A stretch of 64,000 nucleotides of DNA. Source: Escherichia virus TH15. A model generated the notes under the pieces. That model had not been told where the DNA came from. It saw only the letters and a program-made list of their open reading frames with translations, and made no database searches. This document shows positions 1-64,000 of the stretch, piece after piece. The translations under genes were made by a program, and so were the position numbers. The stretch lies in the sequence record MT446392.1. The stretch is one strand, 5' to 3'. Numbering within the stretch: position 1 is the first letter of the stretch; the number at the start of each line of letters is the position of its first letter.

Positions 1-4
1 TAAA

Positions 5-385
5 ATGTATAAAGTGTACGCGGATTATCAGGCAAACCCATCTGACAAACCAGAATGTCAAATTGGGTGGGCGCATGACACCCTGCTTGAAGCGGTAGAT
101 AACGCCCAGAAATTAGGATATAGTTACGTAGATATTGTTCAACCATCTGGAACGGTTATTACTCTTGAAGAATTCAAGAATATCAAAACAAACTTTTTAC
201 TCTTTGCTGGCGATAGCTATTATCCCCGGGGCGGTTATGCAGACCTAATCGCAAAAGCCGCTACCGAAGATGAACTGCGTGATATCATTAAAGAAAACGA
301 GAATAAGCCTCAATATGGTTCTAACCGTTTTGACTGGTGGCAGATTGTTAATGCCAATACTCATACTATTGTTGATGAAGGTTGA
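5..385 (+). CDS. hypothetical protein
   Basis: 126-aa ATG ORF; stop overlaps start region of next gene. Confidence 0.55.
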   Translation: MYKVYADYQANPSDKPECQIGWAHDTLLEAVDNAQKLGYSYVDIVQPSGTVITLEEFKNIKTNFLLFAGDSYYPRGGYADLIAKAATEDELRDIIKENENKPQYGSNRFDWWQIVNANTHTIVDEG

Positions 386-387
386 TT

Positions 388-864
388 ATGAATATTAAAT
401 TTGGTCAGACCATCCCTAAAGGTTATGTGATTGAAATTGAAACCTGGGAAAATGATGGTGACAACTATAAAACCCAGACAATATTTGGTGTAGAAGAACA
501 AGAAATCCAGCAGTACAAATATATCCTGGAACTTTTTCAAGGCTCTCATTGTAACTATCCAGATAAATGTGGTAATTCAGAATGGGACGTAGTTAAAGAC
601 TTTCTTATCGCACACATTGAATCTGGTGTAAAATCTGGTCAATTAACTCCTGAATTCATTAACAAAACACTTTGTATTGAAAATCTGGAAAACCTGGTTG
701 AAGGTGACAACGGCCAGGAATTTGAATTATTGTGTTCTCTCCAGGAATTGCTGGGCGAGCCGGTGGAATATGATAGCGTTTTGCGCGTAGTTTCGTGGGT
801 AAAATTATACATCATCGAAGAAGAAATCCAAATACCAAACGTTAAAGCACTTAATATGCTTTAA
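388..864 (+). CDS. hypothetical protein
   Basis: Track start 382 is TTG; ATG at 388 follows GAAGG SD. Confidence 0.55.
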   Translation: MNIKFGQTIPKGYVIEIETWENDGDNYKTQTIFGVEEQEIQQYKYILELFQGSHCNYPDKCGNSEWDVVKDFLIAHIESGVKSGQLTPEFINKTLCIENLENLVEGDNGQEFELLCSLQELLGEPVEYDSVLRVVSWVKLYIIEEEIQIPNVKALNML

Positions 865-942
865 GAGTTATGTGTTATTATTAATAAGTACCCTCTATTA
901 CCAAAGGTTCTTCCCTCAAAGAACCTCTCATAATAGAATTAA

Positions 943-1016
943 GGCCCTGTAGCTGGACGGTCAAGCGAGCGACTCATAATCGCTGGATGGTGGTTCGATT
1001 CCACCCAGGGCCACCA
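943..1016 (+). tRNA. tRNA, anticodon CAT (Met or lysidine-type Ile)
   Basis: Cloverleaf: acceptor GGCCCTG/CAGGGCC, anticodon stem AGCGA/TCGCT loop CTCATAA, T-arm GGTGG-TTCGATT-CCACC, encoded CCA. Confidence 0.85.
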
Positions 1017-1150
1017 AACTTATTTTAAATTATCATGGCGATAGGTATTGTAGATGCGGTTCGATTCCGTCCGGGGTAAGTGCCCTAGCATGCTTGGAGC
1101 ATGAGTGACTTAATATTGGTGGTTCGAGTCCACCCCGCTATGAACAAACA

Positions 1151-1226
1151 CGAGGCATAGCTCAGAAGGAAGAGCAAGGACCTTCTAAGTCCTAGGTCGT
1201 AGGTTCGATTCCTACTGTCTCGACCA
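1151..1226 (+). tRNA. tRNA-Arg, anticodon TCT
   Basis: Acceptor CGAGGCA/TGTCTCG, D-arm AGCTCAG, anticodon stem AGGAC/GTCCT loop CTTCTAA, T-arm GTAGG-TTCGATT-CCTAC, CCA. Confidence 0.85.
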
Positions 1227-1540
1227 AACAAGAAACCGGGTCGCTACCGGTAAGTCGTCGGACTGAAGTTCCCTGTTTAAGGACTGACATTAATAAATCT
1301 TTATGTTTTGTTAATGACCCCTTATCTCACAGCTGAAACGGCGCACCTAATTATCGATTCGAGGAAATATCTTTGCCGTAAGCCGAGTGGCGTTTTTGAC
1401 GGAACGTTCGGATATGGTCGAGATATGGCCTTTTAAAAATATTGAGTAGCGTCAACTACTTGATAACCGGGTTCGAATCCCGGCGTATCGTACAAACACT
1501 TGCCTAGCAGGTGGAACCCCGACAAGGTTACCCTAGGTTA

Positions 1541-1571
1541 AAGCCCCTCCCGAAAGGTTGGGGCTTTTTTA
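1541..1571 (+). terminator. rho-independent terminator after tRNA cluster
   Basis: GC stem AGCCCC/GGGGCT then T6. Confidence 0.6.
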
Positions 1572-1577
1572 TAAATA
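1570..1577 (+). promoter_or_regulatory. T4-type late promoter TATAAATA
   Basis: Exact TATAAATA ~27 nt upstream of ATG 1604. Confidence 0.45.
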
Positions 1578-1603
1578 TAACGTACCCATAACTAAGGAAA
1601 TTT

Positions 1604-2158
1604 ATGAAACTTTTAAAATATCTAAGCTGGATTCTGTTAGTGCCACTGGATTTCATTTCAATGATTCTGGCTGTTATCCTTGCACCATTTGTAGTGCCGT
1701 TCCATAACAAAAAGACTGGTAAGCTTCCGTTCGGATTTGACTGGATGATGACATACGATAATCCAATTGATGGTGACCGTGGTCATGTTAAACGTTGGGA
1801 AAAAATCAGAAAATGGCCGTTAGGTGTTTACTTCCAGCGAGTGGCCTGGCTCTGGCGAAATAAAGCCTACAATTTTGCTTATCATAAGCTGGGTCGCGAT
1901 TGCGATTCTAAATTCCATTATAAAGGTAATCCTGATGTTGAATCGGGCTCCCCGGATAAAGCTCACCATGGCTGGCTCTGGATGTGGAATGATAATGCAT
2001 GGGGCGTGTTCGCTTCCGTACCTTATCTTAAAGTTGGTGGAATCACCTTTTATCTGCGCGTGTATTGCGGTTGGAAGCTCAAAAGTCTTCTGTCCCGTCC
2101 TATCCCGAAAGCTATGTTAGCCTTTCATATCAATCCCTTCCGTTTTTATAAGAACTAA
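1604..2158 (+). CDS. hypothetical membrane-anchored protein
   Basis: 184-aa ORF, N-terminal hydrophobic helix, AAGGAAA SD. Confidence 0.6.
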   Translation: MKLLKYLSWILLVPLDFISMILAVILAPFVVPFHNKKTGKLPFGFDWMMTYDNPIDGDRGHVKRWEKIRKWPLGVYFQRVAWLWRNKAYNFAYHKLGRDCDSKFHYKGNPDVESGSPDKAHHGWLWMWNDNAWGVFASVPYLKVGGITFYLRVYCGWKLKSLLSRPIPKAMLAFHINPFRFYKN

Positions 2159-2162
2159 TCGA

Positions 2163-2186
2163 ACCCGCTCCGGCGGGTTTATTTTT
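2163..2186 (+). terminator. rho-independent terminator
   Basis: Stem ACCCGC/GCGGGT then T-rich run. Confidence 0.55.
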
Positions 2187-2205
2187 AATATTTCTTCAAA
2201 AAGTA

Positions 2206-2235
2206 GTGTACATCCGGATTGACCGGGTGCATAAT
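2206..2235 (+). promoter_or_regulatory. T4-type early promoter
   Basis: -35 GTGTACA, 17-nt spacer, -10 CATAAT; A-rich upstream. Confidence 0.6.
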
Positions 2236-2285
2236 GATTCCATACTGAGTTACACACTGAATCACAAAAACTTTGGAGAAATAAA

Positions 2286-2711
2286 ATGAACTTTCTGACC
2301 CTGACCTCTGCATTCTCTGTTACCCGCATCACTAACAAAATGGTTGCTGATGAAGTATGTGAAATCTGCATTCGTGAAGATGCACTTATCCATCTGACTT
2401 CAACCCAAATTGTTGCCATCGCCAAGTCCCTTAATTCTGAACTGAAGGTAAACACCAAACAGTCAAAAGAATCCATCATTGAATTAATCCAAGCTGAAAT
2501 GATTGAATTCCCAATTGAAGAAGTTAAAGAAGAAAAAATCCAGTCCAAATCTGGTAACGCCCGTGACATTTGCTTCCAGGCATTTGCAGAAATTGATATG
2601 AATGATAATGCAGCTCGTCGCGCTCTGATTGATGACCTGGTTACTACCCATGATATCAAAAAGACTGTTGTTCAGTCTTATGCTTCCAACTTCCGCAAAG
2701 CTCAAAAATAA
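2286..2711 (+). CDS. hypothetical protein (paralog of 2795..3238)
   Basis: 141 aa; C-terminal NxAARRALID...VQSYASNFRK shared with next gene. Confidence 0.6.
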   Translation: MNFLTLTSAFSVTRITNKMVADEVCEICIREDALIHLTSTQIVAIAKSLNSELKVNTKQSKESIIELIQAEMIEFPIEEVKEEKIQSKSGNARDICFQAFAEIDMNDNAARRALIDDLVTTHDIKKTVVQSYASNFRKAQK

Positions 2712-2722
2712 TTGAGAAAAGT

Positions 2723-2752
2723 GTTTTACTTCCAAGTGGGATAGTGTATAAT
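2723..2752 (+). promoter_or_regulatory. T4-type early promoter
   Basis: -35 GTTTTACT, -10 TATAAT, followed by conserved leader. Confidence 0.55.
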
Positions 2753-2794
2753 TATCCCATACTGAGTTACCAAATAAACAAACGGGATAATAAA

Positions 2795-3238
2795 ATGAAA
2801 ACTTCAAAACTGGTTAAGTACGTTAAACTGGCATTAAACAACTCTTCTGAAGCTGAAGCGCAATCCGCAGCGCGTATGTTCTTCAAACGTCTGACAGCTG
2901 AAGGTATTTCATTTAACCCGGCAGTATTTGGTATCACTCGTGGCGAAGCTGCTAAACTGGCAACTCTGGCAGGTAAAATTTTTAAAGGTCTGAATGATGG
3001 ACAGGTTAAACCAGAAGTTAAACCTACTCCTAAAGCTGAACCAAAAGCTGAGTGTAAGGCACCTAAACGCTCCGGTATGAGCAACAAAGATTTATGCTAT
3101 GATATGTTCAAAACTGTTAATATGTCTAATGGTGCTGCTCGCAGAGCTGTTATTGATATGATTGTGCGTGAGTTTGGATTCAACAAAGCATCAGTTCAAT
3201 CTTATGCTTCCAACTTCCGCAAAGAATTTGAAATTTAA
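2795..3238 (+). CDS. hypothetical protein (paralog of 2286..2711)
   Basis: ATG at 2795 after GGGATAATAAA; track ATG 2744 lies inside promoter. Confidence 0.6.
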   Translation: MKTSKLVKYVKLALNNSSEAEAQSAARMFFKRLTAEGISFNPAVFGITRGEAAKLATLAGKIFKGLNDGQVKPEVKPTPKAEPKAECKAPKRSGMSNKDLCYDMFKTVNMSNGAARRAVIDMIVREFGFNKASVQSYASNFRKEFEI

Positions 3239-3245
3239 TTCAAAA

Positions 3246-3265
3246 AGGGGGTATACAAGCCCCCT
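3246..3265 (+). terminator. GC hairpin (terminator-like) containing a promoter -35
   Basis: Stem AGGGGG/CCCCCT, 8-nt loop holding GTATACA. Confidence 0.5.
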
Positions 3266-3280
3266 GCTTTAAGGCATAAT
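3251..3280 (+). promoter_or_regulatory. T4-type early promoter embedded in hairpin
   Basis: -35 GTATACA in hairpin loop, 17-nt spacer, -10 CATAAT. Confidence 0.55.
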
Positions 3281-3319
3281 GATTCCATACTGAGTTACCA
3301 AATAAAACTGGAGAATAAA

Positions 3320-3625
3320 ATGAAATTCATCATCAACCTGGCGCTTGTTGACTTTGATAAAACTGGTAATTTCGCATCTGCTGAAAATATGATTCGCAAC
3401 ACTAAGTTCAAAGTGCAAGTCCAGCAGGCGGTAGCAAAAGAGTTCTTTACTGATAAATTAACCCACGTTGTCAATCACCTGAATGTGCAAGTTAAATTCA
3501 CTCGTAAAGCAGAAACTACAGTTGAATTTGATTTTGAATGTCGTTACCATGATGAATATGTTCGCCGCATCCTTAATATTGTATCTGATGAACTTTACTA
3601 TGGTGTGCAGGAAAACAAAATCTAA
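3320..3625 (+). CDS. hypothetical protein
   Basis: 101-aa ORF with GGAGAATAAA SD. Confidence 0.55.
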   Translation: MKFIINLALVDFDKTGNFASAENMIRNTKFKVQVQQAVAKEFFTDKLTHVVNHLNVQVKFTRKAETTVEFDFECRYHDEYVRRILNIVSDELYYGVQENKI

Positions 3626-3629
3626 ATCA

Positions 3630-3659
3630 GTGTACGCTTTAACGGGAACATGATAGTAT
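3630..3659 (+). promoter_or_regulatory. possible early promoter
   Basis: -35 GTGTACG, 17-nt spacer, weak -10 TAGTAT; overlaps 8-bp inverted repeat GGGAACAT/ATGTTCCC. Confidence 0.35.
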
Positions 3660-3701
3660 GTTCCCTGGATAATAAAACATTAACCAACTGAAGGAAATAC
3701 C

Positions 3702-4295
3702 ATGAATACTTTAAAGAAACTTGTTGAATTCATCCGCTCCAAACTGGGTACTGCAATGGCACAAAACCTGTCTATTGAAGACCAATATACTAAAGCGGCA
3801 ACAACCCTGATTGACAAGATTACTGAGCTCCAGACTGCCCACGTTAAGTCTGTTAATGAAGAAAAACGCATCCGCGAGTTAGCGAATGAAAAAGACCAGC
3901 TCGCTGCTTCAAAAGAGCGTGAAATCCGTAAACTGATTGCTGATGGTGCTGATGTTCAGGTCCATGCTAAACTAGGTCTCCTGTATCGCCACACGGCTAA
4001 ACAACTTCGTAAGAAGGCAGATGATTATGTTGAAATGCGTAATGAAATTAAATTGAAAGTTAAAGAGCTGGATGATTCTCGTCAGGAACTAGCTGTTAAA
4101 CTGGAATACATCCGCGAAACTCGTAAGGTATCTGCCCTGGGTATTGCGACTGCAGATGATGTTGTTGAAATCGCTGCATTGACTAAGATTGATATTGAAG
4201 ACACTCTGATGCGTGTTGAAACCTTCAAAGGCCCACAGGTTGGTGTGGATACCACATCCGCTGACATTGAAGAATACATCAATTCACTTAAGTAA
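3702..4295 (+). CDS. hypothetical coiled-coil protein
   Basis: 197 aa, charged heptad-rich sequence, AAGGAAA SD. Confidence 0.6.
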
Positions 4296-4301
4296 GATAA
4301 A

Positions 4302-4318
4302 AGGGGGCTTTGCCCCCT
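4302..4318 (+). terminator. GC hairpin, weak terminator
   Basis: Stem GGGGGC/GCCCCC loop TTT; no strong T-run. Confidence 0.4.
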
Positions 4319-4338
4319 AATTGGGAGAGGAGAATATT

Positions 4339-4893
4339 ATGACTTCATACGATAATCTTATATCAAATGTAGAATGGTTTGGCGGCAGTGGTCTTGCCAC
4401 TGAAACTAATACAGTTCTTTATAGAATCCGTGGTGACCTAGGTTATTCCAATGATTTCTTAAGAAGAACAACTAGTCGGGGCGATACTACCAAATTACCT
4501 TTTATTTTTGCTTTGGCTGAAGACCTTTCTTTCGCAGATGCCTTGGAAATTATTGACGTGAATCTGGGCATTCAACGAGTGGAATTCGCTGGACTACGTT
4601 ATTCAGTGTATGCATTAAACGACCCTAGCGATTATAGACAACTTATTGATGCAGACGATGATTATCATTTAGTGTGTTATTTGATGTTAGAAAATGGTGA
4701 CCACTTTGGAATGGTTGACCGCCGTCCAACTTACTCTGATATTAAAAATTATGATAAAGATGAGCTTACTATTTTGGCTGCTGAGTATACATCAGAGAGT
4801 CGTAAGCAACAACGGAAGCTTAATCGTTTTATTACTGAATGTCGTGAATATGCTAAAGGGGTTCAAAATGCGAACGCTATATCTGCCAAGTAA
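4339..4893 (+). CDS. hypothetical protein, C-terminal FITECR tail
   Basis: Track start 4321 is TTG; ATG 4339 after GGAGAGGAG SD. Confidence 0.55.
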   Translation: MTSYDNLISNVEWFGGSGLATETNTVLYRIRGDLGYSNDFLRRTTSRGDTTKLPFIFALAEDLSFADALEIIDVNLGIQRVEFAGLRYSVYALNDPSDYRQLIDADDDYHLVCYLMLENGDHFGMVDRRPTYSDIKNYDKDELTILAAEYTSESRKQQRKLNRFITECREYAKGVQNANAISAK

Positions 4894-5227
4894 ACCAGAA
4901 AAATTTGTATACGCGGACAAGATTGATAAAGACCTTATGCCTCCATTTGGAGCTTTGTCCATGTGCATCGTTGGGGTTATAATGATGGTGCTTTGTGGGG
5001 ATATGGATATCATTAGTGTCGGAGTCGCCTGGACACTAATAATCGCAACTCCTTTTATTACAGTCCTGAGTATGATTTTGATAAATGTGTGGCATCAAAA
5101 TCATATGAATAAAGGATATCGTGGACGAGTTAAAGAGTGGGAACAAAAATGTGTTTCCCTACAAAAAGAGCACAAAATTAAATGTGCAGAAGAATTTATC
5201 AAGGAGGTTCGCAATGGAACGGCCTAG
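4868..5227 (+). CDS. hypothetical membrane protein, C-terminal FIKEV tail
   Basis: ATG 4868 after AAAGGGG SD; hydrophobic helices; overlaps upstream gene end. Confidence 0.5.
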   Translation: MRTLYLPSKPEKFVYADKIDKDLMPPFGALSMCIVGVIMMVLCGDMDIISVGVAWTLIIATPFITVLSMILINVWHQNHMNKGYRGRVKEWEQKCVSLQKEHKIKCAEEFIKEVRNGTA

Positions 5228-5567
5228 TCTTGCACTACATGTTTATCAATTGGCTGAATATGATATTGGTGCCAATTTATTATTAGGGATTGTTACCGCT
5301 ATGCTCGGGGGCTTGGTTGGCCTGGTAATGACCACAGTTATGGCTGCAATCGAGGGAGTCATGCCTATTGAGATGGGCTTCTTTATGATAATTGCTCCGG
5401 CTGTTGTAGCCTATTTTATCCCGGTTGTGTATGATATCTGTCACACAAACACCTTGAATGCTCCCATCCGTAAGAGATACGCTTTGGCAATGGCTGAGTA
5501 TAATAAGTTCCTGGACAAAACAAAACGTAATGAACTTGAAACCTTTATTAAGGAATGTAAATCATGA
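5214..5567 (+). CDS. hypothetical membrane protein, C-terminal FIKECK tail
   Basis: ATG 5214 after AAGGAGG SD; hydrophobic helices. Confidence 0.55.
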   Translation: MERPSLALHVYQLAEYDIGANLLLGIVTAMLGGLVGLVMTTVMAAIEGVMPIEMGFFMIIAPAVVAYFIPVVYDICHTNTLNAPIRKRYALAMAEYNKFLDKTKRNELETFIKECKS

Positions 5568-5854
5568 ATAAAATTGAAATCGCTATCCCTAAGTATTATG
5601 ATGAGAAATCTGCAGAAAAAGCTATCTATTCTCTTCTAAATAAGACTTCTGAAATTGAAACACATTGTGAAGAAATCGCTGATGAATATGGCATTGAATT
5701 CAGCACCGGCGATTACGGCACAGGTCGTACATACCACCCAGTCGGTTATGAATGCTCTGAATGGTTTACCCATCATATTGAAGCCAATGGCGGTCGGGTT
5801 GAAAATGGTGTTGTTACCGTTGGTGCTTGGGTCTCCTCTTCTGAGATGTGTTAA
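5564..5854 (+). CDS. small protein, WVSSSxxC-tail family member 1
   Basis: 96 aa; ends GAWVSSSEMC; ATGA overlap with upstream gene. Confidence 0.55.
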   Translation: MNKIEIAIPKYYDEKSAEKAIYSLLNKTSEIETHCEEIADEYGIEFSTGDYGTGRTYHPVGYECSEWFTHHIEANGGRVENGVVTVGAWVSSSEMC

Positions 5855-5863
5855 GGAAATGGT

Positions 5864-6145
5864 ATGATGAACGATTACAGTAAAAATAAAGAACTGGCCA
5901 ACGCAGTAAACGAAATCCATAAAGCTATTCGGCGCGCCGAGGAAATTGCAGACAAATATGAGACTCATTTTAATATATACCCTGCTCGCGGTATGGGCGG
6001 TGACTATTATTCTCCTGGCGCCTTGAAAGCTGACCTTGCTCATTGGGAAAACTACGGTGAAGCCCAATACGCCATTGTTAACCAACATGACTACACAACG
6101 GACCTTGAAAAAGGTGGTTGGGTTTCCTCTTCTTCTGAATGTTAA
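5864..6145 (+). CDS. small protein, WVSSSxxC-tail family member 2
   Basis: 93 aa; ends GGWVSSSSEC; TAAGGAA stop-SD junction. Confidence 0.55.
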   Translation: MMNDYSKNKELANAVNEIHKAIRRAEEIADKYETHFNIYPARGMGGDYYSPGALKADLAHWENYGEAQYAIVNQHDYTTDLEKGGWVSSSSEC

Positions 6146-6153
6146 GGAATTAT

Positions 6154-6351
6154 ATGTCCCGTGAATTAGATTGTGCAATCCGTACTGCTGCGGCAGCTAT
6201 TGAAAACGTTATCCAGATTTGCAAAGAAGAACGCGAAGAAGCTGATATCTATATTGACGGTCAGCGTAATCTGGAACAACATATTACGCTTTATAATGGT
6301 TGTATTACTATTAGTGGTACCTCTTGGGTGTCCTCCTCTTACGAATGCTAA
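6154..6351 (+). CDS. small protein, WVSSSxxC-tail family member 3
   Basis: ATG 6154 after TAAGGAA; ends TSWVSSSYEC. Confidence 0.55.
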   Translation: MSRELDCAIRTAAAAIENVIQICKEEREEADIYIDGQRNLEQHITLYNGCITISGTSWVSSSYEC

Positions 6352-6359
6352 GGAAATAA

Positions 6360-6587
6360 ATGACTACTAAAACTGTTAAAGAAATTGAAGACCAAATCCG
6401 TGCACTAATCTGTGAAGGTGAACAGCTGGCCGATAAAACTGGTGAATACTTTCATGTATATGCTGACAGTCTTCAACGATATATTCCTGCGGGCTGTCCA
6501 GAATATGAAGAATATGACTGGATTCGCGGTGATTATGGTATCCCAGAAGGTAAAGGTTTCTGGTACACCTCCTCTATGTCTTGCTAA
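6360..6587 (+). CDS. small protein, WxSSxxC-tail family member 4
   Basis: 75 aa; ends GFWYTSSMSC; TAAGGAA junction. Confidence 0.55.
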   Translation: MTTKTVKEIEDQIRALICEGEQLADKTGEYFHVYADSLQRYIPAGCPEYEEYDWIRGDYGIPEGKGFWYTSSMSC

Positions 6588-6596
6588 GGAATAAAA

Positions 6597-6821
6597 ATGT
6601 CTGATATTAATGAATTAGAAAAAGCAGCTCTTGAACTGGCTGCGCTGTATAAGAAAGTTAAAGATATGGCTTCTGCTCAAGATTTCGGTATTGAGCTCGA
6701 TGATTATGATGGCGAAGTTCGTCTTGAAGACTGGTTGAACAGCTCTTGTTATGGTGAAGAAGCTGGTCGAACCTTCGTTGCTCACCCGGATGGTAAAATC
6801 TGGTACCCGAGCAGCTGCTAA
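6597..6821 (+). CDS. small protein, WxSSC-tail family member 5
   Basis: 74 aa; ends KIWYPSSC; TAAGGAA junction. Confidence 0.55.
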   Translation: MSDINELEKAALELAALYKKVKDMASAQDFGIELDDYDGEVRLEDWLNSSCYGEEAGRTFVAHPDGKIWYPSSC

Positions 6822-6865
6822 AATTATCACAAGGATGTGATAGGAGGACTTATGCACAAGATTTA

Positions 6866-6895
6866 GTATACAAGTCTAAAGAAACATAGTATCAT
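6866..6895 (+). promoter_or_regulatory. T4-type early promoter
   Basis: -35 GTATACA, 17-nt spacer, -10 TATCAT. Confidence 0.5.
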
Positions 6896-6923
6896 TATCT
6901 CGTCAACTAATGAGGAAATCAAT

Positions 6924-7154
6924 ATGTGGTATTACGCCCCAATGGCTGATGAGCCTGTGAAAATTAGTCGCGCTAAGTTTACAAAGATTTACGGCCTCGT
7001 TTATAAGAAGTCTGATTACGGTGTTCGTTTTGAAGATGCACACTGTATCAACGACCCTTATAATGAAGACCTCTATGGCAAATTGGTTCCTATCGTTAAG
7101 GGGTCCGCCTCTGAGATGATAGATGAATCTAATATCTCTGCTGCTGAAATTTAA
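6924..7154 (+). CDS. hypothetical protein
   Basis: 76-aa ORF after TGAGGAAA SD. Confidence 0.5.
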   Translation: MWYYAPMADEPVKISRAKFTKIYGLVYKKSDYGVRFEDAHCINDPYNEDLYGKLVPIVKGSASEMIDESNISAAEI

Positions 7155-7172
7155 GTTACTGAGGAAAATATT

Positions 7173-8132
7173 ATGATGTTAGTTATTGGCTCTCGCGCAT
7201 TACATAACGCCGGTCTGATTGAAAGTAAGAAAATTGAAAACTCTGATTGGGATTTTATCGCTGACCAGGGTTCCTGGAACAGCTTTAAAACCCAGATGAT
7301 GGGGCAGCATGTTCATGTGGATAACCCAGATGTGCAAGCTTTTAAATGTATGCACAATGGTAAAGAAACTTATTTTGAAGCGTACATCGTCCGCGCACTG
7401 ACAAGTGTTCGTGAGTTGACTGATGAGTTGCAAGAGGAAGATTTTACTTCCAGTTATCGTCTGCTCAAATATGCAAAGGCAAATATTCAGAAAGACCGTC
7501 TATCTGGTTTTTACTGGGCGACCCCTGATATTTGTCTGGCAATTAAATTGTCTCATCGTTACCTGAAGAACAATCCATTCTTCCTGAAGACAATGAGCCA
7601 TATTAATTACCTTCGTAATAAGGGTGTTGTTCTTAATGATGAACTACAAAAAATCATGCAACAACGACAGGCAGAAACACTGTCATATAGTCACCCTAAA
7701 CTAGACGTGGGCAAGAAAACTTTCTTTAATGATACAATCTATACCCTTGACCATGACTCCATCCACGAGGCCGTGGCGCTTGCTGATAAGCCTGCATATA
7801 AGTTCTATATGAAGGATGATTCAGAAGTCATGACCTCACGTGAAAAATTTGAAGCACTCCCTGATGTTATTAAACTGGCAGGGGTTTATGAAGAAGCATG
7901 TGTGCTCGCTCTGGAGCGTTCGCAGGTTCCTAACGAGTTTAGTATCCCGGCCAGTCATAGCTTCCATATGGCTCTGGAAAAAGTCTGCACCTCCATTACT
8001 TCTGGATGGTTTCGTGAGTATGCCTGGGAACATTACCAGGATGTGGTTAATATGTACAACACCCTGGGTCGCGAAGACTATGTTAAACGTTTCAAGGCTA
8101 ACCAGCATTTAATTCGTCCTTTTTCAAAATAA
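7173..8132 (+). CDS. hypothetical protein with possible nucleotidyltransferase-fold motif
   Basis: 319 aa; N-terminal IGSRALH...SDWDF resembles GS...DxD. Confidence 0.6.
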   Translation: MMLVIGSRALHNAGLIESKKIENSDWDFIADQGSWNSFKTQMMGQHVHVDNPDVQAFKCMHNGKETYFEAYIVRALTSVRELTDELQEEDFTSSYRLLKYAKANIQKDRLSGFYWATPDICLAIKLSHRYLKNNPFFLKTMSHINYLRNKGVVLNDELQKIMQQRQAETLSYSHPKLDVGKKTFFNDTIYTLDHDSIHEAVALADKPAYKFYMKDDSEVMTSREKFEALPDVIKLAGVYEEACVLALERSQVPNEFSIPASHSFHMALEKVCTSITSGWFREYAWEHYQDVVNMYNTLGREDYVKRFKANQHLIRPFSK

Positions 8133-8134
8133 GT

Positions 8135-8164
8135 GTGTACAACCAAATGGGGCTATGACATAAT
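8135..8164 (+). promoter_or_regulatory. T4-type early promoter
   Basis: -35 GTGTACA, 17-nt spacer, -10 CATAAT. Confidence 0.6.
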
Positions 8165-8191
8165 GGTCCCACAATCAATGAGGAAAATATT

Positions 8192-8878
8192 ATGAACGGT
8201 CCTAAAACTTTTAATAGTCAAGCTCGTGCAGTTGGTGGTTTTGCACATAACGTACAAAATGACCAAATCAAAAATGAACCAATGTTCTTTAACTGTGATT
8301 TGAGTTTTGCTTGGGATAATGGTGGTCCAATCACTCGTAGCTTTATTGCCAATCTCCCAATTGATTGGACTAATCAACATGTTGTGTTTGATTCACGTGC
8401 GCATATGTTAATGCCAGGTTGGTATCCAGCTATCCCTGGCTATCATCATGATGATGTTCCTCGTCCACCCATTCCAACAGGACAACATTTTATTACTGCA
8501 GGACAACCTGATTATGACAATCCTCGCTATTTGTCTGAACACATTCTTGGTCTTGTTAACGCTGATGTGTGCCCTACCCATTTTGCTACAGGCGAAGCCA
8601 CCTTTAGTGAAATCCCAGAAGGTGAACTGATTTATCGCCAATGGCATAAAGAAGTTCTGGCTAAAATTGAATCAGGTGAATTAGAGCAATGGGAAGCTCC
8701 TGACCGCACACTCCTGCAGTTTAATTGTCATACCTGGCATACTGGTTCCCAGACAGTGCGCAATGGCTGGCGTTGGTTTGGTCGTGTATCTCGTAACACT
8801 GACCGTGTTAAAAATATTACCAATGAAATCCGCGTTAATGCCCAAGTATATCTGGAATTCCCTATGGAGGGATGGTAA
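8192..8878 (+). CDS. hypothetical protein
   Basis: 228-aa ORF after TGAGGAAAA SD. Confidence 0.6.
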   Translation: MNGPKTFNSQARAVGGFAHNVQNDQIKNEPMFFNCDLSFAWDNGGPITRSFIANLPIDWTNQHVVFDSRAHMLMPGWYPAIPGYHHDDVPRPPIPTGQHFITAGQPDYDNPRYLSEHILGLVNADVCPTHFATGEATFSEIPEGELIYRQWHKEVLAKIESGELEQWEAPDRTLLQFNCHTWHTGSQTVRNGWRWFGRVSRNTDRVKNITNEIRVNAQVYLEFPMEGW

Positions 8879-9453
8879 TGATGTATGAACCCGGTTGCAT
8901 GGGTGATATGAAAGGTCCACAAGGATGTGCAGGTATTCCAGTTCCAAGAGATGAATTTATGATTACCAAAAGATATTGGGCAAACCTTGATGATGGTGAT
9001 GAAGGAATCAAGGTGGAAAACGTTGATTGGTCGCACTGTAACCGTCATATGAAAGAGCTTTTGATTGAGGAATATAAAATGAAGCACATCGTTAAAGGTT
9101 GGCAACCAGAACCACATAAAGAACAAACACCTGACCCATTGATTTGTTATAGTGAAAAATATGGTTTTCGTACATGGAGCGATGAATATGACAAGTTGGT
9201 GTGCTCCAGGTTCTATGTTTGGATGGGAATACTATTTTTTCCAATCCTGTGGTTTTTCCTGACAACGAAAAATGACTTGCCAATTTGCGTATTCGGGGCA
9301 GCAGTATCTGCGGCCATTGCAGGTATTATCGCATCATTTTTGTGGACCTCTGTTATTGAAGTACCTTTTCGTATTTCTAAAGTTAAAAAGGTATATGACA
9401 ATATCACAAAGAAAAATACATTAAACTCTTTTATTGAGGAATGTCGTAAATGA
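8878..9453 (+). CDS. hypothetical membrane protein, C-terminal FIEECRK tail
   Basis: GGAGG SD then ATG 8878/8881; hydrophobic helices; tail matches 4339-5567 family. Confidence 0.55.
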   Translation: MMYEPGCMGDMKGPQGCAGIPVPRDEFMITKRYWANLDDGDEGIKVENVDWSHCNRHMKELLIEEYKMKHIVKGWQPEPHKEQTPDPLICYSEKYGFRTWSDEYDKLVCSRFYVWMGILFFPILWFFLTTKNDLPICVFGAAVSAAIAGIIASFLWTSVIEVPFRISKVKKVYDNITKKNTLNSFIEECRK

Positions 9454-9686
9454 GTATTGCAATTTATATTAAATCAGAGTCATGTGATTCTTACCTGTAT
9501 TCCTATGATAAAGGTACGCCCGAAGTTGAAATCAAAGATGATTTAGAAATTGACCTGGACTTGTTCCGCCCGATTTCTGAATACAGAGTTCAAACTTCTA
9601 GTAGTGAATCGCCATCAACAGAAACACGTATTGAAATTATTATGGCCGAAATCTTTAAAAAATCTTGGGAACGTGATGATGAGTAA
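9450..9686 (+). CDS. hypothetical protein
   Basis: 78-aa ORF, ATGA overlap with upstream gene. Confidence 0.45.
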   Translation: MSIAIYIKSESCDSYLYSYDKGTPEVEIKDDLEIDLDLFRPISEYRVQTSSSESPSTETRIEIIMAEIFKKSWERDDE

Positions 9687-10137
9687 GAAAAACGTGGTGA
9701 AAGAATTATCTGCTGGCATTATTTTCATGACTGAAGATAAAGAGTTATTCATGGGTCGTGTGACTGGTTCTCGCAAACCGGGTATGCCTGCACATAAATG
9801 GGATATCCCTAAGGGTCATGTTGAAGCCGGCGAATCCCCGATTGAAGCGGCTATGCGTGAATGTGAAGAAGAAACAGGCTTTACCCAGTATGACCCGGCA
9901 TTCTTAAAAGACCTAGGCGAGTTCCGTTATTCAGATAACAAAAACCTTCACCTGTTTTTGTACACGGTCCCGGTCGAGCATGAGCAATTCAGACATAGTA
10001 AATGCTCCGCATATCATACATTCCCGGATGGTAGTTCGGTCCCAGAGTTTGATGCATTTGCTCTGATTAAACCGAGTCAATGGCAATACGTAATGGGTAA
10101 ATCGATGTATAAGGTTTTGACTCAAATTTTCGGATAA
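9676..10137 (+). CDS. nudE: Nudix hydrolase (T4 NudE-like)
   Basis: Nudix box GHVEAGESPIEAAMRECEEETG; ATG 9676 after GGAACG; position upstream of e as in T4. Confidence 0.8.
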   Translation: MMSKKNVVKELSAGIIFMTEDKELFMGRVTGSRKPGMPAHKWDIPKGHVEAGESPIEAAMRECEEETGFTQYDPAFLKDLGEFRYSDNKNLHLFLYTVPVEHEQFRHSKCSAYHTFPDGSSVPEFDAFALIKPSQWQYVMGKSMYKVLTQIFG

Positions 10138-10148
10138 TAAATACACAT

Positions 10149-10904
10149 ATGAATTATCTAAAAATATATGAATCTTTAATAGTATCTGCTATTAAAAGAC
10201 CTCTTACACAAGGATACACCGAAAAACATCATATTTTACCGAAATCGATGGGTGGTAATGATTCTATTGATAATTTAGTTACCCTTACCGCCCGTGAACA
10301 TTTTATTGCACACTTATTATTGGCAAGAATTTTTAAGAATCGCGAAATGTGGTCCGCTGCATATATGATGGCTTCAACAAGTCTAACTAACTCGGATAGA
10401 CATAGATGCTCGTCACATTTATATGAATTATTGCGTAAACAAGCGTCGGTATATAATTCAGGTGAAAATTCTCCAAATTGGGGAATAAAACGTTCTGAAG
10501 AAACACGATTAAAAATGTCAATTTCAAAAATGGGTATCAGGAATCCAATGTACGGTATTCCACAATGTTTGGAACACTCTCATAAAATTAGCCTTGGTGT
10601 TACCGAAGCTTTTAAAAATCCAGAAATGAAAGAACGCCACCGTCAAAGTGTTTCTGGAGAGAATAATGGGTTTTATGGAAAAAAACATTCCGAAAAAAGT
10701 TTGGAAAAACAGCGGAATACAAAACGGAAAGGATTTCCTTGGGACAATTATTTGGAATTGTACCCAATTTGGGTTTCATTAAATTGCCCCAAGCATCCAA
10801 CATTCACAAATGAACTTGTTAAATTGGGATACCCCAAAAAGAAGCTTGTTCGAATAGTGGAAGAGTTTAAAAATGAATATATTCGAAATGCTACGCATAG
10901 ATGA
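10149..10904 (+). CDS. HNH homing endonuclease
   Basis: HNH motif [31 protein letters not shown]; inserted between nudE and e. Confidence 0.8.
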
Positions 10905-11361
10905 AGGTTGTAAATTAGATTTGTATAAAGATACCGAGGGGTACTATACCATTGGTATCGGGCAACTGATAACTAAGAACCCATCGAAAGATGTTGCTCG
11001 TGCCGAGCTCGACAAGCTCATGGGTCGCGTCTGTAATGGTCGCATAACCCAGCACGAAGCTGAAACATTGTTTAACCGTTCGGTCGAAAAAGCTAAAGCC
11101 GGAATATTGAGGCATCCTGTCTTAAAACCTGTTTATGATGTACTGGATGAAGTTCGTCGTTGTGCACTCATTAATATGGTATTCCAGATGGGTGTTGCCG
11201 GGGTTGCTGGTTTTCCTAAGGGACTGCGATTGCTCAAGGCCAAATCGTGGGAAGCTGCTGCTAAGGAACTGGCGGACTCAAGATGGTATAAAGTCCAGAC
11301 TCCAAACCGGGCCAAACGAGTTATTGAAACTTTCCGTACTGGAACTTTTGACGCTTATTAG
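10873..11361 (+). CDS. e: lysozyme (T4 gene e endolysin)
   Basis: Near-identity in N-terminal [12 protein letters not shown]...[13 protein letters not shown] to T4 lysozyme. Confidence 0.95.
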
Positions 11362-11390
11362 TTTACATCTCCAAACGATAGGGTTATAAT
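11361..11390 (+). promoter_or_regulatory. T4-type early promoter
   Basis: -35 GTTTACA, 17-nt spacer, -10 TATAAT. Confidence 0.65.
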
Positions 11391-11416
11391 GACCCTATCA
11401 ACTACGGAGAACAAAC

Positions 11417-11833
11417 ATGACTCGCATTAATTTAACCCTGGTATCTGAACTTGCTGACCAACACCTTATGGCTGAATACCGCGAGCTTCCTCGCGTGTTT
11501 GGTGCTGTTCGTAAGCATGTGCAAAATGGTAAAAAGGTGTCTGACTTTAAAATCCCATCATCTTTTCTTTTAGGAACTGGTCATGTCACCTTCTTTTATG
11601 ATAAGCTTTTGTTCCTTAAAAACCGTCATCAAGAACTTATTGCTGAATGTTTAAAGCGAGGGTTTAATATAAAAGATATTTCTACCCAAGATTTAAATGA
11701 TATTCCTGATGAATGGAAGAATGATTATCAACCATCAATCTGGTCAATTGAAATCAGTCAATCCAGACTGAATGAGAAAATTTCTCAAAAGCCTACCTGG
11801 TACAAATACTATGGGAAAGCTGTGTACGCTTAA
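11417..11833 (+). CDS. denV: pyrimidine dimer DNA glycosylase (endonuclease V)
   Basis: [34 protein letters not shown] matches T4 DenV. Confidence 0.95.
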
Positions 11834-11851
11834 CTAAAAAGGTTGTATAAT
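11822..11851 (+). promoter_or_regulatory. T4-type early promoter
   Basis: -35 GTGTACG, 17-nt spacer, -10 TATAAT. Confidence 0.65.
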
Positions 11852-11881
11852 GATTTTATCAACCAAACAATGGAATATAAA

Positions 11882-12145
11882 ATGAAAACTTATCAAGAAT
11901 TTATTACTGAATCTGCCAAAGCTCCTGCTGGTTCCTTTAAAGTCCGTGCCTTCGCTGGTGATGCTGAAGACTTTGGCTCACTGAAGCGCAACGGTTATTC
12001 TTTCTTTGGTGGTGATGGTAAAGAAATTGTTACCTATGCAAAACGTCGCGAAATCGCATTCGTGGTTGCTGGTAAGAAAGTATCCCCAGAAGATATTGAA
12101 GTTGACTTTGAGACCTTTGGTATTGTTTCTGGCGGTAAAGCTTAA
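11882..12145 (+). CDS. internal-protein-like (capsid targeting sequence)
   Basis: Starts MKTYQEFITE, matching the T4 internal-protein capsid targeting sequence MKTYQEFIAE. Confidence 0.6.
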   Translation: MKTYQEFITESAKAPAGSFKVRAFAGDAEDFGSLKRNGYSFFGGDGKEIVTYAKRREIAFVVAGKKVSPEDIEVDFETFGIVSGGKA

Positions 12146-12147
12146 CT

Positions 12148-12176
12148 GTTTACTTTATGATGGGATAGTGTATAAT
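12148..12176 (+). promoter_or_regulatory. T4-type early promoter overlapping the next start codon
   Basis: -35 GTTTACT, 16-nt spacer, -10 TATAAT whose last bases form the ATG at 12175. Confidence 0.55.
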
Positions 12177-12474
12177 GTTAACTTATCAAGAATTTATCAC
12201 AGAAGCCAAAGTTCCTAAAGCATTTCAAATTGGGGTTCAAGGCAATTTAGACCAACAATATGTTGATGCTATTGTAGCAAGCCTCGGTAAACAAGGGGTG
12301 CAAGTGGATTTGGTTGATTTTACCAAAGGCAATACTTTTAATATTGTTACATCTAAAGGTTCTTTAGCTAAAGTTAAAAAGGCCTTTGGCGTAGCACAAG
12401 CATACGAAATCGACCATTCTGAATTCGAAAATAAAGGTCGCCAGAACACAATTAAAGGCTCTGGTTCTTTTTAA
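12175..12474 (+). CDS. internal-protein-like (capsid targeting sequence)
   Basis: Starts MLTYQEFITE; paralog of 11882..12145. Confidence 0.55.
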   Translation: MLTYQEFITEAKVPKAFQIGVQGNLDQQYVDAIVASLGKQGVQVDLVDFTKGNTFNIVTSKGSLAKVKKAFGVAQAYEIDHSEFENKGRQNTIKGSGSF

Positions 12475-12570
12475 TAAAGGCAAACCGACCCTCTCCTCAT
12501 GAACGTCGTGTCCTCTGAGTGATGGACCTTTCCCTACCTGTAATAAGGTCGAGCCCGAGTGCGGTAAGGG

Positions 12571-12600
12571 GTTTACATTCGGATACATGGATGAATTAAT
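12571..12600 (+). promoter_or_regulatory. possible early promoter
   Basis: -35 GTTTACA, 17-nt spacer, weak -10 ATTAAT. Confidence 0.4.
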
Positions 12601-12638
12601 GTGCCAAGGAATGGCCCCAAAACCTTAAGAGAAACAAT

Positions 12639-13184
12639 ATGAGAACTTTTTTAACTGGACCTTATCTATCCCTGATGAATGCTTTTACCCACCATTCTGA
12701 TGCTCGAATAGAAGAACTTTGTAAGACCGATTGTTATATTCCTCCAATGGAAGTCTTGCTCAAAGAATACTGCACACTCCGTATGGATGGCGGGCGACAA
12801 TCAGGTAAATCTACTGCAGTAACTAATTTTGCTGCTAACTGGATTTATGACGGAGGTACAGTAATTGTCCTGTCTAATACCTCGGCTTATGCAAGAATTT
12901 CATCCGATTCTATCAAAAATGATTTTATTCGTTTTAGCGCGGAAGATATTCGTTACCGGCTTTTCCATGATTCATTACGTAGCTTTATCGGTAATAAAGG
13001 TTCTAAATTCCGTGGCCTTGCGCTTTCACGCGTATTGTATATAATTGATGAACCTATTAAAGCTCCTGATATGGACAAGATTTACGATATCCATATGAAA
13101 ACTGTACAACACTGCTGCCATGCTCATTGTTTTAAAACGGGTGAAACAGTTCGTCCTCAATTTTTTGTGATTGGAATGCAATGA
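12639..13184 (+). CDS. small P-loop NTPase
   Basis: Walker A GGRQSGKST and Walker B VLYIIDEP. Confidence 0.65.
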   Translation: MRTFLTGPYLSLMNAFTHHSDARIEELCKTDCYIPPMEVLLKEYCTLRMDGGRQSGKSTAVTNFAANWIYDGGTVIVLSNTSAYARISSDSIKNDFIRFSAEDIRYRLFHDSLRSFIGNKGSKFRGLALSRVLYIIDEPIKAPDMDKIYDIHMKTVQHCCHAHCFKTGETVRPQFFVIGMQ

Positions 13185-13537
13185 TGAATACTATCGAAGT
13201 TTTTGAATATTGTTATAGCAGCTCCGCTTGTAATAAAAAGGCCCTCGTAGAAAACTATGAGATATTCCATTTTAAACCTAAACGGTATCGTTTGACTAAA
13301 GGTCCATTCAAGGGACAACAGGTTCTCTGTACCGCACCAAATGAACGTCTGATGAATATCATTCCATATTTCAAAATGGAATTCATTGGCAGACGTTATA
13401 AAGGGCTAATCACTCAAAGCCTGATGGCTTATGGCTCTGATCCGATTTTGATGGAACAAACCGAATTTAAAAAGTTTTATACAGGTTCAGCCGTTTTAGC
13501 TGAACCTAAAGGCTTTACGGTGGCCCATCATGGCTAA
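13181..13537 (+). CDS. hypothetical protein
   Basis: 118-aa ORF, ATGA overlap. Confidence 0.55.
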   Translation: MMNTIEVFEYCYSSSACNKKALVENYEIFHFKPKRYRLTKGPFKGQQVLCTAPNERLMNIIPYFKMEFIGRRYKGLITQSLMAYGSDPILMEQTEFKKFYTGSAVLAEPKGFTVAHHG

Positions 13538-13748
13538 ATTGATTATCGAAGGTTCTGATGAAGCCTTGAAAAGATTCGTTGAATGGTTTAATGGCCCGGG
13601 CGAACAAGACTTTCTGGAAGTCTGGGACGGTGGTCAATGGAATGGTAAAGAAATGGTTTACCCAACTACCTATATCTCCGTGCAAGGGTGGACTGACAGA
13701 CTTCGTTTGGTAGAATATGATATCGCAACTGGCGAGGAAGTGAAATGA
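13530..13748 (+). CDS. hypothetical protein
   Basis: 72-aa ORF, overlapping start. Confidence 0.5.
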   Translation: MAKLIIEGSDEALKRFVEWFNGPGEQDFLEVWDGGQWNGKEMVYPTTYISVQGWTDRLRLVEYDIATGEEVK

Positions 13749-14008
13749 TTGAAGATATCAAAGGTTACAAGCCACATACCGACGATAAAATCGGTAAAGT
13801 GAACGCTATTAAAGATGCAGAAGTTCGTCTTGGATTGATGTTTGATGCTCTGATTGAAGAAGCATATATCTTGAAAGAAAATGAAACAGAGCAACAAACC
13901 AAAGAAGATATGGATGCAGTGCAGGCTCTTAAGTATGCTAAGCAACATCTAAAAGAAGCCAGCATGTGGGCATGTCGTGCAGTATTTCGACCCGAGGAAA
14001 AATACTAA
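13745..14008 (+). CDS. hypothetical protein
   Basis: 87-aa ORF, ATGA overlap. Confidence 0.5.
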
Positions 14009-14313
14009 TGGCGCAGATTAATTCTGGTTTTGGTTATGAGTTATCAACCGCTTCTCATCGCCGCATAAATGATTCCAATCCGTTTGGATTCACATCGAAA
14101 CAGCCAAAAATTCAAAGTCTAGACGATTTCCAGGAAGTTATTCGTAAGGCCTTTCAGGACTACGGGAACTATCTTAAAGAAGATTCAAACGACTGTCTTG
14201 AAGAAGATGAAATTGCTTACTACGAGCAACGCCTTGAACAGCTTAAGAATTTGCACGCTGTTCGTGCCGAAGTCTCACAATCATTAAATAAGCTAATTCG
14301 TTTTAAAGAATAG
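14008..14313 (+). CDS. hypothetical protein
   Basis: ATG 14008 after GAGGAAAAA SD. Confidence 0.5.
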
Positions 14314-14342
14314 TGTACAAGCAGGTTGAAATGAGTTATGAT
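14314..14342 (+). promoter_or_regulatory. T4-type early promoter
   Basis: -35 GTGTACA, 16-nt spacer, -10 TATGAT. Confidence 0.5.
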
Positions 14343-14369
14343 TATCCCATCAAACAAAAGGAGATAATC

Positions 14370-14828
14370 ATGACTACTATCGATTCAAGTGTTTACATTC
14401 GCCGCAATAAACTTCGTCGTATTTTTGAAACGGAGTTCCTCAAAATTAATAATGCTATCAACAAGGCTTGTAAAGAAGCAGGCCTTGAAGCATTCTTCAT
14501 TAAGTACAGTCCACACCTGTTGGACCGTGCAATCCAACGTGAAATTGACGAACAATATGTTTTTGACTTGTTTGGAAAAATCACACCACATGTAAAAGAA
14601 ATTGTTGAATTCCTGGAGATGAAACCACTCCCGGAAGTTGAAGCACAAATTGACCCGAATGTGAACTACCGTCCACTTCGTCTGGAAATCACAGACAAGA
14701 ACCTATGGTTAGGAATGACAGTTAACCCAGCTCTTCCTGGGAAGTCTCCAACCATGTGTTGTCGTATGGCGTTTGTTAACTCTAATCGTCTGGAAGGAAA
14801 AATTAGCACAAAAGTGATTTATATCTAA
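14370..14828 (+). CDS. regB: RegB endoribonuclease
   Basis: MTTIDSSVYIRRNKLRRIFETEF...HLLDRAIQREIDE matches T4 RegB; ATG 14370 after AAGGAG. Confidence 0.85.
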   Translation: MTTIDSSVYIRRNKLRRIFETEFLKINNAINKACKEAGLEAFFIKYSPHLLDRAIQREIDEQYVFDLFGKITPHVKEIVEFLEMKPLPEVEAQIDPNVNYRPLRLEITDKNLWLGMTVNPALPGKSPTMCCRMAFVNSNRLEGKISTKVIYI

Positions 14829-14838
14829 TGGGGAATTC

Positions 14839-15381
14839 ATGAAAAAAGTAATAGCCACTTTACTATTGACAGTTAGTATGTCTGCCCATAGCGTAGAGCC
14901 TACTTTCAGTAATGAACAGATGGAAAATCTTCAATATGCGTATGCATTTGGAGAACAGTTCCAGAAAAATGGTAAGTACAAAGAAAATCCGCACCAACAT
15001 AATGGTTTGGGATATATCATGGCTGGATTAACCTGGCAGGAAAGTTCTGCCGGGGTTAATACAGGATTAAATAAAGATAAGCATCATGCATATGGTATAT
15101 TCCAAAATTATCTTCCAACCGTGCGCGAGCGCGTAAAACAGGTTGGGTGGACAATGACAGATAAAGAAATAATCAAGATGATAAGCAAGAGAGAGAACAG
15201 TGCACGCTGGGCTTATATTGAGCTTTCATACTGGTTGAACATTCACAAGGGGGACATAAGAAAAACACTATCATCATATAACGCAGGGTGGAATGTGAAA
15301 GCTGGAAATACGTATGCTTCACAGGTCCTAGAAAAAGCTAACTACTTAAAATCACGAGGCCTATTAAAAACGGTGGATTAA
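14839..15381 (+). CDS. periplasmic lytic transglycosylase (SLT-like) with signal peptide
   Basis: Signal peptide MKKVIATLLLTVSMSAHS; motifs WQESSAG, AYGIFQ, SYNAGWN. Confidence 0.65.
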   Translation: MKKVIATLLLTVSMSAHSVEPTFSNEQMENLQYAYAFGEQFQKNGKYKENPHQHNGLGYIMAGLTWQESSAGVNTGLNKDKHHAYGIFQNYLPTVRERVKQVGWTMTDKEIIKMISKRENSARWAYIELSYWLNIHKGDIRKTLSSYNAGWNVKAGNTYASQVLEKANYLKSRGLLKTVD

Positions 15382-15741
15382 ATGGTAAGAGTCATAACTT
15401 TAGCCATAGGGTTAGTATTCAGCACGGGAGGAATAGCTTCAGTACAGAGCGATGATAATAATAGCATCATAGAATATGCAACGAGGACGGCCAAAGATTA
15501 TTGTGCATCAAGCAATGTGGATTGTGTAATCCAGTTTAGTGCCAAACTCACTGCTGCATATAAAGACGGTCAAAATGATGTTGAACACACTCTTATGAAA
15601 AAGAGTATTTTATCCAACAAATATGAAAAGAAACTATTTGAAATGGATTGTATTCTGTCGAGTGCCAAATATAAAGCGGCCTGCACCAGTATGGTTGACA
15701 GGTTAGTCGATTCCTATAACAGAGGATTGAACTCTAAATGA
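15382..15741 (+). CDS. hypothetical secreted protein
   Basis: 119 aa; hydrophobic signal-like N-terminus; several Cys. Confidence 0.55.
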   Translation: MVRVITLAIGLVFSTGGIASVQSDDNNSIIEYATRTAKDYCASSNVDCVIQFSAKLTAAYKDGQNDVEHTLMKKSILSNKYEKKLFEMDCILSSAKYKAACTSMVDRLVDSYNRGLNSK

Positions 15742-16202
15742 TTGTTAACTATATTAAGGGCGATATTGTCGCCCTTTTTCTCGAAGGAAACATCATAGCT
15801 CATGGCTGTAATTGTTTCCATACAATGGGTTCAGGCGTTGCTGGCCAACTGGCAAAGGCTTACCCAAAAATTTTAGAAATGGATAAGACATCAACTGAAT
15901 ACGGTTCCCGAGAAAAACTCGGTGATATGTCTATCGTTTTTAAACATAAACCAACTGGATTTGGTATGTGCTATAACCTTTATACCCAGTATGAACCGGG
16001 TCCAAATCTGGATTATGGTGCTTTAGTAAATTGCATGATAGAATTAAATCGACAAGCAGAATCCCTTTTGTTCAAGCCTGTGATTTATATTCCCAGGATT
16101 GGATGTGGTATTGCAGGTGGTGATTGGGATAAGGTTTCCCGGTTAATTGATATGTTTACTCCTGACATTGATTTGATAGTGGTGGATTATGAGTCAAACT
16201 AG
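15738..16202 (+). CDS. macro-domain-like protein (putative ADP-ribose binding/hydrolase)
   Basis: GDIV...GNIIAHGCN...GSGVAGQL and IPRIGCGIAGG resemble macro-domain motifs. Confidence 0.55.
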   Translation: MIVNYIKGDIVALFLEGNIIAHGCNCFHTMGSGVAGQLAKAYPKILEMDKTSTEYGSREKLGDMSIVFKHKPTGFGMCYNLYTQYEPGPNLDYGALVNCMIELNRQAESLLFKPVIYIPRIGCGIAGGDWDKVSRLIDMFTPDIDLIVVDYESN

Positions 16203-16395
16203 TATTCTTAAAAATGCTCACTGTGAAAAGTGTAAATGGCCAGTTGTTTTTGCTTTATGCAACGATGAAATGATATGTGATTTTGATTATTGGTGCTATT
16301 GTTCTAATAAAGGGTGTGTGAATCATGCAGGCGCCGGTTTCTATTCCGGGTTTCAACCGTATCCAGACTTTGTAAAACAAGGTGAACCGAAATGA
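16189..16395 (+). CDS. hypothetical Cys-rich small protein
   Basis: 68 aa with 9 Cys. Confidence 0.5.
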   Translation: MSQTSILKNAHCEKCKWPVVFALCNDEMICDFDYWCYCSNKGCVNHAGAGFYSGFQPYPDFVKQGEPK

Positions 16396-16577
16396 GTTTA
16401 AGTATTAGTCAGAAAAGTAGATTGTTTGAGCTTATCCATGAGCTTTTGGACGAGCATACGGAAGCGAACGCTTTTTATGATGAATACGGCCCGATAGATG
16501 CCGAACATCAGGAAGAATTTGCTAATCGGTTTGATGAGAAAGAAAACGAATTAATTGCTTATGTGAATACTCTTTAA
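16392..16577 (+). CDS. hypothetical protein
   Basis: 61-aa acidic ORF. Confidence 0.5.
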   Translation: MSLSISQKSRLFELIHELLDEHTEANAFYDEYGPIDAEHQEEFANRFDEKENELIAYVNTL

Positions 16578-16586
16578 GAAGGTGAT

Positions 16587-17159
16587 ATGGCGAGTTTAAT
16601 TTATCATTACGCAGCAATGAATGCAGGCAAAACAGCTTCATTGCTGACTGCAGCTTATTCCTATAAAGAGCGTGGAATGAGTGTGCTTTTGCTAAAACCT
16701 GTTATTGATAATCGGGACTCGGAATCTGAAATTAAATCACGTATTGGTATTAGCCAGGAAGCAAACCTGGTAACGGCCGACATGAACCTGTTTGAATTCT
16801 ATAAATGGGCCGAGTCTCAAAAGGATATCCATTGTGTCCTGGTTGATGAAGCTCAATTTTTGTTACCAGAGCAAATTGACCAGTTAGCACGAGTGGTTGA
16901 TAATTACAATATCCCCGTTATGTGTTACGGGTTAAGAACAGATTTTCGGGGTCAATTATTTCCCGGTTCAGCCAGACTTCTGGCTATTTCGGATAAACTG
17001 GTTGAATTAAAGGGCGTCTGCCATTGCGGCCGGAAAGCAACCATGACCGCTCGAGTAATCGACGGTGCTGCTGTAAAGGACGGCGAGCAAGTGTTAGTCG
17101 GTGGGAATGAATCGTACGTATCTTTATGCAGGAAACATTGGCTCGAATTGACAAGCTGA
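16587..17159 (+). CDS. tk: thymidine kinase
   Basis: P-loop NAGKTASLL, VDEAQF, C-terminal CHCGRKAT zinc ribbon. Confidence 0.95.
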   Translation: MASLIYHYAAMNAGKTASLLTAAYSYKERGMSVLLLKPVIDNRDSESEIKSRIGISQEANLVTADMNLFEFYKWAESQKDIHCVLVDEAQFLLPEQIDQLARVVDNYNIPVMCYGLRTDFRGQLFPGSARLLAISDKLVELKGVCHCGRKATMTARVIDGAAVKDGEQVLVGGNESYVSLCRKHWLELTS

Positions 17160-17166
17160 GGTCCTT

Positions 17167-17442
17167 ATGATATATAAGATTTGGACGTATATCTCTATTT
17201 TTGTTATTGCTGGAATTGCATTTATCCCCACACAAACAGATAGCGAGAGATATGAAAGGGAAATTGAAATAGTAGCAAGCACGTACCATTCTGTTAATAA
17301 AGAATGCCCGAATAAAAATGGAATAAATTTACAAAAAGCACATTATATGCTGACTGTTACTAGCCCAGTGCAAAGAATATGGGTTGATAGACATTTTTCT
17401 GATTTATTTGCAATATATTGTTTCAAGTTTAAAAGATTATAA
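17167..17442 (+). CDS. hypothetical membrane-anchored protein
   Basis: 91 aa, N-terminal TM helix. Confidence 0.5.
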   Translation: MIYKIWTYISIFVIAGIAFIPTQTDSERYEREIEIVASTYHSVNKECPNKNGINLQKAHYMLTVTSPVQRIWVDRHFSDLFAIYCFKFKRL

Positions 17443-17445
17443 ATA
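17438..17445 (+). promoter_or_regulatory. T4-type late promoter TATAAATA
   Basis: Exact TATAAATA upstream of rI. Confidence 0.4.
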
Positions 17446-17516
17446 CAGTTACTAACTAGTATTCCGCTATGTTAAGGCTGCAAAGCGTAATCATGACCAA
17501 CAATAAGGAGTCCTTT

Positions 17517-17813
17517 ATGGACCTTATTCGAGGACTTTCTCTAAGTCTATTACTAATGGGCTGTTTAGGCCCAAATCTGTCCTCTGCTACAGATGGTAAA
17601 TTTACCCAGTATGCAGATAGTGCGATGCAAATCTATTCGCAATTCAAAGAACCCAGCGTCGAGCAGTCCGAACAATTTTGGGCTTTTATTAAAACCGAAT
17701 GGAACAATAAGAGTCAATGTGTAAATGAAATCACATGTCAAATTGATGGCCGGGCTGCTGCAGTCGAATACGCTAAATTAATGAAGGTAAAATTGGAAGA
17801 TGAAATTCGATGA
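17517..17813 (+). CDS. rI: lysis inhibition regulator rI
   Basis: Signal-anchor then EQSEQFWAF...AAAVEYAKLMKVKLEDE resembles T4 rI; position next to tk. Confidence 0.75.
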   Translation: MDLIRGLSLSLLLMGCLGPNLSSATDGKFTQYADSAMQIYSQFKEPSVEQSEQFWAFIKTEWNNKSQCVNEITCQIDGRAAAVEYAKLMKVKLEDEIR

Positions 17814-18183
17814 TTTCGTAACAGGTCGTGGGTCTGAGGTGGATTCATACATTGGGTGGCTATTAACCTCTTTAGCATATTTTAAGTCCGCCCATCTTGA
17901 AACCAAAAGTTACGCCCGCCATAAAGCTTATGATTTCTACTTCACAGAAATCCAAGGTCCACTCGACCAGTTCAGTGAGCAATGGTTAGGTTACAGCGGG
18001 AAACAATACAAAGCTGCATTACCGTCCGCCTCGGACTTGCCGAAAGATACAATTTTGTTTTTAGATGAAATGATTAAAAGCTCGGAAAGAGTCTATAAAG
18101 TTGTACCCAAGGCTATTCAATCGACTCTGGACGATATCGTTGGAGTTTTCTTTCAGACTAAGTATCTGTTAACACTAGAGTAA
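17800..18183 (+). CDS. hypothetical protein
   Basis: 127-aa ORF overlapping rI end. Confidence 0.5.
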   Translation: MKFDDFVTGRGSEVDSYIGWLLTSLAYFKSAHLETKSYARHKAYDFYFTEIQGPLDQFSEQWLGYSGKQYKAALPSASDLPKDTILFLDEMIKSSERVYKVVPKAIQSTLDDIVGVFFQTKYLLTLE

Positions 18184-18190
18184 TTCAAAA

Positions 18191-18216
18191 GGTCTGCCTT
18201 CGGGTGGACCTTTTTT
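18191..18216 (+). terminator. rho-independent terminator
   Basis: Stem GGTCTGCC/GGTGGACC, loop TTCG, T6. Confidence 0.6.
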
Positions 18217-18225
18217 CATTTAGGG

Positions 18226-18255
18226 GTTTACATCCTCATAAAAAGGGTGTACTAT
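18226..18255 (+). promoter_or_regulatory. T4-type early promoter
   Basis: -35 GTTTACA, 17-nt spacer, -10 TACTAT. Confidence 0.5.
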
Positions 18256-18283
18256 TATCCCATCAACTACTGAGGAGAACACA

Positions 18284-18487
18284 ATGAGAATTAAAAATAT
18301 CAAGATTGATGCAGTTAATACTGGTGATGAGGTTGTTATCTATCTTAATGATTATGCAATCTTTATGGACAGTGCCACTGATGAAGAAGTGGTTGAACTC
18401 TTACAGAAAGCTCCATTTGAACTGTGTGAAGAAGATGCTACTCATCTTTCATCAGCAATTTTCTCATTATCATATGTGGTGGAATAA
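18284..18487 (+). CDS. hypothetical protein
   Basis: 67-aa ORF after CTGAGGAG leader. Confidence 0.5.
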   Translation: MRIKNIKIDAVNTGDEVVIYLNDYAIFMDSATDEEVVELLQKAPFELCEEDATHLSSAIFSLSYVVE

Positions 18488-18723
18488 TGAAACTTACAAA
18501 TACCATGGTTTCATTGGAATATGAAACCAATAATCATATTCTTGAAATTAAGATATTTGATGACAGAAGCATATTTGCTGATTACAGGGGGTACAGAATC
18601 CGCTTGGAAAAGGAACAGCTTAAAGATGTTGAGCTTTTTAAAGAAACATTAAAAAGTTGCGGGTGTAAACTGAAAAATACTCAAGTCCAAGAATTAATTT
18701 CTACCATTATCAAATACTGGTGA
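18487..18723 (+). CDS. hypothetical protein
   Basis: 78-aa ORF, TAATG overlap. Confidence 0.5.
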   Translation: MKLTNTMVSLEYETNNHILEIKIFDDRSIFADYRGYRIRLEKEQLKDVELFKETLKSCGCKLKNTQVQELISTIIKYW

Positions 18724-18726
18724 TAT

Positions 18727-18909
18727 ATGATTACTTTAGAACAAATTGAAAAAATTATTAAACTCGCTCGCGATATTGAAATTGACTCATATGAACTAGC
18801 TGTTGAACATTGCGAAGGATATTCATATTCTGGGATAGAGCAGTGCAAACGTGATTTAAATGGTTCTAAAGAAAAATTAGTCGCTTATCTAAACGAGTTG
18901 AAAGCATAA
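18727..18909 (+). CDS. hypothetical protein
   Basis: 60-aa ORF. Confidence 0.5.
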   Translation: MITLEQIEKIIKLARDIEIDSYELAVEHCEGYSYSGIEQCKRDLNGSKEKLVAYLNELKA

Positions 18910-19166
18910 TGGCTGTTGGATTTGCAAAAGATGGTGCTGAACAGTTAGAGATGGAAGCGGTTGTACAAGCCGCTATCACCCATGCGAGAGCACAGGTTTC
19001 AGTTGAAAGGGAGTCTGCTAAATTCTGTTTTGACTGCGATGAAAAAATTCCTGAAGCGCGGAGACAAGCGATTAAAGGTGTGATATATTGTGTTGGTTGC
19101 CAATCAATGCATGATAAAGTTTTTAAACGTGAGCCACGTAACTGTTGGCATAGGAGCATGAGATGA
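18909..19166 (+). CDS. TraR/DksA-family C4 zinc-finger protein
   Basis: CFDCDEKIPEARRQAIKGVIYCVGCQ C4 motif. Confidence 0.6.
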   Translation: MAVGFAKDGAEQLEMEAVVQAAITHARAQVSVERESAKFCFDCDEKIPEARRQAIKGVIYCVGCQSMHDKVFKREPRNCWHRSMR

Positions 19167-19258
19167 TTTACTATCTTGAACCTTGGGCTTGGTTAATAAT
19201 GGCTGTAGGGCCTGTTTTAATTGGTTTATTCTTTTCATGGTTAGCGAGGAAACTGTAA
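19163..19258 (+). CDS. hydrophobic micro-protein (31 aa)
   Basis: ATG after TAGGAGCATGAG; single TM helix; TAATG junction to next gene; below track cutoff. Confidence 0.3.
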   Translation: MIYYLEPWAWLIMAVGPVLIGLFFSWLARKL

Positions 19259-19473
19259 TGTTATACGACCCTAGTGGTAATTCTGAAAATGGTGTGATTG
19301 TTCTGGAGCCTGAGCATCCGACTGGTGATGTATACCGTACCGTTGAAGTGTGTGAATGTAATTTCGTTGAAGGAAATACCGGTGGGATTTCCATTGAGCA
19401 AGATGATGATGTTATTTACCTGGATGCAAGCCAAGTAGAAGCTCTTTATAGTATTTTAAAACATAACCGTTAA
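19258..19473 (+). CDS. hypothetical protein
   Basis: ATG 19258 after GCGAGGAAA; track start 19183 lacks SD. Confidence 0.45.
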   Translation: MLYDPSGNSENGVIVLEPEHPTGDVYRTVEVCECNFVEGNTGGISIEQDDDVIYLDASQVEALYSILKHNR

Positions 19474-19485
19474 GAGGAAATTAAA

Positions 19486-20040
19486 ATGATTATTGAAAAA
19501 TCTGGGTTGTTTGGTGACCTGACTGCCGATGTAATTGATAATGCAATCGTGCTTAAACAAGAAGATGATACAGTCGTTTTGACCATTCAAGATATTCAGA
19601 ACCTGTACGAGTTGTCTGTTATTGATGCAGAGCAGTATATTCGAACTCGTAATCGTGTCTTTAAAATTAACGATGAAGTTGTGGCTTGGTTGTATCGAGG
19701 TGAAAATGGCTTTAATCTGGAAACCGAATGGGCTTGTTTATCCATTAAAAACCGTTCAGAATTTTTAGAGAAAATTTTTAAACTCTTCCAAGAAGAGTGT
19801 GTACCTGAGCTCGAATGGAAAATCCCCGGTTGTGATGCTATTATACATTCAAGCGAAACCTTTGAAGGTGATGAAGAAGGTGATTATAATACTGAATTCA
19901 GTGTCTACCAATATCAAGGTCGCGATATGTTATCTATCATCCAGACCCACGGTGGTGAAGCTGAAGTAGTATTCACTAAAGACGAATTAAAAGTTCTGGT
20001 AAAATACCTGAACACTGTTATCCCAACTATGAACCCTTAA
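19486..20040 (+). CDS. hypothetical protein
   Basis: 184-aa ORF after AAGAGGAAA SD. Confidence 0.6.
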   Translation: MIIEKSGLFGDLTADVIDNAIVLKQEDDTVVLTIQDIQNLYELSVIDAEQYIRTRNRVFKINDEVVAWLYRGENGFNLETEWACLSIKNRSEFLEKIFKLFQEECVPELEWKIPGCDAIIHSSETFEGDEEGDYNTEFSVYQYQGRDMLSIIQTHGGEAEVVFTKDELKVLVKYLNTVIPTMNP

Positions 20041-20050
20041 GGAAAATATT

Positions 20051-20503
20051 ATGATTATCAATACAAACTCTTGGCACGCTAAATTACACGACCGTTTTTA
20101 TGACCGTCATTCTCGACCACACTCTTTGTGTGCTTACTTCTGGAAAATTGTATGGGCCTGTTTTGTTTGTGCAGGTTTTATTGGCAGTACAGTCTTCTGC
20201 TTAACTGTTGCAGGTGCTGGTGTATTGGAGCAGTTCTTTGTATTAAGTATTCCGGTTGGTTTAGGGCTAGGGTTTATTTTAGGACTGGCTACAATGGCTA
20301 TTATTCTGGCGGTAGTATTTGGTTTAATGTATGGTCTAATGAATTTATGGTCCTGGTATGATTTACGTAAAGAAGAAAAAGAATGGGAACGAATTAAAGC
20401 TGGGCGTGAAGGCCGAGAAACTAAAGAAAACGTTTTCATTCAATATATCAAAGCTCGTAAATCTAAGATGTGCCCGGTAATCCATTTTGAGGCGAAGAAA
20501 TGA
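20051..20503 (+). CDS. hypothetical multi-pass membrane protein
   Basis: 150 aa with several hydrophobic helices. Confidence 0.55.
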   Translation: MIINTNSWHAKLHDRFYDRHSRPHSLCAYFWKIVWACFVCAGFIGSTVFCLTVAGAGVLEQFFVLSIPVGLGLGFILGLATMAIILAVVFGLMYGLMNLWSWYDLRKEEKEWERIKAGREGRETKENVFIQYIKARKSKMCPVIHFEAKK

Positions 20504-21510
20504 GAACAGTTATGAAGGGCTATTTTGGCTCACATCTTTATGGAACAAGTACTCCGGAATCTGATGTTGATTTTAAAGAAATCTTTGTTCCACACCCACG
20601 TGACATTCTGTTAGGTACGGCTATGAACCATACCAACTTGAACACGAATAATACGGCATCCAAAAACACTAAAGACGATGTTGACCACGAGCTTTATAGT
20701 CTGAAATATTTCTTTAAACTGGCGGCTGAAGGCGAAACTGTTGCTCTGGACATGATTCACACTCCGGCTAACCTGGTAGTCAAATCCGATTTACCAGATG
20801 TATGGAAGTTTATCCAAGACAACCGTTCACGGTTCTATACGACCAACATGAAAGCATATTTGGGGTACGTCCGTAAGCAAGCTTCAAAATATGGTGTTAA
20901 AGGTTCTAGACTGGCTGCTTTACGTGGTGTACTGGCAATTGTTAACCAGATTCCTGAACAGTGGGTTGACTACCAAGAAGATGGTTCGACTAAACAACGT
21001 CGCACTAAAGTTGAAGATATTAAGCATCGTCTCCCAGAGAACGAATTCTGTGAATGGGTATTCCATAACCATGAGAAAACTGGCCCTCAAACGTTTTATA
21101 CTGTTCTCGGTCGCAAATACCAAACTACTTTGTCATTAATCGAGCTTAAGCAATCTCTGAATAAACTTGATGCTGAATATGGTGAACGTGCTCGTAAGGC
21201 TGAAGCTAACGAAGGTATTGACTGGAAAGCTCTGAGCCACGCTTATCGTGCTGGATATCAGTTGAAGGAAATTTATATGACCGGTGACCTTCAATATCCT
21301 TTACGAACAGCCCCATTTATCCTTGAAATCAAACAAGGGCTACATGCTTTTAAAGATGTACAGGCTGAACTTGAAGCTATCGTTGATGAAGTCGAAACTA
21401 ATGCCATCTGGGCTGCTAAGAACGGTATGCCCGATAAGGTAGACATGAAGTTCTGGGACAAGTTTGTTGAAGAGGTATATCTTGACAACCACAATTCCTA
21501 TTATTGTTAA
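20500..21510 (+). CDS. putative nucleotidyltransferase-fold protein
   Basis: N-terminal GSHLYGTSTPESDVDF fits GS-x(9-13)-DxD nucleotidyltransferase motif; ATGA overlap with membrane gene. Confidence 0.65.
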   Translation: MRTVMKGYFGSHLYGTSTPESDVDFKEIFVPHPRDILLGTAMNHTNLNTNNTASKNTKDDVDHELYSLKYFFKLAAEGETVALDMIHTPANLVVKSDLPDVWKFIQDNRSRFYTTNMKAYLGYVRKQASKYGVKGSRLAALRGVLAIVNQIPEQWVDYQEDGSTKQRRTKVEDIKHRLPENEFCEWVFHNHEKTGPQTFYTVLGRKYQTTLSLIELKQSLNKLDAEYGERARKAEANEGIDWKALSHAYRAGYQLKEIYMTGDLQYPLRTAPFILEIKQGLHAFKDVQAELEAIVDEVETNAIWAAKNGMPDKVDMKFWDKFVEEVYLDNHNSYYC

Positions 21511-21516
21511 ATTCTA

Positions 21517-21540
21517 AGGACCCTTCGGGGTCCTTTTTTA
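21517..21540 (+). terminator. rho-independent terminator
   Basis: Stem GGACCC/GGGTCC, loop TTCG, T6. Confidence 0.65.
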
Positions 21541-21552
21541 TTTTAAAAAGTA

Positions 21553-21582
21553 GTGTACAACAAGATGGTCATGAGGCATAAT
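21553..21582 (+). promoter_or_regulatory. T4-type early promoter
   Basis: -35 GTGTACA, 17-nt spacer, -10 CATAAT. Confidence 0.6.
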
Positions 21583-21622
21583 GATTCCATACTGAGTTAC
21601 CAAATAAAAACGGGAGAATAAA

Positions 21623-21829
21623 ATGTTAGAATTAATCAAAGCTGCTGGTGAAAAAGGTCTGATGGTTAACACTCGTGACCCTGAACAACGTCAAGCATTT
21701 GGTGAGTTAAAAGCCAAAGGTCTGGTTAAAGCATCCCTTGGTATTGGTAATGCTTTGCGTGTGACTTTGACCCCTGCAGGTAAAGCAATGTTCTTCCCTA
21801 AACCATTACCAAAACGTCGTCGCAAGTGA
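21623..21829 (+). CDS. hypothetical basic protein
   Basis: 68 aa, C-terminal KRRRK. Confidence 0.5.
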   Translation: MLELIKAAGEKGLMVNTRDPEQRQAFGELKAKGLVKASLGIGNALRVTLTPAGKAMFFPKPLPKRRRK

Positions 21830-21835
21830 GGAATT

Positions 21836-22138
21836 ATGAAAAAGTATGAAATTGACATGATTGATGCATGTCTTAAATCTGCTGACCATTTTAAGTTGAA
21901 AATGCACAAGTTAAGAGGAATGGTCAAAACTCCAGAAGAGAAGAAACGTTATGCTCTGAAGGAGAAATGTAAAGCTCTTATCATGATGGATAAGATGCAA
22001 ATGGTCGCCGCAGAAGCCCACAGGACAAGAAAAGCAGAGGCCCTTGGTGTTTATATGGCTGAACAGATTCATCGCGCACAGCAAGCCGTTAAGAGCGCCT
22101 GGTTCAGTGGCAGTGATGGTGAAAGAACTTTTAATTAA
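21836..22138 (+). CDS. hypothetical protein
   Basis: 100-aa ORF after GAGGAA. Confidence 0.5.
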   Translation: MKKYEIDMIDACLKSADHFKLKMHKLRGMVKTPEEKKRYALKEKCKALIMMDKMQMVAAEAHRTRKAEALGVYMAEQIHRAQQAVKSAWFSGSDGERTFN

Positions 22139-22140
22139 AT

Positions 22141-22170
22141 GTGTACACCAGTATGGGAGCGTGACATAAT
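22141..22170 (+). promoter_or_regulatory. T4-type early promoter
   Basis: -35 GTGTACA, 17-nt spacer, -10 CATAAT. Confidence 0.6.
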
Positions 22171-22208
22171 GTTCCTATACTGAGTTACCAAACAAACGGG
22201 AGAATAAA

Positions 22209-22733
22209 ATGGAAGCCAAATCAATCTTTAATCTGATTAATTACAATAATGGTAATTTTAAATCAGAAGCACAAAGCAAGTTCTTTAATGATGTTGCTTG
22301 TGCAGGTGAGATTACAGTATCAGGCGGTCAAACTTATAAAAACGCCTGGAACTGGATTGTAAATGTTGATTCAGTTGGTATTGTTGATGTGTATAAAAAC
22401 ACCAACAAAAACCGCTCTTTGTTCTGGTCAAGAGAGACTAATGCTGAGTATCAGGCAACAAGAGCAAAGAAAAATATGCCTACTGAATCTGATGTACAGA
22501 ACATCAAATCAGATATCCAATATTATGATGGTCTGATTGCTGAACAACAAGCAGTGCTTGATAAGTTCAATGAAATCAAAGCATGTAAAGAGATTCCTGA
22601 ATTCATGAGGGAATCAGTTAATGAACAATACAATCTCACTTCAGAGCGTATTGAAACCTATACCAAACAAAGAGCAGAGCGCCAGGTACTCCTTCAGAAG
22701 TTTGAAGAGCGTTTAAAGACGGTTCTCGCATAA
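22209..22733 (+). CDS. hypothetical protein
   Basis: 174-aa ORF. Confidence 0.6.
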   Translation: MEAKSIFNLINYNNGNFKSEAQSKFFNDVACAGEITVSGGQTYKNAWNWIVNVDSVGIVDVYKNTNKNRSLFWSRETNAEYQATRAKKNMPTESDVQNIKSDIQYYDGLIAEQQAVLDKFNEIKACKEIPEFMRESVNEQYNLTSERIETYTKQRAERQVLLQKFEERLKTVLA

Positions 22734-22759
22734 ACGCTTTATACCAAGGATGGTATAAT
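22733..22759 (+). promoter_or_regulatory. possible middle-type promoter (MotA-box-like)
   Basis: AACGCTTTA, 12-nt spacer, -10 TATAAT. Confidence 0.4.
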
Positions 22760-22796
22760 GGTTCTGACCTTTGATTAATCTATTGAGGAAAATAAT

Positions 22797-23210
22797 ATGT
22801 CACAAGCAATTAATGAAATTCGTTCTGAAGTTAAAAAAGCAGTTAAATTTAACAGTATTCCGAGCACTAAAGATGTGGTTTTAAATGTTTTATATATGAT
22901 GTGGAATAAGTTCAATGTTTGTACTAATTCTGCTGAATTCACTAAAATCTTTAATAAAACAACGGGCTTGCTTACATTAGAAGACCGAGTCATGAAATCT
23001 CTTCATCGTTCAGGTATGTTGTCTCGTGCTAATGCCAAAATTTTACTTAAAAATTATAATAAAGGTTATGACCTTTATGGTCGTGCGATTAGCACCATGA
23101 CATTTGATGAAGTGGTCAAAGACCTTCATACTAACCAACGCCGTTTATTGGCATTAGGTGCTCGTTTAGCAAGCGGTCAAGATAAACAAATGACCTTTAA
23201 AAACCAATAA
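22797..23210 (+). CDS. hypothetical protein
   Basis: 137-aa ORF after TGAGGAAAA. Confidence 0.6.
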   Translation: MSQAINEIRSEVKKAVKFNSIPSTKDVVLNVLYMMWNKFNVCTNSAEFTKIFNKTTGLLTLEDRVMKSLHRSGMLSRANAKILLKNYNKGYDLYGRAISTMTFDEVVKDLHTNQRRLLALGARLASGQDKQMTFKNQ

Positions 23211-23319
23211 TTCTTTAGATTATAAACTATTTAATGTTATTAAAGGTCAAAATGAAGGCGAATACAGTATTTCTTCTTTTAGTGGATGTCAATACGAAAA
23301 CTGGAAATTCCATCTTCGT

Positions 23320-23646
23320 TTGGCTTTGTCTGAACTCGAACATCATGGGGTTCTTACCTTCTATGATGTTAAAACTGGAGGCGTCCAGCGTATTAAACTA
23401 TGTCAAATTAAAGACCGAGTTGTAGTTGATAGTCCTTCAGAACAAGCTCCTAAAATGGAACCTGTTCCAGTGCGAAGCAATGAAAAATATTCAGAGCAAA
23501 TTGAGCTTTTCACTAAACAGATTGAAGAGCTTAACATCACCATCCAGCAGCAAGATGATGAAATTTTCCGTCTGTCAGGACTGAATAATGCAGCGAAAGC
23601 CGAACGTCAGAAACTGATGAACGTTATTAAATTGCTTAAGGATTAA
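23320..23646 (+). CDS. hypothetical coiled-coil protein, start unresolved
   Basis: Frame open from 23236 with no in-frame ATG; track start is TTG; nearby ATG 23252 is in another frame. Confidence 0.35.
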   Translation: MALSELEHHGVLTFYDVKTGGVQRIKLCQIKDRVVVDSPSEQAPKMEPVPVRSNEKYSEQIELFTKQIEELNITIQQQDDEIFRLSGLNNAAKAERQKLMNVIKLLKD

Positions 23647-23648
23647 TT

Positions 23649-23729
23649 ATGGAATGGCTTGCTGTTCTTGGTTATGTATTCGTTGCCACAGGTATTCTGT
23701 GGCTGATATTCTCAAATATTGTAGGTTAA
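23649..23729 (+). CDS. hydrophobic micro-protein (26 aa)
   Basis: Single TM helix; TAATATG junction to next gene. Confidence 0.3.
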   Translation: MEWLAVLGYVFVATGILWLIFSNIVG

Positions 23730-23730
23730 T

Positions 23731-23946
23731 ATGGAAATTGTAGGTTTTATTCTCCTTTACTTTATGTTAGGATTCATGACGACCATTATCATTCATAAAT
23801 CGGGTGATTGGAATCCAATCGAAATTGAATCAAGTTATGATGCAGTATTCATTACACTAGTATGGCCTCTGCTTTGGTTTGCTTTGGCAATTATGATGGT
23901 GTTTTGGCCTATTGCTAAATTCTATGAAAAATTATTTGGACTATGA
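23731..23946 (+). CDS. hypothetical membrane protein
   Basis: 71 aa, two hydrophobic helices. Confidence 0.5.
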   Translation: MEIVGFILLYFMLGFMTTIIIHKSGDWNPIEIESSYDAVFITLVWPLLWFALAIMMVFWPIAKFYEKLFGL

Positions 23947-23947
23947 T

Positions 23948-24847
23948 ATGAAAATTAAAACTCGCGCTGAATATGCTAGTAGTTATGAACCACATGACGG
24001 TCGTGTGACTCGTCTTATCGCAATGAATTCTTTGGTTAACTTTGGCAAAATCAAATCAGGTTCTGCTACCCAGGGGTATGGTCAACGTATTGTAAGAATT
24101 AACTCTCTGAATGATTACTGCCGCCGCCCAGCGTTTTTGTTTGGTGCCACGGTTCGTAAGAGTATCAAGGAAATTCTGGCCGGCGGATTTCGTATTCGCA
24201 AAGCTCCGGTTAACATCAAGAACTATAATTTTAACTCTGACAACTTGATTATCAATATCAAGAATGATGGTGTACAGATTAAGTTCAAACCAACTACCAA
24301 GGGCGATGTTGCTCTTTGTCATAACTTTAAAGAGGTTATGGGTATTGCGCTGTTTTATATGCGCCATGCTGTTGAATCGTACACGTTTGATGAAGATACA
24401 AATTATATCCACCAAACGGAAAAATTCCTCAAAACTATAGTCATTGATATTAAATTAACTAAAGAATATCTTTTGTCTTATGCTCCTTATCAAGAGAAAA
24501 ATGAACCAGAAGAGGAAAAGGAACCAGAAATGGAACGTATCCCTACCGCATCATATGGCCCAGCATTTGCAGGTCAGTTTAAATCTTACGACCAGACTAA
24601 AATTTCACCACTGGAAGTTAAAAATATGTATCAATGGAAAATCCAGCCAAACAGCTCTCTTGAAATCTTTAACCCACCAATGAAGCCTATTGAGAGCTAT
24701 CATGCTGATGCTATCCGGGAATCAGTTAACCGCTTAAATGGTCTGATTGAAGATGAGAAAAAGGGTATCCAGGATGTTCTGAATCGCATCAAGAATATGG
24801 AAAAACAACGCAATAAATTGCAAGCGGCAATCAAAGCATTAAAATAA
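23948..24847 (+). CDS. hypothetical protein
   Basis: ATG 23948 just after upstream stop; 299 aa. Confidence 0.65.
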   Translation: MKIKTRAEYASSYEPHDGRVTRLIAMNSLVNFGKIKSGSATQGYGQRIVRINSLNDYCRRPAFLFGATVRKSIKEILAGGFRIRKAPVNIKNYNFNSDNLIINIKNDGVQIKFKPTTKGDVALCHNFKEVMGIALFYMRHAVESYTFDEDTNYIHQTEKFLKTIVIDIKLTKEYLLSYAPYQEKNEPEEEKEPEMERIPTASYGPAFAGQFKSYDQTKISPLEVKNMYQWKIQPNSSLEIFNPPMKPIESYHADAIRESVNRLNGLIEDEKKGIQDVLNRIKNMEKQRNKLQAAIKALK

Positions 24848-24848
24848 T

Positions 24849-24878
24849 GTTTACTTCCAAGGATGGAGGGAGTATAAT
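24849..24878 (+). promoter_or_regulatory. T4-type early promoter
   Basis: -35 GTTTACT, 17-nt spacer, -10 TATAAT. Confidence 0.6.
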
Positions 24879-24905
24879 GAATTCCTACTTTATGAGGAGA
24901 ACACT

Positions 24906-25898
24906 ATGACACGTAATGAATATATCCAGGCCTTTAACTCAACTATCGACACAAAAGTAAAACCATTAATAGGTGAATCGGCTATCCTTTTAATTATCAA
25001 TTTCTGGTTAAATCAGATTGACTCGACAATTGTTGCATCTGGACGCTTCAAGAAAGACATTGCAACTATTGCGAGTCGTGCTGGTAACGATGATATCAAG
25101 AAAACTTTTAAAAGTTCCCGAGTCCTGGCATACCTGGTTAATAAAGACCTTCTTAACAAGTTTGGTGTTGAATCCAGACGTGGTAAAGGTACAATTGGAT
25201 ATCATTGGTTTGGCGATGTTGAAAAATACTATCTTGATAAACAAGGCTATACTGCTTCTGAATTCGCAAATTGTTGGGCTCGTGAATTCAGAGATAACAA
25301 AATGTCTATCATCAAATCAGCGACAAAATTGATGGGTGGTGATTTTCGCACTATCTCCCATTTGGCTGAGCACATGATAAATGTTAAAGATTCTGGTGAA
25401 AACCAGGTAATTATTGCAGTTAAGTATGAATTCTTTACGCCAGTGGCTACTCCAGAAAATGTCAAAAAGTACCTTGATGTTGCCTGTACGCTTACTCATC
25501 AGCTGCAGTGTGCACTTAATTATATGCGCACTGTTGAAAAAATTAAAGTAGACCCTATCACCAGTGCTCATGGTTGGAAAGGTTGGAAAATTGTGGTGAC
25601 ATTACGCGAAGTTAAATGTGCAAAGCAACCAACTGTTGCAGAAATCTATAAAAAGAAAAGTGAGGAAATTATGAATGCTCCGCATGAAGTTACTACCCTT
25701 GAAGACCTGATTGATAACCTGAATAATGAGCCAGTGAAACAAAAAGCGCCTGAAATTGTTGCCCTGGAAACAGCGTATAATGAAGCTCTTGCTGTTAATA
25801 AAAAGGCAACTGAAGACTATACAAAAGCCAAGCGACTTTGGGAAGAATCAACCAATCGTCTGGATAAACTGGAACAGGCTCTGGAGCTGTTGAAATGA
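24906..25898 (+). CDS. hypothetical protein
   Basis: 330-aa ORF after TGAGGAGAA. Confidence 0.65.
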   Translation: MTRNEYIQAFNSTIDTKVKPLIGESAILLIINFWLNQIDSTIVASGRFKKDIATIASRAGNDDIKKTFKSSRVLAYLVNKDLLNKFGVESRRGKGTIGYHWFGDVEKYYLDKQGYTASEFANCWAREFRDNKMSIIKSATKLMGGDFRTISHLAEHMINVKDSGENQVIIAVKYEFFTPVATPENVKKYLDVACTLTHQLQCALNYMRTVEKIKVDPITSAHGWKGWKIVVTLREVKCAKQPTVAEIYKKKSEEIMNAPHEVTTLEDLIDNLNNEPVKQKAPEIVALETAYNEALAVNKKATEDYTKAKRLWEESTNRLDKLEQALELLK

Positions 25899-26212
25899 AA
25901 AATCGTTTAAGAGAAGATATTGCTGCAGCCTCTAATACAGATTTATTGAAATTTATTAAAGAAGCCGAGCTCGATGAAATTAAATTGAATGGAAAAATTC
26001 ATGGCTGTGATGATTATAGCCGAGATATTCCTGATTGGAATGCTATTATTAAAATTGTCGAACGTCGTGAAAAAGCTTCTAAGAACGTTCCTAACTGTCC
26101 TATGTGTGGAACTGAACAAGTCCAGTTGATTCAATGGCGACATAATCCGCTTCAGTATAAATGTCGCATGTGTAAACACAAATTTGAGAGAGATGAAAAT
26201 GGCAAAGCGTAA
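25895..26212 (+). CDS. hypothetical zinc-ribbon protein
   Basis: CPMCG...CRMCKH motif. Confidence 0.55.
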
Positions 26213-26444
26213 AGAATATGTTGAGACCGCCGAAAGGGTGGTCCGTGAATTAACTCTGGCCTATTATAAAGAACACGGCAAATTTCCGGATAGTTATTCG
26301 GTATTGAAATCCGCTTTAACCCGTTCGTATAATAATATCCTTACTGAAGTGCATGATATCAGAAATGCACACCTTAAAGAAACTGGAACAGAGCTTGACC
26401 GCTCTGAAGTATTCAAACAAGTATTAGGAATTCAAGATGTTTAA
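26199..26444 (+). CDS. hypothetical protein
   Basis: ATG 26199 after GAGAGAGATGAAA. Confidence 0.5.
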
Positions 26445-26700
26445 AGTATATGGCTATGATTCAAACATTCATCGTTGTGTTTTCTGCGACAATGCAAAAC
26501 GTCTACTTGACGTTAAAAAACAGCCTTACGAATTCATCAACGTGATGCCTGAAAAAGGTGTGTTTGATGATGAGAAGATTGCTCAACTCCTGGCTGCACT
26601 TGGTCGCGAATCCCAAATTGGTTTGACTATGCCACAAGTGTTTGCTCCTGACGGAAGTCATATTGGTGGCTTCGACCAACTGCGAGAATATTTCAAATGA
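26437..26700 (+). CDS. nrdC: glutaredoxin/thioredoxin NrdC
   Basis: [24 protein letters not shown]... near-identical to T4 NrdC. Confidence 0.9.
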
Positions 26701-26864
26701 TTGAATTAATGTTGGGTGTTTTGTATCTTATCATTGGTATTGGTTATGCTAAGACCCTAGCTAAATTAGATGATTTCGGTGCAGGTGATTTTTGTTGGTG
26801 GCTGACGTCTATGATTTGTTGGCCTTTATTTCTGGTTGGTGCTTCATTCTGGAACTTTAAATGA
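26697..26864 (+). CDS. hydrophobic small membrane protein (55 aa)
   Basis: ATGA overlap with nrdC stop; two TM helices; below track cutoff. Confidence 0.4.
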   Translation: MIELMLGVLYLIIGIGYAKTLAKLDDFGAGDFCWWLTSMICWPLFLVGASFWNFK

Positions 26865-26886
26865 TTGACGAATTTATGGTGGAATT

Positions 26887-27195
26887 ATGATTGGATTAAA
26901 TGAACAGACTATTTTTCTAGGTGATGGTACCGAAGATGACCTAGAATATAAACTCTATGAATACATGGTAGCCCTGGCGAAAGAAGAAGGTATTGACTTT
27001 GCTGTGGCTAATCCATATGGCGAGAACACCGTTGTAATCGGTGGCACTGCTTATGAAGTCCAATGGCAATACGTTGGGCTTGAATCTGAAGAATATGAAG
27101 AAGATAAGCATGGCGATTGGCATCCGGTTGGTCCTTGGTATTGGGACGACGGCGAGCCTGATTTTGAAGTAAGTAGTTATTGGTGTGACCGTTAA
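26887..27195 (+). CDS. hypothetical acidic protein
   Basis: 102-aa ORF. Confidence 0.55.
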   Translation: MIGLNEQTIFLGDGTEDDLEYKLYEYMVALAKEEGIDFAVANPYGENTVVIGGTAYEVQWQYVGLESEEYEEDKHGDWHPVGPWYWDDGEPDFEVSSYWCDR

Positions 27196-27311
27196 GCCAT
27201 GGTATACCGCTCGATGGGAAACTGTCGAGCCAGAGGAACCGGTTTACAACGGTTTCGAAACAGAGTATAATGAACCTTCAAACAATGATTTAATCGATAT
27301 GGAGTTTGGAT

Positions 27312-27485
27312 ATGAGTACCAAAATTGAAGTTGGCCGTCACAAAGGCCGTTTAATTGAACATTCTCTTTACGAGTTGTCGGATTCTCGTAAGTTACCTGA
27401 TGAAGAATCTGCTTTAATTTTTGCCGCGGCAGATTATATTCATTGGCTTGAAGCCCAACTTCGCTTTTCTGATGAGGTCTTTTAA
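27312..27485 (+). CDS. hypothetical small protein (57 aa)
   Basis: GGAG SD; TAATG junction to next gene. Confidence 0.35.
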   Translation: MSTKIEVGRHKGRLIEHSLYELSDSRKLPDEESALIFAAADYIHWLEAQLRFSDEVF

Positions 27486-27754
27486 TGTTTTTAGAAATTG
27501 TTAATATTCATGCTGCTCAATCAGGTTTTATGAAAGAGCTTCAAGACGCGGGATTTAAAAATGGTGATGTTATCCAGGCGTTAAGACAACGTTTTGACCC
27601 TGATGTTGAATGTAATGTTTGGGACGTTGTTGAAGCAGATGAATACCTTTTTGATACCATAGAAATTGAAGGGTCATGGACCTGTATCACTGAGTATATG
27701 ATAATTGATAATGGTAACGTTGAATGCCATTATCCTTGTTTTAGGATTGTTTAA
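27485..27754 (+). CDS. hypothetical protein
   Basis: 89-aa ORF. Confidence 0.5.
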   Translation: MFLEIVNIHAAQSGFMKELQDAGFKNGDVIQALRQRFDPDVECNVWDVVEADEYLFDTIEIEGSWTCITEYMIIDNGNVECHYPCFRIV

Positions 27755-27930
27755 TGAAAACTAAATTAGTCTATACTGAAAAATTAAATGGTGCCAAGGT
27801 CTGGAAACTTCTTATCAAAGGAAGTCCTACCGACCAGTTTATGGCCACCTGTGTGGGATTGTATACTCGTCCTACCAAAAAGATGATTCGTCAATTTAAA
27901 CGGTTGCATCGCTCTTTCTATAATATTTAA
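27754..27930 (+). CDS. hypothetical small basic protein (58 aa)
   Basis: TAATG junction; below track cutoff. Confidence 0.35.
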   Translation: MKTKLVYTEKLNGAKVWKLLIKGSPTDQFMATCVGLYTRPTKKMIRQFKRLHRSFYNI

Positions 27931-27966
27931 TAAATACCCTTATCTAATAATGGTAGGGGTTAAATT

Positions 27967-29043
27967 ATGCAAGATTATGGCCATTGGTCTGTATTTGAAG
28001 AAGTTGACATTAAAAATTATATTGGGTTTGTGTACGTGATTACATTTGAAGACGGTCGCAAATATGTTGGTGCTAAAAAGATTTGGAAACGAATCAAAGC
28101 AGCTCCATGCACATTCAAGCGCGGTCCCAAAAAAGGTTTTGAAGAATCTGATTGGAAAACCTACACATCCTCATCAAATGAGTTAAACTCAATTCTGGAA
28201 AATGGTATAAAGCCAAAAGAAATGATTATCATGGGTTGGTATCCAACTTGGGGTAAAACACTTATGGCTGAAATGGAAATGCAACTAGCTAATGATGTTT
28301 TGCGAGACCCAATGTGGCTCAACAAACAGATTGGTGGTCATTTCAACCCCAACTGTTTTGATGATTTGACTCAAGATGATATTGCTCGATGGATTGAATT
28401 TGACAAAGGCAATGAACATGTTAATTGGCCTGTGATGTATAAAATGGGTCAGAAAACTAAATATGTTAAACCTGACGAAGTTGAAAATTATTTGGCGAAG
28501 GGTTGGCAGTTTGGGCGTTCTCGTTCAGAAAAGCATGGAATAATTACCAATTGTTCTTCGTATAAAATTTGGGATTACCAGACTGATACGGAAGTTGAAG
28601 TCGTTAACCAAACCGAGTTCGCGCAAGAAAATGAAATCTCTGCAAGTCATTTAACCAGACTGTTACAGGGTGATTTAGACCTAATTCAGGAACGTTGGGG
28701 CTTACCTCCGACCATTGCACGACAAAGATACAAATTTGCTTTGGCTGATGATAGTGTAAAATTTATATCGAACGCTGATGTTGAACAATATTTTGGTGTT
28801 GGTCGCGGTGGTTGTGCAAAAATATTAAAAGATGGAAAAATTAAAAAGTTGGTCGTGGAAGACAAAAAATCGCATAAAGCAAAACTTGCAACCATGGATT
28901 TAGTCAAAACAGTTCGACATGAAAAAGTTTCACAAATGGAATTAAACTTTTTCAAAGATATGGTTAATCCGCTATCTCAAACTGAAAGAGATAACTTAAC
29001 AGTATGGCTCGAAAGCTATATACAGTATTTAAAAAACAACTGA
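27967..29043 (+). CDS. GIY-YIG homing endonuclease-like protein
   Basis: N-terminal IGFVYVITFEDGRKYVGAKK GIY-YIG-like motif; 358 aa. Confidence 0.65.
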   Translation: MQDYGHWSVFEEVDIKNYIGFVYVITFEDGRKYVGAKKIWKRIKAAPCTFKRGPKKGFEESDWKTYTSSSNELNSILENGIKPKEMIIMGWYPTWGKTLMAEMEMQLANDVLRDPMWLNKQIGGHFNPNCFDDLTQDDIARWIEFDKGNEHVNWPVMYKMGQKTKYVKPDEVENYLAKGWQFGRSRSEKHGIITNCSSYKIWDYQTDTEVEVVNQTEFAQENEISASHLTRLLQGDLDLIQERWGLPPTIARQRYKFALADDSVKFISNADVEQYFGVGRGGCAKILKDGKIKKLVVEDKKSHKAKLATMDLVKTVRHEKVSQMELNFFKDMVNPLSQTERDNLTVWLESYIQYLKNN

Positions 29044-29181
29044 GGAAATCGCTCAAATGATTAATTTTTATGGCTACATATTTTATGCTTTAGCTGAATC
29101 TATGAATGATATTATCCGCCGCATGGGTGACGAGTATCCTTCTCAATGGCTATTCCTCGTAACCAATACAGGACCTTTCTA

Positions 29182-29397
29182 ATGAATAATTTTCGCAATG
29201 CGGCGGCAGATATCCTGGCAAACATAACGCTTGTGTTGTTCATCGTTTGTCTGCTTATTCTGGCTATCCCGTTTGGTTTGCTGTTTGTTATCATCGGTTG
29301 GTTAAGCACTAATCCTGGCCTCGAAAGCTCTGAATTCAACAAAAGAATCCAGGCTATTCATAATACCATTGCAAAAATGCTGAAGGTGAAAGAATGA
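29182..29397 (+). CDS. hypothetical membrane protein
   Basis: ATG 29182; TM helices. Confidence 0.45.
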   Translation: MNNFRNAAADILANITLVLFIVCLLILAIPFGLLFVIIGWLSTNPGLESSEFNKRIQAIHNTIAKMLKVKE

Positions 29398-29693
29398 AAC
29401 GTTTTGAAGAATATGTAGCTACTAATTGGACCGCATGGGACAAGTTCGGTGATGAATGGTACTTCCATGACTGTGACTTGGACCCGAAATTCTTTGCTGA
29501 TAAAGAAGAAGACCTTAAAGATATCTATGCTCTATCTGAGATTCATGGAATCAAACCGACGGTTTATTTCTCTTTCGACGACACTGGTTTCCTTGTACAG
29601 GTTTATGTCCCGTATGCAACCGCCAGCGATGAAGAAGTTATTAAAACCTGGAACTACCAAGGAGTGATTTCCTGTGGGCCAAAACTCGACTAA
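29394..29693 (+). CDS. hypothetical protein
   Basis: 99-aa ORF, ATGA overlap. Confidence 0.5.
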   Translation: MKRFEEYVATNWTAWDKFGDEWYFHDCDLDPKFFADKEEDLKDIYALSEIHGIKPTVYFSFDDTGFLVQVYVPYATASDEEVIKTWNYQGVISCGPKLD

Positions 29694-29991
29694 GATTGAA
29701 ATCTATGGTATCCCCGAAGAAGTCGGTCGATGCCCTGGTTGTATGCACGTCAGGAGCCTTCTGGGCTCCTTAAACCTTCCTTATACATTCTATTCAGTCC
29801 TTAACAAACAAGGCTCTGAAATCGCTTATGACAGGCCATTAATCGTGTCTTTGGCTAAGCGTGCTGGATATCCTACCCTTAACATTCGTTACCCAGTGAT
29901 TTTTGTCAATGATGAAAAAATGACCAATATTCCTGCCTTTAAAACAAAACTGATATCCCTGGGGTATGACCAGGACTTAATTGAAGATTAA
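29674..29991 (+). CDS. thioredoxin/glutaredoxin-like protein
   Basis: CPGC motif after first beta-strand; GTG start preceded by AAGGAG. Confidence 0.5.
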   Translation: MGQNSTKIEIYGIPEEVGRCPGCMHVRSLLGSLNLPYTFYSVLNKQGSEIAYDRPLIVSLAKRAGYPTLNIRYPVIFVNDEKMTNIPAFKTKLISLGYDQDLIED

Positions 29992-30013
29992 AAAGGGGTG
30001 TACAAGCCCCTTT
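29992..30013 (+). terminator. GC hairpin (terminator-like) containing a promoter -35
   Basis: Stem AAAGGGG/CCCCTTT with GTGTACA in loop. Confidence 0.5.
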
Positions 30014-30027
30014 GAATGATGTATCAT
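29998..30027 (+). promoter_or_regulatory. T4-type early promoter embedded in hairpin
   Basis: -35 GTGTACA, 17-nt spacer, -10 TATCAT. Confidence 0.5.
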
Positions 30028-30058
30028 TATCCCATCAACTACTGATGAGGAAAACAAA

Positions 30059-30241
30059 ATGGTTATTCAAGATAAAGAAATTAAAGTTGACCGGTATTAT
30101 TCTGTAAATGGCTATCCTGTACAGGTAACCAAAGTGACTGACCAAGATGTATGGTATCGTCCTTTGAAATGGCCTGATGCTCCGTTGATGGTGTGTGACC
30201 GTAGCTTGTTCAATACAGTTGCAAAAGGACCTAAATTATGA
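30059..30241 (+). CDS. hypothetical protein
   Basis: 60-aa ORF after TGAGGAAAA. Confidence 0.45.
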   Translation: MVIQDKEIKVDRYYSVNGYPVQVTKVTDQDVWYRPLKWPDAPLMVCDRSLFNTVAKGPKL

Positions 30242-30486
30242 GCCTTAAATTGCACGCAATGAAAAATATCATTACCCTTAATCTGGATGATGAGCGTCTG
30301 ATTTTTCTCACCATCACTGATAAGAATATTGAAATTGCAAATGGTCCTAAGACTTATTGTTGCCCAGTAAAAAATTGGAAGCATGTAACCTTTTTGTCCC
30401 TGGGCGAACGTCTGGAAGACCTTAAGTTGGATTTGGGTATCAAAGATATCCAGTATATCAAAAATCTTATTGACGCTAACTGCTGA
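30238..30486 (+). CDS. hypothetical protein
   Basis: 82-aa ORF, ATGA overlap. Confidence 0.5.
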   Translation: MSLKLHAMKNIITLNLDDERLIFLTITDKNIEIANGPKTYCCPVKNWKHVTFLSLGERLEDLKLDLGIKDIQYIKNLIDANC

Positions 30487-30493
30487 GGTAACT

Positions 30494-30787
30494 ATGGGTA
30501 AAACTATTCGTCGCAAAGAATTGTCTGTAAAAGATTTTTATTATTCAGGGCGTCGTCAGGCGCGCTGTGGTGTAAGTCAGGAACAAGTTGAAGAAAATAT
30601 CTTCCGTTCAGACAAATGGAAGCGTATGCGTGGTGTTGATTCAGAAGTTAAGAATGAGATGAATCGTCAACTGCGTAAAGAAGTTCGTCAGTTGAAAAAA
30701 GATGTGTACGTTGAGGATGATTTTGATTATAATACTTCTCATCGTGTTGCAAAGCGTAAATCAAATGAATGTTACCGTTATAGCTGA
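30494..30787 (+). CDS. hypothetical basic protein
   Basis: Track start 30470 is TTG; ATG 30494 after GAGG. Confidence 0.5.
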   Translation: MGKTIRRKELSVKDFYYSGRRQARCGVSQEQVEENIFRSDKWKRMRGVDSEVKNEMNRQLRKEVRQLKKDVYVEDDFDYNTSHRVAKRKSNECYRYS

Positions 30788-30794
30788 GGAAAAT

Positions 30795-30926
30795 ATGAAT
30801 ATCAAACGAATGTTTTTTAAGCAGGGGTTATACACTTTAAATGCTACTCCAAAGGGTGATACAACTAAGTGGTCAGTAAATGACTGGATTAAATTCATTG
30901 ATGAAAATGGCAATTGGAAAATTTAA
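30795..30926 (+). CDS. hypothetical small protein (43 aa)
   Basis: ATG after TGAGGAAAA; upstream part of track ORF overlaps previous gene. Confidence 0.35.
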   Translation: MNIKRMFFKQGLYTLNATPKGDTTKWSVNDWIKFIDENGNWKI

Positions 30927-31124
30927 ATGAATCCTGAATCTAAATTATCACAGCGAATTGCCGAATCTCGTCGTCAGTTCTTTGAAAATATGATGGCCCA
31001 AGGTATTGATGACGAAGTTTTTCTGAACTGGTTTTGGAATCACAAATATTCAAGCTGTTCAGGAGCAATATTAATATCCGTCGCATTGATGTATGAAGGA
31101 TGGAAAGCCGCTAAAGCGCAGTAA
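30927..31124 (+). CDS. hypothetical protein
   Basis: 65-aa ORF. Confidence 0.45.
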   Translation: MNPESKLSQRIAESRRQFFENMMAQGIDDEVFLNWFWNHKYSSCSGAILISVALMYEGWKAAKAQ

Positions 31125-31191
31125 AAACCAACGGGGTCATGGTATAATGACCCCAAGGATAATAAAATTTTAATTGAATGAGGAATATATC

Positions 31192-31518
31192 ATGACTGCA
31201 TCTATCACTAACACCATCGCTAATTTCGCATTTGCTAAAGTCAACACTCTGATGAAATCTGGTTTCGTTACTCCTGAGATTCTGGACCAGTGGGAAGGTG
31301 ATGTACAGAAGTTGATTATTGCAGAAGGTCAGACAATGGGTAAAGCACGTATTCGTGAAAGCCTTGTTCAGTATATCCTGAATGAATTTGATGTAGTAGC
31401 GTTTGGTCTGCCGCTCCCACGTGAAAACAAAGAAGTTTCTGACAAAGCCATCAAGCGCATGAATTCCCAGCGCAAGAAAGGTTTTGTTGACCTGAAAATT
31501 GTTAAGGGCGAGAAATGA
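31192..31518 (+). CDS. hypothetical protein
   Basis: ATG 31192 after TGAGGAA. Confidence 0.55.
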   Translation: MTASITNTIANFAFAKVNTLMKSGFVTPEILDQWEGDVQKLIIAEGQTMGKARIRESLVQYILNEFDVVAFGLPLPRENKEVSDKAIKRMNSQRKKGFVDLKIVKGEK

Positions 31519-31781
31519 TTAAAATTAAACTCTCTCATTATGAGAAAAACCTGGAAATGATTACTATGAAAGAAGAACTCCTAAATGATATCCGCTTTAC
31601 GGGTTACGCAGTTCAATTTAATGATGTTGGTGTCCTCCAGATTGAAGGCGACCACTTTATTATTGAATATGAATTCAAGCAGTATTGGTTGTATGCCAAA
31701 GATGAAGTTGGCGGGATTGATTATGTTGACCAGTTTGATAAGCTTGATGATGTTTTAGAAGCTGCCCAATTGGTGCACTGA
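31515..31781 (+). CDS. hypothetical protein
   Basis: 88-aa ORF, ATGA overlap. Confidence 0.5.
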   Translation: MIKIKLSHYEKNLEMITMKEELLNDIRFTGYAVQFNDVGVLQIEGDHFIIEYEFKQYWLYAKDEVGGIDYVDQFDKLDDVLEAAQLVH

Positions 31782-32047
31782 TGCACATCAATCATACAAT
31801 GATATCCGTCCAGGACCTGGGAACGTTTTGGGTGGATGAATTCATGAAAATAACATTCTTCCCACACGCAGAAGGGTATGGCTCCTGGGAATCTCATATC
31901 AGCATGTTGAATGAAGGTCAATACCGCAACGAGCATGACCGGCTGATGGAATTCATTAGTGATGCTGAGGTTATCCCTTATATTGACATCCACGAATTTA
32001 AGGCAATTATGGAGAAGGTCTTCCAGGCTTACTGTTTACTTCGCTAA
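31781..32047 (+). CDS. hypothetical protein
   Basis: 88-aa ORF, overlap with upstream stop. Confidence 0.5.
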   Translation: MHINHTMISVQDLGTFWVDEFMKITFFPHAEGYGSWESHISMLNEGQYRNEHDRLMEFISDAEVIPYIDIHEFKAIMEKVFQAYCLLR

Positions 32048-32072
32048 CGCTTTGTATCAAGGATGATATAAT
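32046..32072 (+). promoter_or_regulatory. possible middle-type promoter upstream of gene 55
   Basis: AACGCTTTG, 12-nt spacer, -10 TATAAT. Confidence 0.4.
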
Positions 32073-32095
32073 ATTCATATACTAAGTGAGGCGAT

Positions 32096-32653
32096 ATGAA
32101 CGAAATTAAATTAACCAAGAATAACTATGTAAATAATAAAGAGCTTCTGAAAGCTATTTCGGAGTGGAAACAGAAGCTGAATGCGAACACCGACCCAAAT
32201 AAAATTATTCGCCAGAACGATGTTATTGGTCTGGCAATTATGCTTATAGCCGAAGGTCTTAGCAAACGTTTCAACTTTTCAGGATATACCCAATCTTGGA
32301 AGCAGGAAATGATAGCGGACGGAATTGAGGCCGCAATAAAAGGTCTTCATAACTTCGACGAAACAAAATACGATAATCCACATGCTTACATAACAATGGC
32401 TTGCTTCAATGCTTTCGTTCAGCGTATCAAAAAAGAACGTAAAGAAATGGCAAAGAAATATAGCTACTTCGTCCATAACGTGTACGATTCACGTGACGAC
32501 GATATGGTGGCTCTGGCTGACGAAACATTTATCCAGGACATCTATGACAAAATGACACAGTACGAATCCTCCTTAGTTAAAGCGCCAGGGTCTGATAAGA
32601 GCGCCAAAGATAAAGAAGGTGATTTGGATTTTTTATATGGAACATCAATTTGA
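32096..32653 (+). CDS. 55: late-transcription sigma factor gp55
   Basis: [16 protein letters not shown]...[19 protein letters not shown] matches T4 gp55. Confidence 0.9.
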
Positions 32654-32870
32654 TATTACCGATTTTTTAGATAAAATCGAGGAAGACTTTACAGCGCTCC
32701 CATATTTCATTAAACTTTATCTGCGAGACATAAAAGGTCTTCCAATTGATATCGACCCTTTAAACGTCCGGAATCTGGAATTTACTTCACCGGATAATAA
32801 CGTTGATTACCGTTATCATGTGGATAATGCTAATCTATATTTTACAATTGAGTTAACTCCCAAGGATTAA
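32637..32870 (+). CDS. hypothetical protein
   Basis: ATG 32637 overlapping end of 55. Confidence 0.45.
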
Positions 32871-32871
32871 T

Positions 32872-33183
32872 ATGCAAGCTCCAGATATTTCTCAACTGAC
32901 CGATAAGCAGATTGAAGAAGCACAGGAACGTCTCGAAGAAGCGAACGCACTCGAAGCTACCAGCCAGGCAGCAAAGATTCTGAAAAAGAATGCTCGTGAA
33001 ATTGAACGCCTGAATAAGCATGCTCAAGGGGCAGTGCTGGAAAACAATTTTGAAGCATACAAATATGCTTTAGTTAAACTGCGTGGAATTTACCGCCAAC
33101 CAGTTACGGAAGACCTGATTAAGTTGATGTGGGAAACTACTCGCAAGCAAATTTGGGAAATCGTAAATGGCATTAGTAAATAA
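32872..33183 (+). CDS. hypothetical coiled-coil protein
   Basis: 103-aa ORF. Confidence 0.5.
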   Translation: MQAPDISQLTDKQIEEAQERLEEANALEATSQAAKILKKNAREIERLNKHAQGAVLENNFEAYKYALVKLRGIYRQPVTEDLIKLMWETTRKQIWEIVNGISK

Positions 33184-33367
33184 ACCTTTTAAACGGCTTC
33201 TTGTTGGAGCCGCTTTCAGACTTCGCTCATATGGTAATATCTGTATTAAGCAGACTGAAACCGAATACAAAATGATTGGCCAGTATTCTGACGGTATTTT
33301 TCAGATTGAGCCAGTAGCGAAGGTGTGGGTTGATTCACATCAACTTAAGAAATGGTGGCAAAGGTGA
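33167..33367 (+). CDS. hypothetical protein
   Basis: 66-aa ORF. Confidence 0.35.
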   Translation: MALVNKPFKRLLVGAAFRLRSYGNICIKQTETEYKMIGQYSDGIFQIEPVAKVWVDSHQLKKWWQR

Positions 33368-33459
33368 TAACATGGACGGCGGGCTAATGAAAGACGAACA
33401 TCCAGATTTTTAAGAGGTCATATGAATGACGAGTACGAAAAAGTTTAAGAGACTACGTT

Positions 33460-33633
33460 ATGATGAATTCGACGGATTTTGATAAGATTAAATCTGACAA
33501 AAATGAGATGATGCTTCAATTTGAAGCCGCTCGTATTAAAGCAGAAAATGAAGGTACTATTACCTATAAACCCATCAAGTTCAAGTCTTCTCATGAACCT
33601 CTGTATGGTGTATTAATTGGAAAGGAAGCCTAG
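33460..33633 (+). CDS. hypothetical small protein (57 aa)
   Basis: ATGATG start, weak SD; stop inside terminator hairpin. Confidence 0.3.
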   Translation: MMNSTDFDKIKSDKNEMMLQFEAARIKAENEGTITYKPIKFKSSHEPLYGVLIGKEA

Positions 33634-33646
33634 TGCTTCCTTTTTT
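33623..33646 (+). terminator. rho-independent terminator
   Basis: Stem GGAAGC/GCTTCC then T6. Confidence 0.6.
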
Positions 33647-33670
33647 GCTTTATAGTCGGGATGATAAAAT
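33644..33670 (+). promoter_or_regulatory. T4 middle-type promoter (MotA box)
   Basis: TTTGCTTTA, 12-nt spacer, -10 TAAAAT; upstream of gene 47. Confidence 0.5.
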
Positions 33671-33690
33671 GAACCAACTGAGGAGAACAT

Positions 33691-33834
33691 ATGGAATTAT
33701 TTTTAGGATATGTCGTGTTATTCATGGCATTCTACACATTCACACGAACTTGTTGGATAGGATTCTTTTCTACTCCTGACGGGTTCATCTCATTAATTTT
33801 ATTTTGCATTGCGATAACGGCGCTTGGCTTATGA
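33691..33834 (+). CDS. hydrophobic small membrane protein (47 aa)
   Basis: ATG after TGAGGAGAACAT; ATGA overlap with gene 47. Confidence 0.4.
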   Translation: MELFLGYVVLFMAFYTFTRTCWIGFFSTPDGFISLILFCIAITALGL

Positions 33835-34850
33835 AAATTTTAAATTTAGGTGATTGGCACTTAGGTGTCAAAGCTGACGACCCATGGGCTCAAAACATTC
33901 AACGCGATGGTATTTTACAGGCGATTGCATATTCCAAGGCAAATGGGATTAAAGTCTGGATTCAATATGGTGATATTTTTGACGTCCGTAAGGCCGTAAC
34001 GCATAAGACGATGGAATTCAGCCGCGAGATTATGGAACTCCTTCGTGAAGCAGGAATTACTATGCACACGATAGTCGGGAACCATGACATGAATCTGAAG
34101 AATAAGATTCATCCTAATGCTATCACTGAACTCCTGAATAAGTATGACCATGTTAAAATCTACGACAAGCCAACGACTGTTGATTTTGACGGTTGTCAGA
34201 TTGATATGATTCCATGGATGTGTGACGAGAACGCGACTGACATTCATCAACACATCAAAACTTCTGGTGCCGAATATTGCATCGGTCATTGGGAATTAAC
34301 TGGGTTTTATTTCTATAAAGGATTGAAATCTCACGGACTTGAGCCTGATTTCCTTAAGAAGTACAAGCAAGTTTGGTCTGGTCACTTTCACACCATTTCA
34401 GAAGCTGCAAACGTTAAGTACATCGGTACACCATGGACATTAACAGCAGGTGATGAGAATGACCCGCGCGGATTCTGGGAATTTGATACCGAAACCGAAG
34501 AGATGAAATTTATTCCGAATGAAACCACCTGGCATCGGAAGATTTTCTATCCAAACGAAACTATTAACTACGACGACTTCAAAGACTTATCAGTCCGTGT
34601 TATTGTAGAAAAAGTCGATAAAGACCTGACCAAGTTCGAATCTGAATTAGAAAAGCGTGTGCATGAATTGCGTGTTGTCAATAAGGTTGATAACAGTGTT
34701 GATACATCAGATTCCGAAGAAGAGTTAGACATAAAACGCTTAACTGATATGATGGCAGAATATATCGATGCATTACCTGATGCCAATGAGAAAGAATCAA
34801 AAGCTCTCAAAGCATTGGCCAACAAATTATATCTTGAGGTGCAACCGTGA
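33831..34850 (+). CDS. 47: recombination endonuclease subunit gp47 (Mre11-like)
   Basis: MKILNLGDWHLG, GDIFD, GNHD phosphoesterase motifs; matches T4 gp47. Confidence 0.9.
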   Translation: MKILNLGDWHLGVKADDPWAQNIQRDGILQAIAYSKANGIKVWIQYGDIFDVRKAVTHKTMEFSREIMELLREAGITMHTIVGNHDMNLKNKIHPNAITELLNKYDHVKIYDKPTTVDFDGCQIDMIPWMCDENATDIHQHIKTSGAEYCIGHWELTGFYFYKGLKSHGLEPDFLKKYKQVWSGHFHTISEAANVKYIGTPWTLTAGDENDPRGFWEFDTETEEMKFIPNETTWHRKIFYPNETINYDDFKDLSVRVIVEKVDKDLTKFESELEKRVHELRVVNKVDNSVDTSDSEEELDIKRLTDMMAEYIDALPDANEKESKALKALANKLYLEVQP

Positions 34851-35110
34851 GACTTTATGATTTTAATGAAGCGGGACTTGAACATATCCGCGAATGTGAT
34901 GTGGTTGACGATGATAACCAACCGAATACGATTAAGTATTGGTTTGAAGCCATTACTGACCGGGAAACCGGCCAACTTATCAAAGTCTATGTAGTCACTG
35001 ATTGGGCTGTAGAATTTAGCTTTAATGTAATGGAAGATGATACTCCAGAGACATTAATTCATATGGCTGAATCATGTATCAAGGATGCTTATTACGATGA
35101 AGACTTTTAA
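34847..35110 (+). CDS. hypothetical protein
   Basis: 87-aa ORF between 47 and 46. Confidence 0.55.
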   Translation: MRLYDFNEAGLEHIRECDVVDDDNQPNTIKYWFEAITDRETGQLIKVYVVTDWAVEFSFNVMEDDTPETLIHMAESCIKDAYYDEDF

Positions 35111-36779
35111 GCTAAAGAAAGTTATCTATAAAAATATCATGTCAGTTGGAGCGCAAGCAATTACGGTTCAACTTGATAAAGTCCAGAAAACTCTGGTGAC
35201 CGGTAAGAACGGTGCAGGTAAATCAACCTTCCTTGAAGCCGTTACATTTGCATTGTTTGGTAAGCCTTTTCGTGATGTTAAGAAAGGGCAGTTGATTAAC
35301 TCGAGCAACAAAAAAGATATGCTCGTTGAATTGTGGATGGAATATGATGGAAAAGAATACTATATCAAGCGTGGGCAAAAACCCAATGTTTTTGAAATCT
35401 CTTGTGGCGGTGAACGTCTTGATGAATCTGCCAGCAGTAAAGACTTCCAAGCAGAATTTGAACAGCTTATCGGAATGTCATACGCCAGTTTCAAACAGAT
35501 TGTCGTGCTCGGCACAGCTGGATATACCCCTTTCATGGGCCTATCCACTCCTGCAAGAAGAAAACTTGTCGAAGACCTGTTAGAGGTTTCTGTACTGGCG
35601 GATATGGATAAGCTGAACAAATCTCTTATCCGTGAAGTCAACAGTCAAATCCAGGTGATTGATGTTCAGCATGATGGTGTTGTGCAACAGATTAAAATCT
35701 ACCAGGACAACGTTGAAAAGCAGAAAAAATTATCAGGTGATAATCTGCTGCGGTTGCAAACGATGTATGATGATTTGGCTTCAGAAGCTCGTGATATCAA
35801 ATCAACGATTGATGAAGCAACGACAAGATTGACCGAGATTATTTTGGGCGAAGACCCTGAACAGGAACTGACGAAAGTCAAGCAAGAATCGTTCCTGATT
35901 AAATCGAAAATCGATAGCTTCCGTAAAGTAATCGGTTTGTACGAGAAAGGCGGTTGTTGCCAAACGTGTTTGAGTCAATTGTCGCCAGGAGACTCCATAG
36001 TCCCCAGGATTGAGACAAAGATTGAAGAGTATAATCGTGAGTCTGATAGCCATAAAGCTCTCCAGGCCTCCATTCAGGAGCGATTTGATGCGTACGCTGA
36101 AGCAAGACAAAACCAACGTACAATAGCTCAAGAGATTCAAACTAAGAAACAAACATTAATCCAGACTGTGGATAAAGCTAAAAAGGTTAAGACGTTAATT
36201 GAACAAGCTAAGTCTGAATTCATTGACCATGCCGATGATATTAAAACGCTTCAAGACCAGCTTGATAAAATAGTCAAACAGAAATCTGACCTTGTTATGG
36301 AAAAATATCAACGTGGTATCTTAACTGATATGTTGAAAGATTCTGGAATCAAAGGCGCGATTATTAAGAAATATATTCCTATCTTTAATAAGCAAATTAA
36401 TGCTTATCTGAAAGTTATGGAAGCTGATTATAGTTTTACGCTTGATGAAGAATTCAACGAAACAATTAAATCTCGTGGGCGTGAAGACTTTAGCTATGCA
36501 TCATTTAGCCAGGGTGAAAAAGCTCGTATCGATATTGCATTGTTGTTTACATGGCGTGATATTGCTGCGAAAGTATCTGGTGTGCAAATTAGTACGTTGA
36601 TTCTGGATGAGGTCATGGATTCAGCCACTGACGCCGAAGGCATCAAAGCTATCCAGGCAATTATCAATAAATTAGAAGGTCAAAACGTGTTTATCATTAG
36701 CCATCGTGAACACGACCCAGAAGCATATGGGCAGCATCTTCAAATGAAAAAAGTTGGTCGATTTACTGTTCTGGAATGA
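35097..36779 (+). CDS. 46: recombination endonuclease subunit gp46 (Rad50-like ATPase)
   Basis: Walker A GKNGAGKST, coiled coil with CxxC hook, C-terminal signature/Walker B; ATG 35097. Confidence 0.9.
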   Translation: MKTFKLKKVIYKNIMSVGAQAITVQLDKVQKTLVTGKNGAGKSTFLEAVTFALFGKPFRDVKKGQLINSSNKKDMLVELWMEYDGKEYYIKRGQKPNVFEISCGGERLDESASSKDFQAEFEQLIGMSYASFKQIVVLGTAGYTPFMGLSTPARRKLVEDLLEVSVLADMDKLNKSLIREVNSQIQVIDVQHDGVVQQIKIYQDNVEKQKKLSGDNLLRLQTMYDDLASEARDIKSTIDEATTRLTEIILGEDPEQELTKVKQESFLIKSKIDSFRKVIGLYEKGGCCQTCLSQLSPGDSIVPRIETKIEEYNRESDSHKALQASIQERFDAYAEARQNQRTIAQEIQTKKQTLIQTVDKAKKVKTLIEQAKSEFIDHADDIKTLQDQLDKIVKQKSDLVMEKYQRGILTDMLKDSGIKGAIIKKYIPIFNKQINAYLKVMEADYSFTLDEEFNETIKSRGREDFSYASFSQGEKARIDIALLFTWRDIAAKVSGVQISTLILDEVMDSATDAEGIKAIQAIINKLEGQNVFIISHREHDPEAYGQHLQMKKVGRFTVLE

Positions 36780-36802
36780 GCCTCTTATTGAGGCTTCATT
36801 TT
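36779..36802. terminator. bidirectional terminator hairpin between convergent genes
   Basis: Stem GAGCCTC/GAGGCT(T)C with T-rich flank. Confidence 0.5.
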
Positions 36803-37501
36803 GCAGTTATCAAAATGCCAACGTTTCATATTAGCTGGTGTACCGACTACATTACAGTGTGGACACTGAATTTTGGGGTCCACCTTTTTCTTCCGGTTTG
36901 GATTGGATTTGCAGAATTGTCGGTGAGTGGATATAACACACTTTTTACCTTCAATACCACAAAATTCACAAGTTAAAATTTCATGTTTAGCTTGTTTTAA
37001 TCCTACTGAAATTTTTTGCTTTCGTTCTTCTGAAATAGTATGAACAACCTTGTTTGGACCTTTGGAACAGTTATCAAAATGCCAACGATTCATATTGCCA
37101 ACGAGACCGGTTTTTCCACAATGTGGACATTCAACTCTCGGTTTTAATTTGGCAGATTCTGACATTTTCTTTCTGGTTTCATCGGAGAAAATTTTATTTT
37201 GTTGAGCTTCCAAGTTTTTACGACGAAGCCATCCAAATAATTTGTTTTTGCTTCTGTCGGTGTTTGGTGCAGAAACTGTCATCATGCGTGCGGCATAGAC
37301 CAAAGAAGCATTATTTGGATGCATTTTGACCAACAGTTGATGACAAACGAAATGTTCCTCGGGAGTTAAATCAACAAGATTTGAAGCGTCGTCTGCCCCA
37401 CCCATACAACGGGGTATAATGTGATGACTTTCAGAGTATGTGGTTAATTTGCGATTCAATGCTCTGCTAATAAGCTTTTGGTAAATGATGTTATAATTCA
37501 T
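36785..37501 (-). CDS. HNH homing endonuclease with zinc-finger repeats
   Basis: SESHHIIPRCMGGADDASNLVDLTPEEHFVCH plus repeated CPHC...WHFDNC; start at internal ATG with AAGGG SD. Confidence 0.7.
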   Translation of the reverse strand: MNYNIIYQKLISRALNRKLTTYSESHHIIPRCMGGADDASNLVDLTPEEHFVCHQLLVKMHPNNASLVYAARMMTVSAPNTDRSKNKLFGWLRRKNLEAQQNKIFSDETRKKMSESAKLKPRVECPHCGKTGLVGNMNRWHFDNCSKGPNKVVHTISEERKQKISVGLKQAKHEILTCEFCGIEGKKCVISTHRQFCKSNPNRKKKVDPKIQCPHCNVVGTPANMKRWHFDNCKMKPQ

Positions 37502-37541
37502 ATCAGACCCTTGTTTGATACTGCAACGGATAATATTATTT

Positions 37542-37733
37542 ATGAGCAATTTTTTAACCGGGCAGCATTTACTGGCTGTCCCCGAAATTAAACGATATGT
37601 GTTAGTTAATACCTTTTCGAAAGATGAACACCTAGTTACTGAACGTGACTTACAAAACGCTTTCGGTGAAGAATATGTTAAAATAATCGCGAACAGACAC
37701 AAAGCCTGGTTCGCATATGAATACTTTGATTAA
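37542..37733 (+). CDS. hypothetical protein (uncertain)
   Basis: 63-aa ORF in divergent intergenic region; weak SD. Confidence 0.3.
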   Translation: MSNFLTGQHLLAVPEIKRYVLVNTFSKDEHLVTERDLQNAFGEEYVKIIANRHKAWFAYEYFD

Positions 37734-37756
37734 TTGAATTGAATAGAGAGAATATT

Positions 37757-38164
37757 ATGAACAACGTAACTGCTAAAGATATCCAAGTTAAAACCATCCG
37801 CACCGACGCTAACCCACATAACCAAAACCGCATCCGTAAATCCTGGGTCCTGGCATGTGATGAAGTATCTGCCACCCGTCTGAAATCACTTCCTCAAGAA
37901 GTTAAATTTATGTTGTATGGTGTTATTGATACTGATGTATCTGATAAGTGGATTGAACTGATGCAACGTCATTACACCGAATCTCTGGCAGCTGGTGCTA
38001 AACTGGTTATCGACCGTGACGGCTCCGAACGTCTAGAAGATGATTACTGTGTTGACTTCGATGACCACCTGGTCCAAGCTGGTTCTATTATTGCTGCGCA
38101 ACTTCCAGAGTATATTGAATCTCTTCCGGAAGCTATCCGCAAACAAATGGCAGTTGTTGCGTGA
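37757..38164 (+). CDS. rpbA: RNA polymerase-binding protein RpbA-like
   Basis: Position between 46 and 45 as in T4, similar size; not sequence-verified. Confidence 0.45.
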   Translation: MNNVTAKDIQVKTIRTDANPHNQNRIRKSWVLACDEVSATRLKSLPQEVKFMLYGVIDTDVSDKWIELMQRHYTESLAAGAKLVIDRDGSERLEDDYCVDFDDHLVQAGSIIAAQLPEYIESLPEAIRKQMAVVA

Positions 38165-39048
38165 ATTTGATTTATAAAATAACCTTTATAACAAGGGAAC
38201 AAAATAACGAATTCCCTTGTTATTATATTGGTTCAAAGGTTGATGCGACATTTAACGGTCAAAATATTCTCGACAAAAATAATAAAATTTATACAGGTTC
38301 TCCGAATTCAAAATACACTAAGCTGTATAATGAATTGATTGATAGAGGTGACTATATTGTTACTATCATTGGAGAAACAAAGCAGGACCCAAGAAAAATA
38401 GAAAATATTTTTCAAATGTCAGTTAAAGCTGTAACCAATGAGAAGTACTTTAATAAAACGTATGCTCACGACCAAAGCCGGTATGATGCTCCTGGATATG
38501 CTCCATACCGAAACTTGAAAACAGGTAAAGTCGTTAAATTGCATCCATCTGAACTTACATCTGATTATGTTGGTGTTCGTAAAGACTGCTCAATTTCGGA
38601 TAAGCACATTCAAGCAATTAAAGACTTTCAAAAAGAATATTGGACTGCCGAAGCTCGACAAGCAAGGTCTATTGAAGTCAAAAATCGTTATAAAGATGCC
38701 GAGTATGCTTTAAAATTCAAAGTTATAATGAATACATCTGAAGTATACGAAAAATATTTAAAATCAATTACTGAATATTGGAATAATTCAGATAATAGAA
38801 TAAAGGCTTCAAAACGAGCAACTGAAAGAAATGCTAGTCCTGAGTTTAAAGAAAAATTTAGGAAATCCAAAGCAAGGGGAACCTGGTTGCAGTATGAAGA
38901 TGAACTTAAAACATTGTGGAATGCTTTAGGTCAACCGGGGTATATTAAGTTTAGAAAACACGCCATTGAACATGGGTTTAATGATGAAAATTATCAGGGT
39001 GCAATCCGGTCCTGGTCAAATTATTATGTTAATAGGAAAATGAAATGA
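38161..39048 (+). CDS. GIY-YIG homing endonuclease-like protein
   Basis: N-terminal IYKITFITREQNNEFPCYYIGS motif; GTG/TTG start; inserted between rpbA and 45. Confidence 0.65.
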   Translation: MNLIYKITFITREQNNEFPCYYIGSKVDATFNGQNILDKNNKIYTGSPNSKYTKLYNELIDRGDYIVTIIGETKQDPRKIENIFQMSVKAVTNEKYFNKTYAHDQSRYDAPGYAPYRNLKTGKVVKLHPSELTSDYVGVRKDCSISDKHIQAIKDFQKEYWTAEARQARSIEVKNRYKDAEYALKFKVIMNTSEVYEKYLKSITEYWNNSDNRIKASKRATERNASPEFKEKFRKSKARGTWLQYEDELKTLWNALGQPGYIKFRKHAIEHGFNDENYQGAIRSWSNYYVNRKMK

Positions 39049-39740
39049 AATTTAGTCGTGACACCATCGCAGTTCTGAAAAACTTCACCTCCATCTACTC
39101 TGGCATTATGCTTAAGCCGGGTAATACCATCTTGACTCGTTCCGTAACTGGAGCGTCATATGGCGAAGCCGAAATCAATGATACAATTGACTTTGAAGCT
39201 GCGATTTATGACCTGAACGGCTTCTTAAGTATCCTGGGCCTGGTAACTGACCAAGCTGAAGTATCTCTAGCTGAAGACGCATCAAACATCATTATCAAAG
39301 ACCAACGTTCAACGATTCACTGGCCTGCAGCAGACCCGAGCACTATCGTGTTCCCTGCTAAGAAGATTCCTTTCCCGGTAGCTAAGGTTATCTTCGACCT
39401 GAAAGGCAGTGACCTGCAGCAGCTTCTGCGTGTGGCTGGTGGTTTGTCTCTGGATACTTTTGCAATCACCAACAAAGACGGTAAGATTGTTATCCATGGT
39501 TATAACCAGCTCGAAGATAAAGAATTAGCGCGTCCATTGTATTCCCTGGTGTGTGGTGATTACGAAGGTGATGCAGCGTTTAAATTTATCATTAACAAAC
39601 TGAACATGAAAATGATTCCGGCTGATTACCGTGTTATGCTTTGGGCGAAAGATGATAAATTTGCTACGAAGTTTGAAGGCACACAAGCAAGTTATGTGAT
39701 TGCAATGGAACAAGGCTCTAGCCACGAATTCCAAGATTAA
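39045..39740 (+). CDS. 45: sliding clamp gp45
   Basis: 231 aa; extensive match to T4 gp45 (IHWPAADPST, FIINKLNMKM, LWAK). Confidence 0.95.
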   Translation: MKFSRDTIAVLKNFTSIYSGIMLKPGNTILTRSVTGASYGEAEINDTIDFEAAIYDLNGFLSILGLVTDQAEVSLAEDASNIIIKDQRSTIHWPAADPSTIVFPAKKIPFPVAKVIFDLKGSDLQQLLRVAGGLSLDTFAITNKDGKIVIHGYNQLEDKELARPLYSLVCGDYEGDAAFKFIINKLNMKMIPADYRVMLWAKDDKFATKFEGTQASYVIAMEQGSSHEFQD

Positions 39741-39743
39741 TAA

Positions 39744-39761
39744 ATGGGGCTTCGGCCCCAT
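39744..39761 (+). terminator. GC hairpin with UUCG loop
   Basis: Stem ATGGGGC/GCCCCAT; no T-run. Confidence 0.4.
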
Positions 39762-39794
39762 GGAGTATTGAGTAGAAACTAATGAGGAAAATAT

Positions 39795-40754
39795 ATGTTA
39801 ACGGTTAATGACAAAGAATTCATGTGGGAACAAAAATACCGCCCAGGTACATTATCAGAGTGTATTCTGCCGGCTCATGATAAAGAAACATTAGAGGCGA
39901 TTGTTAAAAAAGGTTTGATTCCTAACTTGATTCTGGTCAGTAGTTCCCCTGGTACTGGTAAGACAACAGTTGCGAAAGCTATGTGCGCGGATACGAATTC
40001 TGATATGCTGTTTGTTAACGGCTCCGATTGCCGAATTGACTTTGTGCGTAATGAATTGACTCGCTTTGCATCATCCAAATCAATCGAAGGACGCCGTAAG
40101 GTAATCGTGATTGACGAGTTCGACCGCGCGGGTCTGGCGGAATCCCAGCGACACCTCCGTAGTTTCATGGAAGCTTATTCAAGCAACTGTTCTATCATTA
40201 TGACCGCGAACAACATCGATGGTATCATCACTCCATTGCAGTCCCGTTGTCGTGTGATTAAATTCGGTGAGTCAACCGATGAAGACCGCACCTCCATGCT
40301 TAAGCAGATGATTCATCGTTCAGTGGCTATCTGTAAGAACGAAGGTGTTGAAATCGAAGACCTGAAAGTTGTTGCTGCCCTGGTTAAGCATAACTTCCCG
40401 GACTTGCGTAAGACAATTAACGAGCTTGACCGTTACTCTGCGAAGGGTGTTATCGATTCTGGTATCTTAAGTATCGTGACAAATAATCGCACTCCAATCG
40501 ATGATGTGATTGATGCCCTTAAAGACCGTAACTTTAAAGTTCTTCGTGGTCTGGCACCGAAATTTGCAAACGATTATTCAAACTTCATTGCCAAGCTCGC
40601 TGATGAAATGTATGGCAAACTGACTGGTGCAAGCATCATCCGTATGTATGAAATTGTGGGTGAGAACAATCAGTATCACGGGCTGGCAGCGAACACCGAA
40701 GTTCACCTGACCTACTTGTTTGCTCAACTGGCTGGGGAAATGAAATGGCTGTAA
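39795..40754 (+). CDS. 44: clamp loader large subunit gp44
   Basis: AAA+ Walker A SPGTGKTT, Walker B VIVIDEFD, SRC motif. Confidence 0.95.
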   Translation: MLTVNDKEFMWEQKYRPGTLSECILPAHDKETLEAIVKKGLIPNLILVSSSPGTGKTTVAKAMCADTNSDMLFVNGSDCRIDFVRNELTRFASSKSIEGRRKVIVIDEFDRAGLAESQRHLRSFMEAYSSNCSIIMTANNIDGIITPLQSRCRVIKFGESTDEDRTSMLKQMIHRSVAICKNEGVEIEDLKVVAALVKHNFPDLRKTINELDRYSAKGVIDSGILSIVTNNRTPIDDVIDALKDRNFKVLRGLAPKFANDYSNFIAKLADEMYGKLTGASIIRMYEIVGENNQYHGLAANTEVHLTYLFAQLAGEMKWL

Positions 40755-41323
40755 GTCTCTTTGATGATGACGTTCAATTAAACGAACATGAGGTTGCGTG
40801 GAAATCACGCGACTTTAACAAAATTCAGGAATTGTCTGATTCATACAAAGAGAAAGCCGAAAATGAATTGTTTGCGATTCTTAATGATGTCACCGTGAGT
40901 AAAAAGCCTCGGTGTCTGATTCAATCGGAAAACTATAATAAATTTTGGTTGGACAATGCCCTGAGCCAACATGTTGATTGTATTATGCAGGTCAATGTGA
41001 TGAACTTAATCGGGGCCGGGTTAACAGACCAGCAGCATTACAATTATCTGTTGCATGCAGTTCCACAAGGCAAGCGTTATGGCAAATGGGCGAAGGCTGA
41101 GCCGGATGTAGTCAGCGTCCAGCTTGTGTTAAAGCTTTTAATGAAATATTATACAATTAATGCAGATGATGCTTTGATGTATATGGAAACATTGAAAGTC
41201 AAAGGTAGTCTTAAAGATGTTTTGAAAAAGACAAAGGGTCTGGTGACGGATGAATTCTTAAAGACCGTTACCAGTAATGTGAAAGAACAAAAAGAAATTA
41301 AAAAACAAATATTGGAATGGTAA
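40745..41323 (+). CDS. 62: clamp loader small subunit gp62
   Basis: 192 aa directly after 44 with overlap; T4 synteny. Confidence 0.85.
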   Translation: MAVSLFDDDVQLNEHEVAWKSRDFNKIQELSDSYKEKAENELFAILNDVTVSKKPRCLIQSENYNKFWLDNALSQHVDCIMQVNVMNLIGAGLTDQQHYNYLLHAVPQGKRYGKWAKAEPDVVSVQLVLKLLMKYYTINADDALMYMETLKVKGSLKDVLKKTKGLVTDEFLKTVTSNVKEQKEIKKQILEW

Positions 41324-41324
41324 A

Positions 41325-41693
41325 ATGATTGAAATTACATTAAAGCAACCTGAAGACTTCCTGAAAGTTAAAGAAACTCTGACCCGTATGGGCATCGCAA
41401 ATAATAAAGACCGTGTGCTGTACCAGAGCTGTCACATCCTCCAAAAGCAAGGTCGTTACTATATTGTTCACTTCAAAGAAATGCTGCGCATGGATGGCCG
41501 CCAGGTGGATATTGATGGCGAAGACTATCAGCGCCGTGATTCCATCGCTCAACTGCTCGAAGACTGGGGCTTAATCGCTATCAAAGAAGAAGAGCATAAT
41601 GAATTGTTCGCAGTAACAAATAACTTCCGTGTTATCTCATTCAAACAAAAAGACGACTGGAAGCTCGTGGCCAAATATACAATTGGAAATTAA
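41325..41693 (+). CDS. regA: translational repressor RegA
   Basis: MIEITLKQPEDFLKVKETLTRMGIANNKD... near-identical to T4 RegA. Confidence 0.9.
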   Translation: MIEITLKQPEDFLKVKETLTRMGIANNKDRVLYQSCHILQKQGRYYIVHFKEMLRMDGRQVDIDGEDYQRRDSIAQLLEDWGLIAIKEEEHNELFAVTNNFRVISFKQKDDWKLVAKYTIGN

Positions 41694-41694
41694 T

Positions 41695-41913
41695 ATGAAT
41701 ACTGAAATTAAACAAGAATTGATGAATGACATTAAAGTTGCTTATGGATTGACTGAAGACCAGACCGTATTTGACCTTGATGAAGATTTACAGCTAGAAT
41801 TCCAAAAAGAATTTGAAAGGGCTGTTAATCCAAACTGCAAAGTTTTCCAAGCCGTTATTAAAACTATTACATCCGAAGGCGTAAGGTATACTCGTCATGC
41901 GGTAGAAATTTAA
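41695..41913 (+). CDS. hypothetical protein
   Basis: ATG 41695 overlapping regA stop. Confidence 0.5.
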   Translation: MNTEIKQELMNDIKVAYGLTEDQTVFDLDEDLQLEFQKEFERAVNPNCKVFQAVIKTITSEGVRYTRHAVEI

Positions 41914-41916
41914 AGC

Positions 41917-41937
41917 AAAGGGACTTCGGTCCCTTTT
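41917..41937 (+). terminator. rho-independent terminator
   Basis: Stem AAAGGGAC/GTCCCTTT loop TTCG. Confidence 0.6.
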
Positions 41938-41998
41938 GTAGTATAATAGCGTCAAGTCATAAAACAAAAGTCAATCACTCGACTATAAAGGAAACCAA

Positions 41999-43522
41999 AT
42001 GCAAGAATTTTATTTAACTATCGAACAAATCGGTGACAACCTGCTCGAACGGTACATTGACAAGAATGGTCATGAACGTGTTCGTGAAATCCCTTATGCT
42101 CCATGCTTGTTTATGCATGCTCGCGAAGACCAGGCTGCAAAGTATACAGACATCTATAATAAAGGTTGTGTGAAAAAAGAATTCGATTCCATGCGTGATG
42201 CATCCCAGTGGATGAAGCGCATGAACGATATGGGCCTCGAAGCTATGGGTATGGACGATTTCAAACTCGCGTACCTGAGCGACCGTTACCCACATGAAAT
42301 CAAATACGATTCAAGTAAAATCCGTGTGGCTAACTTCGATATCGAGGTGACATCTCCTGATGGGTTCCCTGAGCCGTCTGAAGCACGTCACCCTATCGAT
42401 GCCCTGACGCACTATGATTCGGTAGACGATAAATTCTATGTCTTTGACCTTTTGAGCTCGCCATACGCCACTGTGGAGCAATGGTCTATTGATATTGCTG
42501 CTAAGCTGCAGGAAGATGGCGGTGATGAAGTCCCCGAAGAAATCCTGGAAAAAATTGTTTATATGGCTTTCGATTCAGAAGAAGAAATGCTCCAGCAGTA
42601 TTTGGTATTCTGGAACGAGAAAACTCCGGTTATGTTAACTGGTTGGAACATCGAGAAATTTGATATTCCGTATATCTACAACCGCATTAAAAATGTATTT
42701 GGTGAAGCTACGGCCAAACGTCTGAGCCCACATCGTCGTACAAAAGTTAAAGTCATTAACAACGGCTTTGGTGAAGAACAAGAAATCATTCAGATTCTGG
42801 GTATCTCTGTTCTGGATTATCTGGACCTGTACAAAAAGTTCAGCTTCACAAACCAACCGTCTTACTCGTTGGACTATGTTGCGGAATCTGAGCTGGGTGT
42901 TGGTAAACTTCCGTATGATGGCCCGATTTCTAAATTACGTGAATCCAATCACCAGCGATACATCAGCTATAACATCATTGACGTTTATCGTGTTGTGCAG
43001 ATTGACCGTAAGCGACAGTTCATTAACCTGAGCCAATCGATGGGTTATTATGCAAAGATGCAGATTCAGTCTGTATTCAGCCCAATCAAAACTTGGGATG
43101 CGATTATCTTTAACAGTCTGAAGACTCAAAACAAGGTTATCCCTGAAACCAAATCACATGTTCGTCAATCGTTCCCTGGTGCATTTGTTAAGGAACCGAT
43201 TCCGAACGCATACAAATATGTAATGAGCTGTGACTTAACATCTCTGTATCCGAGCATCATCCGACAGATTAACATCAGTCCAGAAACGATTGCCGGGTCA
43301 TTTGCACCAGCCCAGATGCACGAATACATCGCAGGAACTGCTGACCGTCCATCTGATGCATTTAGTTGTGCGCCAAATGGTATGATGTATTTTAAAGATG
43401 TTGCGGGTATTATTCCGACAGAAGTTGAGAAAGTTTTTAATCAACGAAAAACCGAAAAGAAAAAGATGTTGGCGGCACAACGTAATAGTGAATTGATTAA
43501 AGAAATTTTACATGGAAAATAA
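41999..43522 (+). CDS. 43: DNA polymerase gp43, N-terminal fragment
   Basis: 507 aa: 3'-5' exonuclease region and pol motif A (DLTSLYPSII); ends where the endonuclease gene begins. Confidence 0.9.
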   Translation: MQEFYLTIEQIGDNLLERYIDKNGHERVREIPYAPCLFMHAREDQAAKYTDIYNKGCVKKEFDSMRDASQWMKRMNDMGLEAMGMDDFKLAYLSDRYPHEIKYDSSKIRVANFDIEVTSPDGFPEPSEARHPIDALTHYDSVDDKFYVFDLLSSPYATVEQWSIDIAAKLQEDGGDEVPEEILEKIVYMAFDSEEEMLQQYLVFWNEKTPVMLTGWNIEKFDIPYIYNRIKNVFGEATAKRLSPHRRTKVKVINNGFGEEQEIIQILGISVLDYLDLYKKFSFTNQPSYSLDYVAESELGVGKLPYDGPISKLRESNHQRYISYNIIDVYRVVQIDRKRQFINLSQSMGYYAKMQIQSVFSPIKTWDAIIFNSLKTQNKVIPETKSHVRQSFPGAFVKEPIPNAYKYVMSCDLTSLYPSIIRQINISPETIAGSFAPAQMHEYIAGTADRPSDAFSCAPNGMMYFKDVAGIIPTEVEKVFNQRKTEKKKMLAAQRNSELIKEILHGK

Positions 43523-44210
43523 ATTGCATTTTGTGTATAAAATTACAAATAACATTAATGGTAAAATTTACATCGGTGTTCACAGCACCGATGATATTAA
43601 TGATGGATATTTGGGCAAAGGTACTTTAATTCAGAAAGCTATTAAAAAATATGGGAAATCTAATTTTAAAAAGGAAATTTTGGAATTTTTCGAGGACCGC
43701 ACTTCAGCCTTTGACAAAGAGCGAGAGCTTGTAACCAGAGAATTTGTCAGTTTGACAACAAACTATAATTTAAAAACTGGCGGCGAAGGTGGTGCAATGT
43801 ATGGTAAAACCAATCCGATGTATGGTCGAACATATAGGAAGTCGGAATCAGAGAAGACCCAAATTTCGTTGCGATTTAAAAATGTTCCCAAAACCAACCA
43901 GCACAAACAAAACCTATCCAATTCATTACTCGGTAAACCCAGACCGGACATCGCTGAGAGACAGCGCGGATTGTTACCCTGGAATGTTAATTCTATTCGC
44001 AATAACAAAACCAGACTAAGAAAATTCGCCGACCTGGATATTATTTTCGATTATTGGTCTAGTCATAAATGTGGTGTTAAAGCATTAGCGAATTGGTATC
44101 AACTGGCGACGTATAATGAATTAGCATCCGTTATGCGATTCATTAAAAAGTATGGTGACCCGCGACTGAATGGTGATTGGAAAAAATTTAAGGCTGACTA
44201 TGAATATTGA
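43512..44210 (+). CDS. GIY-YIG homing endonuclease inserted in gene 43
   Basis: N-terminal HFVYKITNNINGKIYIGVHS GIY-YIG motif; overlaps both polymerase ORFs. Confidence 0.75.
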   Translation: MENKLHFVYKITNNINGKIYIGVHSTDDINDGYLGKGTLIQKAIKKYGKSNFKKEILEFFEDRTSAFDKERELVTREFVSLTTNYNLKTGGEGGAMYGKTNPMYGRTYRKSESEKTQISLRFKNVPKTNQHKQNLSNSLLGKPRPDIAERQRGLLPWNVNSIRNNKTRLRKFADLDIIFDYWSSHKCGVKALANWYQLATYNELASVMRFIKKYGDPRLNGDWKKFKADYEY

Positions 44211-45375
44211 TTATAATGCTGATTTTACAGAAGAACAAATCGAATACTTAAAAACTTTGTCTAAAGATGAATTGGAACACCATTTATACAATTCTCAAAT
44301 GGCTGAAGTAGCTGCAAACACCGCGCAGATTAACCGTAAACTGCTTATCAATAGCTGTTATGGTGCTCTGGGCAATATCTGGTTCCGTTACTTTGACCTG
44401 CGAAATGCAACTGCGATTACATCTTTCGGGCAACTTGCATTGCAGTGGATTGAGCGTAAAGTTAACGAATACTTCGATAGTGTTTGTGGTACAAGTGGTG
44501 AGACTTACGTATTCTATGGCGATACTGACTCCATTTATATCCAGTGCGATAACCTGATTAAAAAGGTTGGTGGTGAATCTAAATTCCGCGATACAAACCA
44601 CCTGGTTGACTTCATGGACAAGTTTGCAAAAGACCGTCTGGAACCGGCAATTGATAAAGCTTTCCGTGAACTGGCCGAATACATGAACAATAAACAGCAC
44701 CTTATGTTTATGGACCGTGAAGCGATTGCATGTCCTCCGCTGGGTTCTAAAGGCGTGGGTGGATTCTGGACGGCGAAGAAGCGTTATGCGTTGAACGTGT
44801 ATGATATGGAAGGCACACGATATGCTGTTCCGAAACTGAAAATTATGGGTCTGGAAACTCAAAAGTCGAGCACTCCAAAAGCATGTCAGAAAGCTCTGAA
44901 AGAATGTATCCGTCGCATGCTGCAAGAAGGTGAAGAATCTCTGCAGACATACTTCAAGGAATTCAATAAGGAATTTAATGAGCTTAACTACATGACCATC
45001 GCAGGTGTATCATCGGTTAACAACATCCAGAAATATAATGAGGGCGGTTTCCCTGGATTTAAGTGCCCGGCTCATATCAAAGGTGTGCTTGCATATATGC
45101 GTGCAACTAAAGGGCTGAAGACTGTTCCGCAAATCATGGAAGGGGAAAAGGTGTATGTGCTTCCTCTTAAAGTTGGTAATCCGTTTGGCGAAACCGTGAT
45201 TGCGTGGCCATCAGGGATTGAACTCCCGATTGAAATTCGTGACCAAGTCTTGCAGTGGATGGACTACAACACACTGTTCCAGAAGACTTTTGTTAAGCCA
45301 TTGACAGGGTTCTCTGAAGCAGCTAAGGTTGATTACGAGAAAAAAGCATCTCTTTTTGATATGTTTGATTTTTAA
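44200..45375 (+). CDS. 43: DNA polymerase gp43, C-terminal fragment
   Basis: 391 aa: pol motif B KLLINSCYGALG and motif C YGDTDS; 507+391=898 aa, the length I recall for T4 gp43. Confidence 0.9.
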   Translation: MNIDYNADFTEEQIEYLKTLSKDELEHHLYNSQMAEVAANTAQINRKLLINSCYGALGNIWFRYFDLRNATAITSFGQLALQWIERKVNEYFDSVCGTSGETYVFYGDTDSIYIQCDNLIKKVGGESKFRDTNHLVDFMDKFAKDRLEPAIDKAFRELAEYMNNKQHLMFMDREAIACPPLGSKGVGGFWTAKKRYALNVYDMEGTRYAVPKLKIMGLETQKSSTPKACQKALKECIRRMLQEGEESLQTYFKEFNKEFNELNYMTIAGVSSVNNIQKYNEGGFPGFKCPAHIKGVLAYMRATKGLKTVPQIMEGEKVYVLPLKVGNPFGETVIAWPSGIELPIEIRDQVLQWMDYNTLFQKTFVKPLTGFSEAAKVDYEKKASLFDMFDF

Positions 45376-45377
45376 GT

Positions 45378-45407
45378 GTTTACAATGGCAAAGGATTGCC
45401 GTATGAT
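45378..45407 (+). promoter_or_regulatory. T4-type early promoter
   Basis: -35 GTTTACA, 17-nt spacer, -10 TATGAT. Confidence 0.5.
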
Positions 45408-45447
45408 TACTCCATCAATTACTGATGATTAACTTAAGGATATTAAA

Positions 45448-45690
45448 ATGGAAACATTAATTGCGGGTACTGTTGTTCTTGGTGCTGGTTCTTTCTTCTT
45501 GGCTGCACTGACCTATTTTCTACCGTGGATTATCGCGCTACTGCGTGGAACCAAAAGTAATTGCGGAATCTTCTTTGTTAACCTTCTGTTAGGTTGGACA
45601 ATGGTTGGGTGGTTTATTGCGTTTATTTGGGCACTCGTTGCTGAACGTAAATCAAACGCACAGTTAATTATCATCAAGGAAACCAAATGA
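45448..45690 (+). CDS. imm: small membrane protein, Imm-like
   Basis: 80 aa, two TM helices, adjacent to 43 as T4 imm; not sequence-verified. Confidence 0.45.
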   Translation: METLIAGTVVLGAGSFFLAALTYFLPWIIALLRGTKSNCGIFFVNLLLGWTMVGWFIAFIWALVAERKSNAQLIIIKETK

Positions 45691-45830
45691 AGATAATTAC
45701 AATTATTGTACTGATTGCATTTTTTAGTATGTCAATCTATTGGGCAATAATGACTCCGCATATGATTCCAACTTTAATTTTGGGTTGGATATTTTTGGGA
45801 CTCCAAGCCCGTTATGAATGTTTTAATTGA
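45687..45830 (+). CDS. hydrophobic small membrane protein (47 aa)
   Basis: ATGA overlap with imm-like gene; below track cutoff. Confidence 0.35.
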   Translation: MKIITIIVLIAFFSMSIYWAIMTPHMIPTLILGWIFLGLQARYECFN

Positions 45831-45840
45831 GGAAAATACA

Positions 45841-46344
45841 ATGAAAAAGTTAGCTATCGCAGCTGTTATGCTGCTATCTGGTTGTGCTTACCAGGGTGAT
45901 GTAGTTAATGTCAGTGAAATTGGTAAAGCGCGAATTGCTGCAGACCGTCAGGTGCATAATGGTTCCTTTGATTTCAAAGGTGGTACTGGGCTTATCTACA
46001 AACGCGACAATAGTCAGTGTGGAAATAACTGCGCGAAATATGCTCAACAAGAAATTGAGTACAAACGCGAGCAAGCTGCGAAGCATGATGAAGTAATCGC
46101 TAAATTAGAAGCAGAAACTAAGCGACAAAATGACTTGGATACTGTTAACCAGATTTCACAGGTCTGCATGTCTTACATCAATATGCAGATAAACATCATG
46201 CGCGCGGAAGCTTATCAGGCAGCGGAGACTGGTTCTCCAAAAGCCAATGAGTATCGCGATATGTATCAGCGTTCTGCTCAAAATCGTCTGAGCTATATTA
46301 ATAAATGTGTGGCTAAAGAGAAAGCCCGCCAAGGTATTAACTAA
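45841..46344 (+). CDS. putative lipoprotein
   Basis: ATG 45841 after TGAGGAAAA; signal peptide with lipobox LLSGC. Confidence 0.6.
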   Translation: MKKLAIAAVMLLSGCAYQGDVVNVSEIGKARIAADRQVHNGSFDFKGGTGLIYKRDNSQCGNNCAKYAQQEIEYKREQAAKHDEVIAKLEAETKRQNDLDTVNQISQVCMSYINMQINIMRAEAYQAAETGSPKANEYRDMYQRSAQNRLSYINKCVAKEKARQGIN

Positions 46345-46348
46345 CATT

Positions 46349-46376
46349 AATTGCTCTAAAAATACAGTGATATAAT
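46349..46376 (+). promoter_or_regulatory. T4 middle-type promoter (MotA-box-like) for uvsX
   Basis: ATTGCTCTA, 13-nt spacer, -10 TATAAT. Confidence 0.5.
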
Positions 46377-46429
46377 TATCCTATCTTAAACCTGTGAGAA
46401 AAATATAATGGTGCCTATGGAAAAAATGA

Positions 46430-47608
46430 ATGTCTATTGCAGATTTGAAATCCCGTTTGATTAAAGCTTCTACATCCAAAATGACCGCGACTCTTACCAA
46501 GTCCAAGTTTTTTAATGATAAAGATGTAGTTCGTACAAAAATCCCGATGCTGAACATTGCAATCAGCGGTGCACTAGATGGTGGTATGCAGTCAGGTTTG
46601 ACTATTTTTGCTGGTCCGTCAAAACACTTTAAATCCAATATGGGTTTAACGATGGTCTCTGCATATATGAACAAATACCCCGAAGCAATCTGTTTGTTCT
46701 ATGATTCAGAATTTGGTATCACAGAAGCCTATCTGCGTGCAATGAAAGTAGACCCGGAACGTGTTATTCATACACCAATCCAGTCGGTTGAACAATTGAA
46801 AGTTGATATGGTTAACCAGCTTGAAGCAATTGAGCGTGGTGAAAAAGTCATTATCTTTATTGACTCAATCGGTAACATGGCGTCGAAAAAAGAAACAGAA
46901 GATGCGATGAACGAAAAAGTCGTTGGTGATATGACTCGCGCTAAATCCCTGAAATCTCTGTTCCGTATTGTTACCCCATATTTTAGTATCAAGGATATTC
47001 CTTGTGTCGCGGTTAACCATACAATTGAGACGATTGAGATGTATAGCAAAACCGTTATGACCGGTGGTACAGGTGTTATGTATTCTGCGGACACCGTATT
47101 CATTATCGGCAAACGCCAGATTAAAGAAACCGGTAAAGAGCTTGAAGGTTTCCAATTTGTACTGAACGCCGAAAAATCTCGTATGGTCAAAGAGAAAAGT
47201 AAATTCTTCATTGATGTAAAATTCGATGGTGGTATTGACCCGTATTCTGGCCTGCTTGATATGGCAATGGAAATTGGATTTGTGGTGAAGCCGAAAGTTG
47301 GTTGGTATAACCGTGAATATCTTGATGTTGAGACCGGTGAAATGGTCCGCGAAGAAAAATCATGGCGAGCAAAAGATACTAACTGCACTGAATTCTGGGG
47401 CCCGCTGTTCAAGCACGAACCTTTCCGTGATGCAATCAAACGTCATTACCAACTGGGTGCAATCGATAGCAATGCTGTTGTTGATGCCGAAGTTGATGAG
47501 CTTATTAGTTCGAAAGTTGAAAAATACTCTGCACCAGAAGGCAAATCAAAACCATCTGCGGCAGACATCGAAAACGATTTAGATATGATGGAAGACCTTG
47601 ATGAGTGA
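46430..47608 (+). CDS. uvsX: recombinase UvsX (RecA-like)
   Basis: 392 aa; long identical stretches to T4 UvsX (KSRLIKASTS, FAGPSK, KSKFFIDVKFDGGIDPYSGLLDMA). Confidence 0.95.
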   Translation: MSIADLKSRLIKASTSKMTATLTKSKFFNDKDVVRTKIPMLNIAISGALDGGMQSGLTIFAGPSKHFKSNMGLTMVSAYMNKYPEAICLFYDSEFGITEAYLRAMKVDPERVIHTPIQSVEQLKVDMVNQLEAIERGEKVIIFIDSIGNMASKKETEDAMNEKVVGDMTRAKSLKSLFRIVTPYFSIKDIPCVAVNHTIETIEMYSKTVMTGGTGVMYSADTVFIIGKRQIKETGKELEGFQFVLNAEKSRMVKEKSKFFIDVKFDGGIDPYSGLLDMAMEIGFVVKPKVGWYNREYLDVETGEMVREEKSWRAKDTNCTEFWGPLFKHEPFRDAIKRHYQLGAIDSNAVVDAEVDELISSKVEKYSAPEGKSKPSAADIENDLDMMEDLDE

Positions 47609-47942
47609 TATCGATTTATCTGATTTAGATAATTTCGAGAAAGATGCGGAGGGAGCTAAGGCTCCTTCTGTGCCTTACTACGAAAAAAGTTTGGAGATTA
47701 TCCGGCAATCCATGGGAACTGTACGACAGGAAATTCTGTTATCACTTCCCGATGGGTCCAGTCACATCGTGTACGTAACCGGAATTAAAATTGAACCATC
47801 TGGAAAAGTTTCAGTTGATTTCGGCACCCCTTCTGAAGACCGCAAAGCGGAGCTTGCAGTGCATGTAGAAAAGTGTGTTACAATGCAAATACAAGATGAA
47901 ATTGATAAGATTAAAATGAAAAAGAGGTGGTGGAAGTGGTAG
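47601..47942 (+). CDS. 40: gp40-like protein
   Basis: Size and position between uvsX and 41 as T4 gene 40; ATG 47601. Confidence 0.5.
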   Translation: MSDIDLSDLDNFEKDAEGAKAPSVPYYEKSLEIIRQSMGTVRQEILLSLPDGSSHIVYVTGIKIEPSGKVSVDFGTPSEDRKAELAVHVEKCVTMQIQDEIDKIKMKKRWWKW

Positions 47943-49366
47943 AAACTATTTTATCCCAGCTACTCTTTAACAAGGAATATTTTGTTAAAGTCTGGCCATA
48001 TCTGAATAATACATATTTTGAAAAGGGTCCTGCGAAGACCCTTTTTAATACGATTAACGAACATGTAAAAGAATATCAAGCAGTGCCAACTAAGACTGCA
48101 CTTGATATCGCGCTCGACGGTTCTGACCTTTCTGAAGTTGAATATGAAGGCACAAAGAAACTCTTAGGAGTCCTGGCCGATACTCCAGAAGACCAGGAAT
48201 GGTTGGTCAGAGAAACCGAGAAGTATGTACAGAAGTCTGCGATGTTCAATGCCACATCCAGGATTATCGAAATCCAGAGTAATGCCGAACTTCCGAAAGA
48301 TAAGCGTGATAAACGAATCCCGGATATCGGGGCTATCCCTGACATTATGCGCGATGCATTGTCTATTTGTTTTGACTCTGCTCTGGGCCATGACTGGTTA
48401 AACGATTACGAAGCTCGATTCCAGACTTATCTGAACAAATCGAAGAAAGTTCCGTTCCGTATTAACATCCTGAATAAAATTACGAAGGGTGGAGTTGAGT
48501 ACGGTACAGAGAACGTTTTACTAGCCGGGACAAACGTCGGGAAATCCCTTGGACTCTGTTCATTAGCCGCTGACTATCTTCAGACTGGTCATAACGTTCT
48601 TTATATAAGCATGGAAATGGCTGAAGAAGTATGTGCCAAACGTATTGATGCCAACTTGCTGGATGTGTCTCTGGATGATATTGATGAAGGTCATATATCA
48701 TGGGCGGAATATAAAGCTAAGATGGAAAAATGGCGTGCTTCCGGGACTCTCGGGACTCTGAAGATAAAACAATATCCAACTGGGGGCGCGCATGCGGATA
48801 CCTTCCGTGCATTACTGAACGAGTACAAACTGAAGCAAGGATTTGTACCAGATGTGATTATTGTTGACTACCTGGCAATCTGCGCAAGCTCAAGACTGAA
48901 AACGTTTACCGAAAACAGTTACGGCCTGATTAAGATGGTTGCAGAAGAACTTCGTGGTCTGGCGGTCGAGAAAAATGTGGTCCTATGGACCGCGGCGCAG
49001 ACAACCAGGGGCGCGAACGTTGCAGCTGAGATTGATATGGCTGACATCGCAGAATCCTTTGGTATTGCTCACACGGCTGACTTTATGTTGGGTGTTGTTG
49101 AGACCGAAGAATTCGCTCAAATGGGACTGCAGTTAATCAAACAGCTTAAGTCTCGTTATGGCGATAAGAACTACTATAATAAATTCAAGATGGGTGTTAA
49201 GAAAGGTAATCAACGCTGGTATGAGGTTGATGATGATTCAGCTCCTAAACAAGGCCCTACGGTGAAAGAAGCCACTGGTGAGATGAATCGTCAGGCTGAA
49301 ATGAATAGACAAACCAGGGTCAACAGGAGCGACCTGGATGACCTTGCCGCTCAAATGAAATTTTAA
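47936..49366 (+). CDS. 41: replicative DNA helicase gp41
   Basis: DnaB-like; Walker A AGTNVGKS; GTG at 47936 gives MVETILSQL matching T4 MVEIILSHL. Confidence 0.9.
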   Translation: MVETILSQLLFNKEYFVKVWPYLNNTYFEKGPAKTLFNTINEHVKEYQAVPTKTALDIALDGSDLSEVEYEGTKKLLGVLADTPEDQEWLVRETEKYVQKSAMFNATSRIIEIQSNAELPKDKRDKRIPDIGAIPDIMRDALSICFDSALGHDWLNDYEARFQTYLNKSKKVPFRINILNKITKGGVEYGTENVLLAGTNVGKSLGLCSLAADYLQTGHNVLYISMEMAEEVCAKRIDANLLDVSLDDIDEGHISWAEYKAKMEKWRASGTLGTLKIKQYPTGGAHADTFRALLNEYKLKQGFVPDVIIVDYLAICASSRLKTFTENSYGLIKMVAEELRGLAVEKNVVLWTAAQTTRGANVAAEIDMADIAESFGIAHTADFMLGVVETEEFAQMGLQLIKQLKSRYGDKNYYNKFKMGVKKGNQRWYEVDDDSAPKQGPTVKEATGEMNRQAEMNRQTRVNRSDLDDLAAQMKF

Positions 49367-49374
49367 AATATTTT

Positions 49375-49397
49375 AAAAGGGGCTTACAGCCCCTTTT
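49375..49397 (+). terminator. terminator hairpin containing a promoter -35
   Basis: Stem AAAAGGGG/CCCCTTTT, loop CTTACAG. Confidence 0.6.
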
Positions 49398-49411
49398 TCT
49401 TATGTTATAAT
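49383..49411 (+). promoter_or_regulatory. T4-type early promoter embedded in terminator hairpin
   Basis: -35 CTTACA in loop, 17-nt spacer, -10 TATAAT. Confidence 0.5.
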
Positions 49412-49437
49412 GACCCTATCAACTACTGGAGAATAAA

Positions 49438-49755
49438 ATGAAAACTATTGATTGCAAAGCGGAATACAAAGTTTATTATCATGGCTCAAGCTCTAATGCT
49501 GGAATCCAAAATATGCTTTGCCCTCCTGATGCAACTGGTGTTCTGTCAGAAGTTGGGCGCAAGAAAAATTTAGGGCGTGTGTTTTTTACTGAAGATATTG
49601 GTTTGGCACGTATCTATGCAGGAAGAGCAGCTCGTTCAGTGGGAGGAGAACCCCGTCTTTATCGTGTGATTGCACCTGTTGATGTGGTTTGTTTAAATGA
49701 TACTAAAGGCGCAACAGTTTATCACGCAGACTGGGCGTTTTGTGAGGAAATCTAA
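49438..49755 (+). CDS. hypothetical protein
   Basis: 105 aa; ends EEI with GAGGAAATCTAA forming SD of next gene. Confidence 0.55.
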   Translation: MKTIDCKAEYKVYYHGSSSNAGIQNMLCPPDATGVLSEVGRKKNLGRVFFTEDIGLARIYAGRAARSVGGEPRLYRVIAPVDVVCLNDTKGATVYHADWAFCEEI

Positions 49756-49968
49756 ATGTATAAATTAGAGAACGTAGTGTTTATTGGTTGGTTTGAAAAT
49801 GGTAATATGTTTACCAAAGAAACCGCGCTGGATGTTAGTGACCAAAAAATGATTGAATGGGTTACGGTGCAGTATGCAGAGGTGAATAATGCGCTGGTGA
49901 AAGCCTTTGTTAATGACAATAAAGTTTTTGAATGTGATTATCGTATCCACTTATCTGAGGAAATCTAA
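49756..49968 (+). CDS. hypothetical protein
   Basis: 70 aa; NALVKAFVNDNKVF shared with next gene; ends EEI. Confidence 0.5.
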   Translation: MYKLENVVFIGWFENGNMFTKETALDVSDQKMIEWVTVQYAEVNNALVKAFVNDNKVFECDYRIHLSEEI

Positions 49969-50310
49969 ATGGCTTTTAATCCAGAAGACCGCGTAAAAGT
50001 AACAATCAAAGTGAGTGCTGTTGGCGTTCCATCTTTTGAGCGCTCAAGTATGTTCCATCCCGCAGGTATTCACTGGTATGTTCAGAAGACTGCTGATAAC
50101 TATAATGCGCTTGTTGAAGCTTTTGTTGATGACAAGCTAATTCATAAAGTAGACATGCGTAAGGGTACCGCATTGCGTAATCTGATTTTGACCGTTGAAG
50201 CGCAACTGTTAAATGAAGAAATCTGCCTTACTGATATTGAAGCAGCTCTTCATATTGCACGTGCTGAATATTACAACTTGACCGGTTTTTCAGTTGAAGG
50301 CGAAAAATAA
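49969..50310 (+). CDS. hypothetical protein
   Basis: 113 aa; paralogous core NALVEAFVDDKLIH. Confidence 0.5.
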   Translation: MAFNPEDRVKVTIKVSAVGVPSFERSSMFHPAGIHWYVQKTADNYNALVEAFVDDKLIHKVDMRKGTALRNLILTVEAQLLNEEICLTDIEAALHIARAEYYNLTGFSVEGEK

Positions 50311-50340
50311 GTGTACAACAAAGGGATAATGCAGTATATT
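50311..50340 (+). promoter_or_regulatory. T4-type early promoter
   Basis: -35 GTGTACA, 17-nt spacer, -10 TATATT; flanked by 9-bp inverted repeat AGGGATAAT/ATTATCCCT. Confidence 0.5.
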
Positions 50341-50368
50341 ATCCCTATCAACTACTGAGGAGATTGAA

Positions 50369-50662
50369 ATGAAAAAGTTATTAATCGCGGCAATTCTTAC
50401 CGTAGCATCATGTGGTACAGCTCCTGTAACCGCTGGACTTGATAAAGACCTTTGTGAGTGGTCTATGACTGCTGACCAGACTGATGTTGAACATCAGATT
50501 TATGCTGATATCATGAATATTACTAAACGTGACCGCCCAGATATGGTTAAAGAAGTATCTGACCAACTGGCTTCTGGCGACGTTATGCAGTATAACTATG
50601 TTCTGTATTGCGATGCTTCATTTGACAACAGCAAGATTGTTCAATGGGTTACAGGTGAATAA
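50369..50662 (+). CDS. putative lipoprotein
   Basis: Signal peptide with lipobox TVASC. Confidence 0.55.
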   Translation: MKKLLIAAILTVASCGTAPVTAGLDKDLCEWSMTADQTDVEHQIYADIMNITKRDRPDMVKEVSDQLASGDVMQYNYVLYCDASFDNSKIVQWVTGE

Positions 50663-50663
50663 A

Positions 50664-51104
50664 ATGATTAACAGAAATTTAGTTATCAAAAAACTTCGTT
50701 GTAAAAATCAAAATGCACAGGCATACAGGATGTTTTGGAGCGACGACCCCATCCAATACCTGGGTTATTTTCTTGTTGATAGTGATAATAGAATTACGTT
50801 TGCTCATAAACTTCTTAACAAAGAATTAAACCATTGGCAAGAACTTATTGCGGTCAAGTCTAAATTATTTTCGCGCAATACAATGCACCAATTGGTTTAT
50901 TTTTTCGCTGATGGTATTCCTGACAAGGTTGAATTTGATGGGTTTGAATTTAAAGACATCAACCCTGATAATGAATTGAATGACAGTATTGTTAATATGG
51001 GTATCCCGGGTAAGTACATCAAAAACAGTCTTTTGAAACTTCTGGAAACTCCTGTATATTCAGTTGACGACCAAATTTTTAATGCCTTCATGAAGCGAGA
51101 TTAA
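50664..51104 (+). CDS. hypothetical protein, C-terminal DDQIFNAFMKRD tail
   Basis: ATG 50664 after GGTGAATAAA; track ATG 50529 overlaps upstream gene. Confidence 0.55.
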   Translation: MINRNLVIKKLRCKNQNAQAYRMFWSDDPIQYLGYFLVDSDNRITFAHKLLNKELNHWQELIAVKSKLFSRNTMHQLVYFFADGIPDKVEFDGFEFKDINPDNELNDSIVNMGIPGKYIKNSLLKLLETPVYSVDDQIFNAFMKRD

Positions 51105-51105
51105 T

Positions 51106-51465
51106 ATGAGTTATTATAATTTTCTGAATTTTGAACTGGTGAGCAATAATGATGGTAATGCCCGTTATGAATTTCGTGAGCCTCGGTTTAATCAGGCGAT
51201 TGGTTATATTATCGTTAAAGATGATGTTATCATAAAGGCTCGCTCATTTATGGTAATGAGTGGACCTTATGAAGATACTCGTGGCTATCCATTTGATAAA
51301 AAGAATGTACGCGATTGTGCAGCATGGATAACCGGAAACCCTGAAATTGGGGTCATGATATCTACTGAAGCAAATGACATTCTGGAAGGGGCTTGGGTTA
51401 AAGCTCAAGAACTGCCTACTGATATTGATGACCAGATTTTTAATGCCTTCATGAAGCGAGGTTAA
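51106..51465 (+). CDS. hypothetical protein, C-terminal DDQIFNAFMKRG tail
   Basis: 119 aa; last 12 codons repeat those of previous gene. Confidence 0.55.
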   Translation: MSYYNFLNFELVSNNDGNARYEFREPRFNQAIGYIIVKDDVIIKARSFMVMSGPYEDTRGYPFDKKNVRDCAAWITGNPEIGVMISTEANDILEGAWVKAQELPTDIDDQIFNAFMKRG

Positions 51466-51466
51466 T

Positions 51467-51688
51467 ATGTTTGTTTTGACCCAATTCTCTAAAGCAATAT
51501 ATAGTTACTCTTGTCAGTGGGAAGTCTTTATTGATACTCCTTCGCCTAAGTATGGTGTTTTTGGACGAGTAACTACACAAGCTTACGTTGCGCGACCGAC
51601 TAAACGTCAGATTCGTAAGCTTAAAAAGGCACATCGTCAATTGATTAAAAGAAGGGAACAATATGAGTGCAATGTGTACGGGCTCTAA
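51467..51688 (+). CDS. hypothetical basic protein
   Basis: 73-aa ORF. Confidence 0.45.
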   Translation: MFVLTQFSKAIYSYSCQWEVFIDTPSPKYGVFGRVTTQAYVARPTKRQIRKLKKAHRQLIKRREQYECNVYGL

Positions 51689-51854
51689 GATTTCGGTCTT
51701 CCAGATTTTTGAAGAATATGAAATCGTGTCGCAAGACCAAGAAGCAATCCATGTTATCGCTGATGATGGTGTTACCTGGATTATTCCATTGTATCATGAA
51801 GACACTTATGAAGTGACTGATGCAAATGGTGATAAAGCTATCTTCGTTGTATAA
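51663..51854 (+). CDS. hypothetical protein
   Basis: 63-aa ORF. Confidence 0.4.
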   Translation: MSAMCTGSKISVFQIFEEYEIVSQDQEAIHVIADDGVTWIIPLYHEDTYEVTDANGDKAIFVV

Positions 51855-51857
51855 ATA
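51850..51857 (+). promoter_or_regulatory. T4-type late promoter TATAAATA
   Basis: Exact TATAAATA 17 nt upstream of ATG 51874. Confidence 0.45.
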
Positions 51858-51873
51858 GCGGAAAGGGGGTGTT

Positions 51874-52041
51874 ATGAAAACATTCAAAGATTTTATAAAC
51901 GAAGATATGGTTGCAGGTGATGCAGGTGGAAACCCAACTAATATCGCAACAGGTACCACTTCCGGGGCAGTTGTCAATAAAGGCCCTGAACAAATCCCAT
52001 CAAAAAAGCGTAAGAATAAAGACGATAAACCTACAGTATAA
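51874..52041 (+). CDS. small protein with capsid-targeting-like N-terminus
   Basis: 55 aa starting MKTFKDFINED after GGAAAGGGGG SD; below track cutoff. Confidence 0.4.
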   Translation: MKTFKDFINEDMVAGDAGGNPTNIATGTTSGAVVNKGPEQIPSKKRKNKDDKPTV

Positions 52042-52058
52042 TGGTCCTTCGGGGCCAT
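52041..52058 (+). terminator. GC hairpin with UUCG loop
   Basis: Stem ATGGTCC/GGGCCAT. Confidence 0.4.
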
Positions 52059-52073
52059 TGAAATGAGGAAACT

Positions 52074-53102
52074 ATGTCATATATTGATAGAGAATTTGCA
52101 ATCAGAGCTTTATCGTATCAACCACGTTATAGAGAAGTCACCGGGAGCACATTTAAGGCAAACTGTCGTTGTAAGGTTTGCGGTGACTCCCAGAAAGATT
52201 CACACAAGGCCCGATTCTGGGCGTATACCAATCCGTCTGATGGTGCGGTTTACGTGAAATGTTTTAACTGTGACTACTCCACGCATATAAGCAAATACAT
52301 AAAAGAGTTTGAGCCGGATTTGCACCGGGAATATATGGTTGAGAAGTACAAGGAAAACGCCTTCGGTCGACAACGTAATGAAGTTGCAGAAGCTCCGAAA
52401 GAACAAGAAAAAACTCCGGTTATTGAAGAGCTTGCTTTTTGCGAAAGAATCGATACTTTACCAGAAGAGCATCCGATAGTTAAGTATGTAAAAAGTCGGT
52501 GTATTCCGAGCAATGTTTGGAACCGGTTATGGTTTACAAACAAATGGCCTGCATTAGTTAACTCCGTTAATCCTGGGACGTATAAGAATGAAACGAATGA
52601 ACCACGCTTGGTTATTCCTATCTTCAACGGCAAAAAAGAAATCGAATCTTTCCAAGGACGAGCTCTTCGCAAAGATGCACCACAAAAATATATCACAATC
52701 AAAGCTCACCCAGAAGCTTCCAAAGTCTACGGAGTAGACAAGATTGATGAGCGCAAACGTGTGTGGGTAATGGAAGGTCCGATTGATAGTTTGTTTATCC
52801 CTAACAGCATTGCGATAACTGGCGGCACATTGTCATTGGAAGCGGTTCCTTATCCAGAAACCAGAGTATGGGTAATGGACAACGAGCCAAGACATCCTGA
52901 TACGATTAAACGTATGAAGAAGCTCGTTGAGGCTGGTGAAGCCGTTATGTTCTGGGATAATGCGCCATGGCATACAAAAGACATAAATGAGATGGTTAAA
53001 TCAGAAGGGGCAACCCCTGAACAAATCGAATCATATATGGCTGATAACGTTGCCCAAGGGTTGATGGCAAGAATGCGACTTTCGAAGTACGCAAAAGTTT
53101 AG
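52074..53102 (+). CDS. 61: DNA primase gp61
   Basis: 342 aa; zinc-binding CRCKVCGD...CFNCDY, C-terminal TOPRIM; matches T4 gp61. Confidence 0.9.
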   Translation: MSYIDREFAIRALSYQPRYREVTGSTFKANCRCKVCGDSQKDSHKARFWAYTNPSDGAVYVKCFNCDYSTHISKYIKEFEPDLHREYMVEKYKENAFGRQRNEVAEAPKEQEKTPVIEELAFCERIDTLPEEHPIVKYVKSRCIPSNVWNRLWFTNKWPALVNSVNPGTYKNETNEPRLVIPIFNGKKEIESFQGRALRKDAPQKYITIKAHPEASKVYGVDKIDERKRVWVMEGPIDSLFIPNSIAITGGTLSLEAVPYPETRVWVMDNEPRHPDTIKRMKKLVEAGEAVMFWDNAPWHTKDINEMVKSEGATPEQIESYMADNVAQGLMARMRLSKYAKV

Positions 53103-53299
53103 GAAGGGATTCCGGTAAAGTAACCGATGATGGAATGGATATGCTCCATTGTGACCTGGGGTAAGATAACCCCTTGTGTTGCGGCGATAGGCACAACCAG
53201 TAAGTTCCATAGGAAAACATCAAGAGCTAAAAAACCCATGATAAGCTTCTTGTCTTTCTTACTGGTTAATTTCCATATCTGATAGAATAATGTTCCCAT
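53099..53299 (-). CDS. small hydrophobic membrane protein (antisense paralog B)
   Basis: Minus strand; start at internal ATG with GGTGGA SD; paralog of 53308..53505. Confidence 0.45.
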   Translation of the reverse strand: MGTLFYQIWKLTSKKDKKLIMGFLALDVFLWNLLVVPIAATQGVILPQVTMEHIHSIIGYFTGIPS

Positions 53300-53307
53300 A
53301 ATTCCAC

Positions 53308-53505
53308 CTATACAAGGCCGATTAATGCCAGTGAAACATCTACAACTGATTCGAAGGCAACGACTGGAAGCACAAGACCGTGCGCCAGTGCAATCGGTGC
53401 TACAATAAAGTTCCATAAAAGAACTATACCTAGCACAGAAAACGTCAGAATCATTCGCTTGCGACTGCCTTTGATGGCTTGAATTAAACTAGAAAGTTTT
53501 AGCAT
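53308..53505 (-). CDS. small hydrophobic membrane protein (antisense paralog A)
   Basis: Minus strand; strong SD AGGAGG 4 nt before ATG; 65 aa, two TM helices; no + strand ORF here. Confidence 0.5.
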   Translation of the reverse strand: MLKLSSLIQAIKGSRKRMILTFSVLGIVLLWNFIVAPIALAHGLVLPVVAFESVVDVSLALIGLV

Positions 53506-53524
53506 ACATCCTCCTTTCTTTTAT

Positions 53525-53551
53525 TTATGCTTCAACTCAATATGATATAAT
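53525..53551 (+). promoter_or_regulatory. T4 middle-type promoter (MotA box) for gene 56
   Basis: TTTATGCTTCA, 11-nt spacer, -10 TATAAT. Confidence 0.5.
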
Positions 53552-53587
53552 TAACATACAAACAACATGAATTGATAAGGAAAAATA

Positions 53588-54106
53588 ATGGCACATTTTA
53601 ATGAATGCAGTGGTCTGATTACTGGTGTTGATAAAGCTGAAGAAGCTTATTTTAATGCTCTGATTCACGAAGATAAAGACCCTCTGCAAGTTATGCTTGA
53701 TATGCAGAAATCATTGCAGGTTCGTCTGGCTAATGACCGCGAATATTGCTATCATCCAGATAAACTGGCCACTGCGGGTGATGTTGTTGCCTGGATGCGT
53801 GAACAAAAAGATTGTATTGATGACGAATTCCGTGAACTTCTGACATCCCTTGGTGAAATGTCCAAAGGTGAAAAAGATGCGTCGGCTGTGTGGAAAAAAT
53901 GGAAAGCTCGTTACCAAGAAGCTCAAGCCAAGCCAATTTCTGAAATGTCTCCTGAAGACCAGCTTGAAATTAAATTTGAACTAATTGACATTATGCACTT
54001 TGTATTCAACATGGCTATTGGCCTTAATATGTCAGCAGAAGAAATATTCAAGCTTTATTATCTGAAGAATAAAGCCAACTTTGAGCGTCAAGACAACGGT
54101 TATTAA
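53588..54106 (+). CDS. 56: dCTP pyrophosphatase gp56
   Basis: MAHFNECSGLITGVDKA...REYCYHPDKLATAGDVVAWMREQKDCIDDEFRELLTSLGEMS near-identical to T4 gp56. Confidence 0.9.
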   Translation: MAHFNECSGLITGVDKAEEAYFNALIHEDKDPLQVMLDMQKSLQVRLANDREYCYHPDKLATAGDVVAWMREQKDCIDDEFRELLTSLGEMSKGEKDASAVWKKWKARYQEAQAKPISEMSPEDQLEIKFELIDIMHFVFNMAIGLNMSAEEIFKLYYLKNKANFERQDNGY

Positions 54107-54109
54107 TGA

Positions 54110-54117
54110 TATAAATA
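54110..54117 (+). promoter_or_regulatory. T4-type late promoter TATAAATA
   Basis: Exact TATAAATA ~32 nt upstream of soc. Confidence 0.55.
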
Positions 54118-54148
54118 CATCTGTAATTAAACAACAAAGGAGTTTATT

Positions 54149-54382
54149 ATGGGTGGTTTCGTTAATATCAAAACCTTTACGCATGCAGCTGGTGAAGGTA
54201 AAGAAGTTAAAGGTACCGAGGTTTCGGTTCCGTTTGAAATCTATTCTAATGCGCATCGTATTGCTAATGCTCATTATCAGACTTTCCCTTCGGCGGTAGC
54301 GGCCTACTCAACTGTGGTCACTGATGCTGCTGACTGGAAGACCAAAAACGAGGCAATGTTTACGCCGACTGCTATTGTTTAA
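54149..54382 (+). CDS. soc: small outer capsid protein Soc
   Basis: GFVNIKTF...AHYQTFPS..AAYSTV matches T4 Soc. Confidence 0.8.
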   Translation: MGGFVNIKTFTHAAGEGKEVKGTEVSVPFEIYSNAHRIANAHYQTFPSAVAAYSTVVTDAADWKTKNEAMFTPTAIV

Positions 54383-54384
54383 TT

Positions 54385-54410
54385 AAAGGGAACCTTCGGG
54401 TTCCCTTTTT
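54385..54410 (+). terminator. rho-independent terminator
   Basis: Stem AAAGGGAACC/GGTTCCCTTT loop TTCG then T-run. Confidence 0.65.
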
Positions 54411-54433
54411 GCTTTTAATAGAGATGGTATAAT
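54408..54433 (+). promoter_or_regulatory. possible middle-type promoter
   Basis: TTGCTTTTA box-like, ~10-nt spacer, -10 TATAAT. Confidence 0.35.
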
Positions 54434-54458
54434 TATTTCAATTACAGAGGAGAATACT

Positions 54459-54656
54459 ATGTTAAACCGTTGGATTAAACCAAATAAAACTTTAGATGAA
54501 GTTATTGCCCATGATGTCCATTTTAAGTATGGCCTGGGTGTGTTTGATGAGGTTATCGTACATTCATTCATGATGCACGATGATGATTCTTTAGAATTCA
54601 ATATTGAAATCCGTTGTGATGATGGTAAAGTTGAATTTAAACGAGGTTTCCTATGA
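54459..54656 (+). CDS. hypothetical protein
   Basis: 65-aa ORF after AGAGGAGAA. Confidence 0.5.
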   Translation: MLNRWIKPNKTLDEVIAHDVHFKYGLGVFDEVIVHSFMMHDDDSLEFNIEIRCDDGKVEFKRGFL

Positions 54657-55000
54657 TTAGTTGGCTCAAGAATTTATTCAAGACTAAACCAGGTGAAGGT
54701 GTGGTTCCTATTGCGCCATCGGATGTTAAACTAAGAGAATATGTTTACATGGGTGATGGTATGATGGAAGAAGTTATTCGTCAACCAGAAAAAGCTGGTA
54801 ATGTTGGCACAGGTGCATTGCCGTTGAATTCTAAAAAGTTAAAAGAACATTTGGATGCTCGCCGTACAAGTCATATCGGTACTACTTCGATTGTGGTGAC
54901 TGCGGCTGCGGTTAGTTCGTGGACAGGTGATTCATCTTATTCATCTTATTCATCATATGATTCAGGAAGCTGCGATTCGTCTTCCAGCTCGTGTGATTAA
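54653..55000 (+). CDS. hypothetical protein with Ser/Tyr-rich C-terminal tail
   Basis: 115 aa ending SSYSSYSSYDSGSCDSSSSSCD. Confidence 0.5.
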   Translation: MISWLKNLFKTKPGEGVVPIAPSDVKLREYVYMGDGMMEEVIRQPEKAGNVGTGALPLNSKKLKEHLDARRTSHIGTTSIVVTAAAVSSWTGDSSYSSYSSYDSGSCDSSSSSCD

Positions 55001-55195
55001 ATGAGAATTACAAGTTGGCTTAAAGATTGGTTAGTTACTCCAGGGATTGATGATTCCTGGGTAGCCCGAGCCGAGGAAGAAATGCAACGTGAAGCCGAAG
55101 AATGGGCTGCTAATGGTATTAAAGCCATGCAGGAAAAGAAGACTGAACGAGCAGCCCTTAAACTGATGCGTGATATCTACGGAGATAAATCATGA
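55001..55195 (+). CDS. hypothetical protein
   Basis: 64-aa ORF. Confidence 0.45.
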
Positions 55196-55341
55196 CACAA
55201 GAAGAAGCTGAACGCCAGGCAAAAGAAGCACTGGATTTGCTTTTGAAAATTGGCAGTAAAATGATGGAAGAAAACGAAAAGTACATCAAGGAAAATAAAG
55301 TTCCTGATGGTCCATTAGTCGGTAAGAGGAAAACATTATGA
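55192..55341 (+). CDS. hypothetical small protein (49 aa)
   Basis: ATGA overlaps both neighbours. Confidence 0.35.
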
Positions 55342-55826
55342 AAGTATACGAATTAGAATTTTACGTCCGTGATTCGGCAGGCCAAACACGACCTTACGAT
55401 GCAACAGCCTGTCTTATCTTTGCATATAATGGCATGGATTCGGTTACTGAGTTGGAAACAAAATTAATGAACCTGACGATGCCAGAAAATGTCACGATGA
55501 AGGTATTTCATAACAAAAACGTTAATGTGGCTGAAGGGTGTCCGTTTACTGTTTCCGAAGCTCTACACATCAAAGGCTATCGCCACCCGGACCCATATGC
55601 AGAAGGTACTGCGGATATTTTCTATAAAGATAGAGATAAAATGGCCACTGAACGACTTAAAGGTCGCACATATCTGATTTCCACTACCGACGACCTTGCT
55701 GAAGTTGAACGTCAGATTTGGAAGCACTTTGATATTGGTCTACGCTTTACTTTAACAGAAGAAGCTATTCAAGATACTAAAATGCGTGCTCGTATGTATG
55801 GTTACGGTCCGATTGGTGGTTACTAA
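55338..55826 (+). CDS. hypothetical protein (mrh-position)
   Basis: 162 aa; position between soc and the ART genes corresponds to T4 mrh; not sequence-verified. Confidence 0.55.
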
Positions 55827-56002
55827 TGGATTTATTTGAACTTTTTGAAGAGCCTAAAGCGCATACGGAAGCCCGTGTGGACCTAGTTGACGAACTTGAT
55901 GCGATTATACAGAAGCATGGTTTTAGTCTCCCATTGGAAGTTCTACGCGACCTGGCCTCATATTACGACGACCCACCTCCGTGGGCACCATGGGGGAAAT
56001 GA
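55826..56002 (+). CDS. hypothetical small acidic protein (58 aa)
   Basis: TAATG junction; below track cutoff. Confidence 0.3.
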   Translation: MDLFELFEEPKAHTEARVDLVDELDAIIQKHGFSLPLEVLRDLASYYDDPPPWAPWGK

Positions 56003-56235
56003 TGAACTGGTTAACAAATATTCCCACATCGGCGCAGGATATCGACCGTAAACACGCTCATAAGGAAATCGAGCAACAAAAAATTAATCGTGTACAAAGG
56101 CTTAAGATTGAATCCGAGACAATTAAAGCCAAACGACCAACAGAATCGAAAAGTTCTTACTCATCATGCCAATCCCCAATTGGCATGGCCGCAGACATCG
56201 CTATCTTCGGCGTCCCACTTGGAGTATTTAAGTAG
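55999..56235 (+). CDS. hypothetical protein
   Basis: ATG 55999; track start 55981 is GTG. Confidence 0.4.
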   Translation: MMNWLTNIPTSAQDIDRKHAHKEIEQQKINRVQRLKIESETIKAKRPTESKSSYSSCQSPIGMAADIAIFGVPLGVFK

Positions 56236-56264
56236 TTTACTTACTCCCCTCCTAATGACATAAT
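56235..56264 (+). promoter_or_regulatory. T4-type early promoter
   Basis: -35 GTTTACT, 17-nt spacer, -10 CATAAT. Confidence 0.6.
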
Positions 56265-56291
56265 GGCCTTTCTTACAACAGAGAGGCCATT

Positions 56292-56852
56292 ATGAACATC
56301 ATCAAATCTGATACCGAACCCAACCAGTTAAAATTTAGTGAAATGGAGATAGCTTCATTGTTTGAATGTCGCACATCAAAGGTTGACAAAACCTTGCATT
56401 CAAACGTCAACTCAATCATCAAGTCAAGGTTATCTGTACCTGATACAGTCTTGTATCGCGGGGTTACCCAGCAAGAGATTGATTTGTTAGATGAAGCAAA
56501 AGAATCAATGCAACCTTTTGAATTTGGAAGAATAACTTCCTTTACAGAAGACTACGGTATTGCCAGGGATTTTGCTGCAATGGAATATGTGACAAGGACT
56601 ATCGTCAGATTGAATCAGACCAAAGCTTTTTGTTACCATGATGCGATGCGCAAAATCGCGCTTGATGTTCCACTGGAATTCTTCAATACTGCTTCTGGTT
56701 CCAAACAGGCAGCTACATTAAGGCGTGAAGAATACATGGACATGATTGATTCTGAGCTTGAATGGTTTGTTCCAGTTGACCAGAAATACGTGATAGTTGA
56801 TGCTGGATTTGTTGGTGATTATTATGTTCTTGACTGTGTACAAGAACAATAA
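56292..56852 (+). CDS. ADP-ribosyltransferase-like protein (ModB position)
   Basis: R-S-E-type motifs: LYRGV, TSFTED, SELEW; T4 synteny soc-mrh-modB-modA-srd. Confidence 0.6.
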   Translation: MNIIKSDTEPNQLKFSEMEIASLFECRTSKVDKTLHSNVNSIIKSRLSVPDTVLYRGVTQQEIDLLDEAKESMQPFEFGRITSFTEDYGIARDFAAMEYVTRTIVRLNQTKAFCYHDAMRKIALDVPLEFFNTASGSKQAATLRREEYMDMIDSELEWFVPVDQKYVIVDAGFVGDYYVLDCVQEQ

Positions 56853-56865
56853 GACACGTTAAGAT
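56836..56865 (+). promoter_or_regulatory. possible early promoter
   Basis: -35 GTGTACA inside upstream coding end, weak -10 TAAGAT. Confidence 0.35.
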
Positions 56866-56896
56866 GTTCCTATCAACTACTGATGAGGATAATAAA

Positions 56897-57511
56897 ATGC
56901 TGTACACTGATGACGTTTTGAATGGAATTATTGACACTGCCGCTTCTAGTGAGTCTTTTCGTGACCAATGTCAAGCAGAGATTGATGCTCTTTATACAGA
57001 TAATGAGCAATCAGTACTCTGGCAGTGTATGGAAAATAAACCCGACCTGATTCAAGAAGACTTAACCAGGATTATCCGCAACAATCTGACTAAAGAAATT
57101 CCTACAAAATTGTATCGTGGGATTTCGCAGAAAACCATGGAATACCTGGAATCAGAAGGGTGTGTTGGCGGGATTATCAACTTTGACAGAGTGATGAGTT
57201 TTTCCAGGGACTGGCAGGTTGCAAGAAATTTCGCATCATATAGCTTCTATGGTACAAGGAATATTTTCTGCATAAACAATGCACCTTATGCGTATAACTA
57301 TCAGGAAGCAATCTTTAAAATGATTTGCGGCGCTCCTCCTGAAGAGTTCAATGGTGCATATCCAGAAGCAACCAGGAAGTCAAACTTACACCTGGTTAAT
57401 GATGAGGATGAGTTTATGTTTCCCGCTGGGACTACGCTTCGCGTAGATTTAATTGAGACACACCCATTGAATAACCTGTATACTGTTTGGCATTTAACTG
57501 TTTTGAACTAA
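56897..57511 (+). CDS. ADP-ribosyltransferase-like protein (ModA position)
   Basis: LYRGI, MSFSRD, EDEF motifs; ATG 56897 after TGATGAGGATAATAAA. Confidence 0.6.
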   Translation: MLYTDDVLNGIIDTAASSESFRDQCQAEIDALYTDNEQSVLWQCMENKPDLIQEDLTRIIRNNLTKEIPTKLYRGISQKTMEYLESEGCVGGIINFDRVMSFSRDWQVARNFASYSFYGTRNIFCINNAPYAYNYQEAIFKMICGAPPEEFNGAYPEATRKSNLHLVNDEDEFMFPAGTTLRVDLIETHPLNNLYTVWHLTVLN

Positions 57512-57570
57512 CTAAAGACCTTAGAACCATTATACACAGTAAAAATAAAAGCGTTAAAGGTGAAAAAGTA

Positions 57571-57599
57571 GTGTACATAAAAGATGAATAGTGTATAAT
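57571..57599 (+). promoter_or_regulatory. T4-type early promoter
   Basis: -35 GTGTACA, 16-nt spacer, -10 TATAAT. Confidence 0.6.
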
Positions 57600-57646
57600 G
57601 ATTCCGTACTGAGTTATTCAATCGTCCGTAAGATGAGAAAAATATC

Positions 57647-58393
57647 ATGACTTTATCAAAAACCAAAACGCTGAAAGTTAAACGTCGTCTGGAACACACT
57701 CAAGCTTCTGCTAAACGTCGCGGTAAGGACTTTAACCTGGATTTCAATTACCTGGTTAACATTCTTGACCAAAAAGTTTGTGCTTATTCTGGTGAAGCAT
57801 TTAATAACTCTATTGAAGGTGAGAAGTTATCATTAGAGCGTTTTAACAATGATATTGGTTATATCAAAGGTAATGTTATTCCTGTTAAAAAGAAATACAA
57901 TACCATGCGTTCTGATTGGTCCCTGGGTGAGCTTAAACAACGTCGTGATGATGTTGCTGTAAAAATTGCTCGCCCATCTGCCAAGAAGATTGAAAAGTTA
58001 AATCTGACTTCAGAGAAATGGGAACAGATTAAAAAGTCATACAACCATATAAAGAACATCCAGCACAAACGTGAGAATCGCGTTAAGCATTATGCCCAAA
58101 TGAGTAAATCAGAGCAGTCAAAAGAAAACCAATTAAAAATGGTTGCTCTGAAGGCTCGCATTGATGGTTCCCGTATTGCGGAAGGTCATGAGCTTACTAA
58201 ATTGAACGTCTTACTCAAAGGTAATGACTGGAAAGTTACCAAGAAATTAACTGATGCTGAAACGCTTTTTGATTGCTATGATAAAATCATTCAAGGTCTT
58301 GAGCGTTTTGAGAAGATTGGTTTTATTGGTAAATTAAAACTGAAACGTGGTCTACCTTTGAACGCGTCAATTTTTAAACTGATTAGAGGTTAA
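57647..58393 (+). CDS. hypothetical basic protein (srd-position)
   Basis: 248 aa between ART genes and dda, where T4 srd lies; not sequence-verified. Confidence 0.5.
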   Translation: MTLSKTKTLKVKRRLEHTQASAKRRGKDFNLDFNYLVNILDQKVCAYSGEAFNNSIEGEKLSLERFNNDIGYIKGNVIPVKKKYNTMRSDWSLGELKQRRDDVAVKIARPSAKKIEKLNLTSEKWEQIKKSYNHIKNIQHKRENRVKHYAQMSKSEQSKENQLKMVALKARIDGSRIAEGHELTKLNVLLKGNDWKVTKKLTDAETLFDCYDKIIQGLERFEKIGFIGKLKLKRGLPLNASIFKLIRG

Positions 58394-58394
58394 T

Positions 58395-58694
58395 GTGATG
58401 TACTACGCTTATGTATTGGTTTACAAAGATAAGGATGGATTTGAACATCCATTGGAGTATGATGGGAAGGTTACCTTGTATACCACAAAGTTCGCCGCGG
58501 ATTATGAACTTGCCAACTATTCATACACCACAAAAAGATATTTAAGTATGGGACGTATTGAAACTTTGTACATTCCAAGAAAATGGTGGTTTGATAAGCG
58601 GGAAACCAAAACTGTGTTCCCTACAGAAGACCGTGCAAGAGAACTGAAATTGGTTTTAGATACTGTTAATGTTAAGCGAGTAAAATTGGCATGA
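58395..58694 (+). CDS. hypothetical protein
   Basis: 99-aa ORF. Confidence 0.5.
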   Translation: MMYYAYVLVYKDKDGFEHPLEYDGKVTLYTTKFAADYELANYSYTTKRYLSMGRIETLYIPRKWWFDKRETKTVFPTEDRARELKLVLDTVNVKRVKLA

Positions 58695-60019
58695 TTAAAT
58701 TTGAAGACTTGAACACAGGACAAAAAGAAGCTTTTGATTATATCACCCAAGCTATTCAGCGACGTTCAGGGGAATGTATCACTCTGAATGGTCCAGCTGG
58801 TACAGGTAAGACTACTCTGACAAAATTTGTCATTGACCACCTAGTACGTAATGGAGTTTTGGGAATTGTGCTTGCTGCACCAACTCACCAGGCAAAAAAG
58901 GTTTTATCCAAATTGTCTGGTCAAACAGCGAATACAATCCATAGCATCCTGAAGATTAACCCAACCACATATGAAGACCAAAACATTTTTGAACAGCGCG
59001 AAATGCCTGATATGTCAAAATGTAATGTTCTGATTTGTGATGAAGCAAGTATGTATGACGGGCCTCTGTTTAAGATTATTTGCAATTCTGTTCCTGAGTG
59101 GTGTACCATTCTTGGGATTGGTGATATGCACCAGCTGCAGCCAGTTGACCCAGGAAGCACACAGCAAAAGATAAGTCCATTCTTTACACATCCTAAGTTC
59201 AAACAGATTCATCTGACTGAGGTCATGCGAAGCAATGCTCCTATCATTGAAGTGGCGACAGAAATTCGTAATGGTGGTTGGTTCCGTGATTGCATGTATG
59301 AAGGCCATGGTGTACAAGGTTTCACCTCACAAACCGCTTTAAAGGATTTCATGGTAAACTATTTCAGTCATGTAAAAGATGCTGATATGTTGATGGAAAA
59401 CAGGATGTATGCGTACACGAATAAATCAGTTGAAAAACTGAATAATATTATTCGTCGCAAGCTCTATGAAACGGATAAAGCATTTTTACCGTATGAAGTC
59501 CTGGTTATGCAAGAGCCGCACATGAAAGAGCTGGAATTTGAAGGTAAGAAATTCAGCGAAACCATTTTTAATAATGGTCAGTTGGTTCGTATCAAGGATT
59601 GCAAATACACTTCCACCATTCTCCGTTGTAAAGGGGAATCGCACCAGTTGGTAATTAATTACTGGGACCTGGAAGTTGAGTCAATTGATGAAGATGAAGA
59701 GTATCAGGTTGACCGTATCAAAGTTTTACCAGAAGACCAGCAACCAAAATTCCAGGCATATCTGGCGAAAGTTGCTGATACATACAAACAGATGAAAGCT
59801 GCTGGTAAACGTCCAGAGTGGAAAGACTTCTGGAAAGCACGCCGGACCTTCTTGAAAGTTCGTGCTCTTCCAGTCAGTACAATCCACAAGGCGCAGGGTG
59901 TTTCAGTAAACAAAGCATTCATCTATACTCCATGCATCCATATGGCTGAAGCTTCATTAGCGAGCCAGTTGGCTTATGTAGGAATCACACGAGCGAGGTA
60001 CGACGCATATTATGTATAA
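58691..60019 (+). CDS. dda: DNA helicase Dda (SF1B)
   Basis: Walker A GPAGTGKTT, LICDEASM, C-terminal KAQGVSV; matches T4 Dda. Confidence 0.9.
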   Translation: MIKFEDLNTGQKEAFDYITQAIQRRSGECITLNGPAGTGKTTLTKFVIDHLVRNGVLGIVLAAPTHQAKKVLSKLSGQTANTIHSILKINPTTYEDQNIFEQREMPDMSKCNVLICDEASMYDGPLFKIICNSVPEWCTILGIGDMHQLQPVDPGSTQQKISPFFTHPKFKQIHLTEVMRSNAPIIEVATEIRNGGWFRDCMYEGHGVQGFTSQTALKDFMVNYFSHVKDADMLMENRMYAYTNKSVEKLNNIIRRKLYETDKAFLPYEVLVMQEPHMKELEFEGKKFSETIFNNGQLVRIKDCKYTSTILRCKGESHQLVINYWDLEVESIDEDEEYQVDRIKVLPEDQQPKFQAYLAKVADTYKQMKAAGKRPEWKDFWKARRTFLKVRALPVSTIHKAQGVSVNKAFIYTPCIHMAEASLASQLAYVGITRARYDAYYV

Positions 60020-60251
60020 GGTATATAAAGAAGATTTAGATAATCTTATCTACGGTATTCATGATGCCGTTGAATTTTACGAAGATAATCCGACTATCGT
60101 CCAACAGGGCAATTATGTTTTACTGGAACTGAGTCTTATCCAGAAACGTATGGCTGCGATTGAATATTTTAACAATGAAGAGCCAGGGATTTTTATCTCT
60201 GACTATGTTGCTGGTGAAATTCAGAAATTAAAAGAGATGTGCGATGATTGA
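60012..60251 (+). CDS. hypothetical protein
   Basis: 79-aa ORF. Confidence 0.5.
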   Translation: MYKVYKEDLDNLIYGIHDAVEFYEDNPTIVQQGNYVLLELSLIQKRMAAIEYFNNEEPGIFISDYVAGEIQKLKEMCDD

Positions 60252-60927
60252 TGCTATTATTGACTTTGAAACTCTGGGAAACGGCTCGAAGGGAGCCGTT
60301 ATTGACCTGGCTCTGATTACATTTGAATCTGACCCTGCTATTGTGGAATCGTTCGAAACTCTGGTTAATCGCGGTAAACGAATTAAGTTCAGCCTAGAAT
60401 ACCAGAAAGGTAAACGTCTGTTTGACACAACAACTATGGGTTGGTGGAAAAAGCAATCTCCAGAAGCTCGTGTTAACCTGGCGCCGACGGCACAAGATGT
60501 TGATACTCTGACTGGTATCCAACAAGCGATTGATTATCTGAAGGGTAATGGAATTAACAAATACGAAAGCCTTATGTGGTGTCGTGGAATGTCTTTTGAC
60601 TTCCCGTTGTTTGTTGACCTTATTCGCGACCTGCAGCGCAATGAGGGTATCCCTGAGCGCGAATTGAATACCTATGACCTGGAACCAGTTGTATTCTGGA
60701 ACCAGCGAGATATCCGAACAGCAATCGAAGCACTGTCACTCGTCCGTAAGATGTGTGAAACTCCGTTACCGAAGGGGACTTTGGATGGATTTGTAGCGCA
60801 TGATAGTGTGCATGATTGTGCGAAAGATATTCTTATGTTGAAGTACGCCCAGCGCTATGCTCTTGGTTTAGATGAAGTTCCTGCCGAAGAAGATGCAGAC
60901 CCGTTATCTTTACCAAAAAAACGATAA
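60244..60927 (+). CDS. dexA: exonuclease A (DEDD family)
   Basis: 227 aa; IIDFETLG, HDSVHDCAKD; matches T4 DexA. Confidence 0.9.
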   Translation: MIDAIIDFETLGNGSKGAVIDLALITFESDPAIVESFETLVNRGKRIKFSLEYQKGKRLFDTTTMGWWKKQSPEARVNLAPTAQDVDTLTGIQQAIDYLKGNGINKYESLMWCRGMSFDFPLFVDLIRDLQRNEGIPERELNTYDLEPVVFWNQRDIRTAIEALSLVRKMCETPLPKGTLDGFVAHDSVHDCAKDILMLKYAQRYALGLDEVPAEEDADPLSLPKKR

Positions 60928-60933
60928 AAAGTA

Positions 60934-60963
60934 GTGTACAAGGCCAATGGAAAGAGACATAAT
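60934..60963 (+). promoter_or_regulatory. T4-type early promoter
   Basis: -35 GTGTACA, 17-nt spacer, -10 CATAAT. Confidence 0.6.
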
Positions 60964-60994
60964 CATCTCATCAACTACTGATGAGGAAAACAAA

Positions 60995-61252
60995 ATGATT
61001 ACTTCTTTTAAAATTGGTCAACAATATGAAATGTCTGCTATTCAAGCTGCTGAAGCAGGTCTGACCAAAGCGTTTGAATGTGCATTTACAAATATTCGTG
61101 GTAAAATCTTTACTGTCAATAAAGTTGCAGTATATGATAAAGAAACAGACATGAACAAAGGCATCTACCTGAACGTGTCAAACGCAAAAGGTCGTCGTGA
61201 AATTATGGTTGTGCAACCTAATCAACTAGCGATGTTCAACGAGGTGGCATAA
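60995..61252 (+). CDS. hypothetical protein
   Basis: ATG 60995 after TGATGAGGAAAACAAA. Confidence 0.5.
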   Translation: MITSFKIGQQYEMSAIQAAEAGLTKAFECAFTNIRGKIFTVNKVAVYDKETDMNKGIYLNVSNAKGRREIMVVQPNQLAMFNEVA

Positions 61253-62007
61253 TGAAACCAGAATTTATTGACTTTGATATCACAAGCATGTATGTTTGCC
61301 CAATTAAACCATTAAAACTTGAGAAACAAAATATGACTATTGAAATTAACAAAACTTATCATCTGATTGAACCTATTATTCAAAACGCAGCTATGATTTC
61401 TGGGTATGAAACTCTGACTGATGCTTTAGGTGAAGGTGAATTTGTTGTTGAAACTTTTGTAAAAAGTAACTGGTTTGATAAAGCATATATTTTGCATGCC
61501 CGTCGTCTGGATACTAATGAAGTAGAAAAAATTATGGTTTATGAAGCTGAGATTGAACTTTTCAAAGAAGTTGAAGAAACTCCTATTAAAGTTGGTAAAA
61601 CATATCAGCTTATTGAAGATGATAGTCAGTTTGGAAAGACTGTCGCACTGCATGCAGGTTGGCGTGTGCTGAAAGGTATTTTTGGATTTACTCCATTTAC
61701 CGTAAAAACAGTTAAGTACCGCACTCACTTAAGCATCTTTGAATTTACTGCAGTCAATGAATCAGGCGAGCATCTTGAAGCTATCCTTTACCCGCGTGAA
61801 TCTGTACTGCTGGAAGAAGTTAGCGAGCTGGGTGACCCTATTGACTTGCTATGTAAACCAGTTCAAATCAAACGCCCATTTAACAGTTCCATTTGTGGTT
61901 GGGTAACAGACCAGTGGATTGAAGATGGTGTTGAACTCCTGAACGTCGTCCATGCTGGTGAATTTACTGTTGTCCCGCGTTCCATGGTTGTTCAAATTTT
62001 TAATTAA
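61252..62007 (+). CDS. hypothetical protein
   Basis: 251 aa; C-terminal GWVTDQWIEDGVELLNVV shared with next gene. Confidence 0.6.
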   Translation: MKPEFIDFDITSMYVCPIKPLKLEKQNMTIEINKTYHLIEPIIQNAAMISGYETLTDALGEGEFVVETFVKSNWFDKAYILHARRLDTNEVEKIMVYEAEIELFKEVEETPIKVGKTYQLIEDDSQFGKTVALHAGWRVLKGIFGFTPFTVKTVKYRTHLSIFEFTAVNESGEHLEAILYPRESVLLEEVSELGDPIDLLCKPVQIKRPFNSSICGWVTDQWIEDGVELLNVVHAGEFTVVPRSMVVQIFN

Positions 62008-62012
62008 GTTTA

Positions 62013-62042
62013 GTGTACAAACTCTTGGGGCCAGAGTATAAT
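62013..62042 (+). promoter_or_regulatory. T4-type early promoter
   Basis: -35 GTGTACA, 17-nt spacer, -10 TATAAT. Confidence 0.6.
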
Positions 62043-62084
62043 GGTCCCACTGGAGAATAAACTTATTAACCAAGAGAGAAAATT

Positions 62085-62639
62085 ATGAAAGTTGAAGCTG
62101 GCGAAATCGCTCGTGTATCCAAAAAATCTCGTTCAAGAGCTGCTGGACGTTTTGTTGAGGTTGTCGGTATTCGTACTAATTTAGTAGGCGGAATTAAAGA
62201 AGTTAAAGTGCGCATCATTCCTAAAAATGGTCAGACTGAAACTCAATTCGCTTACGTGCATCCTAAATTCCTGGAATCAACCGAATTTACTGGGTATATC
62301 GCTCCTGTGGTTGAAGAAGTTGAATCCCATGATGGATACGTATGCGAAAGCAATGATATTCGTGGTGTGATTGCCCAAGACGTTGAAACCATTGACCAGT
62401 CTCATGTTGGGGTTGATTTTAAATGGAAATTAGGTAAAGGTGTCTTTTTTGTTTCGCCTAAGCCATTTGAATACATTTGCAAGTATGGTCCGACTTATGA
62501 AACCACTAGTATGTCTGGTTATATCACAGACCAATGGGTTGAAGATGGGGTTAAACTGTATAATATTGTGTTCCTTGGTACCTTTAAGGTAATTCCTGAA
62601 AGCTTTATCGTTGAGTATGCTGATATTCATTTTGCTTAA
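62085..62639 (+). CDS. hypothetical protein
   Basis: 184 aa; C-terminal GYITDQWVEDGVKLYNIV paralogous segment. Confidence 0.6.
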   Translation: MKVEAGEIARVSKKSRSRAAGRFVEVVGIRTNLVGGIKEVKVRIIPKNGQTETQFAYVHPKFLESTEFTGYIAPVVEEVESHDGYVCESNDIRGVIAQDVETIDQSHVGVDFKWKLGKGVFFVSPKPFEYICKYGPTYETTSMSGYITDQWVEDGVKLYNIVFLGTFKVIPESFIVEYADIHFA

Positions 62640-62689
62640 ATTATAAAATAATGATAGGGTAATTTTGCCCTATCAATGAGGAGAATATT

Positions 62690-62914
62690 ATGTTCAATGA
62701 AGATTGTGTGACCACTTCCCTGACCGCTGAAGAGTTTTGGGACACCGCTGAAAGTGATAAAGTGATTGTTAAGAAAAACATCAATGAGTTTCTTTGCACA
62801 ACTGATATCATTTATGTGTATGAAAATAAAGACGCACAGCTACCAAGCTATGCTTTGTTCCGCGAAGAGTCAGAAGATGGTACAGATTTTTGGAAGGAGA
62901 CTTATAATGTCTAA
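62690..62914 (+). CDS. hypothetical protein
   Basis: 74-aa ORF after TGAGGAGAA. Confidence 0.45.
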   Translation: MFNEDCVTTSLTAEEFWDTAESDKVIVKKNINEFLCTTDIIYVYENKDAQLPSYALFREESEDGTDFWKETYNV

Positions 62915-63266
62915 ATTTGAAACTGATAAATGGTATTATTTTAAAGACAATGCTTCTGAAAGTAGATTCCGTTTGTTATGCACGGATAATGATAATATAG
63001 CTGATGCTATAATCAATGGCGAAGGGTTTAGACCAGTCAAAATTGAAGGTGGCGATGTGTATAAAATAGAATTGTCAACCGGTGGGATGGAGAGTCTATT
63101 CATAACAGAAGAGGAATTCCATTTCTTTGAAGAAGAAAAAGATGACGGCGATGAAGAAACTGAAGCTCCAGAAATCACTGCATTCCCATTGACTAAAATC
63201 ACCATTAGTAATAATGAAGAAGCCTGGTCAGTTTTCCAGATGTTGAAAGCACACTTTAAGGAATAA
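62907..63266 (+). CDS. hypothetical acidic protein
   Basis: ATG 62907 after GGAGACTTATA. Confidence 0.5.
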   Translation: MSKFETDKWYYFKDNASESRFRLLCTDNDNIADAIINGEGFRPVKIEGGDVYKIELSTGGMESLFITEEEFHFFEEEKDDGDEETEAPEITAFPLTKITISNNEEAWSVFQMLKAHFKE

Positions 63267-63273
63267 TTTAGAG

Positions 63274-63447
63274 ATGCCACTTTATGATTACAAATGTCAA
63301 TCCAAAGACTGTGCGAAAGAATACGAAAAAATCAAGAAAATCTCTGAAAGAGATAATGATGTTTGCCCTGATTGCCATCGGCTGGCTGTTCGGCTAGTCT
63401 CGGCCCCTAAACATGTTAATGGCGGGTTTTACGACCTGCTTAAATGA
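63274..63447 (+). CDS. FmdB-like zinc-ribbon small protein (57 aa)
   Basis: MPLYDYKCQSKDC...CPDCH pattern; below track cutoff. Confidence 0.4.
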   Translation: MPLYDYKCQSKDCAKEYEKIKKISERDNDVCPDCHRLAVRLVSAPKHVNGGFYDLLK

Positions 63448-63453
63448 GGAAAT

Positions 63454-63714
63454 ATGAAATATATTAATCGTTCTATCGCCGGGCTGGTTTTGGCTGTTTC
63501 ATTGGCTGGTTGTACTGACGCAGATAATGCCGTTCGTGTATTAGATGCAAACGGCTATGAGCAAATCCAAATCACCGGATATAACTGGTTTGGATGCTCT
63601 AAAGATGATTTCCAGCATACTGGTTTTACAGCAGTGGGTCCAACTGGTAAGAAAGTTGAAGGAACTGTTTGTTCTGGATTGTTGCTCAAGAACAGTACCA
63701 TCCGATTTGAATAA
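63454..63714 (+). CDS. putative lipoprotein
   Basis: Signal peptide with lipobox LAGC. Confidence 0.55.
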   Translation: MKYINRSIAGLVLAVSLAGCTDADNAVRVLDANGYEQIQITGYNWFGCSKDDFQHTGFTAVGPTGKKVEGTVCSGLLLKNSTIRFE

Positions 63715-63720
63715 GGCCTT

Positions 63721-63747
63721 ATTGCTTTAAAATATGTGACTTATAAT
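63721..63747 (+). promoter_or_regulatory. T4 middle-type promoter (MotA box)
   Basis: ATTGCTTTA, 12-nt spacer, -10 TATAAT. Confidence 0.45.
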
Positions 63748-63753
63748 ACCTCC

Positions 63754-64000
63754 ATGAACTTAAAACAATTTATTGAAGAAAATCTTTTAACTAAAAATCC
63801 GAATAGACTAAACGGAAATTTATTTAAAAATGATTTAGAATTTGCAAAGAAATTTTGGGAAAAACATCCCGAGGAAGCAAATGCCTTTAGAGCAGAAGCA
63901 CTGGAATGTCAGGGAGGTAAAAGAGAACAACATCCGTATAACGAGGTCTGTTATCGTATTTTACATGATATAAAAGGGAAAGTCCTGTGTAAGTGTGGCA
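63754..64000 (+). CDS. hypothetical protein, 3'-truncated by window end
   Basis: Frame open to window end; ATG only 6 nt after the -10, so start uncertain. Confidence 0.35.
   Translation, partial: MNLKQFIEENLLTKNPNRLNGNLFKNDLEFAKKFWEKHPEEANAFRAEALECQGGKREQHPYNEVCYRILHDIKGKVLCKCG

What the first reader, a model, noticed from the sequence alone, without database searches (positions are those of the whole stretch)
12639..13184. Stand-alone small P-loop NTPase in the denV-regB interval
A 181-aa protein with a canonical Walker A (GGRQSGKST) and Walker B (VLYIIDEP) but no other recognisable domain, followed by four small overlapping ORFs. I do not recall a T4 counterpart. Minimal P-loop proteins in phage accessory regions often act as kinases or regulators of host processes.
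Basis: partly seen in the sequence, partly recalled or inferred. Interest (0 to 1): 0.4.

Follow-up and report, generated by a model that had tools for sequence, protein, structure and literature searches.

The report
T4 vs.8: stand-alone terminase-like ATPase
The 181-residue P-loop protein is the counterpart of the known but unexplained phage T4 gene vs.8, a cut-down copy of the ATP-burning core of the DNA-packaging enzyme, and just upstream of it lies a strongly conserved folded RNA that matches no Rfam family.

Summary
The ORF (12639-13184, +) and its Walker A (GGRQSGKS) and Walker B (VLYIIDE) motifs are real. The protein is 77% identical to T4 Vs.8 and sits in T4 gene order: e, denV, ip-like genes, vs.8, vs.7, vs.5-like, vs.4 (Acb2), vs.3, regB.

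A 2026 paper already reports vs.8 as a terminase-like ATPase that is toxic when co-expressed with the immune sensor EcAvs2. Its function is still unknown. So the protein is already known and only moderately interesting.

The unexpected result lies just outside the coordinates, at about 12476-12590. It is a non-coding element with a likely pseudoknot, conserved at 85-90% nucleotide identity where Vs.8 is only about 36-43% identical. Compensatory base changes support it. It has no Rfam match and no match in bacterial genomes. It also occurs in rV5-like and other coliphages.

The parts
11362..11390 (+). Sigma-70-type promoter-like site (TTTACA-17-TATAAT, 11 of 12 matches) upstream of denV. It is a possible early promoter for the transcript that reaches vs.8.
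   Evidence: This is a consensus match only. The number of sites in the region did not exceed the shuffled expectation.
12149..12176 (+). Promoter-like site (TTTACT-16-TATAAT, 10 of 12 matches) upstream of the ip-like ORF 12175-12474. It is the nearest candidate promoter for the RNA element and vs.8.
   Evidence: consensus match only.
12476..12590 (+). Conserved structured non-coding RNA element. P0 pairs 12476-12480 with 12527-12531 and crosses P1, so the two form a pseudoknot or are alternatives. P1 pairs 12485-12488 with 12579-12582. P2 includes 12496-12499 paired with 12516-12519, plus an extension. P3 pairs 12532-12535 with 12568-12571. P4 is an invariant hairpin at 12536-12549. 12550-12564 is a nearly invariant segment.
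   Evidence: blastn finds it in 967 phage records, at 85-90% identity in Klebsiella and Kosakonia phages. Covariation is shown. The covariance model R1 scores 131.9 bits, and there is a single copy in the window. No Rfam family matches. It is not a tRNA.
12591..12638 (+). Leader between the RNA core and vs.8. It holds a conserved AUGGAUGA, the hairpin GCCA-AGGAA-UGGC (12603-12615), a 9-codon upstream ORF (ATG 12599 to TAA 12628) and an AAGAG Shine-Dalgarno-like sequence. In T4 and several other phages the same ATG is in frame with vs.8 and has been annotated as an N-terminal extension.
   Evidence: Sequence read directly. Alignment of 37 copies. The T4 annotation is 219 aa against 181 aa here. 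Hits of 194-196 aa appear.
12639..13184 (+). vs.8 orthologue: a 181-aa stand-alone terminase-large-subunit-like ASCE ATPase core.
   Evidence: (phrog_1488, E 3e-73).
12789..12812 (+). Walker A / P-loop G51-G-R53-Q-S-G-K57-S58. It carries the P-loop arginine typical of large terminases, compared with gp17 S-R-Q-L-G-K-T.
   Evidence: R53 is kept in 30 of 31 cluster representatives and K57 in 28 of 31.
13011..13016 (+). R125-G126 motif, which aligns with the R-G that precedes Walker B in gp17.
   Evidence: R in 27 of 31, G in 28 of 31.
13032..13052 (+). Walker B strand V-L-Y-I-I-D137-E138, with the catalytic Glu that marks ASCE ATPases.
   Evidence: D or E in 28 of 31; E in 26 of 31.
13181..13537 (+). 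vs.7 orthologue (118 aa, 50% identical to T4 Vs.7). Its ATG overlaps the vs.8 stop codon (ATGA), so it is probably translationally coupled to vs.8.
   Evidence: (phrog_2049). It lies immediately downstream, with a 1-4 nt overlap, in nearly all loci that have room.
13530..13748 (+). vs.5-like small ORF (72 aa).
   Evidence: (phrog_1986). The match to T4 vs.5 is weak.
13745..14008 (+). vs.4 orthologue, a member of the Acb2/Tad1 family. From my own knowledge, this family comprises cyclic-oligonucleotide sponges that act against CBASS.
   Evidence: Pfam PF24729 at E 6e-18. It is 66% identical to T4 Vs.4.
14008..14313 (+). vs.3 orthologue (101 aa).
   Evidence: 71% identical to T4 Vs.3.
14373..14828 (+). 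regB endoribonuclease orthologue, which marks the end of the denV-regB interval.
   Evidence: 60% identical to T4 RegB.

Best explanation
The ORF is the orthologue of T4 gene vs.8. It encodes a minimal, stand-alone copy of the ATPase core (N-terminal subdomain I) of the T4-type large terminase gp17. Shown: it keeps the nucleotide-binding and hydrolysis residues. These are the P-loop with both Arg53 and Lys57, an R125-G126 motif, and Walker B Asp137 followed by Glu138. It also has a nearly invariant Arg114 and a conserved C-terminal strand ending in G-M-Q-stop. It has the five-stranded parallel sheet of helicase and terminase RecA-like domains. It lacks the lid subdomain, the nuclease domain and the long N-terminal region of gp17. 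Inferred: it binds Mg-ATP and probably hydrolyses it, perhaps only as an oligomer or with a partner. It cannot translocate or cut DNA by itself. It is made early, in one transcript with vs.7 and translationally coupled to it. It serves as an accessory, nucleotide-dependent binding or switch module rather than as part of the packaging motor. Because it preserves the ATP-loaded terminase surface, the host sensor Avs2 can mistake it for terminase; the literature reports toxicity on co-expression. My committed guess for its selected role is a host-takeover or counter-defence factor that acts together with Vs.7. This fits its neighbours, which include the anti-CBASS sponge vs.4 and internal-protein genes.
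Confidence: 0.6

Rival explanations
1. Vs.8 regulates packaging. As a truncated terminase ATPase it would bind gp17, gp16 or the portal, and either hold the terminase inactive until proheads are ready or help assemble the pentameric motor.
For: It is homologous to exactly the gp17 subdomain that, from published terminase structures and my own knowledge, forms the ring contacts and the active site. Arginines that could act in trans are conserved.
Against: It lies among early accessory genes, far from genes 16 and 17. From my own knowledge of the T4 genome review, vs.8 is not listed among essential or core genes. The family is absent from most tailed phages, all of which have terminases.
Confidence: 0.12
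2. Vs.8 is an immune decoy. It occupies terminase-sensing receptors such as Avs1, Avs3 or Upx without letting them oligomerise. Avs2 would have secondarily evolved to fire on it.
For: It keeps the ATP-loaded terminase surface but lacks the nuclease domain that some sensors also contact. It is probably expressed early, before terminase is made. An anti-CBASS gene lies three ORFs downstream. Evans et al. raise anti-defence as one possibility.
Against: The only experiment reported shows activation of EcAvs2. The strong conservation of the catalytic Glu and of several arginines is more than a passive decoy should need.
Confidence: 0.15
3. Vs.8 is a small-molecule or nucleotide kinase.
For: It has a P-loop. 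There are weak sequence matches to uridine-cytidine kinases at E 0.2-0.6.
Confidence: 0.03
4. Vs.8 works with the structured RNA encoded immediately upstream, as an RNA-ATPase pair or as an RNA-controlled gene.
For: The RNA lies directly 5' of vs.8 on the same strand in nearly every Tevenvirinae locus examined. Foldseek matches include the phi29 and phi28 packaging ATPases. From my own knowledge, the phi29 ATPase works with a dedicated pRNA.
Against: The RNA core also occurs without vs.8 in rV5-like phages, in phage Ivi and in L029. A distant vs.8 homologue has no such RNA nearby. Klebsiella phages have another ORF between the two.
Confidence: 0.08

Closest known systems
T4 Vs.8 (NP_049732, gene vs.8; RB69 vs.8; phrog_1488)
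   Same: It is the orthologue: 77% identity, the same position between denV or the ip genes and vs.7, and the same motifs.
   Different: The T4 record annotates 219 aa. The extra 40 N-terminal residues are read through the conserved RNA element. In this window that reading frame is closed by a stop codon at 12597-12599, so the form of about 180 aa is the conserved protein.
ATPase subdomain I of the T4 large terminase gp17 (PDB 2O0H, 3CPE, 3EZK)
   Different: Only about 115-130 residues align. Vs.8 has no lid subdomain II, no nuclease domain and no region for binding gp16 or the portal. It has its own conserved N-terminal helix (Y9 is kept in 30 of 31). It scores below the Pfam cut-off.
Ksap1 and Ksap2, the non-terminase activators of Avs2
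   Same: [quoted passage not shown]
   Different: Ksap1 and Ksap2 have no Walker motifs reported, and Ksap1 is only 74 aa. Vs.8 is a true sequence homologue of the terminase ATPase. Whether Vs.8 triggers Avs2 during infection has not been shown.
RecA1 domain of SF1/SF2 helicases (Mfd, DDX1, RIG-I, RecD)
   Different: Helicases need a second RecA domain, which Vs.8 lacks. No helicase family is detected by sequence.
Rfam RNA families, for the upstream RNA element
   Same: It has the hallmarks of riboswitch- or ribozyme-like RNAs: crossing helices, a three-way junction and invariant junction nucleotides.
   Different: None of 4227 families matches at E up to 10, apart from one chance hit (E 7.1, 8.4 bits) on the opposite strand. 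It is not a tRNA or tmRNA.

Membership tests
T4 Vs.8 family (phrog_1488) | Full-length sequence homology to T4 Vs.8 | tested here: met
   77% identity, E 2e-108. phrog_1488 at E 3e-73 over residues 3-181.
T4 Vs.8 family (phrog_1488) | Position in the denV-regB interval, followed by vs.7 | tested here: met
   The gene order matches T4 and RB69. vs.7 follows directly in nearly all loci examined.
Large terminase ATPase domain (Pfam Terminase_6N; phrog_2) | Walker A with a P-loop arginine (R-Q-x-G-K-S/T) | tested here: met
   G-R53-Q-S-G-K57-S aligns with gp17 S-R-Q-L-G-K-T. R is kept in 30 of 31 and K in 28 of 31.
Large terminase ATPase domain (Pfam Terminase_6N; phrog_2) | Walker B followed by a catalytic Glu, preceded by the R-G motif | tested here: met
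   R125-G126 and I-I-D137-E138 align with gp17 R-G and Y-I-D-E.
Large terminase ATPase domain (Pfam Terminase_6N; phrog_2) | Score above the curated family threshold | tested here: not met
   Terminase_6N scores 15.6 bits against a cut-off of 22. phrog_2 reaches E 8e-7 but covers only residues 46-138.
Large terminase ATPase domain (Pfam Terminase_6N; phrog_2) | Lid subdomain II and C-terminal nuclease domain | tested here: not met
   The protein ends at residue 181, directly after the fifth core strand. gp17 has 610 residues.
Large terminase ATPase domain (Pfam Terminase_6N; phrog_2) | Coupling (C) motif after the strand that follows Walker B | tested here: inconclusive
   The conserved C-terminal F-F-V-I-G-M-Q-stop (Q in 24 of 31) lies where the C motif would be. 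The profile alignments stop before it.
P-loop kinases | Kinase-type fold without a catalytic Glu after Walker B, with a lid and a substrate site | tested here: not met
   A D-E pair is present. The top structural matches are helicase and terminase ASCE domains, not kinases. Kinases appear only at E 0.2-0.6.
SF1/SF2 helicases | Two tandem RecA-like domains | tested here: not met
   There is a single domain of 181 aa. No helicase family is found by sequence.
Phage activators of Avs2 | Direct binding to and activation of Avs2 | not testable with these tools
   Reported for T4 vs.8 as toxicity on co-expression plus an AlphaFold 3 model. This orthologue has not been tested.
Any Rfam family (upstream RNA element) | Covariance-model match | tested here: not met
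   Nothing at E up to 1 over 11800-14500. Nothing at E up to 10 in four other loci. Only a chance hit at 8.4 bits on the opposite strand.

The most novel reading that the evidence does not exclude
The element of about 110-150 nt directly 5' of vs.8 (window 12476-12590 plus the leader to 12638) is a previously undescribed class of pseudoknotted phage RNA. It is carried by more than a thousand genomes of T4-like, rV5-like and other coliphages and is absent from bacterial genomes. In Tevenvirinae it forms a fixed unit with the terminase-like ATPase gene vs.8 and with vs.7. It could be a ribozyme-like or ligand- or protein-binding RNA that controls these genes or acts alongside them.
Probability: 0.45. 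Interest if true: 0.7.

Novelty: already known. Interest (0 to 1): 0.42.

Why it matters
Vs.8 is a conserved phage protein that copies the part of the terminase that bacterial immune receptors recognise. Knowing what it does would show why phages keep a gene that can set off host immunity. It would also show whether terminase mimicry is used for counter-defence. For annotation, two corrections follow. The protein is mislabelled in many public records as 'endoribonuclease', 'terminase large subunit' or 'internal head protein'. The T4 record probably extends it by 40 residues through a non-coding RNA. If the upstream RNA is confirmed, it would add a widespread structured RNA to a phage family that has been studied for decades without its being noticed.

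Tried and rejected
- Pfam, NCBIfam and PADLOC scans of Vs.8 gave nothing above threshold.
- A single-sequence search of PDB sequences gave only E of about 0.1 to a conjugation coupling protein. A broader profile was needed to reach gp17.
- The kinase reading was rejected on fold and motifs.
- My first idea that Y33 matches the adenine-binding Tyr142 of gp17 was dropped. Y33 is kept in only 7 of 31 representatives.
- I recalled Ksap1 as an anti-defence protein. The paper calls it 'KpAvs2-stimulating protein 1', function unknown.
- The Vs.7 structure prediction had pLDDT 52 and was not used. Only three homologues of Vs.7 were retrieved.
- RNA element: not a tRNA or tmRNA. No Rfam family. The single-sequence fold is no more stable than shuffles, z 0.22.
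- RNA element, continued: no similarity in 5,426 complete E. coli genomes. No exact core match in 185,579 bacterial and archaeal genomes. No paper in the library contains the core sequence, and a keyword search found nothing relevant.
- A consistent link between the RNA and terminase genes in non-T4 phages was looked for and not found. The neighbours are mostly of unknown function.
- The proposed helix P5 (12554-12556 with 12561-12563) has a conserved C-C mismatch and no covariation, so it stays unsupported. The helix P2a was dropped for the same kind of reason.

Full report
**Observation.** The Walker A motif G51-G-R-Q-S-G-K57-S58 lies at nt 12789-12812, and the Walker B strand V-L-Y-I-I-D137-E138 at nt 13032-13052. 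No Pfam, NCBIfam or PADLOC family reaches significance. Four small ORFs follow, each overlapping the next by 1-8 nt. The ORF is a real gene, because tblastn finds it at full length in 1007 phage genome records.

**Identity.** The statement that there is no T4 counterpart is wrong. The protein is 77% identical (E 2e-108) to residues 41-219 of T4 Vs.8. RB69 annotates the same gene as vs.8, and the family is phrog_1488, function unknown. A BLASTP comparison with T4 gives this gene order in the window: e, denV, two ip-like ORFs, vs.8, vs.7, a vs.5-like ORF, vs.4, vs.3, regB, vs.1, vs, tk.4. Only vs.6 is missing.

vs.4 carries the Acb2/Tad1 hairpin domain (PF24729, E 6e-18). The closest genome is Escherichia virus TH40, at 99.4% identity. 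Public records name this protein inconsistently: 'hypothetical protein', 'endoribonuclease', 'terminase large subunit' and 'internal head protein'.

**Family.** A profile search of 1.84 billion cluster representatives returned only 44 proteins. Apart from fragments and two N-terminally extended gene calls, they are single-domain proteins of about 155-185 aa. The one distant member whose long contig could be read lies in a T4-type genome, between topoisomerase and rII genes.

Across 31 representatives the conserved residues are Y9 (30), R53 (30), K57 (28), R114 (28), R125 (27), G126 (28), D/E137 (28), E138 (26) and a C-terminal G-M-Q-stop. Three distant members have lost the Lys, Asp and Glu together.

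Sequence evidence decides between helicase and terminase:
- The Vs.8 profile hits phrog_2 'terminase large subunit' at E 8e-7.
- A 31-sequence profile aligned to gp17 residues 1-360 gives hhalign probability 87% and E 3.7e-6. It places GRQSGKS on SRQLGKT, RG on RG and IIDE on YIDE.
- The three best of 177,635 distinct PDB sequences are all gp17.

Vs.8 stops right after the fifth core strand. It lacks the lid subdomain, the nuclease domain and the first 130 or so residues of gp17. It therefore works like a terminase ATPase core but is not a terminase. BFVD holds similar orphan proteins of 145-175 aa in many large phages.

**Literature.** Only one paper in the library discusses vs.8: Evans et al., Nat Commun 2026 (PMC13601566). 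They found vs.8 in an AlphaFold 3 screen of T4 and phiC120 proteins against EcAvs2. They call it an uncharacterised ATPase-like protein. [quoted passage not shown]

They leave its function open and suggest anti-defence as one possibility. Ksap1 and Ksap2, the other non-terminase activators of Avs2, are also of unknown function. My independent analysis agrees with theirs, so the protein part of the finding is already known.

**Mechanism.** Three things are shown: the motif set, the fold, and the tight pairing with vs.7. vs.7 starts 1-4 nt before the vs.8 stop codon in nearly all loci that have room.

The rest is inferred. Vs.8 probably binds and hydrolyses ATP, perhaps only as an oligomer or with Vs.7. 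It cannot package DNA. It is probably made early, since promoter-like sites lie at 11362-11390 and 12149-12176. It acts as an accessory factor in a region rich in counter-defence genes.

The strong conservation of the catalytic Glu and of several arginines argues against a purely passive decoy. The decoy, packaging-regulator, kinase and RNA-partner readings are kept as rivals with lower weight.

**The upstream RNA.** The 164 nt between the ip-like ORF (which ends at 12474) and vs.8 are GC-rich. They are much better conserved than the flanking genes. blastn finds them in 967 phage records, at 85-90% identity in Klebsiella and Kosakonia phages. In those phages Vs.8 itself is only about 36-43% identical.

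The T4 annotation reads part of this stretch as the first 40 residues of Vs.8. In the window that reading frame is closed by a stop codon.

Alignments of 22-37 distinct copies show compensatory changes in four helices:
- P1: CCGA/UCGG becomes CACAC/GUGUG, CUCGA/UCGAG, CCUG/CAGG, CCAGC/GCUGG.
- P0: AAAGG/CCUUU becomes AAAGC/GCUUU, AAAGA/UCUUU, GGGAA/UUCCC, GGGAG/CUCCC, GGGG/CCCC.
- P3: CCCU/GGGG becomes CUGGC/GCCAG, UCCA/UGGG, ACGCG/UGCGU.
- P2: one C-G pair is deleted on both sides together in four sequences.

P0 and P1 cross, so they form either a pseudoknot or two alternative folds.

The pair counts support the structure. On a plain MAFFT alignment the covariation score is 0.269, against at most 0.077 for slid controls, and 0 of 500 shuffles reach it. 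On a model-fitted alignment, 11 pairs change on both sides, against 5.3 +/- 1.2 in shuffles, again 0 of 500. RNAalifold independently recovers P1, an extended P2 and P4. G-U pairs appear only if the + strand is the one read, so the RNA has the sense of the genes.

The covariance model finds one copy in the window (131.9 bits) and tandem second copies in some phages. No Rfam family matches. It is not a tRNA. There is no similarity in E. coli genomes, no core match in 185,579 bacterial and archaeal genomes, and no paper in the library holds the sequence.

In Tevenvirinae the element always lies just 5' of vs.8. However, the core also occurs without vs.8:
- in rV5-like Vequintavirinae, about 400 nt upstream of a tRNA cluster;
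- in phage Ivi and the related contig L034, after the endolysin gene; in L034 it is followed by an intrinsic-terminator-like hairpin;
- in a contig about 1 kb downstream of a terminase gene.

A distant vs.8 homologue has no such RNA nearby. The RNA is therefore an independent module, and its function is unknown. Its link to vs.8 may be regulatory or only historical.

The leader from 12591 to 12638 carries conserved GGA motifs, a hairpin and a 9-codon upstream ORF. In some phages that upstream ORF is fused in frame to vs.8.

**Caveats on the RNA.** The sequences fall into about five or six clades, so the number of independent substitution events is small. The structure was partly derived from the same sequences on which it was counted. 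P5 and P2a are unsupported. There is no expression evidence.

**Verdict.** The protein is the known gene vs.8, whose terminase-like nature was published in 2026 and whose function is still open. I rate its interest as moderate. The more novel item is the conserved structured RNA immediately upstream, which deserves its own follow-up.

Noticed in passing
window 12476-12590 (core), leader to 12638: A non-coding RNA element with crossing helices (a pseudoknot or alternative folds), supported by compensatory base changes in helices P0, P1, P2 and P3. It is conserved at 85-90% nucleotide identity across phage genera whose flanking proteins are about 40% identical. No Rfam family, bacterial genome or paper in the library matches it.
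   Followed up: yes
L043 1261-1348, L058 about 3038-3125, L034 1894-1937, L029 3750-3841: The same RNA core occurs outside T4-like phages and without vs.8. It is in rV5-like Vequintavirinae near a tRNA cluster and RNA-repair genes, in the 45-kb phage Ivi and the related contig L034 after the endolysin gene (in L034 with a terminator-like hairpin after it), and in a contig 1 kb from a terminase gene.
   Followed up: partly
L023 5078-5168, L028 9103-9194, L052 445-536: Some T4-like phages (one locus, L023, matches the genome length of Edwardsiella phage PEi20) carry a second, more divergent copy of the RNA element in tandem, directly after the first.
   Followed up: partly
L001 5794-5913 (T4 record 64793-64912): The T4 RefSeq annotation of vs.8 (219 aa) extends 40 codons upstream through the conserved RNA element. 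The extension is not conserved in frame in other phages, so it is probably an annotation artefact or a minor isoform.
   Followed up: partly
window 12599-12628: A 9-codon upstream ORF (MCQGMAPKP) starts at a conserved ATG inside the leader and ends 10 nt before the vs.8 start. In T4, Kosakonia phage 305 and several metagenomic gene calls the same ATG is in frame with vs.8.
   Followed up: partly
window 12589-12615: Two conserved GGA motifs: AUGGAUGA, and the hairpin GCCA-AGGAA-UGGC. From my own knowledge they resemble CsrA-binding sites. Alternatively, they may be Shine-Dalgarno-like sequences for the upstream ORF.
   Followed up: no
window 13745-14008: vs.4 orthologue with the Acb2/Tad1 hairpin domain (PF24729, E 6e-18). 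From my own knowledge this is the anti-CBASS cyclic-oligonucleotide sponge family. It lies three ORFs downstream of vs.8.
   Followed up: partly
window 13537-13745 compared with T4 (L001 4558-4920): The T4 gene vs.6 (a GrcA-like glycyl-radical cofactor) is absent from this window. It is present in T4, RB69 and Klebsiella phage Roth16.
   Followed up: no
window 13181-13537: vs.7 is translationally coupled to vs.8 (ATGA overlap), and the pair is conserved across Tevenvirinae genera. Its fold could not be predicted (pLDDT 52). Its homologues in the protein collection carry the precomputed Pfam family PF26834, which my Pfam scan of the window protein did not report.
   Followed up: partly
window 943-1016 and 1151-1226: Two tRNA genes, tRNA-Met (CAT) and tRNA-Arg (TCT), lie about 11 kb upstream of the RNA element.
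   Followed up: no
window 10149-10904: A 251-aa ORF with an HNH-like motif ([25 protein letters not shown]) and repeated NUMOD-like segments sits just upstream of the lysozyme gene e and overlaps its start. From my own reading it looks like a homing endonuclease.
   Followed up: no

What the first reader, a model, noticed from the sequence alone, without database searches (positions are those of the whole stretch)
14839..15741. Signal-peptide lytic transglycosylase plus a secreted partner, separate from the endolysin
ORF 14839..15381 has a cleavable signal peptide and the three family-1 lytic transglycosylase motifs (ES in WQESSAG, GxxQ in AYGIFQ, AYNAG-like SYNAGWN). The next ORF is also predicted secreted and Cys-rich. 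The canonical endolysin e is present elsewhere, so this exported enzyme may act on peptidoglycan from the periplasm during infection rather than at lysis.
Basis: partly seen in the sequence, partly recalled or inferred. Interest (0 to 1): 0.45.

Follow-up and report, generated by a model that had tools for sequence, protein, structure and literature searches.

The report
T4 vs.1 transglycosylase and exported Vs
These two genes are the already catalogued T4-type genes vs.1 (an exported cell-wall-cutting enzyme of the SLT type) and vs, ordinary for this phage group, except that vs, long labelled a modifier of a cytoplasmic tRNA synthetase, looks by sequence like a protein that is exported from the cytoplasm.

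Summary
ORF 14839-15381 and ORF 15382-15741 are 100% identical to Vs.1 and Vs of the T4-like Escherichia phage VR7.

- **Vs.1:** it has a Sec-type signal peptide and all four family-1 lytic transglycosylase motifs, which are invariant in 33 homologues. Its model matches Slt, MltD and goose lysozyme. The SLT similarity of vs.1 was published in 2006.
- **Endolysin:** gene e lies at 10873-11361. In T4 transposon data e is essential and vs.1 is not, so Vs.1 is an accessory enzyme.
- **The "secreted partner":** Its export signal is nevertheless conserved across the family (one remote homologue has a lipoprotein box). It has four invariant cysteines that would staple two helical hairpins, and its fold is uninformative.
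- **Linkage:** vs always follows vs.1, even where flanking genes differ, but vs.1 also occurs widely without vs.

The proposed timing (during infection rather than at lysis) and any Vs.1-Vs interaction are untested. The finding itself is already known. The unresolved conflict between Vs export and its cytoplasmic label is the only point of interest.

The parts
14839..15381 (+). vs.1 orthologue: 180-aa exported single-domain SLT-type (GH23, family-1-like) lytic transglycosylase
   Evidence: ORF. It is 100% identical to VR7 Vs.1 and matches phrog_600 at 1.9e-67. Pfam SLT scores 14.7 bits here, below the cut-off, but all 33 aligned homologues hit SLT, best 1.3e-7. The AF2 model has pLDDT 84, and its best Foldseek PDB hits are Slt, MltD and goose lysozyme.
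14839..14892 (+). predicted Sec (type I) signal peptide of Vs.1, residues 1-18 (MKKVIATLLLTVSMSAHS|VEP)
   Evidence: Heuristic n/h/c-region analysis; the pattern is conserved in all 33 homologues although the sequence varies. SignalP was not available.
15034..15054 (+). motif I, WQESSAG, containing the presumed catalytic Glu68 followed by Ser69
   Evidence: W66, E68, S69 and S70 are invariant. hhalign places this motif on the IESGGN segment of E. coli EmtA, though that score is not significant.
15088..15108 (+). motif II, AYGIFQN (G-x-x-Q)
   Evidence: G86, Q89 and N90 are invariant.
15274..15294 (+). motif III, SYNAGWN (A/S-Y-N-A-G)
   Evidence: Y147, N148, A149 and G150 are invariant.
15313..15327 (+). 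motif IV, YASQV (Y-x-x-x-V)
   Evidence: Y159 is invariant and V163 is present in at least 90% of sequences.
15382..15741 (+). vs orthologue ('valyl-tRNA synthetase modifier' family, PF26829 / phrog_1256): 119-aa predicted exported four-helix protein
   Evidence: It is 100% identical to VR7 Vs and 45% identical to T4 Vs, and matches phrog_1256 at 1.3e-32. Homologues carry PF26829, ValRS_modifier. The AF2 model has four helices (24-40, 46-69, 74-90, 95-116) and an unstructured N-terminus with pLDDT below 50.
15382..15441 (+). predicted signal peptide of Vs, residues 1-19/20 (MVRVITLAIGLVFSTGGIAS|VQS)
   Evidence: The pattern is conserved across the family. T4 Vs has MTKILVLCIGLISFSASASA|DTS. 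The remote homologue P0121 has a lipobox, ALSGC.
15502..15525 (+). Cys41-x6-Cys48 pair at the helix 1 / helix 2 turn of Vs
   Evidence: Both cysteines are present in 90% or more of homologues. The disulfide is inferred, not measured.
15649..15684 (+). Cys90-x10-Cys101 pair at the helix 3 / helix 4 turn of Vs
   Evidence: Both cysteines are invariant. The disulfide is inferred.
10873..11361 (+). context: canonical T4-type endolysin e, with no signal peptide
   Evidence: The translation begins [12 protein letters not shown].... Pfam Phage_lysozyme matches at 5.9e-12.
14370..14828 (+). context: regB endoribonuclease, the gene immediately upstream
   Evidence: Pfam REGB_T4 matches at 5.7e-72. The likely true start is the ATG at 14370, which has an AAGGAG Shine-Dalgarno sequence.
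15738..16202 (+). context: tk.4 macrodomain gene (T4 AdfM, anti-DarTG2), whose start overlaps the vs stop
   Evidence: Pfam Macro matches at 1.4e-8. The function in T4 comes from the HIDEN-SEQ preprint.
17469..17813 (+). context: rI antiholin, 1.7 kb downstream, preceded by a late-promoter box at 17438
   Evidence: Pfam Antiholin matches at 5.2e-30. The TATAAATA box is reported.

Best explanation
The two ORFs are the orthologues of T4 genes vs.1 and vs in a VR7-like (Gaprivervirus) T4-type phage.

**Vs.1 (well supported by sequence).**
- It is made as a 180-aa precursor and exported through Sec. Signal peptidase I would cleave it after about residue 18.
- The released product is a soluble periplasmic single-domain enzyme of about 18 kDa of the GH23 / family-1 lytic transglycosylase type.
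- Inferred from the family: Glu68 acts as the single acid/base catalyst. It cleaves the MurNAc-GlcNAc bond of murein and forms 1,6-anhydroMurNAc ends.

**Role of Vs.1 (inferred).**
- It is an accessory enzyme, not the lysis enzyme. The cytoplasmic, holin-dependent endolysin E is encoded 3.5 kb upstream. In T4, E is essential and vs.1 is dispensable.
- It sits in the prereplicative regB-tk block with no late promoter. It is therefore most likely present in the periplasm well before lysis, where it would loosen or remodel the sacculus and give a modest, host-dependent fitness gain.

**Vs (exported by sequence; its role is inferred).**
- It is predicted to be a small four-helix protein whose two helical hairpins are each closed by a conserved cysteine pair.
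- Export is strongly suggested by sequence.
- The idea that it works in the periplasm as a partner or restrainer of Vs.1 is a minority reading that I favour only as a hypothesis.
- Its historical label is a factor that binds cytoplasmic valyl-tRNA synthetase. That label rests on classical T4 genetics and biochemistry and was not tested here.
For: **Identity.** Both proteins are 100% identical to those of VR7. The regB-vs.1-vs-tk.4 order is kept in 27 of 27 IMG/VR loci and in T4.

**Enzyme.**
- Four invariant family-1 motifs.
- All 33 homologues hit Pfam SLT, best 1.3e-7.
- About 20 of 89 homologues carry a precomputed PF01464 hit.
- The AF2 model has pLDDT 84. The 13 best Foldseek PDB hits are lytic transglycosylases or goose lysozyme, with probability up to 1.00 and E about 0.06.

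**Export.**
- The n/h/c signal-peptide pattern is present in all Vs.1 homologues and in nearly all Vs homologues.
- T4 Vs has ...SASASA|D.
- The remote homologue P0121 has a lipobox and lies in the same synteny.
- Four cysteines are conserved in Vs.
- The N-terminus is unstructured in the model.
- N-terminally His-tagged T4 Vs is insoluble in the cytoplasm (PMC8076793).

**Accessory role.** In T4 HIDEN-SEQ data:
- e is essential (4 of 45 TA sites hit), whereas vs.1 (46 of 52) and vs (30 of 32) are non-essential.
- Both vs.1 and vs have about 10-fold lower counts than their neighbours in LB competition.
- vs is depleted in M9 (log2FC -2.19).
- vs.1 is significantly depleted on the clinical strain CFE299 (log2FC -1.20, adjusted p 0.015).

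**Timing.** There is no TATAAATA box near the pair.

**Coupling.** vs.1-vs stays start/stop-coupled in distant T4-likes whose flanking genes differ.
Against: **Enzyme evidence is indirect.**
- No enzymology exists for any Vs.1.
- The Pfam score of this particular sequence is below the gathering cut-off (14.7 against 21.3).
- Foldseek E-values are weak and TM-scores are about 0.5.
- A profile search of PDB sequences and hhalign against EmtA were not significant.

**Export evidence is heuristic.** The signal peptides come from my heuristic, not from SignalP or experiment.

**Timing evidence is thin.** It is inferred only from gene context and the absence of a late box.

**The partner idea is weak on several counts.**
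- vs.1 occurs in 2072 phage records and vs in 795. Vs.1 homologues in Kuttervirus, Felixounavirus, Aeromonas phage 25 and contig L038 lack vs.
- Classical work (my knowledge of it; the papers are not held) shows that T4 vs acts on valyl-tRNA synthetase in vivo.
- The M9-specific defect of the vs deletion fits an amino-acid-supply role at least as well.
- The low counts for vs.1 insertions could be partly polar effects on vs.
Confidence: 0.6

Rival explanations
1. Vs is what its annotation says: a cytoplasmic peptide that binds host valyl-tRNA synthetase. It is functionally unrelated to Vs.1, and the adjacency is only inherited T4 synteny. The hydrophobic N-terminus would then be inefficiently used or have another role. 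This rival concerns only the second ORF and is compatible with Vs.1 being an exported transglycosylase.
For: - The family is named ValRS_modifier (PF26829, phrog_1256).
- Classical T4 genetics and biochemistry support this role (cited in PMC8076793; the rest is from my own knowledge).
- Deleting T4 vs impairs growth specifically in minimal medium, where aminoacylation supply matters.
- Vs.1 is found in many phages without Vs.
- The whole regB-vs.1-vs block is syntenic.
Against: - The tripartite signal peptide is conserved throughout the family, and a type II (lipobox) version occurs in a remote member.
- Four conserved cysteines sit at the two helical-hairpin turns, which is typical of oxidising compartments.
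- The N-terminally tagged protein is insoluble in the cytoplasm.
- I could not retrieve the evidence that ties the genetic vs locus to this particular ORF.
Confidence: 0.4
2. Vs.1 is a second endolysin that works at lysis. It would be placed in the periplasm beforehand and kept harmless, perhaps by the energised membrane or by Vs. It would then contribute to wall breakdown once the holin fires, as proposed for Kayvirus Tgl.
For: - Kayvirus Tgl is a Sec-secreted protein with lytic transglycosylase motifs. It is transcribed early and encoded a few genes from the main endolysin (PMC7150955).
- Vs.1 homologues lie directly after e in L038 and within about 1 kb of rI in L036 and L037. In Felixounavirus they lie after rIIA/rIIB and 1.2 kb before the spanins, where they are annotated 'lysin'.
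Against: - T4 e is essential and vs.1 is not, so any contribution to lysis is minor.
- There is no late promoter near vs.1.
- No lysis phenotype has been reported for vs.1 in the papers I could search.
Confidence: 0.25
3. The pair serves phage-phage or phage-host conflict rather than wall remodelling for the phage's own cycle. Examples would be altering murein to hinder superinfecting phages, or coping with particular host envelopes.
For: - The neighbourhood is rich in counter-defence genes. The vs.4 orthologue has an Acb2/Tad1 hairpin domain, and tk.4 is AdfM, an anti-DarTG2 factor.
- vs.1 mutants are selectively depleted on the clinical strain CFE299.
- T4 already uses a small periplasmic protein, Spackle, against the gp5 lysozyme of incoming phages (my knowledge).
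Against: - The evidence is contextual only.
- No similarity to Spackle or to any defence or anti-defence family was found.
Confidence: 0.15
4. Vs.1 is a catalytically dead murein-binding protein.
For: - The Pfam score is below the cut-off.
- No activity data exist.
Against: The catalytic Glu-Ser and the other three motifs are invariant across homologues down to 41% identity, and also in the Kuttervirus and Felixounavirus relatives.
Confidence: 0.05

Closest known systems
T4 Vs.1 (phrog_600; GenBank 'transglycosylase SLT domain-containing protein')
   Same: It is the orthologue: 66% identical to T4 Vs.1 and 100% to VR7 Vs.1. It has the same position after regB, the same signal peptide and the same motifs.
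   Different: Nothing of substance differs. The function of the T4 protein is itself untested beyond being dispensable.
Family-1 lytic transglycosylases of bacteria (Slt70, MltC, MltD, EmtA/MltE; Pfam SLT PF01464, GH23)
   Same: It has the four sequence motifs and a lysozyme-like helical fold, and it is periplasmic.
   Different: It is very divergent: below the Pfam cut-off for this sequence, with no significant match to PDB sequences. It is a single domain with no lipid anchor, no LysM domain and no superhelical domain. It is encoded by a virulent phage.
Kayvirus Tgl (Staphylococcus phages)
   Same: It is a phage-encoded, Sec-secreted protein with lytic transglycosylase motifs. It is transcribed like an early gene and is separate from, but near, the main endolysin.
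   Different: It belongs to a different sequence family (IsaA/SceD-like) and acts in a Gram-positive host. Its activity was shown experimentally, and it has no downstream exported partner.
SAR and signal-peptide endolysins (P1 Lyz, phage 21 R, fOg44 Lys44)
   Same: A muralytic enzyme is exported by Sec before lysis (my knowledge).
   Different: In those phages it is the only endolysin. Here the holin-dependent E is present and essential. The h-region of Vs.1 is short and is followed by a small-x-small cleavage site, so it is not a SAR anchor.
T4 Vs, the 'valyl-tRNA synthetase modifier' (PF26829, phrog_1256)
   Same: ORF 2 is its orthologue: 45% identical, same position and same four cysteines.
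   Different: The label implies a cytoplasmic site of action, whereas every family member carries an export signal.
Periplasmic enzyme-inhibitor pairs (T4 Spackle with gp5 lysozyme; type VI Tge/Tgi glycoside-hydrolase effector-immunity pairs)
   Same: A small exported protein is encoded next to a lysozyme-fold enzyme. It evolves faster than the enzyme: 41-61% identity against 64-78%. In one remote homologue it is a lipoprotein.
   Different: No homology or fold match was found to Spackle or to any immunity protein. Binding was not tested. Vs.1 is often found without Vs.

Membership tests
Family-1 lytic transglycosylase (GH23, SLT domain) | Motif I: catalytic Glu followed by Ser | tested here: met
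   E68-S69 lies within WQESSAG and is invariant in 33 homologues.
Family-1 lytic transglycosylase (GH23, SLT domain) | Motif II: G-x-x-Q | tested here: met
   G86-I-F-Q89; G86 and Q89 are invariant.
Family-1 lytic transglycosylase (GH23, SLT domain) | Motif III: A/S-Y-N-A-G | tested here: met
   S146-Y-N-A-G150; Y147, N148, A149 and G150 are invariant.
Family-1 lytic transglycosylase (GH23, SLT domain) | Motif IV: Y-x-x-x-V/I downstream of motif III | tested here: met
   Y159-A-S-Q-V163; Y159 is invariant and V163 is present in at least 90% of sequences. The definition of the motif is from my knowledge of the family.
Family-1 lytic transglycosylase (GH23, SLT domain) | Pfam SLT (PF01464) score above the gathering cut-off | tested here: inconclusive
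   This sequence scores 14.7 bits against a cut-off of 21.3. All 33 homologues match at E of 1 or less, best 1.3e-7, and about 20 of 89 homologues carry the precomputed domain.
Family-1 lytic transglycosylase (GH23, SLT domain) | Lysozyme-like helical fold | tested here: met
   The AF2 model has pLDDT 84. The top 13 Foldseek PDB hits are Slt, MltD or goose lysozyme, with probability 0.54-1.00. However E is 0.06 or worse and TM-score is about 0.5.
Family-1 lytic transglycosylase (GH23, SLT domain) | Non-hydrolytic cleavage giving 1,6-anhydroMurNAc | not testable with these tools
   This needs enzymology on sacculi.
Sec-exported protein with a type I signal peptide (both ORFs) | Basic n-region, uncharged h-region of 10-15 residues, and small-x-small cleavage site at about residues 17-23 | tested here: met
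   My heuristic scan shows the pattern in both ORFs and across both families. Only 5 of 134 window ORFs pass. SignalP was not available.
ValRS_modifier family (PF26829 / phrog_1256), ORF 2 | Sequence membership | tested here: met
   phrog_1256 matches at 1.3e-32. ORF 2 is 45% identical to T4 Vs. Homologues carry PF26829.
ValRS_modifier family (PF26829 / phrog_1256), ORF 2 | Binds cytoplasmic valyl-tRNA synthetase | not testable with these tools
   The predicted export is in tension with this, but nothing here measures binding or location.
SAR endolysin | Weakly hydrophobic, uncleaved N-terminal anchor of about 20 residues rich in Gly, Ala and Ser, in an enzyme that is the phage's lysis enzyme | tested here: not met
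   The Vs.1 h-region is about 10-12 residues and is followed by a cleavage-type site. A separate endolysin e is present and is essential in T4.
Periplasmic enzyme-inhibitor (effector-immunity-like) pair | A small exported protein encoded next to the enzyme | tested here: met
   The genes are start/stop-coupled. They are adjacent in 27 of 27 loci and in distant contigs with different flanking genes.
Periplasmic enzyme-inhibitor (effector-immunity-like) pair | The enzyme does not occur without its cognate partner | tested here: not met
   Vs.1 homologues occur without Vs in Kuttervirus, Felixounavirus, Aeromonas phage 25 and L038.
Periplasmic enzyme-inhibitor (effector-immunity-like) pair | Direct binding and inhibition | not testable with these tools

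The most novel reading that the evidence does not exclude
The protein that has carried the name 'valyl-tRNA synthetase modifier' since the T4 genome was annotated is really a periplasmic, disulfide-stapled protein. Its job would be to restrain or direct the exported transglycosylase Vs.1, making the pair a phage-encoded enzyme-inhibitor module in the host periplasm. In that case either the genetic vs function was assigned to the wrong ORF, or binding to the synthetase is a secondary or in-extract property. The minimal-medium defect of the T4 vs deletion would then come from unrestrained Vs.1 and should disappear in a vs.1 vs double deletion.
Probability: 0.2. Interest if true: 0.65.

Novelty: already known. 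Interest (0 to 1): 0.33.

Why it matters
The finding as written matters little. It re-discovers T4 vs.1, whose SLT similarity has been in the literature since the 2000s and is in GenBank annotations, together with its neighbour vs.

Two points are still open.
- **No function for Vs.1.** No one has shown what an early-made periplasmic transglycosylase does for a phage that already has an essential endolysin. It is conserved in about 2000 sequenced phages of three groups (Straboviridae, Ackermannviridae, Felixounavirus).
- **The Vs conflict.** The Vs family looks exported throughout, which conflicts with a cytoplasmic target. I found this conflict in no paper I could search.

Recent T4 transposon data give both genes measurable, condition-dependent fitness effects. 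Both questions can therefore now be tested with simple deletions and fractionation.

Tried and rejected
**Searches on Vs that found nothing**
- Homology between Vs and the RI antiholin (both have a short C-x5/6-C spacing): hhalign probability 0.8%, rejected.
- Any Pfam or NCBIfam family, including lysozyme-inhibitor families: only noise.
- A profile search of 1.84 billion representative proteins with the Vs alignment: only 8 hits, none in a family of known function. The ones I read or placed (P0119-P0122) look like Vs relatives, and P0121 lies in T4-like synteny.

**Searches on Vs.1 that found nothing**
- PDB sequence searches with the single sequence and with the profile: nothing significant.
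- hhalign of the Vs.1 profile against E. coli EmtA: it aligns the catalytic motifs but is not significant.
- Vs.1 relatives on plasmids (specialised transglycosylases of secretion systems): no tblastn hit at E of 0.01 or less.

**Idea rejected**
- I asked whether the beta-hairpin insertion in Vs.1 (residues about 40-57) marks phages that also have Vs. Contig L036 lacks the insertion but has Vs.

**Promoters**
- The sigma-70 scan gave no more sites than shuffled sequence.
- No MotA-box or late box lies upstream of vs.1.

**Papers not held**
- Miller 2003, Mueller & Marchin 1975 and 1977, and Valerie 1986 could not be read. I therefore could not check how the genetic vs locus was tied to this ORF.
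Full report
**What is there**

The window is part of a T4-like phage of the VR7 group (Gaprivervirus). A 4-kb stretch around the finding is 95-98% identical to phages TH40, UPEC01, VR20 and VR7. Both ORFs are 100% identical at the protein level to Vs.1 and Vs of Escherichia phage vB_EcoM_VR7.

The local gene order matches T4. From upstream to downstream it is:
- e (endolysin, 10873-11361), denV and internal-protein genes;
- a vs.4-like Acb2/Tad1 gene (13745-14008);
- regB (to 14828);
- vs.1 (14839-15381) and vs (15382-15741);
- the tk.4 macrodomain gene (15738-16202);
- tk (16587-17159) and rI (17469-17813).

**Check of the observation**

The ORFs and the quoted motifs are at the stated coordinates. 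In an alignment of 33 homologues going down to 41% identity, these residues are invariant: E68, S69, S70, G86, Q89, N90, Y147, N148, A149, G150 and Y159. The motif definitions are from my knowledge of the family.

SignalP was not available, so I used a simple n/h/c-region test.
- All 33 Vs.1 homologues have a basic N-terminus, an uncharged hydrophobic core and a small-x-small site at residues 16-23. So do the Vs homologues, apart from two with shortened N-termini. The sequence itself varies freely, as expected for signal peptides.
- Only 5 of 134 non-overlapping + strand ORFs in the window pass the test, and these two are neighbours.
- 'Cys-rich' is too strong. Vs has four cysteines, all conserved.

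**Vs.1**

- Pfam SLT is below the cut-off for this sequence (14.7 against 21.3 bits).
- All 33 aligned homologues hit SLT, best 1.3e-7. About 20 of 89 database homologues carry the precomputed domain.
- An AlphaFold2 model (pLDDT 84) finds lytic transglycosylases (Slt of P. aeruginosa, MltD, Slt70) and goose lysozyme as its 13 best PDB matches. Foldseek probability reaches 1.00, but E-values are only 0.06 or worse and TM-scores are about 0.5.
- Sequence searches of the PDB, an hhalign against E. coli EmtA and a tblastn of plasmids gave nothing significant. This is a very divergent, phage-restricted branch.
- The SLT similarity of vs.1 is already published (Nolan et al. 2006, PMC1524935, which cites the 2003 T4 genome review). 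It also appears in GenBank annotations.
- The family is in 2072 phage records. These include Kuttervirus (Ackermannviridae) and Felixounavirus phages, which keep the signal peptide and the motifs.

**Vs**

ORF 2 belongs to phrog_1256 / PF26829, 'ValRS_modifier'. It is 45% identical to T4 Vs.

Several features point to export.
- T4 Vs begins MTKILVLCIGLISFSASASA|DTS, a textbook Sec signal.
- A remote homologue found by a profile search of 1.84 billion proteins has a lipoprotein box (ALSGC). It lies in the same regB-vs.1-vs synteny.
- The model shows four helices. The conserved cysteine pairs (C41-x6-C48 and C90-x10-C101) sit at the two hairpin turns, and the N-terminal 23 residues are unstructured. 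The disulfides are my inference.
- An N-terminally tagged full-length T4 Vs was insoluble in the E. coli cytoplasm (PMC8076793).

No fold or family relative of known function was found, and RI is not related.

Sequence therefore says 'exported', while the name implies a cytoplasmic target. I could not retrieve the old papers that tie the genetic vs locus to this ORF. I also found no paper that comments on the conflict.

**Are the two genes a pair?**

For:
- vs follows vs.1 in 27 of 27 IMG/VR loci.
- It also follows vs.1 in distant T4-like contigs where the flanking genes differ. L036 has vs.1, vs, a secreted 141-aa protein, a 97-aa membrane protein and rI. L037 has vs.1, vs and rI.
- Vs evolves faster than Vs.1: 41-61% identity against 64-78%.

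Against:
- Vs.1 is common without Vs.
- regB is co-inherited with the pair as well.

**Experimental data from T4**

All figures come from the HIDEN-SEQ preprint 10.1101/2025.11.20.689424 and its Extended Data Table 6.
- e is essential (4 of 45 TA sites hit). vs.1 (46 of 52) and vs (30 of 32) are not.
- In LB competition both vs.1 and vs have mean counts of about 23-27, against 130-770 for their neighbours.
- In M9, vs is the strongest hit (log2FC -2.19). vs.1 goes the same way but is not significant (-0.87, adjusted p 0.155).
- On the clinical strain CFE299, vs.1 is significantly depleted (-1.20, adjusted p 0.015) while vs is not. This result is not discussed in the preprint text.
- Polar effects of vs.1 insertions on vs cannot be excluded.

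**Mechanism**

Shown by sequence:
- Vs.1 is an exported, single-domain SLT-type enzyme with an intact catalytic set.
- Vs is an exported small helical protein.
- A separate endolysin exists.

Inferred:
- Vs.1 cuts murein glycan strands in the periplasm as an accessory enzyme.
- It is made from the prereplicative block. No late box TATAAATA lies nearer than 17438, in front of rI.

Whether it acts before lysis or at lysis is open. The nearest experimental precedent is Kayvirus Tgl, a secreted, early-transcribed protein with transglycosylase motifs encoded near the main endolysin. It is interpreted as a second lysin acting with the holin (PMC7150955). Consistent with that, vs.1 sits beside e, rI or the spanins in several other phages.

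For Vs I consider two readings. The first is the classical cytoplasmic ValRS modifier, which I rate at about 0.4. The second is a periplasmic partner or restrainer of Vs.1, at about 0.2. A vs.1 vs double deletion and a Vs lacking its signal peptide would separate them.

**Verdict**

The 'partner' is the annotated vs gene. The timing claim is untested. The only part a T4 specialist might find surprising is the family-wide export signature of the so-called valyl-tRNA synthetase modifier.

Noticed in passing
window 10149-10904 (+), overlapping e at 10873: An HNH/NUMOD3 homing-endonuclease ORF (NUMOD3 2.2e-13) lies between nudE and the endolysin gene. Its end overlaps the start of e by 32 nt. UPEC01 has no gene at this position.
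   Followed up: partly
window 13745-14008 (+): This 87-aa ORF has an Acb2/Tad1 hairpin domain (6.2e-18). It is probably the vs.4-type anti-CBASS sponge, two genes upstream of regB.
   Followed up: partly
window 15738-16202 (+): This macrodomain gene is the orthologue of T4 tk.4, recently named AdfM (anti-DarTG2) in the HIDEN-SEQ preprint. Its identity pattern across loci is mosaic relative to vs.1/vs. In L031/L032, for example, tk.4 is 92% identical but vs only 41-44%. This points to recombination breakpoints at the vs/tk.4 junction.
   Followed up: partly
window 14313-14828 (+): The mechanical ORF for regB starts at GTG 14313. However, the Pfam match begins at residue 23, and an ATG at 14370 has an AAGGAG Shine-Dalgarno sequence. 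The real start is probably 14370.
   Followed up: partly
window 63454-63714 (+): This 86-aa ORF has a lipoprotein-type signal (…SLAGC|TD). It has no Pfam match and its function was not examined.
   Followed up: no
window 17167-17442 (+) and 17438: This 91-aa ORF has an N-terminal membrane anchor (phrog_6298) and lies just upstream of rI. The only late-promoter box (TATAAATA) in the 12-18 kb region sits at its 3' end, in front of rI.
   Followed up: no
GenBank records under hits H36, H40, H46, H47, H51; H38, H39: Vs.1 homologues are mislabelled in several phage records. Labels include 'endoribonuclease', 'protein RegB' (apparently carried over from the neighbouring gene) and 'C-type lysozyme/alpha-lactalbumin family protein'.
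   Followed up: no
L003 2064-2597 (Aeromonas phage 25): The annotated vs.1 CDS lacks the signal peptide and has an unrelated C-terminus, while the tblastn match covers 2001-2459. This is probably a frameshift or a mis-called start in the record.
   Followed up: no
L036 2501-4347 (ENA metagenome contig, 154.6 kb): Five consecutive exported or membrane proteins lie here: Vs.1, Vs, a 141-aa protein with a signal peptide, a 97-aa membrane protein and RI antiholin. Together they form a compact 'envelope' cluster in a distant T4-like phage.
   Followed up: partly
HIDEN-SEQ preprint, Extended Data Table 6, sheet S9: T4 vs.1 is one of the 11 genes significantly depleted on clinical E. coli strain CFE299 (log2FC -1.20, adjusted p 0.015). 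It is not mentioned in the main text of the preprint.
   Followed up: partly

Follow-up and report, generated by a model that had tools for sequence, protein, structure and literature searches.

The Tk.4 (AdfM) ortholog of Escherichia virus TH15, a TARG1-like macrodomain with a glutamine-type active site and a probable anti-DarTG2 role

The window analyzed here, a 64,000-nucleotide stretch of Escherichia virus TH15 (MT446392.1), contains an ORF at 15738..16202 whose product a first-pass annotation, made from the sequence alone, had described as macro-domain-like. The locus raises the question of whether the product is a macrodomain, of what kind, and what it does for the phage. The ORF begins with ATG at 15738, ends with a stop codon at 16200-16202 and specifies 154 aa; the motifs quoted in the annotation are all present, namely GDIV (residues 8-11), NIIAHGCN (18-25), GSGVAGQLAKAYP (31-43) and IPRIGCGIAGGD (118-129). 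The gene and its immediate neighbors are the following:

15382..15741, plus strand: vs (valyl-tRNA synthetase modifier), upstream of adfM; PHROG_1256 at E 1.3e-32 and synteny with T4, T6 and VR20
15738..16202, plus strand: tk.4/adfM ortholog, a stand-alone macrodomain of 154 aa, TARG1-like in class and Gln-type in its active site
16189..16395, plus strand: tk.3-like phage zinc-binding protein, downstream of adfM; PF23895 at E 1.3e-28

The stop codon of vs overlaps the start of adfM (ATGA), suggesting that these two genes are co-transcribed and translationally coupled, and the start of the tk.3-like gene overlaps the 3′-end of adfM by 14 nt. The genes of the run regB-vs.1-vs-tk.4-tk.3-tk share one strand, and their stop and start codons overlap; the order regB-vs.1-vs-tk.4-tk.3-...-tk matches that in T4, T6 and VR20, and the window is that of a T4-like (Gaprivervirus-like) phage. 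Scanning positions 13000-17600 for sigma-70 promoters and terminators gave 17 sites where 13.9 are expected, which is uninformative. The MotA-box scan returned no candidate immediately upstream of the adfM ORF and one candidate inside it, and the Rfam and tRNA scans nothing bearing on adfM. A candidate promoter internal to the ORF lies at 16019..16044.

The similarity of the ORF product to macro domains far exceeds chance. It matches Pfam Macro (PF01661) at E 1.4e-8 and 35.1 bits over profile positions 2-117 of 118, above the gathering score of 22 bits, and PHROG_335 at E 5e-70; by tblastn, 2,782 phage records contain relatives, and there are 788 homologous protein clusters. With the AlphaFold (AF2) model (pLDDT 95.8, pTM 0.90) as query, Foldseek gave 151 PDB matches at E<=1e-3, the best 50 of which are all macrodomain-fold chains, a few being serine hydrolases designed on that scaffold. 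A Pfam search and a structure prediction with comparison to solved structures had both been proposed in the first-pass annotation, and the two agree on its central claim: the product is a macro domain with, in the model, the three-layer alpha/beta/alpha macro fold. The protein has the conserved loops G31-S-G33-V-A35 and G122-C-G124-I-A-G-G128, which as GxG loop and phosphate-binding loop would form the predicted ADP-ribose cleft. By class this is a genuine macro-domain enzyme, for which catalysis is predicted.

The product is 59% identical to T4 Tk.4 (NP_049723) over 152 aa without gaps (E 8e-71), and 15738..16202 is the sole significant match of T4 Tk.4 in the window by tblastn. T4 Tk.4 itself reaches 203 bits against the profile of the Tk.4 family. 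Similarity and gene order both identify the ORF as a syntenic ortholog of T4 tk.4, also known as adfM (anti-DarT factor macrodomain). The two proteins have in common their length, the vs and tk.3 flanks, and residues H22, N25, Q84, G122 and G124, but differ at 41% of residues and in the phosphate-binding loop, which reads IGCGIAGGDW in the window protein and IGAGIGKGNW in T4 Tk.4, the former being nearer the family consensus.

The T4 record states that Tk.4 "contains A1pp phosphatase motif," and the PHROG label is "phosphatase." The first-pass annotation knew of no macro domain in T4, a point on which it erred; as the ORF is the ortholog of Tk.4, the implied novelty is gone. The T4 counterpart was annotated as A1pp/macro for decades and was assigned a function in 2025, so that the gene is already known. 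On a DarTG2 host, tk.4 was the one gene whose insertions were significantly depleted from a T4 transposon library, and the control host, without DarTG2, tolerated them; a clean Δtk.4 knockout is sensitive to DarTG2, and enzymatic removal by T4 Tk.4 "seems likely" according to the 2025 preprint that gave the gene the name adfM (bioRxiv 10.1101/2025.11.20.689424). The T-even toolkit against ADP-ribosylating defences comprises AdfA and AdfN, which counter DarTG1, and AdfM, which counters DarTG2.

The comparison with YmdB in the first-pass annotation holds for the general ADP-ribose-binding motif order, which the window protein has in common with YmdB and Af1521 (MacroD-type) as members of the macro superfamily, but not for the class. 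In the Foldseek search YmdB (5cb3) comes only 47th, and the O-acetyl-ADP-ribose deacetylase model of NCBIfam gives 17.7 bits where its cut-off is 291; a YmdB/MacroD type was rejected for these reasons. The protein belongs to the TARG1/DarG/SCO6735/BT1257/Poa1p (ALC1-like) class, not to the YmdB/MacroD or PARG classes; its top Foldseek matches are TARG1, BT1257, Poa1p and the DarG proteins of Mtb and Taq (TM 0.69-0.81). Three segments make up the putative active site:

15801..15815, plus strand: codons H22-G23-C24-N25-C26, with H22 and N25 corresponding to His24 and Asn27 of SCO6735 by alignment
15975..15989, plus strand: codons N80-L81-Y82-T83-Q84, with Q84 at the catalytic-Lys position by HMMER and MAFFT alignments
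16092..16127, plus strand: codons P119-RIGCGIAGGD-W130, the phosphate-binding loop by HMMER alignments to 5e3b, 2afc/2fg1 and TARG1

N25 is the conserved Asn of DarG and of PhiKZ AdfM (N23) in the MAFFT alignment, and the N23A change reduces the activity of the latter (PMC13309987). Q84 aligns to the catalytic Lys of TARG1 (K84, by HMMER profile) and to those of DarG (K80) and PhiKZ AdfM (in FPTK, by MAFFT with DarG and gp104); the lysine is thus absent from the window protein, with Gln84 instead. TARG1 D125 is likewise replaced, by A126 (HMMER). The loop motif PRIGCG(I/L)AGGxW is common to the window protein, SCO6735 and BT1257 in the HMMER alignment, and G122 and G124 are Gly126 and Gly128 of SCO6735; the direct alignment to SCO6735 (5e3b) covers the phosphate-binding loop only, from a truncated query. 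The equation of Q84 with SCO6735 Gln85 is a transitive step, with TARG1 K84 as the bridge together with a statement in the paper that also describes the roles of His24 and Asn27 (PMC9411070).

Across the family, H22-G23-C24-N25-C26 is invariant in all 143 members, these residues being part of the search pattern for the bacterial ones; N80, Y82 and Q84, which lie outside the search patterns, are also invariant (143/143). The full set Q84, N25, H22, G122 and G124, equivalent to Gln85, Asn27, His24, Gly126 and Gly128 of SCO6735, shows no variation in the 143. Having the Gln, the positioning Asn, the His and the loop glycines, the window protein fits, as far as alignment can tell, the SCO6735 (Gln) type.

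SCO6735 of Streptomyces coelicolor (PDB 5e3b) resembles the window protein in its TARG1-like class, catalytic-position Gln, His-x-x-Asn and PRIGCG(L/I)AGGxW loop, and in being encoded by a stand-alone gene unlinked to DarT. The sequence similarity is distant (E 1.4e-7 with a single sequence, 3e-16 with a profile), the DNA-contact residues Lys34 and Lys89 of SCO6735 fall outside the residue mapping onto the window protein, and SCO6735 serves a bacterium as a housekeeping or SOS-type gene, whereas the window gene is probably of the phage counter-defence type. SCO6735 cleaves thymidine-linked ADPr-DNA and protects in vivo against DarT, and its Q85A mutant is dead (PMC9411070). Among solved relatives, BT1257 of Bacteroides (PDB 2afc, 2fg1) comes nearest in the profile comparison (E 2e-20), and it has both the Gln and the PRIGCGLAGGKW loop. 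In structure the nearest match is human TARG1/OARD1 (PDB 4j5r and others; Foldseek E 3e-10, TM 0.74-0.81), but its catalytic dyad K84/D125 is Q84/A126 in the window protein; TARG1 reverses thymine- and uracil-linked ADPr (PMC13036486).

The macrodomain of DarG, the DarTG2 antitoxin (PDB 5m3i, 5m31, 7omu), agrees with the window protein in fold and class (Foldseek E 1.8e-8, TM 0.75), in the conserved Asn and presumably in its substrate. It differs in its catalytic Lys80, within an FPTK motif where the window protein has Q84, and in its C-terminal DarT-binding domain and adjoining darT, both of which the window protein lacks. DarG is the best NCBIfam and PADLOC match of the window protein, though below the cut-offs: the NCBIfam model NF048014 gives 30.1 bits against 250, and PADLOC DarG gives 29 bits, compared to 133 for PhiKZ gp104. 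The latter, the AdfM of a chimallivirus, is like the Tk.4 type a stand-alone phage macrodomain countering DarTG2; in vitro it clears DNA of the marks made by DarT2, and it also rescues cells from the toxicity of DarT2 (PMC13309987). It belongs, however, to a different, DarG-type subfamily, with E 9e-25 to Mtb DarG and the FPTK lysine; it scores 34 bits on the Tk.4-family profile, and its pairwise match to the window protein spans only 33 residues (E 8e-4).

We consider it probable, by analogy with the T4 ortholog and the characterized relatives, that the window protein is an AdfM which removes DarT2-made ADP-ribose from phage DNA. At 59% identity it would be expected to have the anti-DarTG2 phenotype of T4 Tk.4, and protection is likely to proceed by enzymatic de-ADP-ribosylation of DNA. 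Among the roles proposed in the first-pass annotation, the reversal of host-defence DNA ADP-ribosylation is the one which the T4 genetics favor (bioRxiv 10.1101/2025.11.20.689424). The product would be made during infection from the regB-vs.1-vs-tk.4-tk.3-tk run, while the host DarT2 toxin of DarTG2 would ADP-ribosylate thymidine in phage single-stranded DNA and so block replication. The macrodomain would then bind the ADP-ribose and hydrolyze the ribose-thymine N-glycosidic bond, leaving unmodified DNA. The chemistry is probably that of SCO6735, with Asn25 holding Gln84, Gln84 orienting the distal ribose and water starting the reaction; the Lys-based chemistry of DarG and TARG1 would not be used.

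Counting against the proposal are the missing DarG/TARG1 catalytic Lys and TARG1 Asp, scores far under the DarG model cut-offs, an N-terminal half that resembles the Appr-1''-p phosphatase Poa1p about as well as any other protein, and the source of the functional evidence, which is a preprint on a 59%-identical ortholog in another phage.

The alternative that survives best is a broader nucleic-acid repair, in which ADP-ribose would also be taken off uracil in RNA, or off other base adducts made by as yet unidentified defences. Of the hydrolases tested, only the TARG1-like enzymes TARG1, DarG and SCO6735, whose activity on thymine-linked ADPr was known beforehand, notably reversed uracil-linked ADPr, and the closest characterized relatives of the window protein, SCO6735 and TARG1, do so efficiently on ssRNA (PMC13036486). 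Johannesman et al. also raise the speculation that other DNA- or RNA-ADP-ribosylating defences may be detoxified by anti-DarT factors. Even so, we regard this extension as unlikely. T-even phages stay sensitive to CmdTAC, which ADP-ribosylates mRNA, and Tk.4 therefore evidently leaves that adenine adduct in place; a uracil-ADP-ribosylating defence system was not found in the literature searched.

Protection need not be purely catalytic, because DarG and SCO6735 bind DarT and thereby inhibit it as well (PMC9411070). A mainly non-catalytic effect on DarTG2, with DarT2 bound and inhibited or the ADP-ribosylated sites shielded, nevertheless seems to us improbable. In vitro the dead forms of SCO6735 (Q85A), DarG (K80A) and TARG1 (K84A) all inhibit DarT, SCO6735 most strongly (PMC9411070), and the window protein has a pocket of the SCO6735 type. 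Yet all of the SCO6735 catalytic residues are invariant among the 143 phage and bacterial members, which suggests selection on catalysis, and the 154-aa protein is without the dedicated C-terminal DarT-binding domain of DarG. The activity of PhiKZ AdfM, moreover, needs its catalytic-site Asn (PMC13309987).

There is similarly little probability that the main substrates are small ADP-ribose derivatives, with the protein acting as an Appr-1''-phosphate phosphatase (Poa1p-like), an O-acetyl-ADP-ribose deacetylase or a degrader of an ADPr immune signal. The best single-sequence PDB match is indeed yeast Poa1p (E 8.7e-10; PDB 6lfq-6lfu), an Appr-1''-p phosphatase that shares the N-terminal IHSCNC / GGGIA region, H22 corresponding to Poa1p H23 and T29 to S30; and the T4 and PHROG annotations speak of an A1pp phosphatase or phosphatase. 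The Poa1p residues compared were H23, S30, the F152 region and the phosphate-binding loop PQINSGIFGVPW. This loop differs from that of the window protein, which is of the SCO6735/BT1257 type, and the match lies mostly within residues 3-72, while T29 varies across the Tk.4 family. The sole phenotype known for T4 Tk.4 concerns DarTG2 specifically (bioRxiv 10.1101/2025.11.20.689424), and the "phosphatase" annotation derives from a motif, not from an assay; adfM is a reminder that such labels on phage macrodomains are motif-derived.

Both of the ADP-ribosyltransferase-like genes that had been noted at 56292..57511 match PHROG_832, "RNA polymerase ADP-ribosylase" (E 1.8e-28 and 6.3e-39), and are 28-38% identical to T4 ModA/ModB by tblastn; Pfam gave no significant match for these ORFs, which were confirmed by PHROGs and tblastn. 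The residue that T4 Alt, ModA and ModB modify is arginine, and the enzymes that cleave Arg-ADPr are of the ARH/DraG type, not TARG1-like macrodomains. Despite these homologs in the window, the idea, listed first in the annotation as a reversal of phage ADP-ribosylation, that the protein erases or tunes the phage's own Alt, ModA and ModB protein ADP-ribosylation or RNAylation is very hard to credit: the adfM and ModA/ModB loci are 40 kb apart and unlinked, T4 tk.4 insertions are tolerated without DarTG2 and depleted only with it (bioRxiv 10.1101/2025.11.20.689424), the substrates of TARG1-like enzymes are Glu/Asp esters and thymine/uracil adducts (PMC9411070, PMC13036486), and the Tk.4 family is common in bacteria as well as in phages.

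Returning to the AdfM reading, its ancestry could in principle have been a captured DarG antitoxin, a candidate that was rejected since no DarT was found beside the best 80 of 495 bacterial loci or in the window. With P. aeruginosa DarT2 as a single phmmer query, nothing was found at E<=10 within 5 kb of the best 80 of 495 bacterial loci, and a DarT2-like sequence was not found in the window. At the same best 80 of 495 loci the bacterial relatives are stand-alone genes without DarT, and a Pfam scan of their 132 nearest neighbors gave 185 heterogeneous families and no recurrent partner.

As a discovery the gene adds nothing new, and the mechanistic refinement is its one useful by-product: T4-type AdfM has an SCO6735-type Gln, not a DarG-type Lys, and has bacterial relatives unlinked to DarT. 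This Gln-type versus DarG-type distinction was not found in the literature searched, where both published descriptions say DarG-like, and the alignments suggest that the name AdfM covers two seemingly independent recruitments, or macrodomain lineages. We tentatively surmise, with slightly less than even confidence, that the Tk.4 family was recruited independently from a stand-alone, Gln-type TARG1-like clade (SCO6735/BT1257-like), that anti-DarT2 macrodomains evolved at least twice, and that the substrate range may be wider, for instance including uracil-ADPr on RNA. If so, the Gln type would be that of T4-like and many other myoviruses and the Lys/DarG type that of the chimalliviruses.

The ORF at 15738..16202, an ortholog of T4 tk.4 (renamed adfM), encodes a macrodomain with the following features.

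15738..16202, + strand: adfM ORF, intact from ATG to stop, 154 aa
Residues 8-11 of its product: GDIV motif
Residues 18-25: NIIAHGCN motif
Residues 31-43: GSGVAGQLAKAYP motif
Residues 118-129: IPRIGCGIAGGD motif

The macro domain that the first-pass annotation read from these motifs is confirmed by the Pfam and structure-prediction checks it called for. Almost the entire PF01661 (Macro) profile is spanned at 35.1 bits (E 1.4e-8), far above chance and above the gathering score of 22, and PHROG_335, labelled "phosphatase", matches with E 5e-70. An AlphaFold2 model from 64 homologs has a pLDDT of 95.8 and a pTM of 0.90, and all of its best 50 Foldseek matches in the PDB are macrodomain-fold chains. 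The comparison with YmdB has to be replaced: among macrodomains the protein falls in the TARG1-like (ALC1-like) class and outside MacroD/YmdB. TARG1 (E 3e-10, TM 0.74-0.81), BT1257, Poa1p and the Mtb and Taq DarG proteins head the Foldseek list, whereas YmdB appears only at rank 47. Searched against the PDB, a profile of the Tk.4 family (homologs of T4 Tk.4) finds BT1257 (2e-20), TARG1 (5e-17), SCO6735 (3e-16), Poa1p (6e-15) and DarG (1e-11 and 3e-10).

The source phage is a T4-like myovirus, its nearest relatives being E. coli phages TH40, TH22, UPEC01 and VR20/VR26, with VR20 classified as a Gaprivervirus. The local genes run on a single strand in the order regB, vs.1, vs, adfM ORF, tk.3-like, tk.2-like and tk, and T4, T6 and VR20 have the same order with tk.4 at the adfM position. 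The vs stop codon overlaps the adfM start codon, and the tk.3-like gene begins within the 3′-end of adfM. T4 Tk.4 is 59% identical over 152 gapless residues (E 8e-71), and a search of the whole window found no second significant match to it; the ORF is the ortholog of T4 tk.4/adfM. The gene is not new, and the earlier premise that T4 has no macro domain was wrong, because T4 RefSeq already labels tk.4 "phosphatase; contains A1pp phosphatase motif" and tblastn detects relatives in 2,782 of roughly 50,700 phage records, some as "macro domain protein", "Appr-1-p processing domain protein" or "Poa1p-like family protein"; its function in T4 has also been published. According to a published survey, 41% of myoviruses contain Macro domains (PMC9503650). 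Three neighbouring genes are as follows.

14839..15381, + strand: Vs.1 homolog (PHROG_600)
16189..16395, + strand: tk.3-like "Phage zinc binding domain" protein (PF23895), a small gene right after adfM
16392..16577, + strand: DUF7438 protein, a small gene after the tk.3-like gene

The Vs.1 homolog has a signal-peptide-like N-terminus (MKKVIATLLLTVSMSAHS) and gave no Pfam match, and some GenBank records label its homologs as SLT or lytic transglycosylase domain proteins. The DUF7438 protein shows a weak, sub-threshold likeness to the "addiction module component" antitoxin family (PF09720, E 0.006).

In the active site, a HMMER profile alignment places Gln84 (motif N-L-Y-T-Q) opposite the catalytic lysine K84 of TARG1, and Ala126 lies opposite TARG1 D125. 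MAFFT alignment with DarG, PhiKZ gp104, BT1257 and T4 Tk.4 again puts Gln84 at the catalytic-lysine position, which is K80 in DarG and the FPTK lysine in gp104. Q84, N80 and Y82, all outside the patterns that retrieved the bacterial loci, are invariant in 63/63 phage or metagenome and 80/80 bacterial homologs examined. S. coelicolor SCO6735 likewise carries a glutamine here, Gln85, with its rotamer locked by Asn27; Q85A or Q85E abolishes activity, and His24, Gly126 and Gly128 are important (PMC9411070). The enzyme cleaves thymidine-linked ADPr-DNA and shields S. coelicolor from DarT (PMC9411070). H22, N25, Q84, G122 and G124 of the window protein occupy equivalent positions. Direct alignment pairs its phosphate-binding loop, PRIGCGIAGGDW, with PRIGCGLAGGTW of SCO6735 and PRIGCGLAGGKW of BT1257; TARG1 and DarG differ here, with PRIGCGLDRLQW and PPLGxGNGGLxW respectively.

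The name AdfM was separately given to PhiKZ gp104, which in vitro strips DarT2-installed ADP-ribose off an oligonucleotide and rescues DarT2-poisoned cells (Cell Reports 2026, PMC13309987). The PADLOC DarG model scores gp104 at 133 bits, T4 Tk.4 at 36 and the window protein at 29 (30 with the NCBIfam DarG equivalog, cut-off 250). Mtb DarG matches gp104 with E 9e-25, whereas the Tk.4-family profile gives gp104 34 bits and the window protein matches it over 33 residues (E 8e-4); the two AdfM proteins are therefore of different macrodomain subfamilies. What is modestly new is only the distinction between the two: T4-type AdfM is Gln-type and SCO6735/BT1257-like, while PhiKZ AdfM is Lys-type and DarG-like, which implies that anti-DarT macrodomains may have been recruited twice independently and points to specific mutants worth testing.

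In the 2025 HIDEN-SEQ preprint, tk.4 was the single significant hit of a T4 transposon library on a host expressing DarTG2 (toxin DarT2, antitoxin DarG); a clean knockout sensitised T4 to DarTG2, and the gene was renamed adfM, anti-DarT factor macrodomain (bioRxiv 10.1101/2025.11.20.689424). Enzymatic removal of ADP-ribose from DNA was there a proposal, not a demonstration. By ADP-ribosylating thymidine in ssDNA, DarT2 stops the phage from replicating (background in PMC11825919). We consider it quite likely that the adfM product strips ADP-ribose from DarT2-modified thymidines of phage ssDNA, in a hydrolysis step that would be SCO6735-like, initiated by water, with Gln84 held in position by Asn25. 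dT-ADPr hydrolase activity has been shown elsewhere for SCO6735, DarG, TARG1 and PhiKZ gp104, and we infer that the window allele acts like that of T4 and that its protection is catalytic.

A possible wider nucleic-acid role, for instance on U-ADPr in RNA, would be compatible with this dT-ADPr hydrolysis, although CmdTAC, an mRNA ADP-ribosyltransferase, still acts against T-even phages. Catalytically dead SCO6735, DarG and TARG1 still inhibit DarT, as the adfM product might if it acted non-catalytically; the invariance of the catalytic residues in the Tk.4 family argues against this. Action on small ADPr derivatives, as an Appr-1''-p phosphatase or similar, draws on the N-terminal likeness to Poa1p and the legacy phosphatase annotation, and on nothing further. 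The first-pass annotation had offered both reversal of DNA ADP-ribosylation by host defence, which the DarTG2 sensitivity of the T4 knockout favours, and reversal of the phage's own marks, citing two ADP-ribosyltransferase-like genes that are indeed present.

56292..56852 and 56864..57511, + strand: ModA/ModB-like pair, 28-38% identical to T4 ModA/ModB

Removal of ModA/ModB/Alt marks is nevertheless disfavoured, since these genes are unlinked to adfM, the T4 mutant phenotype is DarTG2-specific, and the marks sit on arginine, a linkage at which TARG1-like enzymes are not known to act. Both copies are slightly nearer T4 ModB than ModA, and the adjacent srd homolog (57647..58393) is far more conserved (69% identity).

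Scanning bacteria at one genome per species gave 495 relatives, the best 80 being 32-43% identical. With a single DarT query, phmmer found no DarT2-like ORF in the roughly 5 kb around any of these 80 loci, and no partner recurs among their 132 nearest neighbour ORFs (185 different Pfam families); the Tk.4 family thus appears to comprise stand-alone SCO6735/BT1257-type macrodomains and not DarG antitoxins encoded in operons. Upstream of some relatives is rpoC (Ruegeria) or a gene for a class-I aminoacyl-tRNA synthetase (Hyphomicrobiaceae). In six loci of Hyphomicrobiaceae and Jannaschia (L008, L017, L035, L045, L047, L051) the gene immediately follows a long same-strand ORF, a class-I synthetase in the three checked (L008, L035, L051), with an IleRS zinc finger in L051; an equally long upstream ORF in six Ruegeria loci (L013, L014, L016, L036, L037, L053) is rpoC in L013, the one checked. 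This is curious beside the T4-like phages, where tk.4 directly follows vs (ValRS modifier), and is probably coincidence. Two of the 132 neighbours (loci L003-L082) are NADAR domain proteins and two NAMPT/NAPRTase (NAD salvage), a hint that these macrodomain genes sometimes group with other NAD/ADPr genes.

Elsewhere in the window, the slot that in T4 holds 61.2 (AdfA, anti-DarTG1 factor) is filled differently.

50369..50662: sp, left flank
50662..51104 and 51106..51465, + strand: two shorter tandem ORFs in place of 61.2, about 146 and 119 aa
52074..53102: primase gene 61, right flank

Full-length AdfA was not found by tblastn; a C-terminal motif, DDQIFNAFMKR[D/G], is all that links the two ORFs to one another and to the C-terminus of T4 61.2 (SIDDQIFNAFMNRG). 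The 64-kb window has no tRNA genes beyond two, and Rfam at its gathering threshold adds no further RNA family.

943..1016, + strand: tRNA-Met (CAT)
1151..1226, + strand: tRNA-Arg (TCT)

The MotA-box pattern occurs 11 times in the whole window (5.4 expected), 8/11 on the + strand. One candidate middle promoter lies within the adfM ORF (16019..16044, + strand; TGCTTTA-N13-TAGAAT) and, judged by its sequence, could drive tk.3 through tk.
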